From a bacterium (GTDB lineage Bacteria; Babelota; Babeliae; Babelales; UBA12409), in contig JAKANL010000002.1 of NCBI GenBank assembly GCA_021823685.1, forward strand, positions 15,553 through 79,552: a stretch of DNA of 64,000 nucleotides, read 5' to 3'. Position numbers and translations under genes: made by a program. Shown here piece by piece: positions 1 through 64,000 of this stretch (positions are counted from its first letter, which is position 1; every line of letters starts with the position of its first letter). The notes under the pieces were generated by a model. That model did no database searches. It saw nothing but the letters and a program-made list of their open reading frames with translations, and was not told the DNA's origin.

Positions 1-146
1 GCTCCATTAAAAATATTTCCGACCGCCCCCGTTCTCGTGGTAACATATCCCCTTCCCGAACCAAACGAGGGGTCCAAATGCCCAGCTTTATACGCACCGG
101 CGTCGAAACATACTGCAAGCAATAACGCAAAAAGTATCAGCCACAT
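1..146 (-). CDS. Secreted repeat protein, N-terminal part (gene runs off the left edge). Paralogue of the adjacent 245-1284 gene.
   Basis: Hand translation of the minus strand from ATG at 146 gives MWLILFALLLAVCFDAGAYKAGHLDPSFGSGRGYVTTRTGAVGNIFNG. This is a hydrophobic leader followed by the same LDxSFGxxGyV unit found in the neighbouring gene. It is shorter than the ORF-track cut-off. Confidence 0.5.
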   Translation of the reverse strand, partial: MWLILFALLLAVCFDAGAYKAGHLDPSFGSGRGYVTTRTGAVGNIFNG

Positions 147-244
147 AACAGCCTTTCTTTTTTAGGATTTCACCCCGAACGTACATCAATTACAACCACA
201 TGACAAATACCCGCATACGCAACGCGTATTGTTTGCGCAAGCCG

Positions 245-1284
245 CTAAAAATCACGGCTTTTCCGCCGCAACAAAGCACAAAATTGAGCAGAAAGATCCG
301 CATCACCCCTCTGCAACCCCAACTGCCCAACTATTTTTTTGGCCGCTATCACCTGCTCAGCTATCGGCGTTGCCGGTGCCGACGAAGATGCTGGCGATTC
401 GTCGGCAGGAGCCGGCGTTCCATCTCCGGGTTGCGGCGACGCGTCTGGATCTTCTTGCCCAGGATCAACAGAAGGTGCTGGTGGTTCGTCGGCAGGAACC
501 GGATCTAAGTAAGATAATGTTAAAAGATCAACCGTACCAGACCACGGATCGGATTTATTAGTAGCGCCGCCGCAACAGAAAATTTTCGCACCTGCCCCCG
601 TCCCCAAAATACCCGTAATACCTAAATTATTGGTTGAATCGCTCGTAGTTACCACACCGCCTGTTCCAAAAGTTAGATCGAGAATCCCCGTAGACGTGTA
701 TCTGAGCAAAAGCGTTGAAGTACTCGAAGGATCCTGCTCAGGAGAGGCATACCCACCAAGAAGCAAGTGCCCGGTTGGTTGCAGCGCACCAAAGAACCGT
801 CCTATAACCAGCATCTCCCCCCCCAAAACTCGAATCCAATCTTCCGTCAGTTTCTAAGCGCACCAAACAAATTCTTCGGTACAACGGATACGTATCATCT
901 TCACACGTCCCAACCAGCAAAATTTTATTATCAGGTTGTATAACCACCTGATTGGCAATCGACCACGATTTCCCAACCGCAATTCTGGTCATTCCTGGTA
1001 AATCGTTGTATCCAAAGGTTGTATCGAACATACCGTTAGAAAGATAACGAACAACGGCTAGATCCGAGGCGCCCGAGCCATATCCTTGCGTAGCTCCCGC
1101 AACAACTAATTTCCCATCAGCTTGCTGTACAATGCTACGCGCACTATCGTACATATCGCCTGATGCAACCGTATGCTCTACGACGTATCCAACGCCGCCA
1201 AAGCTGGTATCTAAATCGCCGGGATTAGCCGCCCAGAGACTCCCCACTGAACAAAAATAACCCAACCAAGAAAATACGTTTCAT
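245..1284 (-). pseudogene. Secreted beta-propeller-type repeat protein (LDxSFGxxG units, delta-60-repeat-like) with a Pro-rich C-terminal linker, broken by two homopolymer frameshifts
   Basis: A strong RBS (AAAGGAGAGG) lies 5 nt upstream of ATG at 1284 and opens MKRIFLVGLFLF..., which stops after 19 codons. The repeat ORF 738-1265 continues in the +1 frame, and ORF 245-826 continues in another frame. Removing one base from the A5 run at 1253-1257 and one from the C8 run at 817-824 restores a single ~345-aa ORF (…LDSSFGGEMLVIGRF…). Confidence 0.65.
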
Positions 1285-1394
1285 CCGATCCTCTCCTTTG
1301 CAAAACTTCCTACCTGAACCCTATAACAGGATGCCAAATTGGGCGAACAATGCACAGATCATTCAAAAACATCGAAACAGTCACAGTTTTCTTA

Positions 1395-1422
1395 TTGACA
1401 AACTGCCAGAAACCACTATTCT
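1395..1422 (+). promoter_or_regulatory. Candidate sigma70 promoter upstream of tRNA-fMet
   Basis: TTGACA (1395-1400), 16-nt spacer, TATTCT (1417-1422), about 85 nt upstream of the tRNA 5' end. Confidence 0.35.
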
Positions 1423-1507
1423 TAGTAGTGTAGGGTTTGTTCAAAAATCCCGTCGGCACAGAAAGCAATAAACATCGTTTGTGTCCGGCAAAAATCAAAA
1501 AAATGAT

Positions 1508-1584
<77 letters not shown>

Positions 1585-1676
1585 ATTTCTCTTTTAAATC
1601 CATCCATCTCTTGCAACCATGAATCAAAATCAGTTACATTACCCACAAATCAATCAGTGAAAAAGGAGTACTAATC

Positions 1677-3536
1677 GTGTTTTCACTGGCCGCTCTTCAT
1701 GAGCGTTACTATCAGTTTTTTTATCGCCTTTGTAATCTAAAAAATTATCAATGCCTCATCCCTCTTGATTTTAATAAGCCATGGTGGCAATTACTCGCAA
1801 AACAAAAGATGCGCCTGGCAATCGTTATCATTCCGCAAGCACTCAAAAAAATAGCCGATACCCTAAGCGCCTTCATCATCGGACTCATTTTAAGCTCGCA
1901 ACGCGTGGATTGGCTTATTTACTACGTTTTATGCTGGTTTGCTATCGTCATTCTCGTGTATATCTCAGATTTTAACTTTGCCCTCGTCGGCATCAGTACC
2001 CAAAGCATTCAATACTACGCACATCAATACTTGCTTAAAATTGATCCAATCTTTCACGCTACACGCTCAACCGGGCAAATTTTAGCCAAAATTGAACGCG
2101 CTAACACGGCCTACCGAGAAATTTTGGATATCGGTATCCACGATCTCATGTTCACCTTTATCGGTATGGCAACAGCAGTCGTGGCACTGTGGCCCTACAG
2201 CACGGCACTTGCAATTCTTTCATTCTGTCTTCTATCATCACTCGCCATCATCGCCGTCTTAGCGTTTATTTTTAATAACAATGCATTTATCGCACCATAT
2301 ATCCAGGCCGAAGATAGCGTACGTAGCACCGGAGTTGAAAATTTGTCACAAATAAATCTGATCAGATCGACCTTTGCCGGCAATGAAGCAAATCGTACTC
2401 TACGCCAAAAAACAACCCATGCTATTTACGTAGAACGAGCAACCTGGGGCGCTTTCTACCTGCTCAACGCCATCATGCGCATCCTTTATTTCTGCATCTT
2501 TCTCATCTTGGCTCTTTACATCTTCGCACTCATCAAAAAAGGCATTATGTCGAGCCTGCTTGGGACAACGCTCCTCATAACGTTTATTCGCGGAACGTAC
2601 GACATAACTAAAGTTGGACGCCGTGTCTATTGGTGTATCAGCGCAACAGAAAAAATTGATGATTTATTTAAATTTTTAAGCACCTTTGGCAAACAAACAT
2701 TTCCGGTACTCGGACAAGCCGAACACCGCTTTGAACTCCCCCTGACCAAAGAAAATAACCTAACTATTTCCGCACAAAATTTGCGTTTTGCGTACAATAC
2801 GACAGCCCATATTTTTAACGATCACTCACTTTTGCTCACGGTTAATCATACGCAAAAAAATAAATTATACGGCATTATTGGACCGTCCGGTATTGGAAAA
2901 ACAACGCTTCTTTCCATTTTGGGCGGACAGCTCAAACCGCAAGAGGGCACGGTAACGCTTAATGGCATTAATGTCTACTCGATTGATGACTACGCACGAC
3001 GCACGCTTATTTCTATGCAAAATCAAACCGCATCAACCCTACGCGGAACCGTACGAGAAAACCTTATTTTTGGCCTTCCAACCGATAAAACACTCTACAC
3101 CGATGAAGAGCTCATCAATGTCCTTCAACGCGTAGGTTTATGGAAAACGTTAAGCGAAAAGAAGGGGCTCGATACCTTTATTGGGGAGGGCGGCCTCACG
3201 CTATCCGGCGGCCAGCGCCAGCGTTTTAATTTCGCGAGTCTCTATCTACGCGCCCAATACTATAAACCGATGCTCATTCTCATGGACGAACCGACAAGCA
3301 GCTTGGATGACGTCAGTGAACGCGCCGTTAGTGATATGATTGATGAATTGGCACCCCATTCAGTGATATTCGTCATAGCACACCGCCTCAATACCATTAA
3401 AAACGCCCATGCACTGCTTGATATTTCAATGAGCAAAGAAACGAAAAAGCTTCGTTTTTACCCGCCAGAAATTTTGATAAAAAAATCGGCTTATTATCGC
3501 GCAATCATCGAAGGAGACATCTCTTTGGAAAGCTGA
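1677..3536 (+). CDS. ABC exporter, fused TMD-NBD half-transporter (type I exporter fold)
   Basis: 619 aa. The N-terminal half is polytopic and hydrophobic. The NBD has Walker A GPSGIGKTT, signature LSGGQRQR, Walker B LILMDEPTSSLD and H-loop VIAHRL. Confidence 0.85.
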   Translation: MFSLAALHERYYQFFYRLCNLKNYQCLIPLDFNKPWWQLLAKQKMRLAIVIIPQALKKIADTLSAFIIGLILSSQRVDWLIYYVLCWFAIVILVYISDFNFALVGISTQSIQYYAHQYLLKIDPIFHATRSTGQILAKIERANTAYREILDIGIHDLMFTFIGMATAVVALWPYSTALAILSFCLLSSLAIIAVLAFIFNNNAFIAPYIQAEDSVRSTGVENLSQINLIRSTFAGNEANRTLRQKTTHAIYVERATWGAFYLLNAIMRILYFCIFLILALYIFALIKKGIMSSLLGTTLLITFIRGTYDITKVGRRVYWCISATEKIDDLFKFLSTFGKQTFPVLGQAEHRFELPLTKENNLTISAQNLRFAYNTTAHIFNDHSLLLTVNHTQKNKLYGIIGPSGIGKTTLLSILGGQLKPQEGTVTLNGINVYSIDDYARRTLISMQNQTASTLRGTVRENLIFGLPTDKTLYTDEELINVLQRVGLWKTLSEKKGLDTFIGEGGLTLSGGQRQRFNFASLYLRAQYYKPMLILMDEPTSSLDDVSERAVSDMIDELAPHSVIFVIAHRLNTIKNAHALLDISMSKETKKLRFYPPEILIKKSAYYRAIIEGDISLES

Positions 3537-3751
3537 AGCCGTTCCAACTTGACGACCCCCCAGAGTACCCCTTATGCTTAATACACAAAGCGCACTGGGA
3601 GAAAACGCTTCATGGGACATAGTCCAACAAATATCAAAAATGATCTTATCGCAGTCTCTTTTGTCACTTTAGGTGATTTTTTATTCCGTTTTTTGACGCT
3701 GGCGTAATGTAGGCTTTATGCAATACAAATTTTTGACCATAACGGTCCAGC

Positions 3752-5671
3752 ATGCTTAGACACAGTCCGTCTTTTTACAAACGGTATTATGGCGCACTGT
3801 ACCGGTTTTTTAACATGCAACACCATAGCAACTTGCTTTCGGTTAATTTCAATAAACCATGGTGGAAACTCATCACGGTTCAAAAAAAACAATTCATCAT
3901 CATTTTTATTATTGAAAGCATCAGAGAGGCGTTTGCAATCGCGCCGGCCCTTTTTCTCGGTTTTTGTTTTGAAAGAGGCCGCCTCGATTACTTTCTGTAT
4001 TTTATCGGTGCGTGGCTCCTGCTCCTGGGCGTTGAATATGTATCGGATTTCTATGCAACCATTGCGCATCTCCAATGTACGCAAAGTATTTATTATGCGG
4101 CCAATCAACGCATGCTTACTATCGATCCCATACACCATGCCACCAACGAAAAAGGCAAAATTATAGCCAAGATTTACCGGGCCGCTGACGCTTACCAAGA
4201 AGTACTGCGCCTGGCTACCTATGAATTATTGCCAACCATTATTGGCTTGATTACCGTCGTTGTCTCATTTTTGATTATCGATGTCACACTCGGTCTTCTG
4301 GCTCTTGTCTCACTGCTCACGCTTTGTACACTTTTTAGCGTTTTATATTTTATTACCGCCAAGGCAACCTTACCCATACGCGTTGAAATGGACGACAAAG
4401 CAAAAACTTTGGGCACCGAAAGCTTGGCCCAAATTGAACTTATCCGTGCTACATTTACCAGCGACCACATTGATCAACGACTCAAAAGTGTCAATAACAA
4501 ACGGTTGTACCATGAAGAAACGGCCTGGCGCGCCTATTTTGTCGTTGGCACCATAACCAAAATATTTTACGTAAGCGCCTTCGCTCTCAACGGAATTTAT
4601 ATTTTCTGGCTCATGCGCGCTGGGACGGTTTCGATTATTCTTGGGGCCAGCCTTCTCATTACTTTTTTTGAGGGTACCGACAAACTCCTCAAAATCGGCC
4701 AATTTTTATACGATCTTGCAAATAATATCGATCGAGTTCGCGATCTCTTTGCTTTTCTCAAAAATTACGGGGCACAAACATTCCCGGTTATCGAACCGCA
4801 AAAGGAATCCGTCACTATTTCTGCCAACCCACAAAACACACTCATCGAGGTTAAAAAGCTTAAATTTCGATACAACGCCTATACCACAATTTTCAGCGGG
4901 CAATCGCTTTTGCTCAACGTCCCCACCGAACAACCAAACAAGCTATACGGCGTGATTGGTTTTTCCGGGCAGGGCAAATCAACCCTTCTTTCGATTTTGG
5001 GGGGGCAGCTTAAGCCACAGCAAGGAACCGTCAAAATTAACGGCGTAAATATCTATACCATCAATGACGAACAACGCCGTACGCTTATTGCACTACAAAA
5101 ACAGGCAAGCAGTAGCCTGTGGGGCACCGCACGATACAATATCACGTTTGGACTTCCCTATAATCAATCCCCTTACACCGACGATGAGCTTATCGCCATT
5201 TTTCAACGCGTTGGATTATGGAAAATTTTTAGCAAAAAACGTGGCTTAGATACTACCATAAGCGAAGGAGGGCTTACCCTTTCTATGGGACAACGCCAGC
5301 GCCTCAACTTCGCCAATCTTTACCTGCGCGCCACGTATTACCGACCAGCAATAGTTCTTATTGACGAACCAACCAGCAGCTTAGACGAAATGAGTGAACA
5401 AGCCGTAACTGAAATGATCACTGAACTCTCTCGTTCATCAGTAGTACTCGTCGTTGCCCATCGTATCAGAACACTTGAAAAAACCGTCGGCATTTTAGAC
5501 CTATCACGGCTCGCTCAAGACACGCAGCTCGATTTTCAAACACGCGATGTTTTGCTTGAAACATCAAGTTATTACCATCAGCTCGTTGAAGGCAAACTGG
5601 GCTTTGACAGCCCCGTCACTAAACAAATAATCCCATCCATTCAACCCCCATTGTATGACGCAACGGTATAA
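3752..5671 (+). CDS. ABC exporter half-transporter, paralogue of the 1677-3536 gene (probable heterodimer partner)
   Basis: 639 aa, collinear with the upstream gene (KLYGVIGFSGQGKSTLLSILGGQLKPQQGTV versus KLYGIIGPSGIGKTTLLSILGGQLKPQEGTV). The signature motif is degenerate (LSMGQRQR). Walker B is IVLIDEPTSSLD. Confidence 0.85.
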   Translation: MLRHSPSFYKRYYGALYRFFNMQHHSNLLSVNFNKPWWKLITVQKKQFIIIFIIESIREAFAIAPALFLGFCFERGRLDYFLYFIGAWLLLLGVEYVSDFYATIAHLQCTQSIYYAANQRMLTIDPIHHATNEKGKIIAKIYRAADAYQEVLRLATYELLPTIIGLITVVVSFLIIDVTLGLLALVSLLTLCTLFSVLYFITAKATLPIRVEMDDKAKTLGTESLAQIELIRATFTSDHIDQRLKSVNNKRLYHEETAWRAYFVVGTITKIFYVSAFALNGIYIFWLMRAGTVSIILGASLLITFFEGTDKLLKIGQFLYDLANNIDRVRDLFAFLKNYGAQTFPVIEPQKESVTISANPQNTLIEVKKLKFRYNAYTTIFSGQSLLLNVPTEQPNKLYGVIGFSGQGKSTLLSILGGQLKPQQGTVKINGVNIYTINDEQRRTLIALQKQASSSLWGTARYNITFGLPYNQSPYTDDELIAIFQRVGLWKIFSKKRGLDTTISEGGLTLSMGQRQRLNFANLYLRATYYRPAIVLIDEPTSSLDEMSEQAVTEMITELSRSSVVLVVAHRIRTLEKTVGILDLSRLAQDTQLDFQTRDVLLETSSYYHQLVEGKLGFDSPVTKQIIPSIQPPLYDATV

Positions 5672-5675
5672 AACT

Positions 5676-6353
5676 ATGATCAAAACACCAACAGCTACTA
5701 TTTTTTTTGGGAACGCATCGCACGCCGTAATTCCCGATGTCATCCGGACAACTACGTTGCGGCCACTCGCATGCCCATTACCTGTCCAGCAGCTCTTTTT
5801 CCAAAATCAGGTACATAAAAACCAGGGCCTGGCCATTACCGAAGAAACACGGAAAAACTACACCGCACACCTTGTGCACGACAGTGATTATCTCATTACC
5901 CATCTGCCAAATATCGGTATCGGTGTGCTCACAGCCGATTGTGCTCCAATCGCACTCATTGATCCGCGTAACACGGCCATCGCCATGATCCACGCGGGCT
6001 GGCGCGGCAGCGTTGGCGGCATCGTACTAAACGCACTTGCACACATGAATAATCTCTATGGCACACAGGCCAGCGACGCAATCGCTTACATCGGCCCCTG
6101 TGCGCATACCTGCTGCTACCAGATCGACCAAACGTTTGTTAACCAATTACCCGGTTGGGCGCACGCTTTTGTACAAAATAATCGCTTTGATCTAGTCGCA
6201 TGTAACAGCACAATACTGCGGCAGGCTGGTATTCCAGCCGAACAAATCAATCTGAACACCAGCACATGCACCATATGCAACGAGAAATTTTTATCATACC
6301 GCCGCAATTCATTGAATCCAGCTCGCCAGCCAAGTATAATTTGGCTAAACTAA
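5676..6353 (+). CDS. pgeF: YfiH/PgeF-family (DUF152) purine nucleoside phosphorylase / peptidoglycan editing factor
   Basis: Family motifs are present: LTADCAPIAL, HAGWRGSVGGI, GPC…CCY and SYRR. An alternative ATG at 5655 would overlap the upstream stop. Confidence 0.75.
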   Translation: MIKTPTATIFFGNASHAVIPDVIRTTTLRPLACPLPVQQLFFQNQVHKNQGLAITEETRKNYTAHLVHDSDYLITHLPNIGIGVLTADCAPIALIDPRNTAIAMIHAGWRGSVGGIVLNALAHMNNLYGTQASDAIAYIGPCAHTCCYQIDQTFVNQLPGWAHAFVQNNRFDLVACNSTILRQAGIPAEQINLNTSTCTICNEKFLSYRRNSLNPARQPSIIWLN

Positions 6354-6433
6354 TACGTGAGTAGTTACATGCTTACGTAACATTTTGGTAATGATAAAAA
6401 AGGTTTCCCCCAAAAAGATTGCTAAGGAATTCG

Positions 6434-8899
6434 ATGATCACTGCAGTGTTATCCAAACTATTTGGCAGCGCTAACGAGCGAAAGCTTAAACGCCTGGTCG
6501 CAACCGTCCGCAAAGTTAACGAATTCGAGCCAGCCATAAGCGCACTTACCCAAGATCAATTAACTGCCAAGACCGGCGAATTCAAGGAAAAGCTCGCTCA
6601 GGGCGCAACATTAGAAGATATTCTGCCAGAAGCATTTGCCGTTGTTCGCGAAGCATCCAAGCGCACGCTGGGCATGCGGCACTTTGATGTACAAGTTGCC
6701 GGCGCGACCATTCTCCATCAAGGCTGTATTGCTGAAATGAAGACAGGTGAAGGCAAAACCCTGGTAGCAACCATGCCGCTTTACCTCAACGCACTTTCCG
6801 GCAAAGGCGCACATTTGGTTACCGTAAACGATTATTTGGCCCGCCGTGACGCAGAATGGAACGCCCCGATTTATCAAAGTCTCGGCCTGAGCGTCGGCGT
6901 TCTCCAAAACCAAATGGATGATGAAGAGCGGAAAAAAGCGTATCAATCAGATATTCTTTACGCCACCAATAATGAACTTGGGTTTGACTATCTGCGCGAT
7001 AACATGAAGTTCCGTCTTTCCGATTACGTCCAACGCGATCTCAACTACGCAATTGTCGACGAAGTTGACTCGATTTTAATCGATGAAGCGCGAACACCGC
7101 TGATCATTTCTGGCCCAACGGACCAAGAAAGCGATATGTATGTACAAGCCGACCGCGTAGTAAAATATTTTAAACGTGGCGAAGATTATGAAGTTGATGA
7201 AAAAGCTCGATCCGTGCAATTAACAGAACATGGCATGGATAAAGTCGAACGAGCTTTTAATATTACCAATCTCTACGATCCAACCAATCTGGAACTCCTC
7301 CATCACATCACGCAAGCAACCAAGGCACACGCACTCTTTAAGCGTGACGTCGATTATATCGTCAGAGAAGAAGAAGTTCTTATTGTCGATGAATTTACGG
7401 GACGTATTCTGATGGGCCGCCGTTATAGCGATGGTCTTCACCAAGCGTTAGAAGCAAAAGAAGGGGTTACGGTTGAAAAAGAAAGCCAAACGCTGGCATC
7501 TATCACCCTGCAAAATTATTTCAGGCTCTATAAAAAGCTCGCCGGCATGACCGGTACTGCCATGACGGAAGCGGAAGAATTTTATCGTATTTATAAGCTC
7601 GATGTTGTCTCGGTGCCAACTCATTTACCGATGGTCCGCATCGATAAACCGGATCTTATTTTCTTCAATAAGCAAGCGAAAGAAAAAGCAATCGTTCAAG
7701 ATATCAAAGAACGTTATAAAAAAGGCCAGCCGGTACTCGTAGGCACCATAGCCGTTGAAGCTTCAGAAAGGCTCAGCCAACTACTGAAAATAAACGGCGT
7801 ACCACACGAAGTACTTAATGCCAAACAACACGCAAGAGAAGCTGAAATTGTTGCCTACGCCGGGCATCCAAACCGCATCACGATCGCAACCAACATGGCC
7901 GGCCGCGGTACTGATATTAAACTAACGCCGGAATCCCGCGCCACAGGCGGACTGTACATTTTGGGAACCGAACGGCATGAAAGCCGCCGTATCGATAACC
8001 AGTTGCGTGGGCGCTCTGGCCGCCAAGGCGATCCAGGGGAATCCCGCTTTTATATCTCGCTTGATGATGATCTCATTAGAATCTTCAATCCAACCCTACA
8101 ACAAAGGATGCAGAGTCTGGGCGGTATGACCGAAGATGATACTATTGAATCAAAATTTTTATCAAAAGGAATTGAACGCGCTCAAGAAAAGGTGGAAAAG
8201 CATAATTTTGAAATTCGCAAACACCTGCTTGAATATGACGACGTCATGAATCAACACCGTACGGTAATTTATCGTTACCGCCGCGAAATTTTAGAACAAA
8301 GCCAAAATACTAAGCAACTAATCTCTGATTTAATTATTGATTTCGTTAATGATCTAGTTAATCAGCAATGCCCATCACGCAATGTAAGCCAAGAACAAAT
8401 TACGGCACTCTTCCAAGCCGTAGCCAATCTCACACAATTGCCGCCAAGCGGTCTAGCCAACGCCAAACTTAATACCGCCACAAGCGACACAATCAAAAAC
8501 GATCTGACGGCATTTTTACTCAAGCATTACGAATACTACCGCGCTAAATTCGAGCAAGGGCAAATCGAGGAAGCTGAGCGCTGGATTATGTTAGAAACGG
8601 TAGACCGCGCCTGGAAGCAGCACATGCTCAATATCGATCACCTTAAAGAGGGTATTGGCTATCGCGGCATGGGACAAAAGAACCCACTTCAGGAATACAA
8701 ACGTGAAGCGTTTTATATGTTCCAAGAAATGATGCAAAACATAAAGTGGGAAATTGTATACCGCATTTACCACTTCAATGCCGCGCATTTCAATCAACAG
8801 GAACTGGTAGAGCGCAGAAAGCGTGAATTGGAACAGCTGATGGTCGGCGGACAACAGGCACCGCAACAACGAACAAACAAAAAAAATAAGAGAAGATAG
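6434..8899 (+). CDS. secA: Preprotein translocase ATPase SecA
   Basis: N-terminus is MITAVLSKLFGSANERKLKRL. Motifs MKTGEGKTL, DEVDSILIDEARTPLIISG and TNMAGRGTDI are present. The C-terminus is basic and lacks the Cys-rich zinc tail. Confidence 0.95.
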   Translation: MITAVLSKLFGSANERKLKRLVATVRKVNEFEPAISALTQDQLTAKTGEFKEKLAQGATLEDILPEAFAVVREASKRTLGMRHFDVQVAGATILHQGCIAEMKTGEGKTLVATMPLYLNALSGKGAHLVTVNDYLARRDAEWNAPIYQSLGLSVGVLQNQMDDEERKKAYQSDILYATNNELGFDYLRDNMKFRLSDYVQRDLNYAIVDEVDSILIDEARTPLIISGPTDQESDMYVQADRVVKYFKRGEDYEVDEKARSVQLTEHGMDKVERAFNITNLYDPTNLELLHHITQATKAHALFKRDVDYIVREEEVLIVDEFTGRILMGRRYSDGLHQALEAKEGVTVEKESQTLASITLQNYFRLYKKLAGMTGTAMTEAEEFYRIYKLDVVSVPTHLPMVRIDKPDLIFFNKQAKEKAIVQDIKERYKKGQPVLVGTIAVEASERLSQLLKINGVPHEVLNAKQHAREAEIVAYAGHPNRITIATNMAGRGTDIKLTPESRATGGLYILGTERHESRRIDNQLRGRSGRQGDPGESRFYISLDDDLIRIFNPTLQQRMQSLGGMTEDDTIESKFLSKGIERAQEKVEKHNFEIRKHLLEYDDVMNQHRTVIYRYRREILEQSQNTKQLISDLIIDFVNDLVNQQCPSRNVSQEQITALFQAVANLTQLPPSGLANAKLNTATSDTIKNDLTAFLLKHYEYYRAKFEQGQIEEAERWIMLETVDRAWKQHMLNIDHLKEGIGYRGMGQKNPLQEYKREAFYMFQEMMQNIKWEIVYRIYHFNAAHFNQQELVERRKRELEQLMVGGQQAPQQRTNKKNKRR

Positions 8900-8900
8900 T

Positions 8901-8929
8901 TTTACAAAAAACGCGCTCTTTAGTATAAT
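8901..8929 (+). promoter_or_regulatory. Candidate sigma70 promoter for the 8971 gene
   Basis: TTTACA (8901-8906), 17-nt spacer, TATAAT (8924-8929), immediately after the secA stop. Confidence 0.5.
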
Positions 8930-8970
8930 TTTTTCCGAAAATGTACCATCTTTTTCTCAAAGGAGCTCTC

Positions 8971-9975
8971 ATGCAATCGCGTCATTTGGCACTTTGTGCT
9001 TTGTGTATCAGTTCGATAAGCGTATTAACACACACCTACGACCAACCAAAAGGTATCACGCGCTTCCAATCATGGCCTACCGGAATCTCGTATGACAGCG
9101 ATTGTTTTTACGAATTACAACCGCAGCTATACACCGATAAAGTAAGCATATTGAAAAAGAAGTTCAAAATAAGCTCAAAATCTTTTATCATTGACCTTTT
9201 TGGCGTTGAGTTAGCAACTCAATGGTGGCCTTTTGGTTATGAAGGCGACGTTATTCAACACGATCCGCTCGATGCCATAACTCTTGGAGCACAAGCGATT
9301 AGCCCGGCCATTATTCAGGAATCGCTGCGTATTATTTCAACCACCAAGGCGCTTGAAAAACAGAATGAAAACTACGATCAACTGAAGGCTGATGGCCAAC
9401 AATTTGCCACCCTACTGCATGATTCGCTCTGCTCAAAAATCAATCGTTGCCGTTTCGTCAAAGGTATGGCTTTAACAGGTGGCCTCTTGATCTTTGGTCG
9501 TCACATACTTAACCATTTACCTGCGTACGCTCAACAAAAAACAGCCGCGCTTGACGCGCAACTTCCTGCCGTTGTCAATAACTATGCACCTGGCCTAAAT
9601 GCAGTAGCCAAAAATATTTGCGCCAGCGCAACAGGAGTTATAGACGTAACCAATATCGGTGATTTGGCCAAACAAATCGCTGACCAAAAAATAACTCCCC
9701 AGGATAAAGAAAAGCTTTCAAAACAGCTCACGGCATCAACCTGGCTGGGCATGGGCGCACTGGGCTTATACACTTACATGTGGAACAAGTTGCAAGGAAT
9801 CTACATTAGCTGCGGTATCAGATGTTACGACTTATTGCTCAATTCAAATCAACTCACGTTCAGCGATAAGCCTGCAATTAAGAAGCAATTGCTCGAACTC
9901 AAGGGCAAAGTCGCTGCGTTCGGCTTCGATACACGTTATGCCAAAAAGTTCCAAGAATTAGCCGATAAACTATAA
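8971..9975 (+). CDS. Hypothetical signal-peptide protein with two Gly-rich hydrophobic segments (tandem family member A)
   Basis: AAGGAG lies 7 nt upstream of ATG 8971. The leader is MQSRHLALCALCISSISVL. Hydrophobic segments are VKGMALTGGLLIFG and STWLGMGALGLYTYMW. No recognisable catalytic motif. Confidence 0.6.
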   Translation: MQSRHLALCALCISSISVLTHTYDQPKGITRFQSWPTGISYDSDCFYELQPQLYTDKVSILKKKFKISSKSFIIDLFGVELATQWWPFGYEGDVIQHDPLDAITLGAQAISPAIIQESLRIISTTKALEKQNENYDQLKADGQQFATLLHDSLCSKINRCRFVKGMALTGGLLIFGRHILNHLPAYAQQKTAALDAQLPAVVNNYAPGLNAVAKNICASATGVIDVTNIGDLAKQIADQKITPQDKEKLSKQLTASTWLGMGALGLYTYMWNKLQGIYISCGIRCYDLLLNSNQLTFSDKPAIKKQLLELKGKVAAFGFDTRYAKKFQELADKL

Positions 9976-10001
9976 TTTTTCTTAAATCAATCGATATTTA
10001 A

Positions 10002-10038
10002 GTGAGGGCTGCCGCGTTGGCAGTCCTCACTTCTTTTG
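10002..10038 (+). terminator. Rho-independent terminator
   Basis: 12-bp stem GTGAGGGCTGCC/GGCAGTCCTCAC with one G-U pair, a 5-nt loop, then TTCTTTTG. Confidence 0.7.
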
Positions 10039-10096
10039 AGCCAAAAAAGTTAAAGTTTGCTATGCGGTTATTTTAAAAAAATGGCTTAAATACTGA

Positions 10097-10125
10097 TTGA
10101 CGCATTCACCAATTCCAGCTACAAT
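10097..10125 (+). promoter_or_regulatory. Candidate sigma70 promoter for the 10180 gene
   Basis: TTGACG (10097-10102), 17-nt spacer, TACAAT (10120-10125). Confidence 0.55.
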
Positions 10126-10179
10126 GACAAAAGAATGGCCGACTTTTGGCCACAAACATTTTTATCGAATAGGGGTCTC

Positions 10180-10809
10180 GTGAACAAACATTTTCTAGCT
10201 CTTTTCCTATGCATATTCAGCGCGCACGCTTTGGCAACCGAGCACGTTCGTCCGGCAACAGCCGAAGAGCGCCATGTTCTTGTCACAGCCATCGGAAATT
10301 ATTGGCCAGACGTTATTGCGCGACAGCTTAATAACTTGGAAAAAAATAATATTAACTTCAATTTTAACCAGATTTTGAAAGAAGTGCTTTATTCGCTCGA
10401 AGACCGCCGGGCTACGAAAAGGCTCTACATCACACAAATCGCCGGAATGGTCGCTGGAGCCGCGCTCTTTGGGGCAGGATTATTTTACCTTTATCGCGGC
10501 CGCACTGAACTGGCTGAGAAGTACAATATATGGGCCATGCCATGCAAAAACTTACTTGCAGGATCATATGCTTGCGTCCTTGGTGGCCTTCTGGCAAAAG
10601 GATCAGCTGATACCGTCAATCGCATCAACAACAACGGCAGATCATGCAGCAATTTTCATGGACTTGCAGCAGCATTAAATCAAATTAAAAATTCGCCAGC
10701 ATGCTATATAAGCGATAAAGACTTCGCCAGACACTTGTTGGCCCAAATCATCCCCCTAATGCCAACAGCGGAATGGGGTGCCCTCTTTAATCTCGAATGG
10801 TCAATCTAA
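10180..10809 (+). CDS. Hypothetical signal-peptide, two-TM glycine-zipper protein (tandem family member B)
   Basis: GTG at 10180 is preceded by AGGGG, and the predicted transcription start lies only ~3 nt before the ATG at 10135. The leader is VNKHFLALFLCIFSAHALA. TM segments are ITQIAGMVAGAALFGAGLFYLY and LLAGSYACVLGGLLA. Confidence 0.55.
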   Translation: MNKHFLALFLCIFSAHALATEHVRPATAEERHVLVTAIGNYWPDVIARQLNNLEKNNINFNFNQILKEVLYSLEDRRATKRLYITQIAGMVAGAALFGAGLFYLYRGRTELAEKYNIWAMPCKNLLAGSYACVLGGLLAKGSADTVNRINNNGRSCSNFHGLAAALNQIKNSPACYISDKDFARHLLAQIIPLMPTAEWGALFNLEWSI

Positions 10810-10833
10810 CACGGTTGCTTACCAGATTTTTTG

Positions 10834-10862
10834 AAGGCTCCGGAAAATCCGGAGCCTTTTTG
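10834..10862 (+). terminator. Rho-independent terminator
   Basis: Perfect 10-bp stem AAGGCTCCGG/CCGGAGCCTT, 5-nt loop, followed by TTTTGC. Confidence 0.75.
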
Positions 10863-10925
10863 CTTGATGGCGCCAATATTCAATTGAAATATCACTTTAA
10901 TCGAAAAAAACGCCACGCAAAGCGA

Positions 10926-10953
10926 TTGTGTTCGATCGGTAAGGTGATATACT
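10926..10953 (+). promoter_or_regulatory. Candidate extended -10 promoter for the 10981 gene
   Basis: TTGTGT (10926-10931), 16-nt spacer, TGaTATACT (10945-10953). Confidence 0.45.
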
Positions 10954-10980
10954 TAAACAAAAATATTGAAAGGTTTTCCG

Positions 10981-11691
10981 ATGAACAAATTGCACACAAC
11001 CCTACTTTCGTTAGCCCTTTTAACCGTCCCATTTGTAAACGCCAATTATTACCAATGGCTCGACTGTATGCAAGAAGATAAGGTTCTTATTCGTGAAACA
11101 ACCACGATCACCTGCGGCGATAACAGCGGTAGCATGACCAGCGACCGCTATTATAACCTGCAAGATGGCTTTGAAATAGGCTTGCGCTATTCAAATGAAA
11201 TCGCAAATAAAACGCTCAATAAACTTGAAAATCAATACCGCAAAAATGGGCTCACCGCGCAGCTCGATCTCGTCGGCGCTTTGAACATCATTGAACATTC
11301 CTTGGGCGAATCGCGCAGCGGAAAAAGATGGGGCTACGTGGGCGCCGGTATTTTAGGCACTATCGCGGCAGCAGCACTTATAACCGATCCACCCTTCACA
11401 GCTGCGGTAGAACAACGGTTTAATTGGCATGGTATCGGGTTAGGGCTCGGATTTGGCATCACCAAAGATAAGGGTGGCCGTGTTATGGGTGGTATTTGTG
11501 GCGTCCTGGCAATAATAACGGCATTATATGCTCATTACAGCTTTAAGAGCACCTGCAAAGAATACGTTCAGCTTATTGACCGCCTGTTCCAATCGCCCAT
11601 TTTCACCGGCGAAAGCAAATCGCGTGCACGTATGGCATTGCCCAATATTCACCGCATCATGCACGCAAGCGCAGCGCACGTACTGGCCTAA
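10981..11691 (+). CDS. Hypothetical signal-peptide, multi-Gly-zipper membrane protein (tandem family member C)
   Basis: The leader is MNKLHTTLLSLALLTVPFVNA. Hydrophobic segments are WGYVGAGILGTIAAAALI, GIGLGLGFGI and MGGICGVLAIITALY. The stretch LNKLENQ…HSLGESRSGKRWGYVGAG aligns by eye with LNNLEKN…YSLEDRRATKRLYITQIAG in member B. Confidence 0.6.
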   Translation: MNKLHTTLLSLALLTVPFVNANYYQWLDCMQEDKVLIRETTTITCGDNSGSMTSDRYYNLQDGFEIGLRYSNEIANKTLNKLENQYRKNGLTAQLDLVGALNIIEHSLGESRSGKRWGYVGAGILGTIAAAALITDPPFTAAVEQRFNWHGIGLGLGFGITKDKGGRVMGGICGVLAIITALYAHYSFKSTCKEYVQLIDRLFQSPIFTGESKSRARMALPNIHRIMHASAAHVLA

Positions 11692-11719
11692 GATAAGTTT
11701 GGCCTAACAAAGTTTTAAC

Positions 11720-11749
11720 GAGGGCGGGATCTACCCGCCCTCATTTTTG
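11720..11749 (+). terminator. Rho-independent terminator between convergent genes
   Basis: Perfect 9-bp GC stem GAGGGCGGG/CCCGCCCTC, 5-nt loop, then ATTTTTGA. It may also stop the minus-strand herA-like transcript, but the U-tract on that side is weak. Confidence 0.7.
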
Positions 11750-11777
11750 AGATTTTGACGTCGACAGATCAAAACAA

Positions 11778-13385
11778 CTAAAAGAGTTCGTCGATAACTT
11801 GTTGCGCTTGCAGGGTATCAAGCGCCTGATGTGCGTTCATGGCCTGGTAAAAAGCTTCGTCATATTCGCGTGTTTGGACCACAACCGGCATCGGCACGGC
11901 GTGGCCCAAAAGAAGTGCCTGTTTTTTGGAATCTAAGCTCGCCAAGACGGTTCGCATATGCACCGCATTACTTGTTCCGGTGAGAACAGCGGCGATATCT
12001 TTTTCATCGTTAAGCTGGGCCACAATTTTGGTCCCAATTTGCGATAAAATTTCGCTATCAATACCTGATGGCCGCTGGTCAACAACGAGTAACGAAACAT
12101 AATATTTGCGCATTTCGCGCGCAATAACGCCAAAAATTGTCTGGCTTGCAGCTTGCGGATTCAAAAATTTATGGGCTTCCTCAATCGTTATCATGAGTTT
12201 TTGTGGCTCGTCTTGCAACCGCTGGCTTCCCAAAAATCGTTCGGTACGCGCCACATACTCTTCGTGAATACGCCGCGTAATAATATTGGCAATGAGCAGG
12301 TAACAAAAAGCTGAGTTATAATTGCCAAATTCGATAATCACGTTTATCCCGCGCGCCAAATATCCCATCAATTGATCAATAACATTCTCAAAACCCTGTG
12401 GTGTGGAGGAAAAAAACGGTAACCGTTCAACGCGCTTAATTTTGCGGTAAAGGGCCGCAATAGACTCCGGATGGGCCCCGAGCTCATTGGCAAATTCCTT
12501 AAGACGATCGCCGCTGGAAAGAAGCATGCTCAACCAGTCGTTTTTATACCGCGCCGCAATTAGGTGCGCAGCTTCCAAGGCAGTAGAGTGCAAATTAAGT
12601 TCACTTTGTAGAGAAAGAATATCCTCAACGCCAATAGCCTGGTAAGGCAACGTAATAATAACATCGGGAGCCCCCCCGCGACGCCGCGTAGACGTTGGAT
12701 CCAATGAGAAAATAACGACTTTGTCTGGAAAAAGACTTTTTAATCCCTTAACGAATGATTGGCCCGCACCTTCGCGCCGCGCTTGAATACCGTACTCACC
12801 ATGCATATCAAAAATAAGATTAACCGCCTTTTGCTGCTTGATAAGCCCGGCAAGAACAACGCGTGTTAAGAATGTTTTGCCCGTTCCGGTTTTGCCAAAA
12901 ATGCCGTTACTCCGCTCAGTTAACCGGTCAAGATCGATACACACCGGCGTTGGCATATCCAGCGGTGTCCCCACATTAAAATATCGCCGACTCGCTTCGT
13001 GTTCATCGCCAAAAATAAGCGCAATATCGGCAGCCTGAGCCGAAAAAACTGAAGAAAAATGCCCGGGGATGGTTTTAACAGGAACAATGCGCCCGTGCGC
13101 ATCAAGCATGAGCATAGGCTTGATATGCGCCGTCATATAGACATGCCGCTGTAGCAGCGAATTGCGCAGCAACGTTTCACCCTCGGTCGGCGGAAAGAGC
13201 ACGATATCAGGGTGTGTTACCTCGAGCCTCAAATCGGTAACCAGCGAAAAAAATTTATATGGTGGACATTCAACGGTTAAAAATTTACCGGTTTTGATAT
13301 GTTCAAGAGCAATTCCCGGATTAATACGAACCGTCAATCCTTCACTCAAAGAGCCGGCAACGACCGTTCCCAAAGCAGTATTCAT
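11778..13385 (-). CDS. HerA/DUF87-family (FtsK-HerA superfamily) hexameric ATPase
   Basis: 535 aa with an N-terminal barrel-like region. Walker A is GIFGKTGTGKTFL and Walker B-like is MITIEEAHKF. Its ATG lies 4 nt after the atpC stop. Confidence 0.7.
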   Translation of the reverse strand: MNTALGTVVAGSLSEGLTVRINPGIALEHIKTGKFLTVECPPYKFFSLVTDLRLEVTHPDIVLFPPTEGETLLRNSLLQRHVYMTAHIKPMLMLDAHGRIVPVKTIPGHFSSVFSAQAADIALIFGDEHEASRRYFNVGTPLDMPTPVCIDLDRLTERSNGIFGKTGTGKTFLTRVVLAGLIKQQKAVNLIFDMHGEYGIQARREGAGQSFVKGLKSLFPDKVVIFSLDPTSTRRRGGAPDVIITLPYQAIGVEDILSLQSELNLHSTALEAAHLIAARYKNDWLSMLLSSGDRLKEFANELGAHPESIAALYRKIKRVERLPFFSSTPQGFENVIDQLMGYLARGINVIIEFGNYNSAFCYLLIANIITRRIHEEYVARTERFLGSQRLQDEPQKLMITIEEAHKFLNPQAASQTIFGVIAREMRKYYVSLLVVDQRPSGIDSEILSQIGTKIVAQLNDEKDIAAVLTGTSNAVHMRTVLASLDSKKQALLLGHAVPMPVVVQTREYDEAFYQAMNAHQALDTLQAQQVIDELF

Positions 13386-13389
13386 GTCT

Positions 13390-13629
13390 TCAATCAGCCA
13401 ATAATAACGTTATACTATTGCGGGTAATATGCGCCACGCCGTTAATTATTTTGCGCGTCTCTTCTTTACCGCTGTGCAACCGATACGCAATGGTTGAAAG
13501 CGGCGTAAGCGTAACAACCATAGGCGCGTGTTCGGGTTGAATAATAAAGTTACCCACAGGGGTATTAAGCTCAATCCAGGCAATGCGCACCTCACGCTTT
13601 TCATTGGGACTGGAAATTTGTAGCATCAT
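13390..13629 (-). CDS. atpC: F1 ATP synthase epsilon subunit, beta-sandwich domain only (79 aa)
   Basis: The sequence TPVGNFIIQPEHAPMVVTLTPLSTIAYRL…INGVAHITRNSITLLLAD matches the epsilon N-domain pattern (G.fgI.pgHaP…gG…v..n.vtvLad). It sits directly downstream of atpD. Confidence 0.75.
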   Translation of the reverse strand: MMLQISSPNEKREVRIAWIELNTPVGNFIIQPEHAPMVVTLTPLSTIAYRLHSGKEETRKIINGVAHITRNSITLLLAD

Positions 13630-13633
13630 AGAT

Positions 13634-15076
<1,443 letters not shown>

Positions 15077-15213
15077 CTATACTATTCAAATTACTGAAAG
15101 CGCCGGCTATTGTAAAGGGTAGCCTCACCAGAAAAAAGCTACATTTGCAAAATTTAAATTATCGTGTTAGAAGAAAATTGGTAGTTTAACACTTTAACCG
15201 GCGGAGAGTAACG

Positions 15214-15432
15214 ATGATTTGTGGCAAACTGAGCACGATTGCTTTATTAATCAGCGCAATAGGCGCAATCAACTGGGGCTTAGTCGGAGCTATCGACATC
15301 AACTTGGTAACGTGGTTAGGCATGATGATAAAATCGCCTGATCTATTCCCTAAAATTACCTATATCATTGTCGGTATTGCAGGTATCTATTCGCTCTTTG
15401 ATGGATTTTCCTGCTTGTTCTCTTCAAAATAA
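15214..15432 (+). CDS. DUF378-family small membrane protein
   Basis: 72 aa with two TM segments. The motif IGAINWGLVGAIDINLV is typical of the family. Confidence 0.6.
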   Translation: MICGKLSTIALLISAIGAINWGLVGAIDINLVTWLGMMIKSPDLFPKITYIIVGIAGIYSLFDGFSCLFSSK

Positions 15433-15453
15433 CACATCTTTGCAATAGACATT

Positions 15454-15488
15454 GAGAGGCGGCTCTTTACGAGCCGCCTCTTGTTTGT
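15454..15488 (+). terminator. Rho-independent terminator
   Basis: Stem GAGGCGGCTC/GAGCCGCCTC (10 bp, extendable), 5-nt loop, then TTGTTTG. Confidence 0.75.
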
Positions 15489-15524
15489 AGCCACACGCAA
15501 GATATCGTGCAAGTTGCCCAAAAA

Positions 15525-16082
15525 TTACGGCCTAGGCGATTCCAAAAAATTAGCAATTTCAAGACGACGCCATCGTAACGCAAGATCGCGCGCAGTACGC
15601 CCCTTACGATCCTTTAACTCTTTTTTGGCGCCGCGGCCCACAAGCGCTTGAACTACCGCCAAATGCCCGTGACTAGCCGCCGTCATTAACGGCGTTCTAC
15701 CCTTCGCGCCAATATCATCGGGCAGGGCACCCGCATTCAAGAGATTATTTACAATAGTTTCATGCCCATACCGTGCAGCCCGATAAAGCGGCCTTCCTTC
15801 GGCAAGGTTGGCGCCTCTTCTAACAAGTTCGTTGACGACCGGCGCCTGACCACGACCCGCAGCCAAGGCCAATGCCGTCAAACCATTACGTTGAAAATTA
15901 ATGTCAACGCCTTGATTAAGCAGCTTTGCCACACCCGCTAAATCACCGCTATATGCAGCATCAAGCAAACGATCTCCGTCGCCGCTGCTCATGGCAAACA
16001 GGTTGGACAAAGCCCCAAAAAAAACAAAAAATAATGTTAATCTGAGATCATTTCCGACAAACAAAGTACCCAATTTATTCAT
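15525..16082 (-). CDS. Ankyrin-repeat protein with N-terminal hydrophobic leader
   Basis: About four ANK units are visible: GLTALALAAGRGQAPVVNELVRRGANL, RPLYRAARYGHETIVNNLLNAGA and GRTPLMTAASHGHLAVVQALVGRGA. The leader is LRLTLFFVFFGALSNLFA. Confidence 0.85.
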   Translation of the reverse strand: MNKLGTLFVGNDLRLTLFFVFFGALSNLFAMSSGDGDRLLDAAYSGDLAGVAKLLNQGVDINFQRNGLTALALAAGRGQAPVVNELVRRGANLAEGRPLYRAARYGHETIVNNLLNAGALPDDIGAKGRTPLMTAASHGHLAVVQALVGRGAKKELKDRKGRTARDLALRWRRLEIANFLESPRP

Positions 16083-16365
16083 CCCCGCCCCTTATTATGT
16101 TACTCGTTCTAAATAAGCGCCCATCAATTGATTCTACAGATTAAAGCCTATCTAAATAAATATACAATTATCAAGATTCGCCCAATGCGTAAAATGGCAA
16201 CAGGAAAACTCTTTTGTATTATCCAAAGCACTTCCCCAACATGCACTACCAACACGGCACCCCGCCACCGGAAAGACAAACTTGCAAGCTTGCCACAATA
16301 GCCCCTTGTCTGAGGCGATATTCATCGTATACTTAAGAAAAGTCTATATTCTGGGGGAATTAGGT

Positions 16366-16602
16366 ATGAATAAGCCCATTATTTTGATTATCGCGCTCTT
16401 AGCAAGCACACAACCGCTCGTAAGTGATGTGGTCATATATCGTCAATACGAAGAGTGTATTATCATTGATCAAGACGAGGAAATGCCGGCACCGACAAAA
16501 TCCTGGCAAAAAATTCAGGTTACTGATTTATCCGATCAAGCACCAATCAGCTACCGAGCTGATACGCCGGAACGGCATGTCGCCGGCAAAGAAATCAATT
16601 AG
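16366..16602 (+). CDS. Small hypothetical secreted protein
   Basis: ATG at 16366 is preceded by GGGGGA. The leader is MNKPIILIIALLASTQPLVS. No homology recognised. Confidence 0.35.
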   Translation: MNKPIILIIALLASTQPLVSDVVIYRQYEECIIIDQDEEMPAPTKSWQKIQVTDLSDQAPISYRADTPERHVAGKEIN

Positions 16603-16657
16603 CCTCTGGGCGTCAGATATTTACAAAGAAACTAGCTGCTATTTTTAGACAAAAAAT

Positions 16658-16697
16658 ACTCTCTTGGGATGGTCTTTCAACCGGAACCGAGAGAGTA
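16658..16697 (-). terminator. Rho-independent terminator for the 16741-17259 gene
   Basis: Stem ACTCTCTTGG/CCGAGAGAGT with one G-U pair. The plus-strand A6 run at 16651-16656 supplies the U-tract on the minus strand. Confidence 0.55.
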
Positions 16698-16740
16698 TCA
16701 TGTTTAAATACAGCTTTAGCGTATCAGTTACGCGACAATG

Positions 16741-17259
16741 TTATCTGCGCCTCTTTCCACACCAGTACGTTATAACCGCCTCTTTGCCTTCAGTATTAAA
16801 CAAATGTGTTAATTTTTCTTCGCCGTATTTTTCAAGATAATCTTTAATACTAAGCACCCCCACTTCTTGCATGGCTTTTTCAACGGCTTTGATGGCTGCT
16901 ATATGGGCACAATTTTTGTCCCAATTATCATCACCAGCAAACATTTTGATAATCAGCTCTTCTAAATCATGTTCGGCTTTTTTTACGAGGTTAAAACATA
17001 CCGTATGGGCGCATCTACTGTATGGAGAAAACCAAAAACCATCTGCCCCCGGCTTCTTGCATATGCCGCAACCCTCGGCTTCATACAGACCCTTCACCAT
17101 ATTCATCAAATCTGCTTTATTATTTTCAGTTACCGGAATAACACCCACCGCAACTTCTCTTGTCGCTGCAGAGTCCCGATCTTGTTTTTCCATGGCAAAT
17201 GCAACCGATGACAAAAAAAACAACGATATAGACAAGCTCTTTAAATTTAGAGAAACCAT
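16741..17259 (-). CDS. Hypothetical secreted Cys/His-containing protein
   Basis: 172 aa. The leader is LSISLFFLSSVAFA. It contains CGIC-x15-CAHTVC and a later CAH. No family recognised. Confidence 0.5.
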   Translation of the reverse strand: MVSLNLKSLSISLFFLSSVAFAMEKQDRDSAATREVAVGVIPVTENNKADLMNMVKGLYEAEGCGICKKPGADGFWFSPYSRCAHTVCFNLVKKAEHDLEELIIKMFAGDDNWDKNCAHIAAIKAVEKAMQEVGVLSIKDYLEKYGEEKLTHLFNTEGKEAVITYWCGKRRR

Positions 17260-17383
17260 AAAGTAACACCCTTCGAACTATCAACAAACATGCCAAGTAT
17301 AGGGTAAAACAAAGTAAAATCAACCAGCCCATTCAAAAAATTTGAACCAGCAAACAATTTTTATAAACAAGCTTGGCATCCAA

Positions 17384-18664
17384 TCAATTAGGCAACTTGT
17401 TTTTGTGGAAAATAAGTACCTGCAAGATACGCCGCGGACTCACTTTTTGCACCTGGAAAATATAGTCTTTATATTCGATCCGCTCACCCTTTTTAGGCAG
17501 GTGTTGTAATACCTCGGTCAGAAAGCCTGCCAATGTTACCGATTCGGCTTGAAACGTGACCCCAAGCAACGTCGCAAGTTCATCTAAACTCGTGTTTCCA
17601 TTCACGAGCCAATGCTTATCTTCCAGCGAAACAATTTTATCGTGCGGCACTTCGTGTTCGTCTTTAATTTCGCCCACAATTTCTTCAAGAACGTCTTCGA
17701 GCGTAACCAATCCGACAACAGCCCCGTGTTCATTGAGAACAATAGCCATGTGCAATTGTTCAGCACGGAAATCTTTAAGAATTTGATTTACGCGCATATT
17801 TTCAGGCACAAATAATACCGGACGTATAATCTCCCTGATCGATTTTGTGTATTCTTCGCGCTGCATCGAAGCAAAAAGATCCTTTTGATAGAGCAATCCA
17901 ATAATGTTATCTTCACGGCCTTCATAGACCGGCAAACGTGAAAACTGGCAGCGTACAAAGAGCTGCATAGCCTGCTGCACTGTCGCATCAGCCCGAATGG
18001 TTACCATGTCCGGCTCAGGTATCAAAATTTCTTTAATTTGCGTATTGCAGATGCGAAATACATTTTGCAACATGGCACTTTTTTCGCGCTCCATGAGGCC
18101 TTTTTCATTGATATATTGGATCAGAAACTTTATTTCTTTTTCCGAAGTTACCAGCTGGCTAGAGGTACCGATATTGGCGCTGGTACGATGAATAATAAAA
18201 TCACTGATCATTGAAAGCATTTTGACGATTGGATAAAGCGCGTAGTACGTAACATTAATAAGCCAAAGCGTTGAACCAATTAATTTTTCGCCATGCATTT
18301 TGGCAAAATTTTTAGGAATAATTTCACCAAAAATCAAAATCGCCAACGTCGCCACAGCAATACCAACAGAAAATCCAAGCCCCGCAGAAAGGCATAAACA
18401 CGAAAACACCCGTTGCATGATGCGCGTAATAAGCGCTGCAGCAGTCACATTAGCCAAATTGTTGGCAATGAGCATCGTAATCAAAATACGATCGGGTTGT
18501 TTTTCAAGTATGGCAAGCAAACGGGCATAACGCGGCGTTGATTGTGCAAGCTCGCGAATTTTAAAAAAACGAACCGCAGTAATGGTTGTTTCCAAATACG
18601 AAAACAACGCGGTAGCCATTAATGCAATGCAAAAAACAATTAATTCATTAATTAATAAACTCAT
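17384..18664 (-). CDS. CNNM/DUF21-CBS-CorC_HlyC family membrane protein (TlyC/CorB-like)
   Basis: 426 aa with an N-terminal 4-TM DUF21-like region, a tandem CBS region and a C-terminal transporter-associated domain (VNGNTSLDELATLLGV…EYKDYIFQVQKV). AAGGGAGA lies upstream of the ATG, 21 nt after the rpoD stop. Confidence 0.8.
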   Translation of the reverse strand: MSLLINELIVFCIALMATALFSYLETTITAVRFFKIRELAQSTPRYARLLAILEKQPDRILITMLIANNLANVTAAALITRIMQRVFSCLCLSAGLGFSVGIAVATLAILIFGEIIPKNFAKMHGEKLIGSTLWLINVTYYALYPIVKMLSMISDFIIHRTSANIGTSSQLVTSEKEIKFLIQYINEKGLMEREKSAMLQNVFRICNTQIKEILIPEPDMVTIRADATVQQAMQLFVRCQFSRLPVYEGREDNIIGLLYQKDLFASMQREEYTKSIREIIRPVLFVPENMRVNQILKDFRAEQLHMAIVLNEHGAVVGLVTLEDVLEEIVGEIKDEHEVPHDKIVSLEDKHWLVNGNTSLDELATLLGVTFQAESVTLAGFLTEVLQHLPKKGERIEYKDYIFQVQKVSPRRILQVLIFHKNKLPN

Positions 18665-18685
18665 AAATGCTCAAATCTCCCTTCA

Positions 18686-20659
18686 TTACTCTTGCGTATC
18701 GGTTTCTTCTTCGGTAGCCGTACTATACTCCCGCTCTTTTTCAAAAAATGCCGCCAACTTCTTGGCGCGCGATGGGTGCCGCAACTTACGCAACGCCTTC
18801 ACTTCAATTTGACGAATACGTTCGCGCGTAACCGAAAAATCTTTGCCCACTTCTTCCAAAGTATGTTCAGAAGCAACGTCAATACCAAAGCGCATTTTGA
18901 GCACTTTTTCTTCGCGTGGCGTTAGGCTTTTGAGCACTTCGCGCACACGTTCTTTGAGATCGTTGCTGGCCACCGATTCAGCCGGGGAAAAATCATGCTC
19001 ACTTTCAATGAAATCTTTAATCGAGGCATCTTCACCTTCGCCAACCGGCGTTTCCAATGAAATAGGCTCTTTTGAAATTTTGATAATGTTCTTAATCTTC
19101 TTTTCATCAAGATTAAGTTCTTTGGCCAATTCAGCATGCGTTGGCTCGCGGCCATGCTCTTGTAAAAACGTATGCTTAATTTTATTAATTTTATTAAGCG
19201 TTTCTACCATATGCACGGGTACTCGAATAGTACGCGATTGATCCGCTATAGCACGCGTTATTGCCTGTCTAATCCACCACGTTGCATACGTAGAAAATTT
19301 ATAACCACGTTCAAACTCAAATTTTTCGACGGCTTTGAGGAGGCCAATATTACCCTCTTGAATCAAGTCCAAGAAATGCAGGCCACGATTGACATACTTT
19401 TTGGCAATATTTACGACCAAACGCAGGTTGGCTCGCGCCAAATCATCTTTTGCCTCTTTATCAGTTGTCTGTCCACGCGTGAATTGTGCAAAAGCTTTTT
19501 GTGTCGCAGATTTTGACAAGCCAAGCTCACTTTCAATATTTCTGATTGTCTTGGTCGCCATACGAATGTTTTTGTCGATCTCCTCGGCCTCATGAACATG
19601 CGCTTTTTTGCTGCTGATACGCTTCAGTTCATGGTGCCACTGCTTAATTTGATGTTCTTTTTCATCTATCTTTTGCAAATTCTTTTCAATTCGTCGGCCA
19701 ATTTTTCTAATAAATTTATTGGATAAACGAATAGATTTAATAACATCCTGTACCGCAATTTTATTCTGACGAACCTTATCAAACATTTCTTTCTTTTTTG
19801 CGTCCGTCGTTAATTTACCTTTGTAGCTGTAATAAATAGCAGCTTCATTTTCGATTAACGCCTTCATCTTGGCAATTGTTTGAAGAGTTTTTTTCTTTTC
19901 TTCCTCAAGATTGGGCAAATTTTCTTCGTCGTACTGCGTGAACTGGATAAAATCTTTAAGCGGCAAAACGTCGCGCTGTAAACGCTCGCCAATCGATATT
20001 AATTCTTTGCCGATAAATGGAAATTGCACGATTGCATCAATCGATTCGCGCTTGCCCTGCGCAATCTTATTGGCGATAATCTGTTCAGTTTTTTTGTTAA
20101 GTAAGGGAATTTTGCCAATGTCACGCAAAAACGCTTTAACGCCATCAACAACCTGTGATGGCTCGTTACGGACAACGTCTTCGTCGGCAACAGCATCTTC
20201 GTCAATTTCTGCCTTTTCACCATGCAGCGAAAGCGAATTTTCGAGCGACTGCCCCAATTTATGTAAAGGTGGCGTAGTACTGACATCTTCAGCCCCTTCC
20301 ATGGTTGTATCAGTATCAAGCTCATCGGCCATTACCAGCTCTATATGCGCCTGTTCTAGCTGTTTCATCAGATCGCTCATCTGCTTTTCCGATAAAACGT
20401 GATCTTCTCCAAAAGCGATAACTTGCTCATACGCCAAAATACCGCCGCTTTTTTTCCCCATTTCAATGAGCGTTTCTATATCTTTAGGCAAATCAACAAT
20501 ATCAGCAGCTATCTTAACTTTTTCAACCAGCTCATCTTTTTTTAATTCTTTTTTTGCCGGCCGTGCTGATTGCGCCGGTTTAGCTCGCTTTACCGGTTTT
20601 GACGGTTTACTCTTTTTAAAGAATTGGGCAATTCTTTTAATTGGTGATTTTGCCATCAA
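18686..20659 (-). CDS. rpoD: Primary RNA polymerase sigma factor RpoD with a Lys-rich N-terminal extension
   Basis: Motifs [31 protein letters not shown] and [22 protein letters not shown] are present. Confidence 0.95.
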
Positions 20660-22386
20660 AAACTCCCATCCAACAGTTTCTTCTTCACTTCTTGTAATTG
20701 GCCAAGAAGTAGTGCCACCTCGCGCTCATCATTACGCTCTTGAGCTTTTGCTATGCGCTCTTTTGATTGCTGTACAATTTTTTTCCATCCATAACGCAAA
20801 AAATCTTTAATCAACTGGTCACCGCCTCGCTCTTGCTGTTTATCATGCGCCATCACCATCTGATACGTCAACTGACGCTCATCATCGCCCAACATAAGAG
20901 CAAAATCTCCAAACGAATGTTGTGCTTGCAGTCCACGCTTTAATACAATCGCATGCAAAGTCTCTGGCAACGCGGTTATAAGCAATTGCACATCAGCACG
21001 TTCAAGCAATTCAGGCTGCTCAACCAATAAACAAAAAAGCTGTTTTTCAAGTTCACCGGCCGGGCCAGCTTGATGGGCAACCGATTTGAACTCCCCGGAA
21101 GGTGCCCCACTCGCGTTTTTTCTACTTTCAACGCGTAGTGTATTAAGCGGAATATGCAGTGCATGCGCTGCTTGCTGTAACAATAAATCTTTTTTTAAAG
21201 GATCGCCCACCGTTCCAATAACCTCAAGAATAGCGTGCGCCACGCCAACTTTCTTCTTCAGCGGCAAATCATCAAATGACGCACTTGTTTGCGTAATAAA
21301 AAAAGTAAAAATATCAAGCGCCTGACTAATAAAAACCTCGAGCGATTTACCCGCCCCTAAAAAAGATGCCGGATCATCACCGGCTGGAAGACACACTACT
21401 TTAATATCCAAATTAGCATTCCAGCACAATTCTGTCAACCGCAACATGGCCTTTATACCGGCCTGATCACCGTCGTAAAGCACATATACCCGATCAACAT
21501 AACGAGCAATAATCTTAAGATGCTCGGCCGTACAAGCCGTTCCCAGCGTGGCTACGGTATGATCAAAACCGGCCTGCGCCATAGCCAGGCAATCCATGTA
21601 TCCCTCAACCAAAAATACCGTTCCCTGCTCCTGAATGCTCTTTTTGGCGCGGTCCAACCCGAAAAGAAGCGCCCCCTTACTAAAATAGGCGTTTTCTTTG
21701 GTGTTATAGTACTTGGCGCGATCATCGCCACGCTTAAAAACACGCCCACCAAACCCGCACCAACGCCCCAGATGGTCGGCTATGGGAAACATAATGCGGT
21801 CTTCAAAAGGACTATACCATTCAGCGCCTCGTTGGCAAACAATGTGATACCGCGCAAGATCATGCACCAGAAAACCTTGTGGCTGCAACCAGGCACATAG
21901 CTGCCGTACGGCAGCAGCACCGGGCGGGAAATATCCCAACTTGAACGCTTCAACTGTTGCGGGGTGTAGTTGACGGGTTTGCACATACTGAAGCGCCACG
22001 TCAGATTTTTTAAGCTGCTGAGCGCACCAAAGCACAAGCGCCTGACAAAGTTGCCAATACCGTGCTTTTTCATCGGTATTTTCGGTCTTATGACTATCCA
22101 AAAGCTGCGCGGGAATTTCTACGTTAAATTTATCGGCCAATAATTTTGCCGCCTCCAATTGGCTGCAACGCTCGATTTGCGCAATGAATGAAATGACGTC
22201 GCCCGTCGCGTGACAGCCAAAACAGTAAAAAATTTCTTTATGCGGACTCACCGTAAAAGATGCGGTACGCTCGCTATGAAATGGGCATGATCCCTTTAAG
22301 TAGACACCAATCGGTTTAAGCGCGACATACTCGCGCACGACGTCAGCAATAGCAACGCGCTCTTTGACGTAGTTAAATACGTTCAT
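20656..22386 (-). CDS. dnaG: DNA primase
   Basis: Zinc finger is [40 protein letters not shown] motifs are LVEGYMDCL and YDGDQAG. There is a 4-nt overlap with rpoD. Confidence 0.93.
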
Positions 22387-23165
22387 GAAACGTCAGCACG
22401 AACGCGGCGCACGCTCGTCCAGCACAAAAAAAGCACGCCGACTAAAAAGATCGCCGCAGCTACCAACTGATCAACCGAGAGCATGCCCCAAATTAATCGC
22501 GCTTGATCATAGTGTTCAGCGCGCCAGAAATCATTAAAAAAACGCTCAGCGGATGAACCAATTAAATATGCAGCAAAAAGCTGTCCCGGCTTGATAGCGA
22601 TATAACGAATCACAAACCGTAAAAGAAGAAAGAGCAAAAGAAGCGAAAAACTGCTGTAAAGCTGTGTTGGGTGACAGGGAACCCCTAAAATGGCATAGCT
22701 ATCTGGATGCGTATAAGTAATTGCCCAAGGCACATGCGTTGGATAGCCGTGGCAACACCCAGCGCAAAAACATCCGATGCGAGCAATCGACTGCATTAAG
22801 GGCGCGTAGGTCCCCACTAAATCAAGAATGGGTAACCATGTCAGGCGATAGTAGGTCAGATACAGCGGAATAAAAGCAATAAGCGCCAAAACGCTGCCCA
22901 AGAGCGAATAGCCAGAAGCAATATCAAAAATTTCGTACCACGCCTCGAATTCGTGATAATAATTCATGTAATAAAAAAGCCTGCCCCCAATGACACCGAT
23001 TGCAATACTCCACAACGCAAGTTTAGTGAGCTGATCACGCGTAATATAGCGAGCCGTTCTCGGATCATGTTCCATGGCCCATAAAAAAACAATAACGCCT
23101 ATGGCGATACAGAAACCGTACAAATTAAAAGCTATTCGACCGCAGGAAAATAAATAGGGAATCAC
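22383..23165 (-). CDS. lgt: Prolipoprotein diacylglyceryl transferase
   Basis: Polytopic 260 aa. Motifs are ARIGCFCAGCCHGYPT…PWAITY and HPTQLYSS. There is a 4-nt overlap with dnaG. Confidence 0.8.
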   Translation of the reverse strand: MIPYLFSCGRIAFNLYGFCIAIGVIVFLWAMEHDPRTARYITRDQLTKLALWSIAIGVIGGRLFYYMNYYHEFEAWYEIFDIASGYSLLGSVLALIAFIPLYLTYYRLTWLPILDLVGTYAPLMQSIARIGCFCAGCCHGYPTHVPWAITYTHPDSYAILGVPCHPTQLYSSFSLLLLFLLLRFVIRYIAIKPGQLFAAYLIGSSAERFFNDFWRAEHYDQARLIWGMLSVDQLVAAAIFLVGVLFLCWTSVRRVRADVS

Positions 23166-23300
23166 CGCATCGTCCTCGTGTTTTTATTTTCAGAATACCA
23201 GAAATTCGCACTCAACTGAACCGCCCTAAGAATCTCCCTTGCTCGGACACAGGCACAAATTTCCCCACCCAGCCGTACGCAGATCACGACCTCTTCACGT

Positions 23301-25265
23301 TTACGTTAACGGATTCGGCGTAAAATAAACGCGGCTCGCCAAACGTCGCAGGGGCAACGCCTCATAAATGACCATGATCACAGCAAAGTTTGGCGCCCTA
23401 ATACTTAAGGTACGTCGGTGGGTATTTTTAATTTTGGAAACGAGCGGTTTGGCCGGCCCCAATACGGTCATATCAGCCGATTTTCGGTCCATAAGCCACG
23501 AGGCCAATATGTGTGCATCGCGAATAACCGTTGGTTCATCGGCGTGTACCACTTCAAGCTCAACCAACCGTCCACACGGTGGGTATCCCAGCGCCTGCCG
23601 ATGAGCCAATTCATCGACATAAAAATTAATATAATCGCGCTCATTGAGATATCTATAAATGGGGTGGTCGGCCATCGTTTGTACAATTACCACACTCTCT
23701 TGAGATGCGCGGCCAGCACGCCCTGCTACCTGAGTAAGCTGTTGTAAGGTTGTCTCTGCCGCGTTAAAAACGGGAAAGTGAACATTTAAATCGGCCCACA
23801 AAATGCCAACAAGCGTTACCCCGGGAAAATGATACCCTTTCGTAATGGTTTGCGTGCCGACCAAAATATCAATGCGCCGTTCTAAAAAATCGGTAATCGT
23901 CTGTTGCCACAACTGTTTTTTACTCGTTACATCCAAATCGGCACGGGCCACGCGCGCCTGTTTAAAAAGTTCTTGAACGATGCCAACGACCTGCTGGGTA
24001 CCGATTCCCTTGCGCAAAAAGTGCGTGTGTTTGCACGCCGGGCAACGTGCAGGCATGGGTTGGTGTACCCCACAATAATGGCAATGCAAGCGCTGGTCGT
24101 GGTGGAGCGTCAAACTTACCGAGCAATGCGGGCAGTAGACAATATGAGCACATTGCTCGCACTGTACAAAAAAGCAAAGTCCACGACGATTAATAAAAAG
24201 AATAGATTGCTCACCACGTTCAAGCCGGAGCGCCAATTCACGTTCCAATTCTTTACTGATCCAAAAATTGCGGCGATTGCGCCGCTCTTTAGTCAAACTA
24301 ACCACCTGCACACGGGGAAACGCCCCGGTGTAACGTTGAGTTAATTTAAAAAGCTGCCAGCGCCCGGTTTTCACTTGATACAGTGACGCAATTGACGGCG
24401 TAGCCGAACCTAAAATAATCGGAATCATATACTGTTGGGCGCGCATGAGAGCAATATCTTTGGTATTTAATTTTGGATGTTTTTTTTCTTGGTATCCCAC
24501 CTCGTGCTCTTCATCGACAATAATCAGCCCAAGATTGCCGATGGGCAACAAAATTGGCATGTGCACGCCAACTAAAACGATTGGAGTTTGCGCAAGCAAA
24601 GCGGCCCACACCTGCTCTTTTTCCTTTTTACTGCTCGCCGAGTGAAAACTATACACGGGAGCATTAACTTCTAGCGTGTCTTTGAAGTGACGCGCAAATT
24701 GCACGGCCATGGAAACCTCGGGAAAAAGAACAACGGCCGTTTTTGATTGCTCACAACAACGAGCAATAAGTTTTTTATATACCTCTGTTTTGCCCGAACC
24801 CGTAACCCCATGAATAAGAGCCGGCACATAATGCGCCTGATCAAAAGCTGGGACTAGAGCATCATAAACGCATCGTTGCTCGGACGTTAAAACAACCGGA
24901 CCGGGTAACACCCGTTCGCCGAAAAGTGTTTCGTCTATCGCGTGCGGTTTATCATCATCTAAAAAATGCTGTAAGCGCTTGAGAAGCGTAATTCGATCGA
25001 TGGCATAGTGACGCGCGACACGTTCGATAAAAGCCGTATACCCGTCGTCATCGGGTACGGCGCCAAGACTTTGTAGCTCACGAACTTCGAACGTTATGCG
25101 AGTATCTAATTGCGCACATTGCTGGCAAACTAGCCCATAAACCAACCGATTACGCAAGGGAACTTGAACAATACGCCCGATGAGCTTGGTGCCATGATAT
25201 AGTTCTGGAACACGGTACGCGAGCGGTTTTTGAAAACCATTAAGCAAACGAACGACAATATACAT
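23301..25265 (-). CDS. priA: Primosomal replication-restart helicase PriA
   Basis: Motifs HGVTGSGKTEVY and IIVDEEHE are present. The Cys-rich insert is CEQCAHIVYCPHCSVSLTLH…CHYCG…CPACK. Confidence 0.93.
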   Translation of the reverse strand: MYIVVRLLNGFQKPLAYRVPELYHGTKLIGRIVQVPLRNRLVYGLVCQQCAQLDTRITFEVRELQSLGAVPDDDGYTAFIERVARHYAIDRITLLKRLQHFLDDDKPHAIDETLFGERVLPGPVVLTSEQRCVYDALVPAFDQAHYVPALIHGVTGSGKTEVYKKLIARCCEQSKTAVVLFPEVSMAVQFARHFKDTLEVNAPVYSFHSASSKKEKEQVWAALLAQTPIVLVGVHMPILLPIGNLGLIIVDEEHEVGYQEKKHPKLNTKDIALMRAQQYMIPIILGSATPSIASLYQVKTGRWQLFKLTQRYTGAFPRVQVVSLTKERRNRRNFWISKELERELALRLERGEQSILFINRRGLCFFVQCEQCAHIVYCPHCSVSLTLHHDQRLHCHYCGVHQPMPARCPACKHTHFLRKGIGTQQVVGIVQELFKQARVARADLDVTSKKQLWQQTITDFLERRIDILVGTQTITKGYHFPGVTLVGILWADLNVHFPVFNAAETTLQQLTQVAGRAGRASQESVVIVQTMADHPIYRYLNERDYINFYVDELAHRQALGYPPCGRLVELEVVHADEPTVIRDAHILASWLMDRKSADMTVLGPAKPLVSKIKNTHRRTLSIRAPNFAVIMVIYEALPLRRLASRVYFTPNPLT

Positions 25266-25353
25266 AGGTTATAGTCTACCGCACCTACCATCGGGGGTAC
25301 ATCGAAAAGCCTGAACAATGGTCATACGATTACCTTCGATAACTCAATTCATA

Positions 25354-25875
25354 CTAGCGCACGATTTCAATGCCGCCGAAAACGGTTGTGCCCGTAAGCG
25401 TAAGAACGACGACACCTTCGCCCTCTTCGGCGTGATTATCGCACCCGCCAAAAGCTGACGTACCCTGGCACTTAACGTTCCAACTTGGTGGCACAATAAG
25501 CTTCATGCCGCCAAACACGAGCGTGCAATCAATGACGATACTAGCACTAGCCGCGGTAACACCGCTTAAATCAATGGTCCCGCCACCAAAAACAGTTGTC
25601 ACGCTTCCACCGTCAAACCGCTCGGATTTAACCATGCGATTTAACGCACAAAATACTGCTGTCTCATTGAGACGATCTACCGCTATGGTTACGGTTTTTT
25701 CGTGCCCACGATGGCATCGGTGATAGCAAGAGTAATGATTTTTACCCATAAGAATTTTGACGCCCAAGGCGATAAAGAGCAGTGCCAACAAAATTTTAAA
25801 TGCTAAACCGCCGATAAGAATACTCATGCCAACCGCAATGATGATTAAACCAAGAATCATATGTGCCATAATCAT
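25354..25875 (-). CDS. LiaF-like / DUF2154-type cell-envelope stress protein (2 TM + beta-rich C-domain)
   Basis: The N-terminus has two TM helices. The C-domain carries repeated VFGG units (TTVFGGGTIDLSGV, CTLVFGGMKLIVPPSWNV, GTTVFGGIEIV), as in LiaF C-terminal domains. Confidence 0.5.
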   Translation of the reverse strand: MIMAHMILGLIIIAVGMSILIGGLAFKILLALLFIALGVKILMGKNHYSCYHRCHRGHEKTVTIAVDRLNETAVFCALNRMVKSERFDGGSVTTVFGGGTIDLSGVTAASASIVIDCTLVFGGMKLIVPPSWNVKCQGTSAFGGCDNHAEEGEGVVVLTLTGTTVFGGIEIVR

Positions 25876-25880
25876 ACTCG

Positions 25881-26237
25881 TTAATTAATGGTGAAACTTT
25901 TTACAAAATCAACTAATTGGTGCGGCATGTGGGCCACCAGCGGAGAATTCACATGAACCAAACCATATGCAATGACCACGCACAAGGCTGAAAGCGTAAT
26001 CAAAAACATCATAATCTCTGCGCCGGGGATCCTGCCAAAAATAATACGTAATCCGAGCAAAATAAGTGCAACCGGCCAGAAAGGCCAAATAAAGTCCCAA
26101 ATTTGCCATGGCACGACACCAAAACTATTGAGAAGCAAGAAAATGCCAGCTAACAATATGAACAGCCCACTCGTGTACGAGTGGCGATGATGGTGGCAAT
26201 AACGATAATATTCGGCGTCATATTTGTGGGTGGGCAT
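25881..26237 (-). CDS. DUF5668-like (LiaI-LiaF-like TM region) membrane protein
   Basis: The start is taken at ATG 26237 (MPTHKYDAEYYRYCHHHRH…). It has four hydrophobic helices, including LFILLAGIFLLLNSFGVVPWQIWDFIWPFWPVALILLGLRIIFG. Confidence 0.45.
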   Translation of the reverse strand: MPTHKYDAEYYRYCHHHRHSYTSGLFILLAGIFLLLNSFGVVPWQIWDFIWPFWPVALILLGLRIIFGRIPGAEIMMFLITLSALCVVIAYGLVHVNSPLVAHMPHQLVDFVKSFTIN

Positions 26238-26368
26238 AAGTAACCCCTTTCTTTTTTTACTCCTGTCAGCGTAGCATGTTTTGGCCGACCCGACAAAAAA
26301 TAAACCTCCACACAAACCGCCAGAACGCTCCCCGCAAACGCGTTTTACCCCTCCCCTTTTTCCCCAAT

Positions 26369-26390
26369 ATTTGCTATACTAATAGCAAAT
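26369..26390 (+). promoter_or_regulatory. Perfect 9-bp inverted repeat overlapping an extended -10 element upstream of polA
   Basis: ATTTGCTAT-ACTA-ATAGCAAAT. It contains TGcTATACT (26372-26380). The polA ATG is at 26414. Confidence 0.5.
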
Positions 26391-26413
26391 ACTCAATAAA
26401 CCGGTCTAGAACT

Positions 26414-29119
26414 ATGAAAAAACAATTATTAGTTATCGATGGATCATCATTTTTATACCGTGCCTATTACAGCATGCGGCCGTTGCATACCCCTAACGGA
26501 CAGCCGGTTAATGCGGTATATGGCTTTTGCCGCATGATTAAGAAACTTATTGGGTCGTTTAAACCCCAGCATGTAGTCCTCGTGTGGGACAGCCGTGGCA
26601 AAACCGTGCGCCACGAAATGTATGACCAATACAAAGCCACACGTCAGGCGCCACCCAGCGATCTTTTTGATCAAAAAAAGCTTATCTTAGAATTTACCCA
26701 GCTCATTGGCATGCATCAAGTTGCTCACGACGGCGTTGAGGCTGATGATTTAATCGGCACTTTGGCACATAAATTTGCCCAACGCGATTACGAAGTTATC
26801 GTTATCACATCAGATAAAGATTTGTGCCAACTGTTGGGCGAACGCATAACCATTTTTGACCCTTTCAAAGATACACACGTCACACGCGAATCGTTTGAAA
26901 CAGAAAAAAAGATTCCCGTATCAAAACTTACGTTTTACTACGCGCTCGTCGGAGATGCCTCAGATAACATTCCTGGCGTCAAAGGCATTGGCCCTAAAAA
27001 TGCCCTTGATTTGGTCACGCAATTTAAAACACTTGAAGATCTGTATGAAAACATATCACGTGTTGCCAGTCAACGCGTGCGCACTGCGCTTGAAACCAAC
27101 AAAACAAACGCTTTTTTAAGCCAAGATTTATTTACCCTGCGCACGATTCCAAGCAACACAAGCGAACAAGATATTGTGTTTACCGAAAGCAATTGGATTA
27201 AGGCACAACCGTTTTTTGAGCGACTACAATTTACCAGCCTGCTCAAGGAACTTTCTGCGGGCAATACGCAACAAACTATAACGCCGTTTGGACCGTTATC
27301 TACGCCGCTGCACGAAAAATATCGATTTACTCCAATCACCACCCGACAAGCGCTCATAGATTTAACTGCCAGACTTGCTCAGGCGCCTATGATCGCCCTG
27401 GACACCGAAACCGATTCGCTCCACCCGCTTCAAAGCACGCTCGTCGGTCTTTCGCTGTGTATGCAAGAGGGAGAAGCTTTTTATCTTCCACTCAAGCACA
27501 AAACGGAGCAGGAACAGCTGTCACTTTCAGACGTTCAAGAAATCTTAGGACCGTTGTTCGCCGATTCAGAACGCAAAAAAATTTTACATCACGCTAAATT
27601 TGATCAGCTCGTTTTGCAACACGCCGGCTTACCGCTGCGCGGCGTCGCGTTTGATACCATGGTGGCCGCCAGCTTGATCGTTCCCGACGGGCAGCGTGTT
27701 GGACTTAAGGCACTTTCGCAAAGCTATTTTGATGAACGCATGCTCACTTTTTCAGATGTCGTTGAAAAAAACAAGTATCCAAAGTTTACGCACGTACCAG
27801 TTACACTGGCAACGCAGTACGCAGCCGCCGATGCGCACCAAACGTTTAAACTGTGGCGCGTATTTGCCCCGCACATTAAAGATTCGAGCCTGCAAACGTT
27901 ATATGAAACAATCGAACACCCGCTCATTGAAGTGCTTTGCGCAATGGAAACGGAGGGCATCGCATGCAATGCCGAACTTTTAGGCCACATGGACAAAGAA
28001 CTCACCAAAGCTTTAAGCGAACTTGATACCGAAATTCACGCGCTTACTGGGTCTATGCCCGGCACCATTAATCTGAACTCGCCCAAGCAGCTCGAACAGC
28101 TGCTTTTTGGCCAACTCAAATTACCACCACAAAAAAAGAAAAAAACGGGATATTCAACCGATCAAGAAGTTCTGCAAGCGCTAGCCGATCTCCACGTTGT
28201 TCCACGCCTTATTTTGAAATATCGCGAATGGCACAAACTGAAAAGCACGTACGTCAGCGCCCTTCCACAGGCCATCTTGCCGGAAACGGGCAAGATACAC
28301 ACATCATTTAACCAAATCAGTGTCGCTACTGGCCGCCTTGCAAGCACCGAGCCCAATCTGCAAAATATACCGGTCCAAACCGGCCCGGTTACCGTTCGTT
28401 CAGCATTTTATGCGCCAGATAATCACGTGTTTATATCAGCAGATTATTCGCAAATCGAATTGCGCGTTTTGGCCTATTTAGCGCAAGACCAAACGCTGAT
28501 CGACGCGTTCAAACACGACCGCGACATTCACACACAAACGGCAGCAACGTTGTTTGACGTACACGCAGAACAGATAACGCACGAACAACGGCAAATTGGT
28601 AAAAGAATTAACTTCAGTATTTTATACGGACAAACACCGTTTGGATTAGCACGCGAGCTTAATATCCCGGCCAGTCAGGCAAAAATTTATATCGATAAAT
28701 ATTTTGCACAGTATCCATCGGTGCGCGACTGGATGGCCGCGGTTATCGAGCAAACCAAACAAACCGGCTACACCTCAACGCTTTGGGGGCGCAAACGGTT
28801 CGTTCCAGGCATCAAAGAAAAAAATAAGAACTTATTCGAGGCCGCATGCCGTATTGCAGTCAATACGTGGGCGCAGGGAACGGCCGCTGAAATTATGAAA
28901 TTGGGCATGATTAGACTTCATGAACAATTTAAAACACAAAAATTAGGCGCACGCATCATTTTACAAATCCACGATGAATTACTCATCAGCGTACCGCACG
29001 AAGAACTGCAACCAACCCAGCAACTTGTCCAGAAAACGCTCGAAACGGTCGTTGATTGGAATGTCCCGCTCAAAGTTACCGTACGCTCAGGTAAAACGTG
29101 GCAAGAAGTAACCAAATAG
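26414..29119 (+). CDS. polA: DNA polymerase I (5' nuclease + 3'-5' exo + polymerase)
   Basis: MKKQLLVIDGSSFLYRAYY marks the 5' nuclease, ALDTETDSL the exo I motif, and ISADYSQIELRVLA, RQIGKRINFSILYGQ and QIHDELL the polymerase motifs A/B/C. The 46-codon upstream extension in the ORF track has no PolA counterpart. Confidence 0.95.
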   Translation: MKKQLLVIDGSSFLYRAYYSMRPLHTPNGQPVNAVYGFCRMIKKLIGSFKPQHVVLVWDSRGKTVRHEMYDQYKATRQAPPSDLFDQKKLILEFTQLIGMHQVAHDGVEADDLIGTLAHKFAQRDYEVIVITSDKDLCQLLGERITIFDPFKDTHVTRESFETEKKIPVSKLTFYYALVGDASDNIPGVKGIGPKNALDLVTQFKTLEDLYENISRVASQRVRTALETNKTNAFLSQDLFTLRTIPSNTSEQDIVFTESNWIKAQPFFERLQFTSLLKELSAGNTQQTITPFGPLSTPLHEKYRFTPITTRQALIDLTARLAQAPMIALDTETDSLHPLQSTLVGLSLCMQEGEAFYLPLKHKTEQEQLSLSDVQEILGPLFADSERKKILHHAKFDQLVLQHAGLPLRGVAFDTMVAASLIVPDGQRVGLKALSQSYFDERMLTFSDVVEKNKYPKFTHVPVTLATQYAAADAHQTFKLWRVFAPHIKDSSLQTLYETIEHPLIEVLCAMETEGIACNAELLGHMDKELTKALSELDTEIHALTGSMPGTINLNSPKQLEQLLFGQLKLPPQKKKKTGYSTDQEVLQALADLHVVPRLILKYREWHKLKSTYVSALPQAILPETGKIHTSFNQISVATGRLASTEPNLQNIPVQTGPVTVRSAFYAPDNHVFISADYSQIELRVLAYLAQDQTLIDAFKHDRDIHTQTAATLFDVHAEQITHEQRQIGKRINFSILYGQTPFGLARELNIPASQAKIYIDKYFAQYPSVRDWMAAVIEQTKQTGYTSTLWGRKRFVPGIKEKNKNLFEAACRIAVNTWAQGTAAEIMKLGMIRLHEQFKTQKLGARIILQIHDELLISVPHEELQPTQQLVQKTLETVVDWNVPLKVTVRSGKTWQEVTK

Positions 29120-29125
29120 TGCGCG

Positions 29126-29153
29126 TTGACATTTATACGCTATAACGTATACT
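29126..29153 (+). promoter_or_regulatory. Candidate sigma70 promoter for rpmA
   Basis: TTGACA (29126-29131), 16-nt spacer, TATACT (29148-29153). Confidence 0.55.
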
Positions 29154-29230
29154 AAAAGCAGTAGTATACGTGGTAATGACGCCCCATATTATTTGTCTTT
29201 TTCTTTTAATAACATTTAAGGATTTCAACG

Positions 29231-29503
29231 ATGGCGACATCAAAAAGCGGCGGTTCTACTTCGAACGGTCGCGAGAGTCAGAGCAAACGGCTTGGCATAA
29301 AGCTTTTTGATGGACAAAAAGTTCAGGGTGGCGAAATTATCGTTCGCCAAAGGGGCACACCGGTTCGTCCAGGCAAAGGTGTTGGTCGGGGGACCGATGA
29401 TACCCTTTTTGCAATGGCAGCTGGTTACATTAAATTCCATGGTGGCCCTAAAGGTTGCAAATATGTTTCAGTTATTGGACAATGGCCAGTTGTACAGTCG
29501 TAA
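29231..29503 (+). CDS. rpmA: 50S ribosomal protein L27
   Basis: The sequence KSGGSTSNGRESQSKRLGIKLFDGQKVQGGEIIVRQRGT…PGKGVGRGTDDTLFA is canonical L27. Confidence 0.93.
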   Translation: MATSKSGGSTSNGRESQSKRLGIKLFDGQKVQGGEIIVRQRGTPVRPGKGVGRGTDDTLFAMAAGYIKFHGGPKGCKYVSVIGQWPVVQS

Positions 29504-29536
29504 AAACCCTAAAAATACAGAGCGTTTAGGAGAGTC

Positions 29537-30457
29537 ATGATCGATATTACCAAGCGTCACATTGATTTTATTAAGTATCAGTGGATTGGATTCGTAGTTC
29601 TAACGGTTATCCTCAGCACGTTTGCTGGTTTTTATTTTTATCGGGGCGGATTCAATTACGGTATCGATTTCACCGGTGGCACCCAAGTAATTTTACGTTT
29701 TGAAAAACCGATAGAATCTAATCAACTACGCGATCTGCTTATATCACAAGATTGGCGCGGCATGAGCGTTTCAGAATTCGATAAACACGATTTCCGCGTA
29801 CGCATTCAAGAAGTCTCCGTTGAAACCGTTGGCCTTGGTGAAAAAATTAAAGATCTTGCCGAAAAAGGCTTTCCTGGTAACAACGTAACGCTTTTACAAA
29901 GTGAACACGTCAGTGCAAGCATTGGCCATTCGTTAATATGGAACGCTATTTATGCTATGTTGCTTGCCATCCTTCTCATGATGATCTATATCTTCGCCCG
30001 ATTCACTTTTTCTTTCGCTGTTGGAGCCGTTGTTTCGCTCATTCATGACGCATTCGCCATCGGCGCGTTCTTTTTGTTATTCAATCGTGAAGTTTCAGTT
30101 GACGTTGTTGCTGCCGTGCTGCTCGTTTTGGGCTACTCGATGAACGATACCATTGTTATCTTCTCACGTATAAGAGAGCAATTTAAACACGCCGGCCAAG
30201 CCAGTGATACCGAGTTGGTTAATCGTGCCATTAACACAACCTTAAAAAGAACGTTACTCACGAGTTTTGCAACGCTTTTGGTCGTATCTTCAGTGCTCAT
30301 TCTGGGTGGTGAAGCGCTGCGCAATTTAGCCCTTGCTTTGTTTGTTGGTATTTTTGTTGGCACATACTCTTCCATTTTCATAGCCAGTCCTGTTATGCTA
30401 TTACTGCGTGGGCATGGCAAGAAGGAAATTGGCCAATCAAGCGCTCATTCCGTATAA
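29537..30457 (+). CDS. secF: Protein-export membrane protein SecF
   Basis: AGGAGA lies upstream of the ATG. GIDFTGGTQV is present, followed by a six-TM SecDF-type core (LIHDAFAIGAFFLL, GYSMNDTIVIFSRIRE). Confidence 0.85.
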   Translation: MIDITKRHIDFIKYQWIGFVVLTVILSTFAGFYFYRGGFNYGIDFTGGTQVILRFEKPIESNQLRDLLISQDWRGMSVSEFDKHDFRVRIQEVSVETVGLGEKIKDLAEKGFPGNNVTLLQSEHVSASIGHSLIWNAIYAMLLAILLMMIYIFARFTFSFAVGAVVSLIHDAFAIGAFFLLFNREVSVDVVAAVLLVLGYSMNDTIVIFSRIREQFKHAGQASDTELVNRAINTTLKRTLLTSFATLLVVSSVLILGGEALRNLALALFVGIFVGTYSSIFIASPVMLLLRGHGKKEIGQSSAHSV

Positions 30458-30570
30458 ATTATAAAAAAAGAGTTTTGCAGTCGTAGTTGAGTCCCGCGCG
30501 TGCTTGCGTATTGAATAAAAGTCTAACGAGAGCAGCTTATATTATGTTTTTTAACCATTAAGGGGGTTGC

Positions 30571-31869
30571 ATGAAAGAAACGCCAGATTTGCAACATTTG
30601 TCATATAACGAACTCGCGCACCTTGCGCGCAGGCACGGCATTGTCGGCGCCGCGCTCATGAAAAAAGACGAACTCGTCGCCAAAATCGATCATGCGCAAA
30701 AAAATCCTGAAGAAGAAATCGCCGTCGAGGGCTTTTTAGAACGCTTACCTGATGGTTTTGGCTTCCTGCGCTCAGCACGTTACGACTATGTTTCAAGTCC
30801 CGACGATATTTATGTCTCGCCATCACAAATTCGCCGTTTTAACTTGCGAACAGGCGATACGGTAACCGGCGTCATCCGCAAACCCAAAGACAACGAAAAA
30901 TATTTTGCGCTGCTCAAAGTCACGGCAGTTAACGGGTTAGACCCATCACAAGATCGTCTTTATTTTGATCAATTATCGCCACTTCACCCAAACAAAAAGT
31001 TTAATCTTGAATATGACCCTGAAAAAATTTCAACGCGCATCATGGACCTCTTTACCCCCATCGGCAAGGGACAGCGAGGGCTCATCGTCTCACCTCCAAA
31101 GGCCGGTAAAACCATGCTCCTCAAAGAAATTGCGCATAGTATTCAAACCAATCACCCCGATTCCTATCTGTTCATCCTATTGATTGATGAACGGCCTGAA
31201 GAAGTCGCCGATTTTCGCCGTTCGATCAAAGGCAATCCGCATGTTGAAGTCGTCAGCTCAACCTTTGACGAATCAGCCAATCGCCACGTCCAAGTCGCTG
31301 AAATGGTTCTCGAAAAAGCAAAACGTCTCGTTGAAGTCGGCAAAGACGTCGTTATTTTACTCGATTCTATAACGCGTCTGGCGCGAGCATACAATACGGT
31401 AGCGCCAGCTTCGGGCAAGGTGTTAACTGGGGGTATCGATGCCAACGCCTTGCAGCGCCCAAAACGGTTTTTTGGCGCTGCGCGTAACACCGAAGAAGGC
31501 GGCTCACTCACCATTATCGCAACGGCTCTGATCGAAACCGGCTCGCGTATGGACGAAGTCATCTTTGAAGAATTTAAAGGCACGGGCAACATGGAAATCA
31601 ATATGACCCGTAAACTCTCCAATCGCCGCATTTATCCTGCGTTTGATCTGCTCGTTTCTGGCACACGCCGTGAAGATTTACTCATGCCGGAAGATGTTTT
31701 AAATAAAGTGTGGATTGTTCAAAAATTCCTCAACAACATGAACCTTATCGAAGGTATGGAATTTCTTATCGACAAAATGCGTAAACATAAGACCAACGCC
31801 GAATTTTTGGATGCAATCAATAAACGCGGTAGCAACGGCGGCAGCTCAAGCGGTTCTTCAGAAAGTTAA
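30571..31869 (+). CDS. rho: Transcription termination factor Rho
   Basis: The RNA-binding domain has GFGFLRS. Walker A is [45 protein letters not shown] is present. The protein ends in a Gly/Ser-rich tail. Confidence 0.95.
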
Positions 31870-32894
31870 AAAGCAATATCTAATGCAAGCGTATCGAATT
31901 GATCGGTATGCGCTTTGTGTTGCGCAACATAGGCAACCATGGCCGCATTATCAGTAGCATACTGAGGCGATGGCGCAAAAAAAGTGACCCCCTGTTCACG
32001 CGCACAGTGCTCAAGTACCTGTTTTAAATACGTATTACACGCCACACCGCCAACAAAGGTCACCGCACGCGCTTCGGGATACTGCTTAAGGGCCTGACGC
32101 ACTTTCTGCGTAAAAGTTTCAGCGATACACACAAGCAGCGAGCTGGCAATTTGCGCCTTGATCGCCGCGTCGTCGCCCTTCAAAAAAAGTTTGCGTTCGA
32201 TATCATACCAACCACGCTTGATCGCATCGTATAAAACCGCCGTTTTTAACCCAGAAAAACTTAATTCCAGTGAGCCGGACATGCTGCGTGGATAAGCAAA
32301 AAAATCTTTGTAAGATACCTGCGCCGCCAATCGCTCCACTTCTGGGCCGCCTGGATATGGCAGACCAATCAATTTGGCAACTTTATCTAACGCCTCGCCA
32401 GCCGCATCATCAAGGGTACTGGCAAGCACCTGATAGGAATCCAGGCCATGCACCATATAAAGTGCCGTATTCCCTCCAGACGCCATTAAACAGAGGTGGG
32501 GATAGGGGACATCGTTTTCAATACATGCAGAAAAAATATGGGCCTGAATATGATCAATGCCGATAATACGTTTTTTTGCGCATGCAGCAAGTGCTTTAGC
32601 ACAACATAGGCCCACCAACAGTGATCCAGGCAATCCGGGGCGCGTCGTTACTGCAATGGTCGTAAGATCAGACAACGAACAGCCGGCCGTATCAAGAGCG
32701 GACTCCACAACAAAGCCAATTTTTTCCAAATGACTTCGGGAGGCGATTTCTGGAACGACGCCACCATACACGGCATGTAATTTAATTTGTGAAAACACAA
32801 CGTTTGAAACGATACCCTTACCATCTATCCAGACGCTCGCCGCCGTTTCATCGCATGACGTCTCGATAGCAAGAATTTTTTCAAGAATTGGCAT
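31866..32894 (-). CDS. tsaD: tRNA N6-adenosine threonylcarbamoyltransferase TsaD
   Basis: [15 protein letters not shown] is present, together with HIQAHIFS and the GGVACN C-terminal motif. The start is taken at MPILEKIL. The stop overlaps the rho stop. Confidence 0.9.
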
Positions 32895-33663
32895 AATCTG
32901 CCTGAAGCACATTGCAACGATCTAAACACGCACAGCGGCACTTTGACGCCGGATGAATACTGCGTAAATCAAGCATCGTAAGAGCGGCCTCTTCAAGAGC
33001 GTTTTGCACTTTTTCTTCATCTCGAATACTCACAGGTACCGGCAAGGTAACCGAACAATCATTATTTTTGAGTGAATGATATTTCCACACCATGTCACCC
33101 TGCGCATCTTTGGCAAAAAAAGATTCTTCCAGAGGAATAATAAGCGTATTTTGCGGGTCCGGAACAACCGTGTAAATCTCGCCATTGATCTTTTTTTGCG
33201 CTAACCGCGCCGACTTCACGTGCCATGTAACAATGGCTTCATTGGCCATATTGAGCGTCGTTTGTCGGTCAAGGCAATACAGCGAACACGCAGCATCCGG
33301 GCAAATGGCTAGATGGGAGAGCGGCGTTTCATCAATAATTTTTGTGTTTTTGGGATTGACGAATAGATAATAGAGATGCGTCACGCAATTACGTTCCCTA
33401 AAACAAAAAACGCTGTCACGCGCCGTGATACTATTGCCTCCATACCATACCGTAAACTCGCTCGCCTCCGGACTCTGCATATTGCCAAAATCGATGCCCC
33501 CCACATAGCAAACGGTTTCATGAACGGCTTCATCAAGCGGAACGGCAGTACACGCGCAGCAATCATGTTCACCAAAAAAACCTGCACAAAGATTACCCGA
33601 TAAGAAAACCAGACTCACGATAATGAATATTTTAAAAAGTCTGAGCCCATGCATGCTCAACAT
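32881..33663 (-). CDS. Hypothetical Cys-rich secreted protein
   Basis: The start is placed at an internal Met (MLSMHGLRLFKIFIIVSLVFLSG…) so that promoter space is left opposite smpB. No family recognised. Confidence 0.5.
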   Translation of the reverse strand: MLSMHGLRLFKIFIIVSLVFLSGNLCAGFFGEHDCCACTAVPLDEAVHETVCYVGGIDFGNMQSPEASEFTVWYGGNSITARDSVFCFRERNCVTHLYYLFVNPKNTKIIDETPLSHLAICPDAACSLYCLDRQTTLNMANEAIVTWHVKSARLAQKKINGEIYTVVPDPQNTLIIPLEESFFAKDAQGDMVWKYHSLKNNDCSVTLPVPVSIRDEEKVQNALEEAALTMLDLRSIHPASKCRCACLDRCNVLQADYANS

Positions 33664-33770
33664 CCCGCTTAAATCGCTCAAGAGCGTATACTTTATCATA
33701 CAACAGTCGCTAATATCCTCCAAAAATTGTATCATAATAGGAGGAATAGGCAAAAGACCGAAAAAGTGCC

Positions 33771-34229
33771 ATGAAAATCATAGCGGAAAACAAAAAAGCT
33801 TTTTTTGATTACGAAATTATCGATCGCATCGAAGCCGGCATCGTTCTCACTGGCGATGAAGTAAAATCCGCGCGCGCCAAACATGTTTCGCTCCAAGGAT
33901 CTTTTGCCCAATTTTATCGGGGCGAGCTCATGCTTCTTAATGCCAAAATAACGCCCTATTCGCACGCATACCAAAAAACGGAAGAACAAATGTCGCGCAG
34001 CCGAAAGCTCCTGCTCCATAAACGCGAGCTCATGCGGCTATTGGGCGAATTATCAAAAAAGGGAATCACGCTCATTCCCCTTAAAATTTATTTTAATGAC
34101 CGCAACATTGCCAAAATCGAACTTGGCCTGGCAAAACACAAAAAATCGGCAGATAAAAAACGCGATATCAAAGAACGCGATGTACGGCGCGAAACAGCAC
34201 GAGAACTCAAAAACGTGTATAAATATTAA
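33771..34229 (+). CDS. smpB: SsrA-binding protein SmpB
   Basis: ENKKAFFDYEIIDRIEAGIVLTGDEVKSAR is present, with a basic C-tail. It lies directly upstream of tmRNA. Confidence 0.93.
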   Translation: MKIIAENKKAFFDYEIIDRIEAGIVLTGDEVKSARAKHVSLQGSFAQFYRGELMLLNAKITPYSHAYQKTEEQMSRSRKLLLHKRELMRLLGELSKKGITLIPLKIYFNDRNIAKIELGLAKHKKSADKKRDIKERDVRRETARELKNVYKY

Positions 34230-34230
34230 C

Positions 34231-34259
34231 TTGACAAGGGGCCCGACAAACGTTACAAT
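34231..34259 (+). promoter_or_regulatory. Near-consensus sigma70 promoter upstream of ssrA
   Basis: TTGACA (34231-34236), exactly 17-nt spacer, TACAAT (34254-34259). Confidence 0.6.
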
Positions 34260-34340
34260 TAGAAATAACGAGCTAGGCCTGACGGGATGCGGGCATAGCG
34301 CATAAGAGCGAATAAGAAGTAACATATCTTTGACATTTTT

Positions 34341-34698
34341 GGGGGCGTATTTGGTTTCGACGTGATATTCCGATATCAAGGTGCATGCCGAGCTTCGTCT
34401 GTGTGCTCGTAAATAAAGCAGTCAAACTATACGTGCAGAACCTCGTTTTGCAATTGCTTAAGCTTAACGCTTAAACAGTCTTGTTAATTGGCGCGTCTAC
34501 CAGCTGATTAACTCGTAGTACTCGGTAGAACCTATGCACAAGGTTTCATCGTTTCGTCATGCATACAGTACACCAAACGGTCCTGCATTCACACGCTGTG
34601 TCTTTGCAGACGAGTGCAGGTATAATCAAAGAATAAGCATGAAGGACCCTGATTTCAGCGTATTACGGACATGGGTTCAACTCCCATCGCCTCCACCA
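34341..34698 (+). ncRNA. ssrA: tmRNA (SsrA), one-piece, about 358 nt
   Basis: The 5' end is GGGGGCGTATTTGGTTTCGACG. The conserved CAAGGTGCATGCCGAG block is present. The 3' T-arm is GGGTTCAACTCCC. The acceptor 3' strand CGCCTCC-ACCA pairs with the 5' GGGGGCG, giving G3-U70. The putative tag ORF is GCA GAA CCT CGT TTT GCA ATT GCT TAA GCT TAA (34435-34461). Confidence 0.9.
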
Positions 34699-34825
34699 AA
34701 ACCTTACTTTTTCAATGGCCGTCGCCCGCGAAAAATTACTTTTTGTTTCGGCTCCGCTTGACGCCTTTCAGAGGCATGTTAAGCTAAGTGGCTGTAATCG
34801 TGATTATTTCTAAAAGGAAGAAGAT

Positions 34826-35440
34826 ATGCTCAATAAACGCTGTGCTTTGTGGTGCTTATTATCTCTGTCGCCACTCTTATACGCCGAAGAGGCCGTAACA
34901 ACTGAAGTTGAACAAGTTGAAACCACCGCCATCAAAGAAACCCCTCAGAAAAAACAAAAAGATTCTAAACGTACACAAATTTTTGTCGTCGATCTCGAAC
35001 AAGTAGCTACCAAGAGCGGTCTTGCGCGCGTTATGAGCAAAGACTTAAACGCGCTCAATCAAAAATACAGCAAAGAACTTGAATCGATGAAGCAAGAGAT
35101 TGAAAAAGAAGCGGCTGAGCTTAAACAAAAAGAAAAAGCACTTGATGCCGATGCTCTGAAGAAAAGACAAGAAGAACTTGCGCTTAAAGATCAAAAATTC
35201 CAAATGCGCTTCAAACACTACGACGAAGAGTTACGCAAAAAAGATTTTGAAACACGTTCAAAACTCATTCAAAAGTTACGCGATGAAGCACAAAAAATGA
35301 TCCCGGATAACGCCATTATGCTTGATGCACACATGGTTATCGCGGCCAAGGGGACGGATAAAACCGAAGCGCTTACGAGCTTTGTCGAAAAAGAAGCTAA
35401 AAAAATGGAAGCTCCCAAGAAAAAGTCAGCAAAAAAATAG
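34826..35440 (+). CDS. Skp/OmpH-like periplasmic chaperone (coiled-coil, Lys/Glu-rich)
   Basis: The signal peptide is MLNKRCALWCLLSLSPLLYA. It is followed by a long charged helical region resembling OmpH-family proteins. The call is tentative. Confidence 0.45.
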   Translation: MLNKRCALWCLLSLSPLLYAEEAVTTEVEQVETTAIKETPQKKQKDSKRTQIFVVDLEQVATKSGLARVMSKDLNALNQKYSKELESMKQEIEKEAAELKQKEKALDADALKKRQEELALKDQKFQMRFKHYDEELRKKDFETRSKLIQKLRDEAQKMIPDNAIMLDAHMVIAAKGTDKTEALTSFVEKEAKKMEAPKKKSAKK

Positions 35441-35470
35441 CTTGATCGTTTGTCATTGATGAACTACCAA

Positions 35471-35506
35471 AATCAAGGCCTGCAATGCGGGCCTTGATTT
35501 GTTTTT
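35471..35506 (+). terminator. Rho-independent terminator
   Basis: Perfect 10-bp stem AATCAAGGCC/GGCCTTGATT, then TTGTTTTT. Confidence 0.75.
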
Positions 35507-35521
35507 AAAAGGAGAACGTTC

Positions 35522-36238
35522 ATGTTTGAGTGCTTAATACTTGCCCTTATTTTCGTTGATAGCATTGTAGGATTTGTCAGCGGTTTTGGAACGTCAACTC
35601 TTTTGCTGCCCATTTTACTTCTGTGGTACCCGATCGGCACCGCACTGATCCTGACCGGCTTCGTTCATCTGCTCAATAACATCGGCAAGGCTGGCCTTTT
35701 TTTCAGACAGACCTCATGGCGTTTTTTACTTATTTTCGGCCTACCAGCCGTTATTTTGAGTATTATTGGTGCACAATTCGTCTTTATCATTGATCGCGCG
35801 ATATTGGCACGCATTATTGGTCTTTTATTACTTGTATACGTCGTAGCCAAAGTTGGTTGGAATCGCACCATTACTATCAAAAAAATCGGTTATTTGGCGA
35901 TTGGCGGCGGTTTTTACGGGCTTATGGAAGGTCTCACTGGTATTGGCGGCGCACTCCGGGCCGCCTTGCTCAACGCGTATGATATGACGCCCGGCACCTT
36001 TATTGCAACTAATGGATTTATCGCGCTCTTTGTCGACCTTGCGCGTCTGGCAACCTACACAAGCAATCAGACCGTTTATACGTTTACCTGGTGGTTTTAT
36101 GGCCTCGTCGCCTGCACAACCTTGGCCGGCGCCTGGGCCGGCAAATATATTGTTGATTACTTACCAGCAAAATACATCAAAACAATCGTACTTATCGTCA
36201 TAACACTCGCAAGCATCAAACTTCTTATCGCGCCATAA
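35522..36238 (+). CDS. TauE/SafE (DUF81) family anion-exporter membrane protein
   Basis: AAGGAGA lies upstream of the ATG. The protein is polytopic, with GFVSGFGTSTLLLPILL near the N-terminus and an internal-repeat architecture. Confidence 0.7.
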   Translation: MFECLILALIFVDSIVGFVSGFGTSTLLLPILLLWYPIGTALILTGFVHLLNNIGKAGLFFRQTSWRFLLIFGLPAVILSIIGAQFVFIIDRAILARIIGLLLLVYVVAKVGWNRTITIKKIGYLAIGGGFYGLMEGLTGIGGALRAALLNAYDMTPGTFIATNGFIALFVDLARLATYTSNQTVYTFTWWFYGLVACTTLAGAWAGKYIVDYLPAKYIKTIVLIVITLASIKLLIAP

Positions 36239-36374
36239 TAGACAAAAATATTCATGTGCTGATATCCGATGATGATATCGGAATCGTTTGCCGTCAACCC
36301 TTGTTCAGCCACATCCTCTCGCGCCAAGCTACAGAAAGAAAACTTTGTTTTTTGTTAGGCAATCAAGTACTTCT

Positions 36375-36383
36375 TGCTATACT
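36375..36383 (+). promoter_or_regulatory. Extended -10 element TGcTATACT placed for a leaderless mutL mRNA
   Basis: The TATACT hexamer ends at 36383 and the mutL ATG starts at 36390, a 7-nt distance. No Shine-Dalgarno sequence lies between them. Confidence 0.45.
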
Positions 36384-36389
36384 AAAAAC

Positions 36390-38162
36390 ATGAACAAAAT
36401 ACGTCTTTTATCGCCACAAGAAATACAAAAAATTGCCGCTGGCGAAGTTGTTGAGCGACCGGCCAACGTTGTCAAAGAATTGGTAGAAAACGCGCTTGAT
36501 GCGCAGGCAACCTACATCGAAATTATTATTAAAGATGGCGGAGAAAGCTTTATTGGCGTTACTGATAACGGCTGCGGCATGTCGCCAGAAGATGCACGGC
36601 TCAGCATCGCACCCCATACTACAAGCAAAATTTCGAGTGTTGATGACTTGGTTCAACTGGCAACGTTCGGTTTCCGCGGTGAAGCGCTTGCAAGCATGTG
36701 TGCGGTAAGTGATTTTACCCTCAAAACCAAACGCGAAAACGATGATACCGGTATTCAACTCAATTTCAAAAATGGCGTGCTGGAACGTGAGGAGATAGTC
36801 AGCTGTCCAACCGGAACCATGGTCTCCGTCGCCGATCTTTTTGCCAACATTCCGGCGCGTAAAAAATTTCTCAAGGCGTCTGAAACCGAAATGCGCCACA
36901 TTACCCAATTTTTCCAAGCAACCGCATTGAGTAATCCCGCCATTCACTTCAAACTTATGTGTGATAACAAATTGGTCCAGCAATGCCCTCCAGCAGAAAA
37001 TACGCAGATGCGTGTTGTTCAGCTCTGGGGGCATCACATGGCCCAAAACATACTGCCGATAACCGCAGAAAATGACCAAAAACAACTCTCAATACATGGG
37101 CTTATTTCAAATCACCAATTCCAGCGATTCAATACCGCCAATATTTTTTTATTCGTCAATCAACGCTGGGTTAAAAATAGCAATCTCATCAAGGCATTTA
37201 TCCGCGGATACCAACAGGTACTGCCGCCCGGAAAATACCCCGCCGGCGTTCTGTTTATTAAAATCGATCCCGCCAATATTGATGTTAATATTCATCCGCG
37301 TAAAGAAGAAGTCCAATTTTTACACGAACGTACCGTCGAACAGCTCATCCAGCAAACAATAAAACAAACGCTTGAAGCACATGTCAGCAAACAAATCATC
37401 ACGCCCTTTGCCCCACCCCCGCACGCACCTCAGGCTACGCTTACCAGCAGCCCTGCACCGGCTCACATTTGGCAGCCGGTGGACGAACCGATTCCACAAT
37501 GGGCAGCGTACCAACCGGCAACACCACCCACGATAGTGGAGCCAACCGTAGCCTATGCGCAGCAGACGGTAACTCAAACGGCCCCCGACAATCAACCAGA
37601 GACGTATCGCATTATTGGGCAATATCTGAATACGTATATCATCATAGAAAACGAACAGGGGCTTGTTTTGATCGATCAGCACGCTGCCCACGAACGTATT
37701 TTATACGAGCTATTCGCTCAACGATTTCAAGAAGTTGCGTGTAGCCAGCTGCTTTTCCCTACCGTCGTTGCCGTAACACATGACGAAGCACAATTACTGA
37801 TCGATAACGCAGCAACATTGGCAATACATGGTATCGCCATCGATCGTATCGCCAGTGACCGCATCGCTATAAGATCCGTGCCCGTTAACTTAAAAAATGC
37901 CGACCTGGCTGGCCTCTTAATTCACTGCGCAGATCTTTTTGCCCAATCACAAACAAATGTCGACATGCTGCATGAATATATCCGCGCACAGATGGCCTGT
38001 AAAGCAGCCGTCAAAGGCGGCGATGAACTATCCAAGCAACAAATAAACGAGCTGGTTACGCAGCTATCAAAAATAAACAATCGCCTGACGTGCCCACATG
38101 GCCGACCAACAATGTGGATAATCTCATTGCCAGAGCTTGAAAAACATTTTAAACGAATATAG
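36390..38162 (+). CDS. mutL: DNA mismatch repair protein MutL
   Basis: MNKIRLLSPQEIQKIAAGEVVERPANVVKELVENALDA matches the canonical MutL N-terminus. GFRGEAL is present, and the C-terminal dimerisation domain has QHAAHERI. Confidence 0.93.
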   Translation: MNKIRLLSPQEIQKIAAGEVVERPANVVKELVENALDAQATYIEIIIKDGGESFIGVTDNGCGMSPEDARLSIAPHTTSKISSVDDLVQLATFGFRGEALASMCAVSDFTLKTKRENDDTGIQLNFKNGVLEREEIVSCPTGTMVSVADLFANIPARKKFLKASETEMRHITQFFQATALSNPAIHFKLMCDNKLVQQCPPAENTQMRVVQLWGHHMAQNILPITAENDQKQLSIHGLISNHQFQRFNTANIFLFVNQRWVKNSNLIKAFIRGYQQVLPPGKYPAGVLFIKIDPANIDVNIHPRKEEVQFLHERTVEQLIQQTIKQTLEAHVSKQIITPFAPPPHAPQATLTSSPAPAHIWQPVDEPIPQWAAYQPATPPTIVEPTVAYAQQTVTQTAPDNQPETYRIIGQYLNTYIIIENEQGLVLIDQHAAHERILYELFAQRFQEVACSQLLFPTVVAVTHDEAQLLIDNAATLAIHGIAIDRIASDRIAIRSVPVNLKNADLAGLLIHCADLFAQSQTNVDMLHEYIRAQMACKAAVKGGDELSKQQINELVTQLSKINNRLTCPHGRPTMWIISLPELEKHFKRI

Positions 38163-38300
38163 AAATCGTAGGATTTTACCGGCTCAATCAAAACATCGAT
38201 CCGCTCCAGCAGCCATTCTCTATGGACAGTCTGTCAATTTTTTGATATATTGGTGGTATTCAGAGGTTAATTTCACCCTTTAAATAAAAATGAAGAAACC

Positions 38301-40094
38301 ATGTCGTATACACCAGATAAAATACGCAATATAGCCATCATTGCCCACGTTGACCACGGCAAAACAACGTTGGTCGATCGTCTTTTTGGAACAGCCGGTA
38401 CAAAAACAGGCGGTCAAGAGCGCGCCATGGACACCAACGAAATTGAACGCGAACGCGGTATCACTATTTTGGCGAAAAATACCGGTATTCGGTATAACGG
38501 CTATAAAATTAATATCGTAGATACCCCAGGCCATAGCGATTTCGGCGGTGAAGTTGAACGTACGCTACAAATGGTCGAAGGCTTTTTATTGTTGGTTGAT
38601 GCGGCTGAGGGCGTTCTTCCAGGTACGCGATTTGTACTTTCTAAAGCGCTTGCGCTACACCTCAAACCCATTGTCGTCATCAATAAAATCGACCGCCCTG
38701 ATGCCGATATTGACCGCACACGACATGCCATTCATGACCTCTTTTTAGATTTAGCGTCGCATACTGGCCAACTTGAATTTCCGATACTATACGGGTCATC
38801 AAAACTCGGTTTCATGACCACCAATCCAGAACAAAAAACTGATTCGATGGCTCCGCTATTGGAAACTATTATTAGTACCGTTCCTGCACCACATATATCC
38901 GATGAGGGCTTACAGTTTTTATGCACAAACATAGATCACTCAGACTTCTTAGGCTCTATCGCTATTGGCCGTATTTTTAGCGGATCAATAAGCCTGGGAC
39001 AAAAGGTGGTTGTTTGCAAAGGGCAAAAAATCAGCTCGCCAACCATGATCACCAAAATTTATACTTTCGAGGGTCTCGAGCGTATCGAACAACAAGATGC
39101 ACAGTGTGGCGATATTGTCGCCATCACCGGTTTGAACGAAGATGCTCCAATCGGCAGCACCATTTGCGCAGCCGATAACCCTCGCCCATTACCGTATGTA
39201 GCTATCGATGAACCGACGATGTCGATGAATATCAGCGTTAATGATTCGCCATTTAACGGGCGTGAAGGCGAGTTTCTTACCTCACGCCACCTCAAAGCGC
39301 GTTTAGAGAAAGAATGCAAAACCAACGTTGCCTTACGCGTTGAGCCTACTGATGCGGCTGATACTTTTAAAGTTTCTGGTCGTGGGCAGCTCCACTTGAG
39401 CATCGTTGTCGAAACGATGCGCCGCGAAGGTTTTGAAATGCAATTATCAGCACCAGAAGTTATTTATAAGCAAATCGACGGTATAAAACATGAACCCGTT
39501 GAATGGATGGTTGTCGACACACCTGAAGAATACCAAGGTGTCATTATGGAGCGTTTAGGCCGCAAAAAGGCGCTCTTGCAACACGTTGAACACCACAGTA
39601 ATGGCAGACTGCGTATGGATTTTAAGATTCCGTCACGAGGCTTGGTTGGTTTTAAAAGTCAGTTTCTAACTGATACGCGCGGTAATGGTATTGTTACCTA
39701 TCAGTTTCATGGCTATGAACCATATAAGGGCGATATTCCCGGCCGCACCCGAGGGGCGCTCGTTTCCATGGAAAATTCGCCAGCAACGGCATATGCCTTA
39801 GATAACTTACAGGAGCGCGGCACGCTTTTTATTTCGCCAGGCCAGCAAATTTACGAAGGCATGATCGTTGGCGAGCATAGCCGCGAGAACGATCTTGACG
39901 TTAATCCGGGCAAGCTCAAAAAATTGAGCAACATGCGCGCGGCAGGATCGGATGAAAATGTCAAACTAGCACCGCCACGCATTATGGATCTAGAAACGTG
40001 CATGGAGTGGATAAATCCTGACGAGCTCGTCGAAGTCACGCCACTTTCTATACGCCTGCGCAAGAAAAGACTTAAGTCACACGAACGCAAATAG
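38301..40094 (+). CDS. typA: Translational GTPase TypA/BipA
   Basis: Motifs [33 protein letters not shown] and NKIDRP are present, in a 597-aa EF-G-like architecture. Confidence 0.93.
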
Positions 40095-40120
40095 ATTTCA
40101 AGAAAAAATCCTACAAAAAA

Positions 40121-40744
40121 ATGAAAAAACTGCTCATACCGCTCATCTGTTTGAGTATTTTTGGCTTGGCAAAAGCACACGAACATCGAATGTGCAACGT
40201 TTATTTACAAGCTGGGCCACAAACGCAAATCACAGCAAGCATCCAACAGATTGGCAGGTTGTTTCACGGGACAACGGCAGACAAAATTCAGCAAATCTTT
40301 AGATTTATGGCGCATTTACAACATGTTTCATTTGATCGTGCGATTTTTCGCAAAAGAACAGCTCATCAGATAATTTCAGATGGCACAATAAGTGGCTGCA
40401 CCGATGCAACAATAGTATTTGTTGCGCTAGCGCGAGCATGTGCGATTCCTGCTAAATATATAGAAACAATTGATAAAGAATGGCTGCTCAGCGATGGCCC
40501 GTCAATTAGCGGACACATTTATGCTGAAATTTACGATGCCGAGCAAAATCAGTGGATTCTGGTTGATCCAACCAATAAGAAGAGAATTAATGGTATCCCG
40601 AATAACCGCGTTCTTTTTAAAATTGGGCTCGATTCATGGGACATCGGCATCACCGATTACGAATCACTTTCTCAGGTATACCGGCTGTTCAAAACACAAT
40701 GGCTTGAGACAAACAAAAGAAGTAATAATCACTTCAACAATTAG
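40121..40744 (+). CDS. Secreted transglutaminase-like (papain-fold Cys-His-Asp) protein
   Basis: The signal peptide is MKKLLIPLICLSIFGLAKA. The triad context is SGCTDATIVFVALARACAIPAKYI … GHIYAEIY … QWILVDPT. Confidence 0.7.
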   Translation: MKKLLIPLICLSIFGLAKAHEHRMCNVYLQAGPQTQITASIQQIGRLFHGTTADKIQQIFRFMAHLQHVSFDRAIFRKRTAHQIISDGTISGCTDATIVFVALARACAIPAKYIETIDKEWLLSDGPSISGHIYAEIYDAEQNQWILVDPTNKKRINGIPNNRVLFKIGLDSWDIGITDYESLSQVYRLFKTQWLETNKRSNNHFNN

Positions 40745-40779
40745 AGCTACCGGGCGTGTGGCGAATTTGAACTGTGCAC

Positions 40780-40925
40780 TCTTCGATAAACTCAGAGTGA
40801 GCGGAATATATGATGGATGTACTCCGCGTGTTGTCTGACACTTTATTTCGCGTATCCGCTATATTCCGTGCATCCTGAGCTCCACACCCAATCATCCTGA
40901 GCACGTCGAAGGATGTCCTGTTTAC
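40780..40925. repeat. Structured intergenic element with nested short palindromes between convergent genes
   Basis: CGGAATATA (40802-40810) pairs with TATATTCCG (40860-40868). There is a hairpin CATCC-TGAGCACGTCGAA-GGATG (~40892-40914). ATCCTGAGC occurs twice. Units translating as FDKLRV and FDVLRM lie on opposite strands. Confidence 0.3.
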
Positions 40926-49122: not shown

Positions 49123-51303
49123 ATGGATACACACGCACACGAGGAAATAAACGGAACGGTTGAACGCGTCGTTTATGAAAATCTAGAGACAGGGTTCCGG
49201 ATTTTTGCGCTCGCTAGCAAAGTAGCGTCCGTTACGGTCACTGGTTGTGTTCCCCCACTGAAAGCCGGTCAAAACGTAAGCGTCACGGGGGCATGGGTTA
49301 CACACCCCAAATTTGGTAAACAATTTCAGGCGGCACAATGTGTTGTATCATTACCAGCAACTACGGCTGGTTTGTGTACCTATTTGTCATCTGGGGCACT
49401 CAAAGGCATCGGTGCTGTTTATGCCCAAAAGCTTGTCGCGGCCTTTGGCGATCAGGTACTGGAAGTAATCGATAAACGACCCGAAAAACTCAAAAAAATA
49501 AGCGGGTTGGGCGCCAAACGCATTGCCGGCATTATTGAAAGCTGGCGTGAACAAAAAGCAATCGCACACATCATGGTCTTTTTACAAGACAAAGGCATAA
49601 CGCCCGCGTATGCCTATAAAATCTACAAACGATACAACACTCAAGCAATCACCATTGTGCAAGAAAACCCCTATCGGCTTGCCGAAGAAATTTGGGGGAT
49701 TGGTTTTAAAATTGCCGATCAAATTGCCCATCAGATGGGATTTGATCATCACAGTTCGTTTCGCATACAAGCCGGCATGCTGTATGCCATCAGCCAGGCA
49801 ATCGGCTCAGGACATCTATATATCAGCATTGAAGATCTCAAAACAACCACCAAAGAGCTTCTCGGACTAACAGCGCCAGACCTCGACCGCATGCTCAAAG
49901 AAAGTTTTTCACACTTACACGCCCTGGGGAAAATCAAAATCATTAATCACTGCGATAATCATTTTGTTACCACAGCGCAGGCATATAAAAACGAACACGA
50001 CGTTGCCCAAAAAATTAAGCTGCTTCTTGGATATCCGCCGCGACTCGGATTGCCAATCGCTGCTATCTACCAAAGGCTTCGCGCACAGGACGGCACCATT
50101 CAACTCAATGAAGATCAACAACGCGGTATCATGGCTGCCATCCAGGCGAAAATCACGATCATCACTGGCGGCCCCGGCACCGGTAAAACGACATTAATTA
50201 CCCAATTGCTCGAAATTCTTGAGTGCCACTGCGTGCGCTTTAAACTTGCGGCACCAACCGGACGTGCGGCCAAACGCATGACGGAAAGTACCCGCCGGCC
50301 GGCCAGCACTATCCACCGACTACTGGAATTTGAGCCGGCAGTCATGCGATTTAAATATAACGAAGAACACACCTTACCCGTTGATGTACTTATCGTTGAC
50401 GAATCGTCCATGATCGATATCTTTTTAGCCAACGCACTCCTGAAAGCCATTCCGCTCTATGCGCACGTAATCTTTATCGGCGATACTGACCAATTACCGC
50501 CTGTTGGCGCCGGTAATTTTTTACGCGATCTCATAGCCAGTGGCTGCACCACCTGTATCAAACTTACGCATATTTTTCGTCAAGCACAGCACAGCCTCAT
50601 CACCGTCAACGCACACCGCATTAATAGCGGTGTATTTCCGGCAAGCGCGTTACCCGAAACGCGCAAAGATTTTATATGGATCAAAGAAGAAGATCCGACG
50701 ACCCTTACCAAGCATATCGAACAGCTTCTACGCGGGCTTTTAGCCAATAACCACATTGCCTCCCATGAAACCGTCGTGCTCAGCCCCATGAACCGCGGGT
50801 TGGCTGGAACACACAAACTCAATAATGACCTTCAGCAACTCCTTAATGGCAACCAAACTGAAAAATGCACCTTCGGGCTCACAGAGTTCAAAATCGGCGA
50901 CCGTGTCATGCAAATTCGTAACAATTACGAAAAATTTGTATTTAATGGCGATATGGGCACGCTATCGGCTATCAATCGTGAGGAACAAACGGTGCAGATA
51001 AGTTACGGTGATCGGGCAGTTGCATATAAATATACCGAACTTGACGAAGTGGTACTTGCGTACGCGATAACTGTGCATAAAAGCCAGGGATCGGAATACC
51101 CCGCCGTCATCATTCCATTATTCTGCCAACACTTCACCTTACTTGCCAGAAACTTATTATATACCGCCATTACACGAGCAAAAAAATTATGTATCATAAT
51201 AGGGCAACCTAAAGCGATAGCAATCGCCATAAAAAACAACAAAAGTGTGGCACGAAAAACATTTTTAAAAGAATTTTTGACGCAAGAGGTAACGTGTTTA
51301 TAA
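49123..51303 (+). CDS. recD2: RecD2-type SF1B ATP-dependent DNA helicase (RecD/TraA family)
   Basis: 726 aa. Motifs ITGGPGTGKTT, LIVDESSM, GDTDQLPPVG and AITVHKSQGSEYPAVII are present. Confidence 0.9.
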   Translation: MDTHAHEEINGTVERVVYENLETGFRIFALASKVASVTVTGCVPPLKAGQNVSVTGAWVTHPKFGKQFQAAQCVVSLPATTAGLCTYLSSGALKGIGAVYAQKLVAAFGDQVLEVIDKRPEKLKKISGLGAKRIAGIIESWREQKAIAHIMVFLQDKGITPAYAYKIYKRYNTQAITIVQENPYRLAEEIWGIGFKIADQIAHQMGFDHHSSFRIQAGMLYAISQAIGSGHLYISIEDLKTTTKELLGLTAPDLDRMLKESFSHLHALGKIKIINHCDNHFVTTAQAYKNEHDVAQKIKLLLGYPPRLGLPIAAIYQRLRAQDGTIQLNEDQQRGIMAAIQAKITIITGGPGTGKTTLITQLLEILECHCVRFKLAAPTGRAAKRMTESTRRPASTIHRLLEFEPAVMRFKYNEEHTLPVDVLIVDESSMIDIFLANALLKAIPLYAHVIFIGDTDQLPPVGAGNFLRDLIASGCTTCIKLTHIFRQAQHSLITVNAHRINSGVFPASALPETRKDFIWIKEEDPTTLTKHIEQLLRGLLANNHIASHETVVLSPMNRGLAGTHKLNNDLQQLLNGNQTEKCTFGLTEFKIGDRVMQIRNNYEKFVFNGDMGTLSAINREEQTVQISYGDRAVAYKYTELDEVVLAYAITVHKSQGSEYPAVIIPLFCQHFTLLARNLLYTAITRAKKLCIIIGQPKAIAIAIKNNKSVARKTFLKEFLTQEVTCL

Positions 51304-51938
51304 AAAAATGCATTATTTTCGCACTGGCCCTCAGCGCATATACAACGTGCAGCGCATTTTGGGGTTCTTCTAACCGCAGAACAATCATGCTCAGCCCGGC
51401 TGGCGACGCGCAAAATCCTGGTCGCGCACTCTTTGATAGTTTCGAGCGTGGTGTTGCACGGCAGTTAGCAGAAGCGCTTAAAAAAAGGCTGGAAAACGAA
51501 CTTAATATTCGCGTTGTATTGACCCACGAAGCTGGTGAATCAGTTACCCAAGAACAAAAAGCAACGTTTGCCAACCGACTGAAGGTTGATCTTTACCTGG
51601 CTTTGAGCGTCATTCCGGGTGATCGCCTTACGCTCAGTTCGTTGTATTACAAAACAGCTAATATGCCGTTACAGCCCAGCAGCAAGCTGAGTCTTTACCC
51701 GAGCACACAGGCATATCTTTTTAACGCACAAAAAACATCCAACTGGGCGTCACTTTTTTCAAAACAATCCGTAACATCCTTACTCTACAACCGCGCGTTA
51801 GGAGCACCGATAAAATCTCTTGAGGGCATTCTTGCCCCGGCATTCGATGTTGAAATGACGATAACGGCGTTAGGCGATGTGTACAGCTATCTGGAACCGC
51901 TCAGCGCAGCTCTGAAGGAGATGCTCCATGAACAATAA
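51294..51938 (+). CDS. Amidase_3 (AmiA/B/C-type)-like protein with degenerate zinc site, secreted
   Basis: IMLSPAGDAQNPGRALFDSFERGVARQLAEALKKRLE…VVLTHEAGESV…ANRLKVDLYLALSV aligns by eye to ivIDpGHGGkDpGa…Ekd…v.ltR…an..kaDlfiSiH. The two His ligands are replaced (A and V). Confidence 0.45.
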   Translation: MFIKKCIIFALALSAYTTCSAFWGSSNRRTIMLSPAGDAQNPGRALFDSFERGVARQLAEALKKRLENELNIRVVLTHEAGESVTQEQKATFANRLKVDLYLALSVIPGDRLTLSSLYYKTANMPLQPSSKLSLYPSTQAYLFNAQKTSNWASLFSKQSVTSLLYNRALGAPIKSLEGILAPAFDVEMTITALGDVYSYLEPLSAALKEMLHEQ

Positions 51939-52470
51939 TTATAAAAAATTAATCATCGTAGCTGGCATATGCTTTGCCGTGGGCGTTTCATATTACGGTT
52001 GGCACCGCGAATGGTTTGCCTTTCGAACACCACTTTGGCCATCAACAGCACCATCCAGACCATCAACGTATACCAAATACAGAGCAACGCTTTTTGCCTG
52101 GCGCAACCAGCAATGGGTAAAAGAATTCAGCGAGATTTTACGCTCAGAGTACGAAGCTGAAAACGCCAAGATCTTGCTGCAGACCCTGTTTAATTTTTTG
52201 CATGAAGAAAAAATACTAGCAAAAAAAGTAACCGTAGAATGCGTGATGGCGGAAATTACCGGCCAAGAGCTGATCGTTTGCTTGGACAAAAACCTATTTT
52301 CAAAACAAATAGCTACATACGATAAAATCATGGTCATGAATGGCATACTCAAAACGCTCAAGGAAAACGATATTACCCGACCGCTCATTCGTTTTTTGGT
52401 TAATCATCAACCGATGAACGACGCGCATCTCGATTTTTCCATCGCCTGGCCGCTTGAAGGTTTTGCCTAA
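51928..52470 (+). CDS. GerMN-like domain protein with N-terminal TM anchor
   Basis: The anchor is LIIVAGICFAVGVSYYGW. The C-terminal pattern LIVCLDKNLFSK…IMVMNGILKTLKEN…IRFLVNHQP resembles GerMN. The gene overlaps the upstream one by 11 nt. Confidence 0.35.
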   Translation: MNNNYKKLIIVAGICFAVGVSYYGWHREWFAFRTPLWPSTAPSRPSTYTKYRATLFAWRNQQWVKEFSEILRSEYEAENAKILLQTLFNFLHEEKILAKKVTVECVMAEITGQELIVCLDKNLFSKQIATYDKIMVMNGILKTLKENDITRPLIRFLVNHQPMNDAHLDFSIAWPLEGFA

Positions 52471-52549
52471 ACCTTGCCCACACCGCCTTTTTCTTGAATA
52501 TGTGCTTGCCAACGTGCAATAATGAATACGATTAAAAAAGGGGACACTG

Positions 52550-53386
52550 ATGTTTAAAAAGCAATTGGCAGGGATTTATCTGCTCTGTTTTTTTGGATCC
52601 GTCTACACCATGCAAAATACGCCGCAATCGCGCCCGGCCGTAATCGCAGACATTAATTCGGTTATCACACAAAATATAGACAAGAAAAAAGATGCACTTT
52701 GCTCAGAGCTAAAATGTGGAACGTTTATGTTATGGCTCAAATTGCAGTTCGCATTTAGACAACCAATATATAGCGAAGCATCGGCACAAAGCACGTTTTT
52801 TGATTTCTTAGATGCCATTCCCGTAGAAAATCAACAGCCCGTCGTTCGCTGGCACCACCAAAAGCTTCCTCGTATCATGGCCGCCTGGATACTTGATAAA
52901 ACGCTCACGACAAGACATGTCATGGATCGCGCTGAATCTTACTTCACAGAACAGGGTTATTCTGAAGCAGACAAAAGTGTATATCAGGCCATGGTAAAAA
53001 CAACGTTCGAACAAGAAACCCTTGCCAAAACATCAGACCCCAATGAAAAAATACTACGCATATTAGGCGATTACCGCCAGCAAGGGCGCCCAACGTATCT
53101 CATCGGCCATTGTGCGCCAGAATCACACAAGTTAATCGCCCAGAAGGCCAAAGATGTTCTTGCGCAATTTACGGGTGTTCTCTTTTCTTACCAGGCACCC
53201 GATGTTACGTCACAGACCCTTTTTAATCGTTCTTGGTGGCTTGAACACCTCAAACTGCCATCTGATCAGCAACATATTTTTATTGACGATGGCTCACTGG
53301 AGTCTGACCAAACACCAGTTATGAAGCAGACAGAGAGTGTGAAGTTGTTCGACTCAGAAAGAACCATATCGCCCGTACGAATATAA
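52550..53386 (+). CDS. Hypothetical secreted protein (weak HAD-like hints)
   Basis: The leader is LAGIYLLCFFGSVYT. VIADINSV and HIFIDDGS are faintly reminiscent of HAD motifs I and IV. Not assignable. Confidence 0.4.
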   Translation: MFKKQLAGIYLLCFFGSVYTMQNTPQSRPAVIADINSVITQNIDKKKDALCSELKCGTFMLWLKLQFAFRQPIYSEASAQSTFFDFLDAIPVENQQPVVRWHHQKLPRIMAAWILDKTLTTRHVMDRAESYFTEQGYSEADKSVYQAMVKTTFEQETLAKTSDPNEKILRILGDYRQQGRPTYLIGHCAPESHKLIAQKAKDVLAQFTGVLFSYQAPDVTSQTLFNRSWWLEHLKLPSDQQHIFIDDGSLESDQTPVMKQTESVKLFDSERTISPVRI

Positions 53387-53463
53387 CCGACACAGCGCAA
53401 ATACTTGATAAAAATTCATGCGGTTAATATGCTTAAAACCAGGTTATTTCTAAGGGGTATAAA

Positions 53464-54237
53464 ATGCGTATTTTTCTGAAAAAAAGTTTATTATTGCTCG
53501 TTGTGGCAAGCAGTTTTTTTGCCTCACCATGCCTGGCCTTATCGGAACTTGCCCGAACTAAAGGTTTTGTGTATCTCAATGAAGTAGATCCAACCATTCT
53601 CGTTTCTTTGCGCTATATCACACCAAAAAACTTTGTAGGCACACCGGTCGATGGCTATAAAAAGCCACATCTCGTTCTAACCAGGCAAGCAGCTGAAGCT
53701 CTCAAAAAGGTGCAAGCTGACGTTAAAAAAGACGGCTACAGTTTGGTTGTTTATGACGCTTATCGTCCGCAACAAGCCGTCGACCACTTTGTGCGCTGGA
53801 GTAAAAGCACGGATCAATCAACCAAAGCCCAATATTATCCATACGTCGATAAAACCAAAGTTTTTGAGTTAGGCTACATCGCGGAACGTTCGGGCCATAG
53901 CCGCGGGAGCACGATTGATCTTACCATCATCAAAGACGGCGAGACTCCCCACGAAATTCAGGAGAGCGAACGCATATTACTTGATGGAAAGCCAATTAAG
54001 TTCCTTGATGATGGCACGGTGGACATGGGTTCGTCATTTGATTTCTTTGGGCCAGCGTCACACTTTGAAAATGATTTGATTGAAAAAGAATTTAAGGCCC
54101 GCCGCGCGTATCTGAAAACCATTATGGAAAAGCACGGCTTTAAAGATTACGCCGAAGAATGGTGGCATTTTACCTTAAAAAATGAACCGTATCCCGCAGA
54201 CCAAGACAGCAGCTACTTTAATTTCGCCATCGACTAG
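53464..54237 (+). CDS. Secreted D-alanyl-D-alanine dipeptidase (VanX/DdpX, peptidase M15D)
   Basis: The signal peptide is LLLLVVASSFFASPCLA. Motifs are YDAYRPQQAV, SGHSRGSTIDLTI and EEWWHFTL. Confidence 0.8.
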   Translation: MRIFLKKSLLLLVVASSFFASPCLALSELARTKGFVYLNEVDPTILVSLRYITPKNFVGTPVDGYKKPHLVLTRQAAEALKKVQADVKKDGYSLVVYDAYRPQQAVDHFVRWSKSTDQSTKAQYYPYVDKTKVFELGYIAERSGHSRGSTIDLTIIKDGETPHEIQESERILLDGKPIKFLDDGTVDMGSSFDFFGPASHFENDLIEKEFKARRAYLKTIMEKHGFKDYAEEWWHFTLKNEPYPADQDSSYFNFAID

Positions 54238-54284
54238 ACCTCGTACCTTTGAACGATTCAGTCGTCTGTTTGGTATCGATTTTT

Positions 54285-54313
54285 TTGACAAAGATCCGCA
54301 AAAATCGTAGACT
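54285..54313 (+). promoter_or_regulatory. Candidate sigma70 promoter for the second dipeptidase gene
   Basis: TTGACA (54285-54290), 17-nt spacer, TAGACT (54308-54313). Confidence 0.5.
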
Positions 54314-54368
54314 GAAAGTTAATTTACAGTAAAAACGTGTCGGTTTTCATGAATACGCAAGGGGTCTT

Positions 54369-55004
54369 ATGAACAAAAACATGCTTTTTGCCGCAGGTAT
54401 CGTTTTTGGCCTATCAACGGCAAGCATATCCGCCATGCAGGGCCAGTTAGTAAAAATCAAGGACGTTAATCCAACCATTCAAACATATCTTGTGTTTGCA
54501 ACGCCGGATAATTTCACCGGGCAAAAAGTATACGCCAGCGACAAGTGCTACGTTTTGAAAGAAGTAGCCGAAAATCTTGATATCATCCAAAAAAAACTTA
54601 ATCTCATAGGGCTTGGACTACTCATTATCGATGGCTATCGCCCCCTTTCGGCTCAGCAAAAATTCTGGGATTTAATCCAGGACGAACGATATGTTTCAAA
54701 CCCAGCAAAAAATGGCGGCCGCCATACGCGCGGAACAGCCGTAGATGTTCTCATCATCGACCTGAAAACGGGACATCCGCTGCCATTTCCTCTCAAGATT
54801 TCGGATCTTAAAGATTCTTCATATTTCTCGCCTAAAGTTTGTCACGGACATATGGATCTCCCCGAGGAACAAATACACAATCGTGAATTTCTCAAAAAGA
54901 TCATGACCGAAAACGGGTTTGAATCATATCCGTATGAGTTTTGGCACTATGATCTCGTGGGATGGCAAAATCATCCCGCGCTAACATTCGAACCTGAAGT
55001 ATAA
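54369..55004 (+). CDS. Secreted D-alanyl-D-alanine dipeptidase paralogue (VanX/DdpX family)
   Basis: The signal peptide is LFAAGIVFGLSTASISA. Motifs are DGYRPLSAQQ, GGRHTRGTAVDVLI and YEFWHYDL. Confidence 0.8.
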   Translation: MNKNMLFAAGIVFGLSTASISAMQGQLVKIKDVNPTIQTYLVFATPDNFTGQKVYASDKCYVLKEVAENLDIIQKKLNLIGLGLLIIDGYRPLSAQQKFWDLIQDERYVSNPAKNGGRHTRGTAVDVLIIDLKTGHPLPFPLKISDLKDSSYFSPKVCHGHMDLPEEQIHNREFLKKIMTENGFESYPYEFWHYDLVGWQNHPALTFEPEV

Positions 55005-55033
55005 CCATTAAACCATGTTTTTTTGGAGACACG

Positions 55034-55648
55034 ATGTATAATCGTAAATTATTTTTCATCACAAGCGCTTTTTTAACCGCATTGATCGGCACATCCGCAA
55101 TGGCTATGATGGCCGCTTCGACGTTCCGCACAAAAGGGGGGCATGTTGCCATCATAGAACAAGTAACCACGAAAGATTTAAGCGCTGAGGCAGCCGTCTT
55201 TCACGATGCATTCGTCGAATCATACACCAAGCTTCCCGCAATCGTGGAAGCTGTGCTCAAAAAACATCCAACCCTTGAAGCATTTTTGACCAAGGCATTT
55301 GAAGACGAAATTGCCGATTTTGCCAGCAAAAAAGATGGTGCCTACTTCCTCCATGCGGTTATCGATGGCAAGGTCGTCGCTTATATGTCTTTTGACGTAA
55401 AAGACAAAGAAGCCTATGTCAGAGAGCTAGCCGTTTCGCCGCAATATCAGGGGATAGGTCTTGGCAAAGAACTTGGGAAAACTATTTTCAGAATAAAGCC
55501 AGAAATAACCACCGTCCGGGGTGTTACACGCCGTGCAAACCTTCCCGCCCTCGGCAGCTACAAGCATCTCGGCCTTGTTGAAAGCTCTGTTGGCCACGAA
55601 GGATTTGATCCAAGCGTTTACGTTGGCTTGGAATATACCAGAAAGTAA
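55034..55648 (+). CDS. GNAT-family acetyltransferase with N-terminal signal-like leader
   Basis: The leader is LFFITSAFLTALIGTSAMA. The acetyl-CoA motif A is VRELAVSPQYQGIGLGKELG. Confidence 0.7.
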   Translation: MYNRKLFFITSAFLTALIGTSAMAMMAASTFRTKGGHVAIIEQVTTKDLSAEAAVFHDAFVESYTKLPAIVEAVLKKHPTLEAFLTKAFEDEIADFASKKDGAYFLHAVIDGKVVAYMSFDVKDKEAYVRELAVSPQYQGIGLGKELGKTIFRIKPEITTVRGVTRRANLPALGSYKHLGLVESSVGHEGFDPSVYVGLEYTRK

Positions 55649-55660
55649 TAAAGGATAATC

Positions 55661-56614
55661 ATGACACAAGCCCCATTACGCGTTGAGGGGCTCACCAAAC
55701 AGTTCGGGGTGGGTTTATTTGCTCGTTACATCCGCAAGCAATCGCCCTTCACTGCGGTCAATAACATCTCGTTTTCCCTCAAAGAAGGTGAAATTTTAGG
55801 CTTTCTTGGCCCCAACGGCGCCGGAAAGACAACCACCATTCAAATGCTCTTGGACGTCTTAACGCCAACAAGTGGCTCGGTGTATTACCTGGGCAAAAAA
55901 TTAACTAAAAATCGTTCGGTTTTACAAAATGTATCTTTTGCCAGCGGTTATTCGCGTCTACCTAGCTCGCTCACCGTACGACAATGTTTAACCGTCTATG
56001 GATTGCTCTATGATTTGCCGCTTAAAACGATCAAACCGCGCATTGAGCACGTGTTACGCGAATTCGATATTATGCATCTGGCTGAACGTAACGCATCGAC
56101 GCTTTCAGCCGGACAAACTACCTGTGTGTTACTTGCGCGTGCGTTTTTGGTTAACCCTTCCGTTGTTCTCATGGACGAACCAACGGCAGCACTCGATCCG
56201 GAAAATGCACACCGCGTTCGCGCATTCATCAAAAAACAAAACAAACTCAGTGCCGTCTCGATTTTATTTACCTCGCATAATATGATCGAAGTGGCCGAAT
56301 TATGCGATCGGATACTCATTCTCAAACAGGGCGCGATTATCGCCGATAACACGCCGGAATTTTTGGCCGCAAGCGTTTCACGCGCCCATGTTCAGCTCGT
56401 AGCAGTGGATAGCCTGCCCGGATTAGAATCGTACGCCAAGGCGCAAGGGCTTGAATACCACACAGAAGAAAAGCACATTACGATTGTTGTCGAAGAACAC
56501 GCGATAGCAAAATTACTTGCCGGTATTGCACAGCAAGGGTTGGCATACGATCAAATTTCGATTGAAAAACCGTCGCTAGAAGATTACTTCTTATCCATTG
56601 CGCGAAAAGGGTAA
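55661..56614 (+). CDS. ABC transporter ATP-binding protein (ABC-2 / DrrA-like)
   Basis: Walker A is GPNGAGKTTT, the signature is LSAGQTT, and Walker B is VVLMDEPTAALD. Confidence 0.9.
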   Translation: MTQAPLRVEGLTKQFGVGLFARYIRKQSPFTAVNNISFSLKEGEILGFLGPNGAGKTTTIQMLLDVLTPTSGSVYYLGKKLTKNRSVLQNVSFASGYSRLPSSLTVRQCLTVYGLLYDLPLKTIKPRIEHVLREFDIMHLAERNASTLSAGQTTCVLLARAFLVNPSVVLMDEPTAALDPENAHRVRAFIKKQNKLSAVSILFTSHNMIEVAELCDRILILKQGAIIADNTPEFLAASVSRAHVQLVAVDSLPGLESYAKAQGLEYHTEEKHITIVVEEHAIAKLLAGIAQQGLAYDQISIEKPSLEDYFLSIARKG

Positions 56615-57417
56615 TGATGATTTGTTTCAGACACATTACAGCTGTTTTACTCAGGCACATTATTTCTTTGGCGCGCATTTCCTGGCTCGTAGAGATTACC
56701 TACTGGACAACTCTTGATCTTATTATTTTCGGTTCTATTGGACGAGCCGTAACATTGGCTAACGCAGGTCCGGCGGCTTTGGGAACGCTTCATGCACTCG
56801 TTGCCAGCGTCGTGCTTTGGTATGTGGTACTACGCAGCGGCATAACGATCGGTTTTGCGTTCTTGAATGAACTCTTTGATAGCAACCTCACCGCACTTTT
56901 TGCGACACCCCTTACCACCTTGGAGTGGATGGTAGCCATAGGCCTTACCAGCACACTAGCCGCGATCACAAATTTTACTACTGGATGGGCGATGGCATGG
57001 ATTATTTTCGATTATAATTTACTTTCAATTGGCTGGCCGCTTCTGACAACCATTGTCTCACTACTCATTTCAGGATGGGGACTCGGGCTTTTCATCATGA
57101 GCTTTTTAATGTTTATTGGCAAAAAGGGAACATCGATGACCTTTGCGCTTTGTTGGTCATTGGTGCCATTCAGCGGTGTATATTATCCGGTCAGCGTCTT
57201 GCCGCCTATGCTGCAGGCAATTGCCCAGTATATCCCCATGGCGCACGCCTTTGAGGCGATTCGCCAATACGTTACAACCCAAGCAAGCCCCTGGCACCAC
57301 CTAGTAACCAGCTTATGGCTCAACGCAATATTTGTGCTTTTAGCCATGATCGTTTTTCACTGGTCACTGAAAATAAGCAAAAACCGCGGATTGGCACGGC
57401 TCGAATTGGAGTGGTAA
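56614..57417 (+). CDS. ABC-2 type permease
   Basis: Six-TM hydrophobic protein. TAATG start/stop overlap with the ATPase gene. Confidence 0.75.
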   Translation: MMICFRHITAVLLRHIISLARISWLVEITYWTTLDLIIFGSIGRAVTLANAGPAALGTLHALVASVVLWYVVLRSGITIGFAFLNELFDSNLTALFATPLTTLEWMVAIGLTSTLAAITNFTTGWAMAWIIFDYNLLSIGWPLLTTIVSLLISGWGLGLFIMSFLMFIGKKGTSMTFALCWSLVPFSGVYYPVSVLPPMLQAIAQYIPMAHAFEAIRQYVTTQASPWHHLVTSLWLNAIFVLLAMIVFHWSLKISKNRGLARLELEW

Positions 57418-57418
57418 C

Positions 57419-58207
57419 ATGCGCATGCGCCGCATAGCGGGTGTCGTTATGACCCACTGCGTTGAATATCTAAAAAAATCGGAGTGGCTTGAAATTATCG
57501 TGTGGTGGATCACCAACATATTGATGTTCGGTTTTTTGGGAAAATCGGTAACGCTTATCACCGCCAATCCAACCACCGGGCTCATGATTATTATTGCCAT
57601 TGTTGCCGCCAGACCGGTTATCATGCAGGGCTCGGCAGGCATGGGGCGTGTTATCACCGACGAACTTTCCGGACATACATTCACCGCATCAATGGCAACG
57701 CCTATAACCTTTTTGGAATGGACGGTGGCAACTGGAATTGTTGGTTCGATCGGTACACTTATCCGTTGGGCGCTTGGTTACGTGCTCGTAATTCTTTTTT
57801 TTAACGTGAGCAGCCTCGTGCTTGCTGGCAAACTCCTTCTTCTTATGTTCCCCCTCTTAATCACCGGCTGGATTTTTGGCGTGTATTTATCAGCGATGGC
57901 ATATGGTATGGGCAAAAAGAGCATTTCTTTTATCAAAGTTTTGGGGTGGTCGGTGGTAACCATTAGTGGAACATGGTGCCCGGTATCAGCACTGCCACAC
58001 GCACTTCAAAAGATCGCCTGGCTTTCGCCAATGACCTATGTTTTTGAAGGACTGCGCGCGCAATTAACAACCGGCACTATGATCTGGCCAAACATAACAA
58101 CGAGTCTGGCGCTTAACGCATGTTACTTAGTACCTGCCGTTCTTATCGCTTTAACCATGTTCAAACAGGCAAAAAAGAACGGTTTTACTCAGCTAGAGAC
58201 AAAGTAA
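57419..58207 (+). CDS. ABC-2 type permease, paralogue of the 56614 gene
   Basis: Collinear with the upstream permease (…LEWMVA… versus …LEWTVATG…; YIPMAHAFEAIRQ versus LSPMTYVFEGLRAQ). It starts 1 nt after the upstream stop. Confidence 0.75.
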   Translation: MRMRRIAGVVMTHCVEYLKKSEWLEIIVWWITNILMFGFLGKSVTLITANPTTGLMIIIAIVAARPVIMQGSAGMGRVITDELSGHTFTASMATPITFLEWTVATGIVGSIGTLIRWALGYVLVILFFNVSSLVLAGKLLLLMFPLLITGWIFGVYLSAMAYGMGKKSISFIKVLGWSVVTISGTWCPVSALPHALQKIAWLSPMTYVFEGLRAQLTTGTMIWPNITTSLALNACYLVPAVLIALTMFKQAKKNGFTQLETK

Positions 58208-58290
58208 CAATTTGAAAACTCTTGTGCAGATCTAGCAGTCCAGTATATAATCTGTATAGATACTCGGGGAAAAATCGCACGGAGTAAACG

Positions 58291-64000: not shown

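Follow-up and report, generated by a model that had tools for sequence, protein, structure and literature searches.

The 535-amino-acid protein encoded directly behind atpD and atpC in a Dependentiae (TM6) bacterium is, judged by its profile matches and its predicted fold, a HerA-family ATPase, and its gene order with the ATP synthase genes recurs across much of the phylum, while the orthologues of other phyla lie in DNA-repair operons. We consider it fairly probable that this protein is a DNA-end-processing HerA which makes use of the atpDC promoter, its link to ATP synthase being one of expression and inherited gene order and not of mechanism. Throughout the text, the window denotes the whole stretch of 64,000 nucleotides that was analysed.

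Layout of the atpD-atpC-herA block

In the window, atpD, atpC and herA lie head-to-tail on the minus strand, and the open reading frames and coordinates given for them in an initial annotation of this DNA proved correct. That annotation had also pointed to a gap of only 4 nt from the atpC stop to the herA start, which is borne out by the junction sequence GCT GAT TGA-AGAC-ATG. The features of the locus are the following.

13634 to 15067, minus strand: atpD, the leading gene of the block, for the 477-aa beta subunit of F1 ATP synthase (TIGR01039, PF00006, PF02874, PF22919)
13390 to 13629, minus strand: atpC, F1 epsilon subunit, 79 aa, beta-sandwich domain only (PF02823)
13386 to 13389, minus strand: the 4 nt AGAC that separate the TGA of atpC from the ATG of herA (sequence reading)
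11778 to 13385, minus strand: herA-family ATPase, predicted to be hexameric, 535 aa, with HAS barrel, RecA-like ATPase and helical insertion (PF01935, AF2 model, Foldseek)
13011 to 13385, minus strand: N-terminal HAS-barrel domain of HerA, about aa 1-125 (weak PF09378 match, model)
12873 to 12896, minus strand: Walker A motif GKTGTGKT, aa 164-171 (sequence reading, family alignment)
12171 to 12191, minus strand: Walker B/catalytic motif ITIEEAH, aa 399-405 (sequence reading, family alignment)
11720 to 11742, no strand assigned: GC-rich hairpin in the interval between herA and the convergent gene (terminator scan)
15068 to 15213, minus strand: intergenic region 5' of atpD, presumed promoter location of the block (a divergent gene starts at 15214)

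Gene packing in the window is dense, and many unrelated genes abut. A terminator and a convergent gene had been described behind herA. The terminator scan indeed finds a hairpin there (11720-11742; 9-bp stem, 8 GC pairs), but its T-run lies in the plus-strand tail ATTTTTGAGA, so that in strict terms it terminates the convergent gene at 10966-11691; it may also end herA transcription. Neither this gene nor those at 10135-10809 and 8941-9975 gave a significant Pfam match, and the flanking open reading frames and their Pfam matches confirm that no NurA, SIR2 or DUF4297 gene stands beside herA in the window. At the other end, the promoter of the block would lie upstream of atpD, within 15068-15213, an interval in which a scan for the sigma-70 consensus matched no site. 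Across the scanned region four sigma-70-like sites were observed vs 5.8 expected, i.e. chance level or below, and an internal promoter is thus neither supported nor excluded. One weak promoter-like site is located inside atpC (13568-13541, 9 of 12 matches).

The atpD product is a canonical F1 beta subunit (TIGR01039, 746 bits against a cutoff of 463; further matches to PF00006, PF02874 and PF22919). The atpC product matches PF02823 (35.1 bits, cutoff 27; E = 1.4e-8), with residues 3-76 of 79 aligned to positions 3-76 of the 80-position profile, and stops three residues past this beta-sandwich match, so the C-terminal two-helix domain is absent, as had been noted before. The short epsilon had been singled out as a feature of the locus; by the profile evidence it is nothing unusual, as orthologues from 16 Dependentiae loci are 79-88 aa long and likewise lack the C-terminal domain, and NCBIfam already holds a curated epsilon model of 88 positions (NF009983). 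Short epsilons are also said to have been reported for Bacteroidetes and Chlorobi by Feniouk et al. in 2006; searching the literature for a reference on this point yielded nothing useful. Bacteroidota and Chlorobiota combine a split atpDC with a short epsilon. The window resembles them in its beta-sandwich-only epsilon and in having atpD-atpC as a unit of its own, apart from the atpE-b'-b-delta-alpha cluster at 41741-44971, but differs in that a third gene, herA, is appended. The atpA gene of the window is not followed by atpG, and atpE is not preceded by atpB; among 30 window open reading frames no Pfam match to either was found, and tblastn with approximate E. coli queries, a weak test, returned no match in the window or in any locus. 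TM6 genomes are described as devoid of a respiratory chain, with an ATP synthase proposed to run toward hydrolysis (PMC4776705). The short epsilon is probably a separate lineage trait, one that would fit a mainly ATP-hydrolysing synthase in fermentative, ATP-importing parasites.

Family, motifs and fold of the ATPase

Profile searches assign the ATPase to a subtype, for which a VirB4-like protein had also been considered. The 535-aa protein matches PF01935 (DUF87, the HerA central domain) at 3e-30 (gathering score 23.2), and its best NCBIfam and PADLOC matches are HerA models. Matches to VirB4, TraG/TrwB or FtsK are only partial and sub-threshold, and membership of these families was rejected. 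The PF09378 HAS-barrel match on residues 6-60 is weak (19 against a gathering score of 25.2), and the AF2 monomer model (pLDDT 93.6, pTM 0.91) has beta-barrel secondary structure at E6-E115. With this model the best Foldseek matches are all HerA-type rings, led by the HerA-NurA complex of T. kodakarensis (9x1m), TdpAB (8wfd) and Sulfolobus HerA (4d2i) at E values of 1e-25 to 6e-27, and HerA protomers are matched over the full length at TM scores of 0.6-0.7. Profile and model together identify the protein as a full HerA of the HerA/DUF87 clade of the FtsK-HerA superfamily, which would presumably work as a hexameric, dsDNA-translocating ring. Both motifs named in the initial annotation are present, Walker A as GIFGKTGTGKTF at nt 12873-12896 and ITIEEAH at nt 12171-12191. 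In an alignment of 69 family sequences G167, G169 and K170 of Walker A as well as E403, R423 and K427 are invariant, while conservation reaches 90% or more at I399, E402, A404 and H405.

Compared to archaeal HerA-NurA (4d2i, 9x1m), the window protein shares the three-part fold of HAS barrel, RecA-like ATPase and helical insertion (Foldseek E 6e-27 to 2e-25, TM 0.62-0.71) and the conserved Walker A and B motifs, but is only 16-20% identical. It scores 88.5 bits (cutoff 800) with NF040937 and 73.3 bits (cutoff 970) with NF040819, the NurA-HerA equivalogs, and 88.4 bits (cutoff 800) with NF042943 and 72.2 bits (cutoff 850) with NF042944, the anti-phage HerA equivalogs. Scores so far below the cutoffs indicate that it is not an equivalog of the archaeal enzyme and belongs to a distinct bacterial lineage. 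The HerA hexamer of Deinococcus radiodurans (7wrx) threads dsDNA and docks NurA on its HAS-barrel face; according to the available text of the source its gene forms an operon with nurA, and the two were deleted together as such, with no mention of a third, HAS-barrel gene in that text (PMC9960219). This protein appears neither in our PDB sequence search (E <= 0.01) nor among the best 50 full-protein fold matches, and the window family is thus a different bacterial HerA lineage.

Gene order within and outside Dependentiae

The synteny survey covered 27 assessable Dependentiae-clade loci and 46 assessable loci from other phyla, and it bears out conserved atpC-herA adjacency across much of Dependentiae. 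The two genes are tightly spaced (-4 to about 80 nt) in 14 of the 27 loci, with differing outer flanks, and are split by inserted accessory genes in four more, so that linkage holds in 18 overall; in the other nine herA lies elsewhere than atpDC. The inserts include a nucleotidyltransferase/HEPN-like pair and transposase-like remnants, and in one clade with unlinked herA the gene precedes skp-lpxD-prs-pth-like genes (the pair and the latter genes being named by sequence only). No HerA orthologue of another phylum was found beside atpDC (0/46 loci). Spacings in other Dependentiae are -4, -4, -4/-1, 1, 5, 5, 10, 11-20, 18, 26-83 and 70 nt, and three species show a 4-nt stop/start overlap of atpC and herA. 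In a neighbour-joining tree of HerA the adjacent state is found throughout the Dependentiae clade, its earliest branch included, and the non-adjacent loci form one clade plus scattered tips. The gene itself is a monophyletic, vertically inherited and highly conserved core gene of Dependentiae, with more than 120 orthologues from the phylum among the matches listed (68-73% identity). Taken together, these counts show that the arrangement is ancestral to the phylum and dispensable.

A chance juxtaposition peculiar to this compact genome had been put forward as one explanation, and the dense packing of the window, where many unrelated genes abut, would agree with it. The survey refutes it, since the same order and tight spacing recur in 14 Dependentiae-clade species across the clade while the outer flanks vary, and we regard it as virtually without prospect. 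The second explanation offered, a genuine atpDC-herA transcription unit, fares better: the tight block is conserved across Dependentiae, and co-transcription of atpD-atpC-herA, as read from gene order and spacing, is probable. In the reading we favour, herA would have been placed directly behind atpD-atpC in the Dependentiae ancestor, where the atpDC promoter would most likely drive its transcription and its translation would be coupled to that of atpC.

The same data bear on a functional link between herA and F1, in which the HerA ring would act as a beta/epsilon assembly factor or as a substitute regulator for the missing epsilon C-terminal domain. Tight spacing, 4-nt overlaps included, kept in 14 species amid variable flanks, the phylum-wide loss of the epsilon C-terminal domain, and the HAS barrel that HerA has in common with F1 alpha/beta according to the PF09378 description would suit such a link. 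It is nonetheless very improbable in our estimate: linkage is lost or interrupted in 13 of the 27 Dependentiae loci, where herA stays intact and well conserved, one clade has herA before the skp-like gene set, none of the 46 loci of other phyla is atp-linked and DNA-repair operons are found there, the whole HerA fold matches DNA translocases, and epsilons of similar length already have a curated model. A functional tie of HerA to F1 thus appears to be absent.

Some observations count against the reading we favour, among them the shortfall of the protein from every curated HerA equivalog cutoff and the weak promoter-like site inside atpC; two more come from the survey. The 4-nt overlaps indicate that, where kept, the atpC-herA coupling is held very tight. 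Within-phylum identity of HerA (60-71%, vs 67-81% for AtpD and 26-67% for AtpC) exceeds what is expected of an accessory repair gene in reduced genomes. Our literature search found no paper joining 'Dependentiae' and 'HerA', and in the available text of the sources that mention HerA together with atpD and atpC these co-mentions are incidental gene lists only.

Repair operons, partner genes and the role of HerA

In the sister clades the gene order is nurA - small HAS-barrel protein - herA (- mre11 - rad50). A nurA gene at position -2 and a HAS-barrel gene of about 200 aa at -1 are found in loci of Latescibacterota, Gemmatimonadota, Handelsmanbacteria, Entotheonella, Armatimonadota and Chloroflexi; nurA, identified by PF09376 at 1.8e-43, lies two genes upstream of herA in 10 sister-phylum loci. 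Downstream of herA, two loci (L029 and L050) carry mre11 and a rad50-like gene of 1009-1015 aa, and a third (L053) carries mre11. These operons are of the archaeal nurA...herA-mre11-rad50 style, but contain the stand-alone HAS-barrel protein as an extra component, and Dependentiae depart further from the archaeal case in having the genes dispersed, no NurA found nearby and herA attached to atpDC. Since orthologues elsewhere lie in DNA-break-repair operons, the link of herA with ATP synthase looks like shared transcription and not shared function.

The HAS-barrel protein is kept in Dependentiae as well, with more than 120 homologues among the matches listed (about 60% identity; some entries bear the name Dependentiae or Babeliales) and a conserved rnhB-linked gene context away from herA. 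Its AF2 model (pLDDT 88.7), made for database proteins, finds its matches solely among HAS barrels of the HerA family. Within the window no such protein was found by tblastn with 120 homologues and a six-frame profile search. The ATPase had been described as a partnerless HerA; given that its HAS-barrel partner is conserved throughout Dependentiae at another locus and that sister-phylum operons hold both nurA and the HAS-barrel gene, it is not partnerless. To a large extent the ATPase thus proves to belong to an established family whose partner is found at a different locus, and its adjacency to atpC is not unique to one genome. Of the further module genes, a module-type Mre11 homologue occurs in one Dependentiae locus (L013), 6 kb from herA on the opposite strand, and neither mre11 nor rad50 was found in the window.

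For NurA, a narrow profile built from only 10 sister-clade sequences was run on all open reading frames of the neighbourhoods. It found no NurA up to 10 kb from herA in any of 27 Dependentiae species and none in 83 loci (665 kb) taken around the HAS-barrel gene; the window has none either, and PF09376 is absent from the Pfam lists of six Dependentiae neighbourhoods. The best match of the profile in Dependentiae loci (E 0.047) is holo-ACP synthase-like by its N-terminal sequence, and unannotated neighbours of the HAS-barrel gene resemble secreted or membrane proteins rather than nucleases. No nuclease for the presumed HerA machine has thus emerged from the Dependentiae neighbourhoods, which counts against a role in resection.

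An anti-phage or defence protein like the HerA of SIR2-HerA or DUF4297-HerA, with its effector gene lost or elsewhere, would share the hexamer fold, and the fold matches include structures from both systems; PADLOC HerA models and the NCBIfam HerA_antiphage model match at E values of 1e-25 to 7e-34, the latter value being the best for PADLOC. These scores are far under the equivalog cutoffs (88 vs 800) and no better than those for archaeal repair HerA. Unlike SIR2-HerA/Nezha and DUF4297-HerA, the window protein has no effector partner, SIR2 and DUF4297 neighbours being absent from the window flanks, from the six Pfam-listed Dependentiae neighbourhoods and from the recurrent neighbour families of at least 80 loci. 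Its gene is a vertically inherited, monophyletic phylum core gene, unlike patchy defence islands, and its orthologues are linked to nurA, mre11 and rad50. We hold a defence role to be highly improbable.

A weightier alternative, though an unlikely one, is that HerA has been repurposed, ring and HAS-barrel protein forming a NurA-free, essential housekeeping DNA translocase for segregation/resolution or fork rescue, with placement behind atpDC giving constitutive high expression. Such a role would agree with the negative NurA search around herA and around the HAS-barrel gene, some 1.2 Mb from Dependentiae in all, with a conservation of HerA within the phylum nearly as strong as that of AtpD, with the retention of both proteins in hundreds of Dependentiae assemblies, and with TM6 cell-division machinery described as degenerate (PMC4776705). 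Cyanobacterial family members, which are 47-50% identical to the window HerA over its full length, likewise have no nurA or HAS-barrel gene found beside them. Synechocystis Sll0284 (KEGG K06915) has the same architecture of DUF87 and N-terminal HAS barrel and is probably of the same family, but is without atp-gene linkage; it is reported only as a nucleic-acid-associated candidate that sediments as part of a large complex, and such bacterial proteins are reported to be largely undescribed (PMC8136920). On the other hand, the NurA search covered neighbourhoods only and used a narrow profile, the closest orthologues lie in classical nurA/mre11/rad50 operons, at least one genome of the phylum still carries an Mre11 homologue of the module type, and no tie between HerA and division genes was seen. 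A more specific form, in which Dependentiae lost NurA and HerA with the HAS-barrel protein became an essential nuclease-independent translocase (e.g. in segregation/resolution) whose level follows that of ATP-synthase beta/epsilon, the main ATP-hydrolysing proton pump, is in our view distinctly less likely still.

We retain DNA-end processing as the presumable function of HerA in Dependentiae. The 535-aa protein would represent, in this phylum, a HerA that is widespread among bacteria, a hexameric ATP-driven dsDNA translocase, and the sister-phylum module nurA - HAS-barrel - herA (- mre11 - rad50) would serve DNA-end resection in double-strand-break repair. The remaining module genes would have been scattered behind housekeeping genes, the HAS-barrel gene after rnhB and mre11, as seen in one genome, after a gene that resembles glmU in its N-terminal sequence, the sole basis for the name.

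In Dependentiae, then, atpDC-herA is a genuine feature of gene order at the level of the phylum, and should not be taken for the sign of a new ATP-synthase accessory subunit. In this phylum repair genes are dispersed and attached to housekeeping operons, which raises the question whether the NurA nuclease was lost while the HerA motor stays under strong constraint. A widely conserved and largely uncharacterised bacterial DUF87 family, distributed over Dependentiae, many cyanobacteria, Chloroflexi and phyla of the FCB group, is now assigned to a NurA/Mre11/Rad50 repair neighbourhood. The more interesting lead is the stand-alone HAS-barrel protein, a third and apparently undescribed component of the bacterial module.

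The atpD-atpC-herA block and its surroundings in the window

In the window, atpD, atpC and the 535-aa ORF, here called herA, lie in head-to-tail order on the minus strand, as described in the initial annotation.

Genes and hairpin of the block
13634-15067, minus strand: atpD, 477 aa, canonical F1 beta
13390-13629, minus strand: atpC, 79 aa, PF02823 match
11778-13385, minus strand: herA, 535-aa ORF, PF01935 match
11720-11742: strong hairpin 3' of herA, T-run on the plus strand

AtpD scores 746 bits against TIGR01039 (cutoff 463). The junction reads ...GCT GAT TGA AGAC ATG AAT..., which confirms the described 4-nt gap between the atpC stop and the herA start. Of the terminator proposed behind herA, the strong hairpin stands, but its T-run lies on the plus strand and it is thus formally the terminator of the convergent gene. 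None of the flanking genes encodes NurA, SIR2 or DUF4297, in line with the reported lack of such a neighbour.

The PF02823 beta-sandwich is the sole domain match in AtpC and covers residues 3-76 of 79; epsilon had thus rightly been described as terminating at the end of this fold. The short AtpC is conserved at 79-88 aa in Dependentiae (TM6), and a curated epsilon model of 88 positions exists. This short form is a lineage trait in its own right and fits a published proposal, by which the ATP synthase of TM6 would mainly run as an ATPase that maintains a proton gradient (PMC4776705).

The other ATP-synthase genes form a separate minus-strand cluster at 41741-44971. A deoxynucleoside kinase gene, not atpB, precedes atpE, and an LRR+RING gene, not atpG, follows atpA; the gamma and a subunits were not found among the 30 Pfam-scanned window ORFs.

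Further genes of the window
44729-44971, minus strand: atpE, named from sequence
44303-44668, minus strand: b', named from sequence
43807-44310, minus strand: b, named from sequence
43265-43810, minus strand: delta, Pfam support
41741-43249, minus strand: alpha (atpA), Pfam support
40966-41616: LRR + RING-finger protein, eukaryote-like/effector-like
15525-16082: ankyrin-repeat protein, eukaryote-like/effector-like
45877-46767: TcdA/TcdB-type glycosyltransferase, eukaryote-like/effector-like
58291-59460 and 60988-62313: two AAA_14 + DUF4143 ATPase-type genes, Pfam-confirmed

LRR+RING, ankyrin and TcdA/TcdB-type glycosyltransferase genes are typical of intracellular parasites of protists. The AAA_14 + DUF4143 type recurs at other Dependentiae herA loci (numbered L, with locus-internal coordinates), namely at L003:5195-6097 (precomputed Pfam) and L010:13488-14714 (sequence similarity only).

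Family and fold of the ATPase

The ATPase, described at first as HerA-like, contains both motifs quoted for it and is HerA-type by PF01935 (DUF87, HerA central domain; 3e-30) and by fold, while its HAS-barrel match is weak. An AlphaFold model built with 69 relatives (pLDDT 93.6, pTM 0.91) finds only HerA-type protomers as best PDB matches, in the order T. kodakarensis HerA-NurA (9x1m), TdpAB, Sulfolobus HerA (4d2i), followed by the defence complexes SIR2-HerA and DUF4297-HerA. In sequence, the protein is only distantly similar to solved HerA structures (best E 3e-18, partial) and scores far below all curated HerA equivalog cutoffs, hence it belongs to a distinct HerA lineage. An active ATPase can be presumed, since Walker A K170, E403, R423 and K427 do not vary within the family.

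Among the at least 120 matches listed, one is 98% identical and the others 68-73%, essentially over full length, and the named entries are 'Candidatus Dependentiae' or 'Babeliales'. These matches, along with the eukaryote-like genes listed above, identify the window as Dependentiae (TM6) DNA. An exhaustive HMMER search of 1.84 billion cluster representatives gave 242 clusters at E <= 1e-30, including full-length relatives at 30-50% identity from Chloroflexi, Actinobacteria and an Asgard archaeon. The species scan (see below) added orthologues with 52-58% identity in Latescibacterota, Zixibacteria, Gemmatimonadota, Handelsmanbacteria, Entotheonella and Armatimonadota, and with 47-52% in Rhodothermales, Chloroflexi and many cyanobacteria.

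Conservation of the adjacency

In three Dependentiae assemblies with differing outer flanks, exact-protein look-ups revealed the order atpD - atpC (80-82 aa) - DUF87. A species scan with the family alignment as query and one genome per GTDB species yielded 80 loci, in which adjacency was counted by tblastn with the window's AtpD, AtpC and HerA together with ORF spacing.

Arrangement at assessable herA loci
Dependentiae clade, 27 loci: tight (-4 to about 80 nt) 14; interrupted 4; herA elsewhere 9
Other phyla, 46 loci: tight 0; interrupted 0; herA elsewhere 46

The atpC-herA adjacency, for which the initial annotation had considered either chance or a genuine transcription unit, thus recurs tightly in relatives. 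This refutes pure chance, whose probability we regard as negligible. In three of the 14 tight loci the genes share a 4-nt ATGA overlap, and in the interrupted ones 0.5-3 kb of accessory genes separate atpC from herA.

Genes inserted precisely at the atpC-herA junction (four Dependentiae species)
L011:9252-9985
L008:527-1893
L012:6946-9867
L014:9510-9998

Judged by sequence alone, the L011 insert resembles a toxin-antitoxin pair of the nucleotidyltransferase + HEPN type, arranged like an operon, with stop and start codons that overlap; L008 carries transposase-like remnants, and the inserts also include a gene for a secreted protein and, on the opposite strand, one of 973 aa. At the nine loci with herA elsewhere, atpDC was not found in the upstream flank (10 kb in eight, 4 kb in L020). 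One non-adjacent clade (L023, L046, L047, L083; herA at about 10001-11590) shows the order (acpS or mnmG)-herA-skp-lpxD-prs-pth as its conserved context, the neighbours being named from N-terminal sequences only.

On a neighbour-joining tree of HerA, Dependentiae are monophyletic. Adjacent loci are found all over the clade and also on its earliest branch; the non-adjacent loci form one clade plus scattered tips. Most simply, the Dependentiae ancestor had the atpD-atpC-herA block, which was later lost or interrupted at least five times; the adjacency is therefore real and old, yet dispensable. A functional coupling of HerA to F1 is improbable, since the linkage was repeatedly lost and is wholly absent from the 46 assessable loci outside Dependentiae.

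A lon protease gene often lies directly upstream of atpD on the same strand, three to four genes upstream of herA (L001, L014, L015, L016, L019, L021, L025); the conserved block may thus be larger, lon / atpD-atpC-herA. L001 has a second Lon-like gene after herA. The herA of one Dependentiae MAG (L083:9989-11595) consists of two ORFs that overlap (9989-11188, 11185-11595), owing to a frameshift or pseudogenization or else to misassembly. The MAGs L010, L013, L016, L028, L040 and L046 carry the record title 'uncultured Pseudomonadota', yet by HerA they group within Dependentiae (62-68% identity), probably a taxonomic mislabel.

Orthologue context and the stand-alone HAS-barrel protein

Clustering of all ORFs around the scanned herA loci showed that in the clades closest to Dependentiae a ~420-aa NurA (PF09376, 1.8e-43) and a ~200-aa protein with a HAS-barrel signature precede herA; in L050 and L029, mre11 and then a 1009-1015-aa rad50-like gene follow it. 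This arrangement corresponds to the archaeal-type operon for double-strand-break end resection, with one small gene added. Cyanobacterial orthologues neighbour a GST-like gene and a sigma factor, and nurA was not found among their clustered neighbour ORFs. Synechocystis Sll0284 (DUF87 + HAS barrel), probably a member of this family, is assigned by one paper to a largely undescribed bacterial protein group (PMC8136920).

The extra gene lies directly upstream of herA in L027, L029, L031, L033, L037, L039, L041, L044, L050, L051 and L053. Its product, flanked by nurA and herA in several phyla, comprises ~200 aa with a HerA-type HAS barrel and a helical tail. The AF2 model (pLDDT 88.7) matches solely HAS-barrel domains of HerA proteins, and its strand order mirrors that of HerA residues 1-125 in AF2 models; a profile-profile comparison with the N-terminus of HerA gives a weak match (E 5.7e-4, probability 30%).

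Module genes at other Dependentiae loci
L009:3089-3685, L088:7001-7603, L090:7001-7603 and L091:9537-10145: stand-alone HAS-barrel gene
L013:17206-18447, minus strand: mre11 homologue of the module type, immediately following a gene judged glmU-like by its N-terminus alone

HerA had been called partnerless, which does not hold: the HAS-barrel protein is conserved across Dependentiae at ~60% identity (more than 120 homologues, some of them labelled Dependentiae or Babeliales), at a locus of its own that is linked to rnhB. There, truA-typA-rpsR-rpsF-lexA-like on one strand and rnhB - HAS-barrel protein ... ftsY on the other form a conserved context. In the lineage of L009 and L091 the gene shares the strand of atpD-atpC-herA and precedes this block by 2-5 kb; it was not found in the 64-kb window. 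The L013 Mre11 groups with those linked to herA in Entotheonella and Chloroflexi. Here too a repair gene is attached to a housekeeping gene; rad50 was not found beside this mre11.

With a narrow NurA profile, NurA was not found adjoining herA in 27 Dependentiae species or adjoining the HAS-barrel gene in 83 loci (665 kb), and it is absent from the precomputed Pfam lists of six Dependentiae neighbourhoods. This lack in the neighbourhoods searched would suit a repurposed, nuclease-independent machine of HerA and HAS-barrel protein, as would the strong conservation of HerA within Dependentiae (60-71% identity, vs 67-81% for AtpD and 26-67% for AtpC), although we consider such a machine rather unlikely. 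A defence-type HerA is highly improbable, as the gene behaves as a core gene and has no effector gene among its neighbours.

We favor the reading that HerA is probably the Dependentiae orthologue of the bacterial HerA dsDNA translocase in a NurA / HAS-barrel protein / HerA / Mre11-Rad50 end-processing module, with a likely role in DNA repair. The module genes would have been dispersed in Dependentiae and each attached to a housekeeping operon, with herA now following atpDC, the HAS-barrel gene following rnhB, and mre11 following the glmU-like gene. Presumably co-transcribed with atpDC, herA would most likely rely on the promoter of atpDC and on being translationally coupled to atpC, and this dependence would itself conserve gene order without a functional tie. 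Accessory-gene inserts and relocated herA copies show that the tie to atpDC is breakable. Fold, family, synteny pattern and orthologue context were demonstrated directly, and co-transcription and the role in DNA repair were deduced.

No mention of HerA in Dependentiae was found in the literature, and papers co-naming HerA, atpD and atpC look, by title and abstract, like incidental gene lists. The atpDC-herA block is an undescribed, modest synteny trait. Of more interest, as a by-product, is the stand-alone HAS-barrel gene within bacterial nurA-herA operons, of which a limited literature search found no description and whose product looks like an undescribed third component of the bacterial NurA-HerA module.
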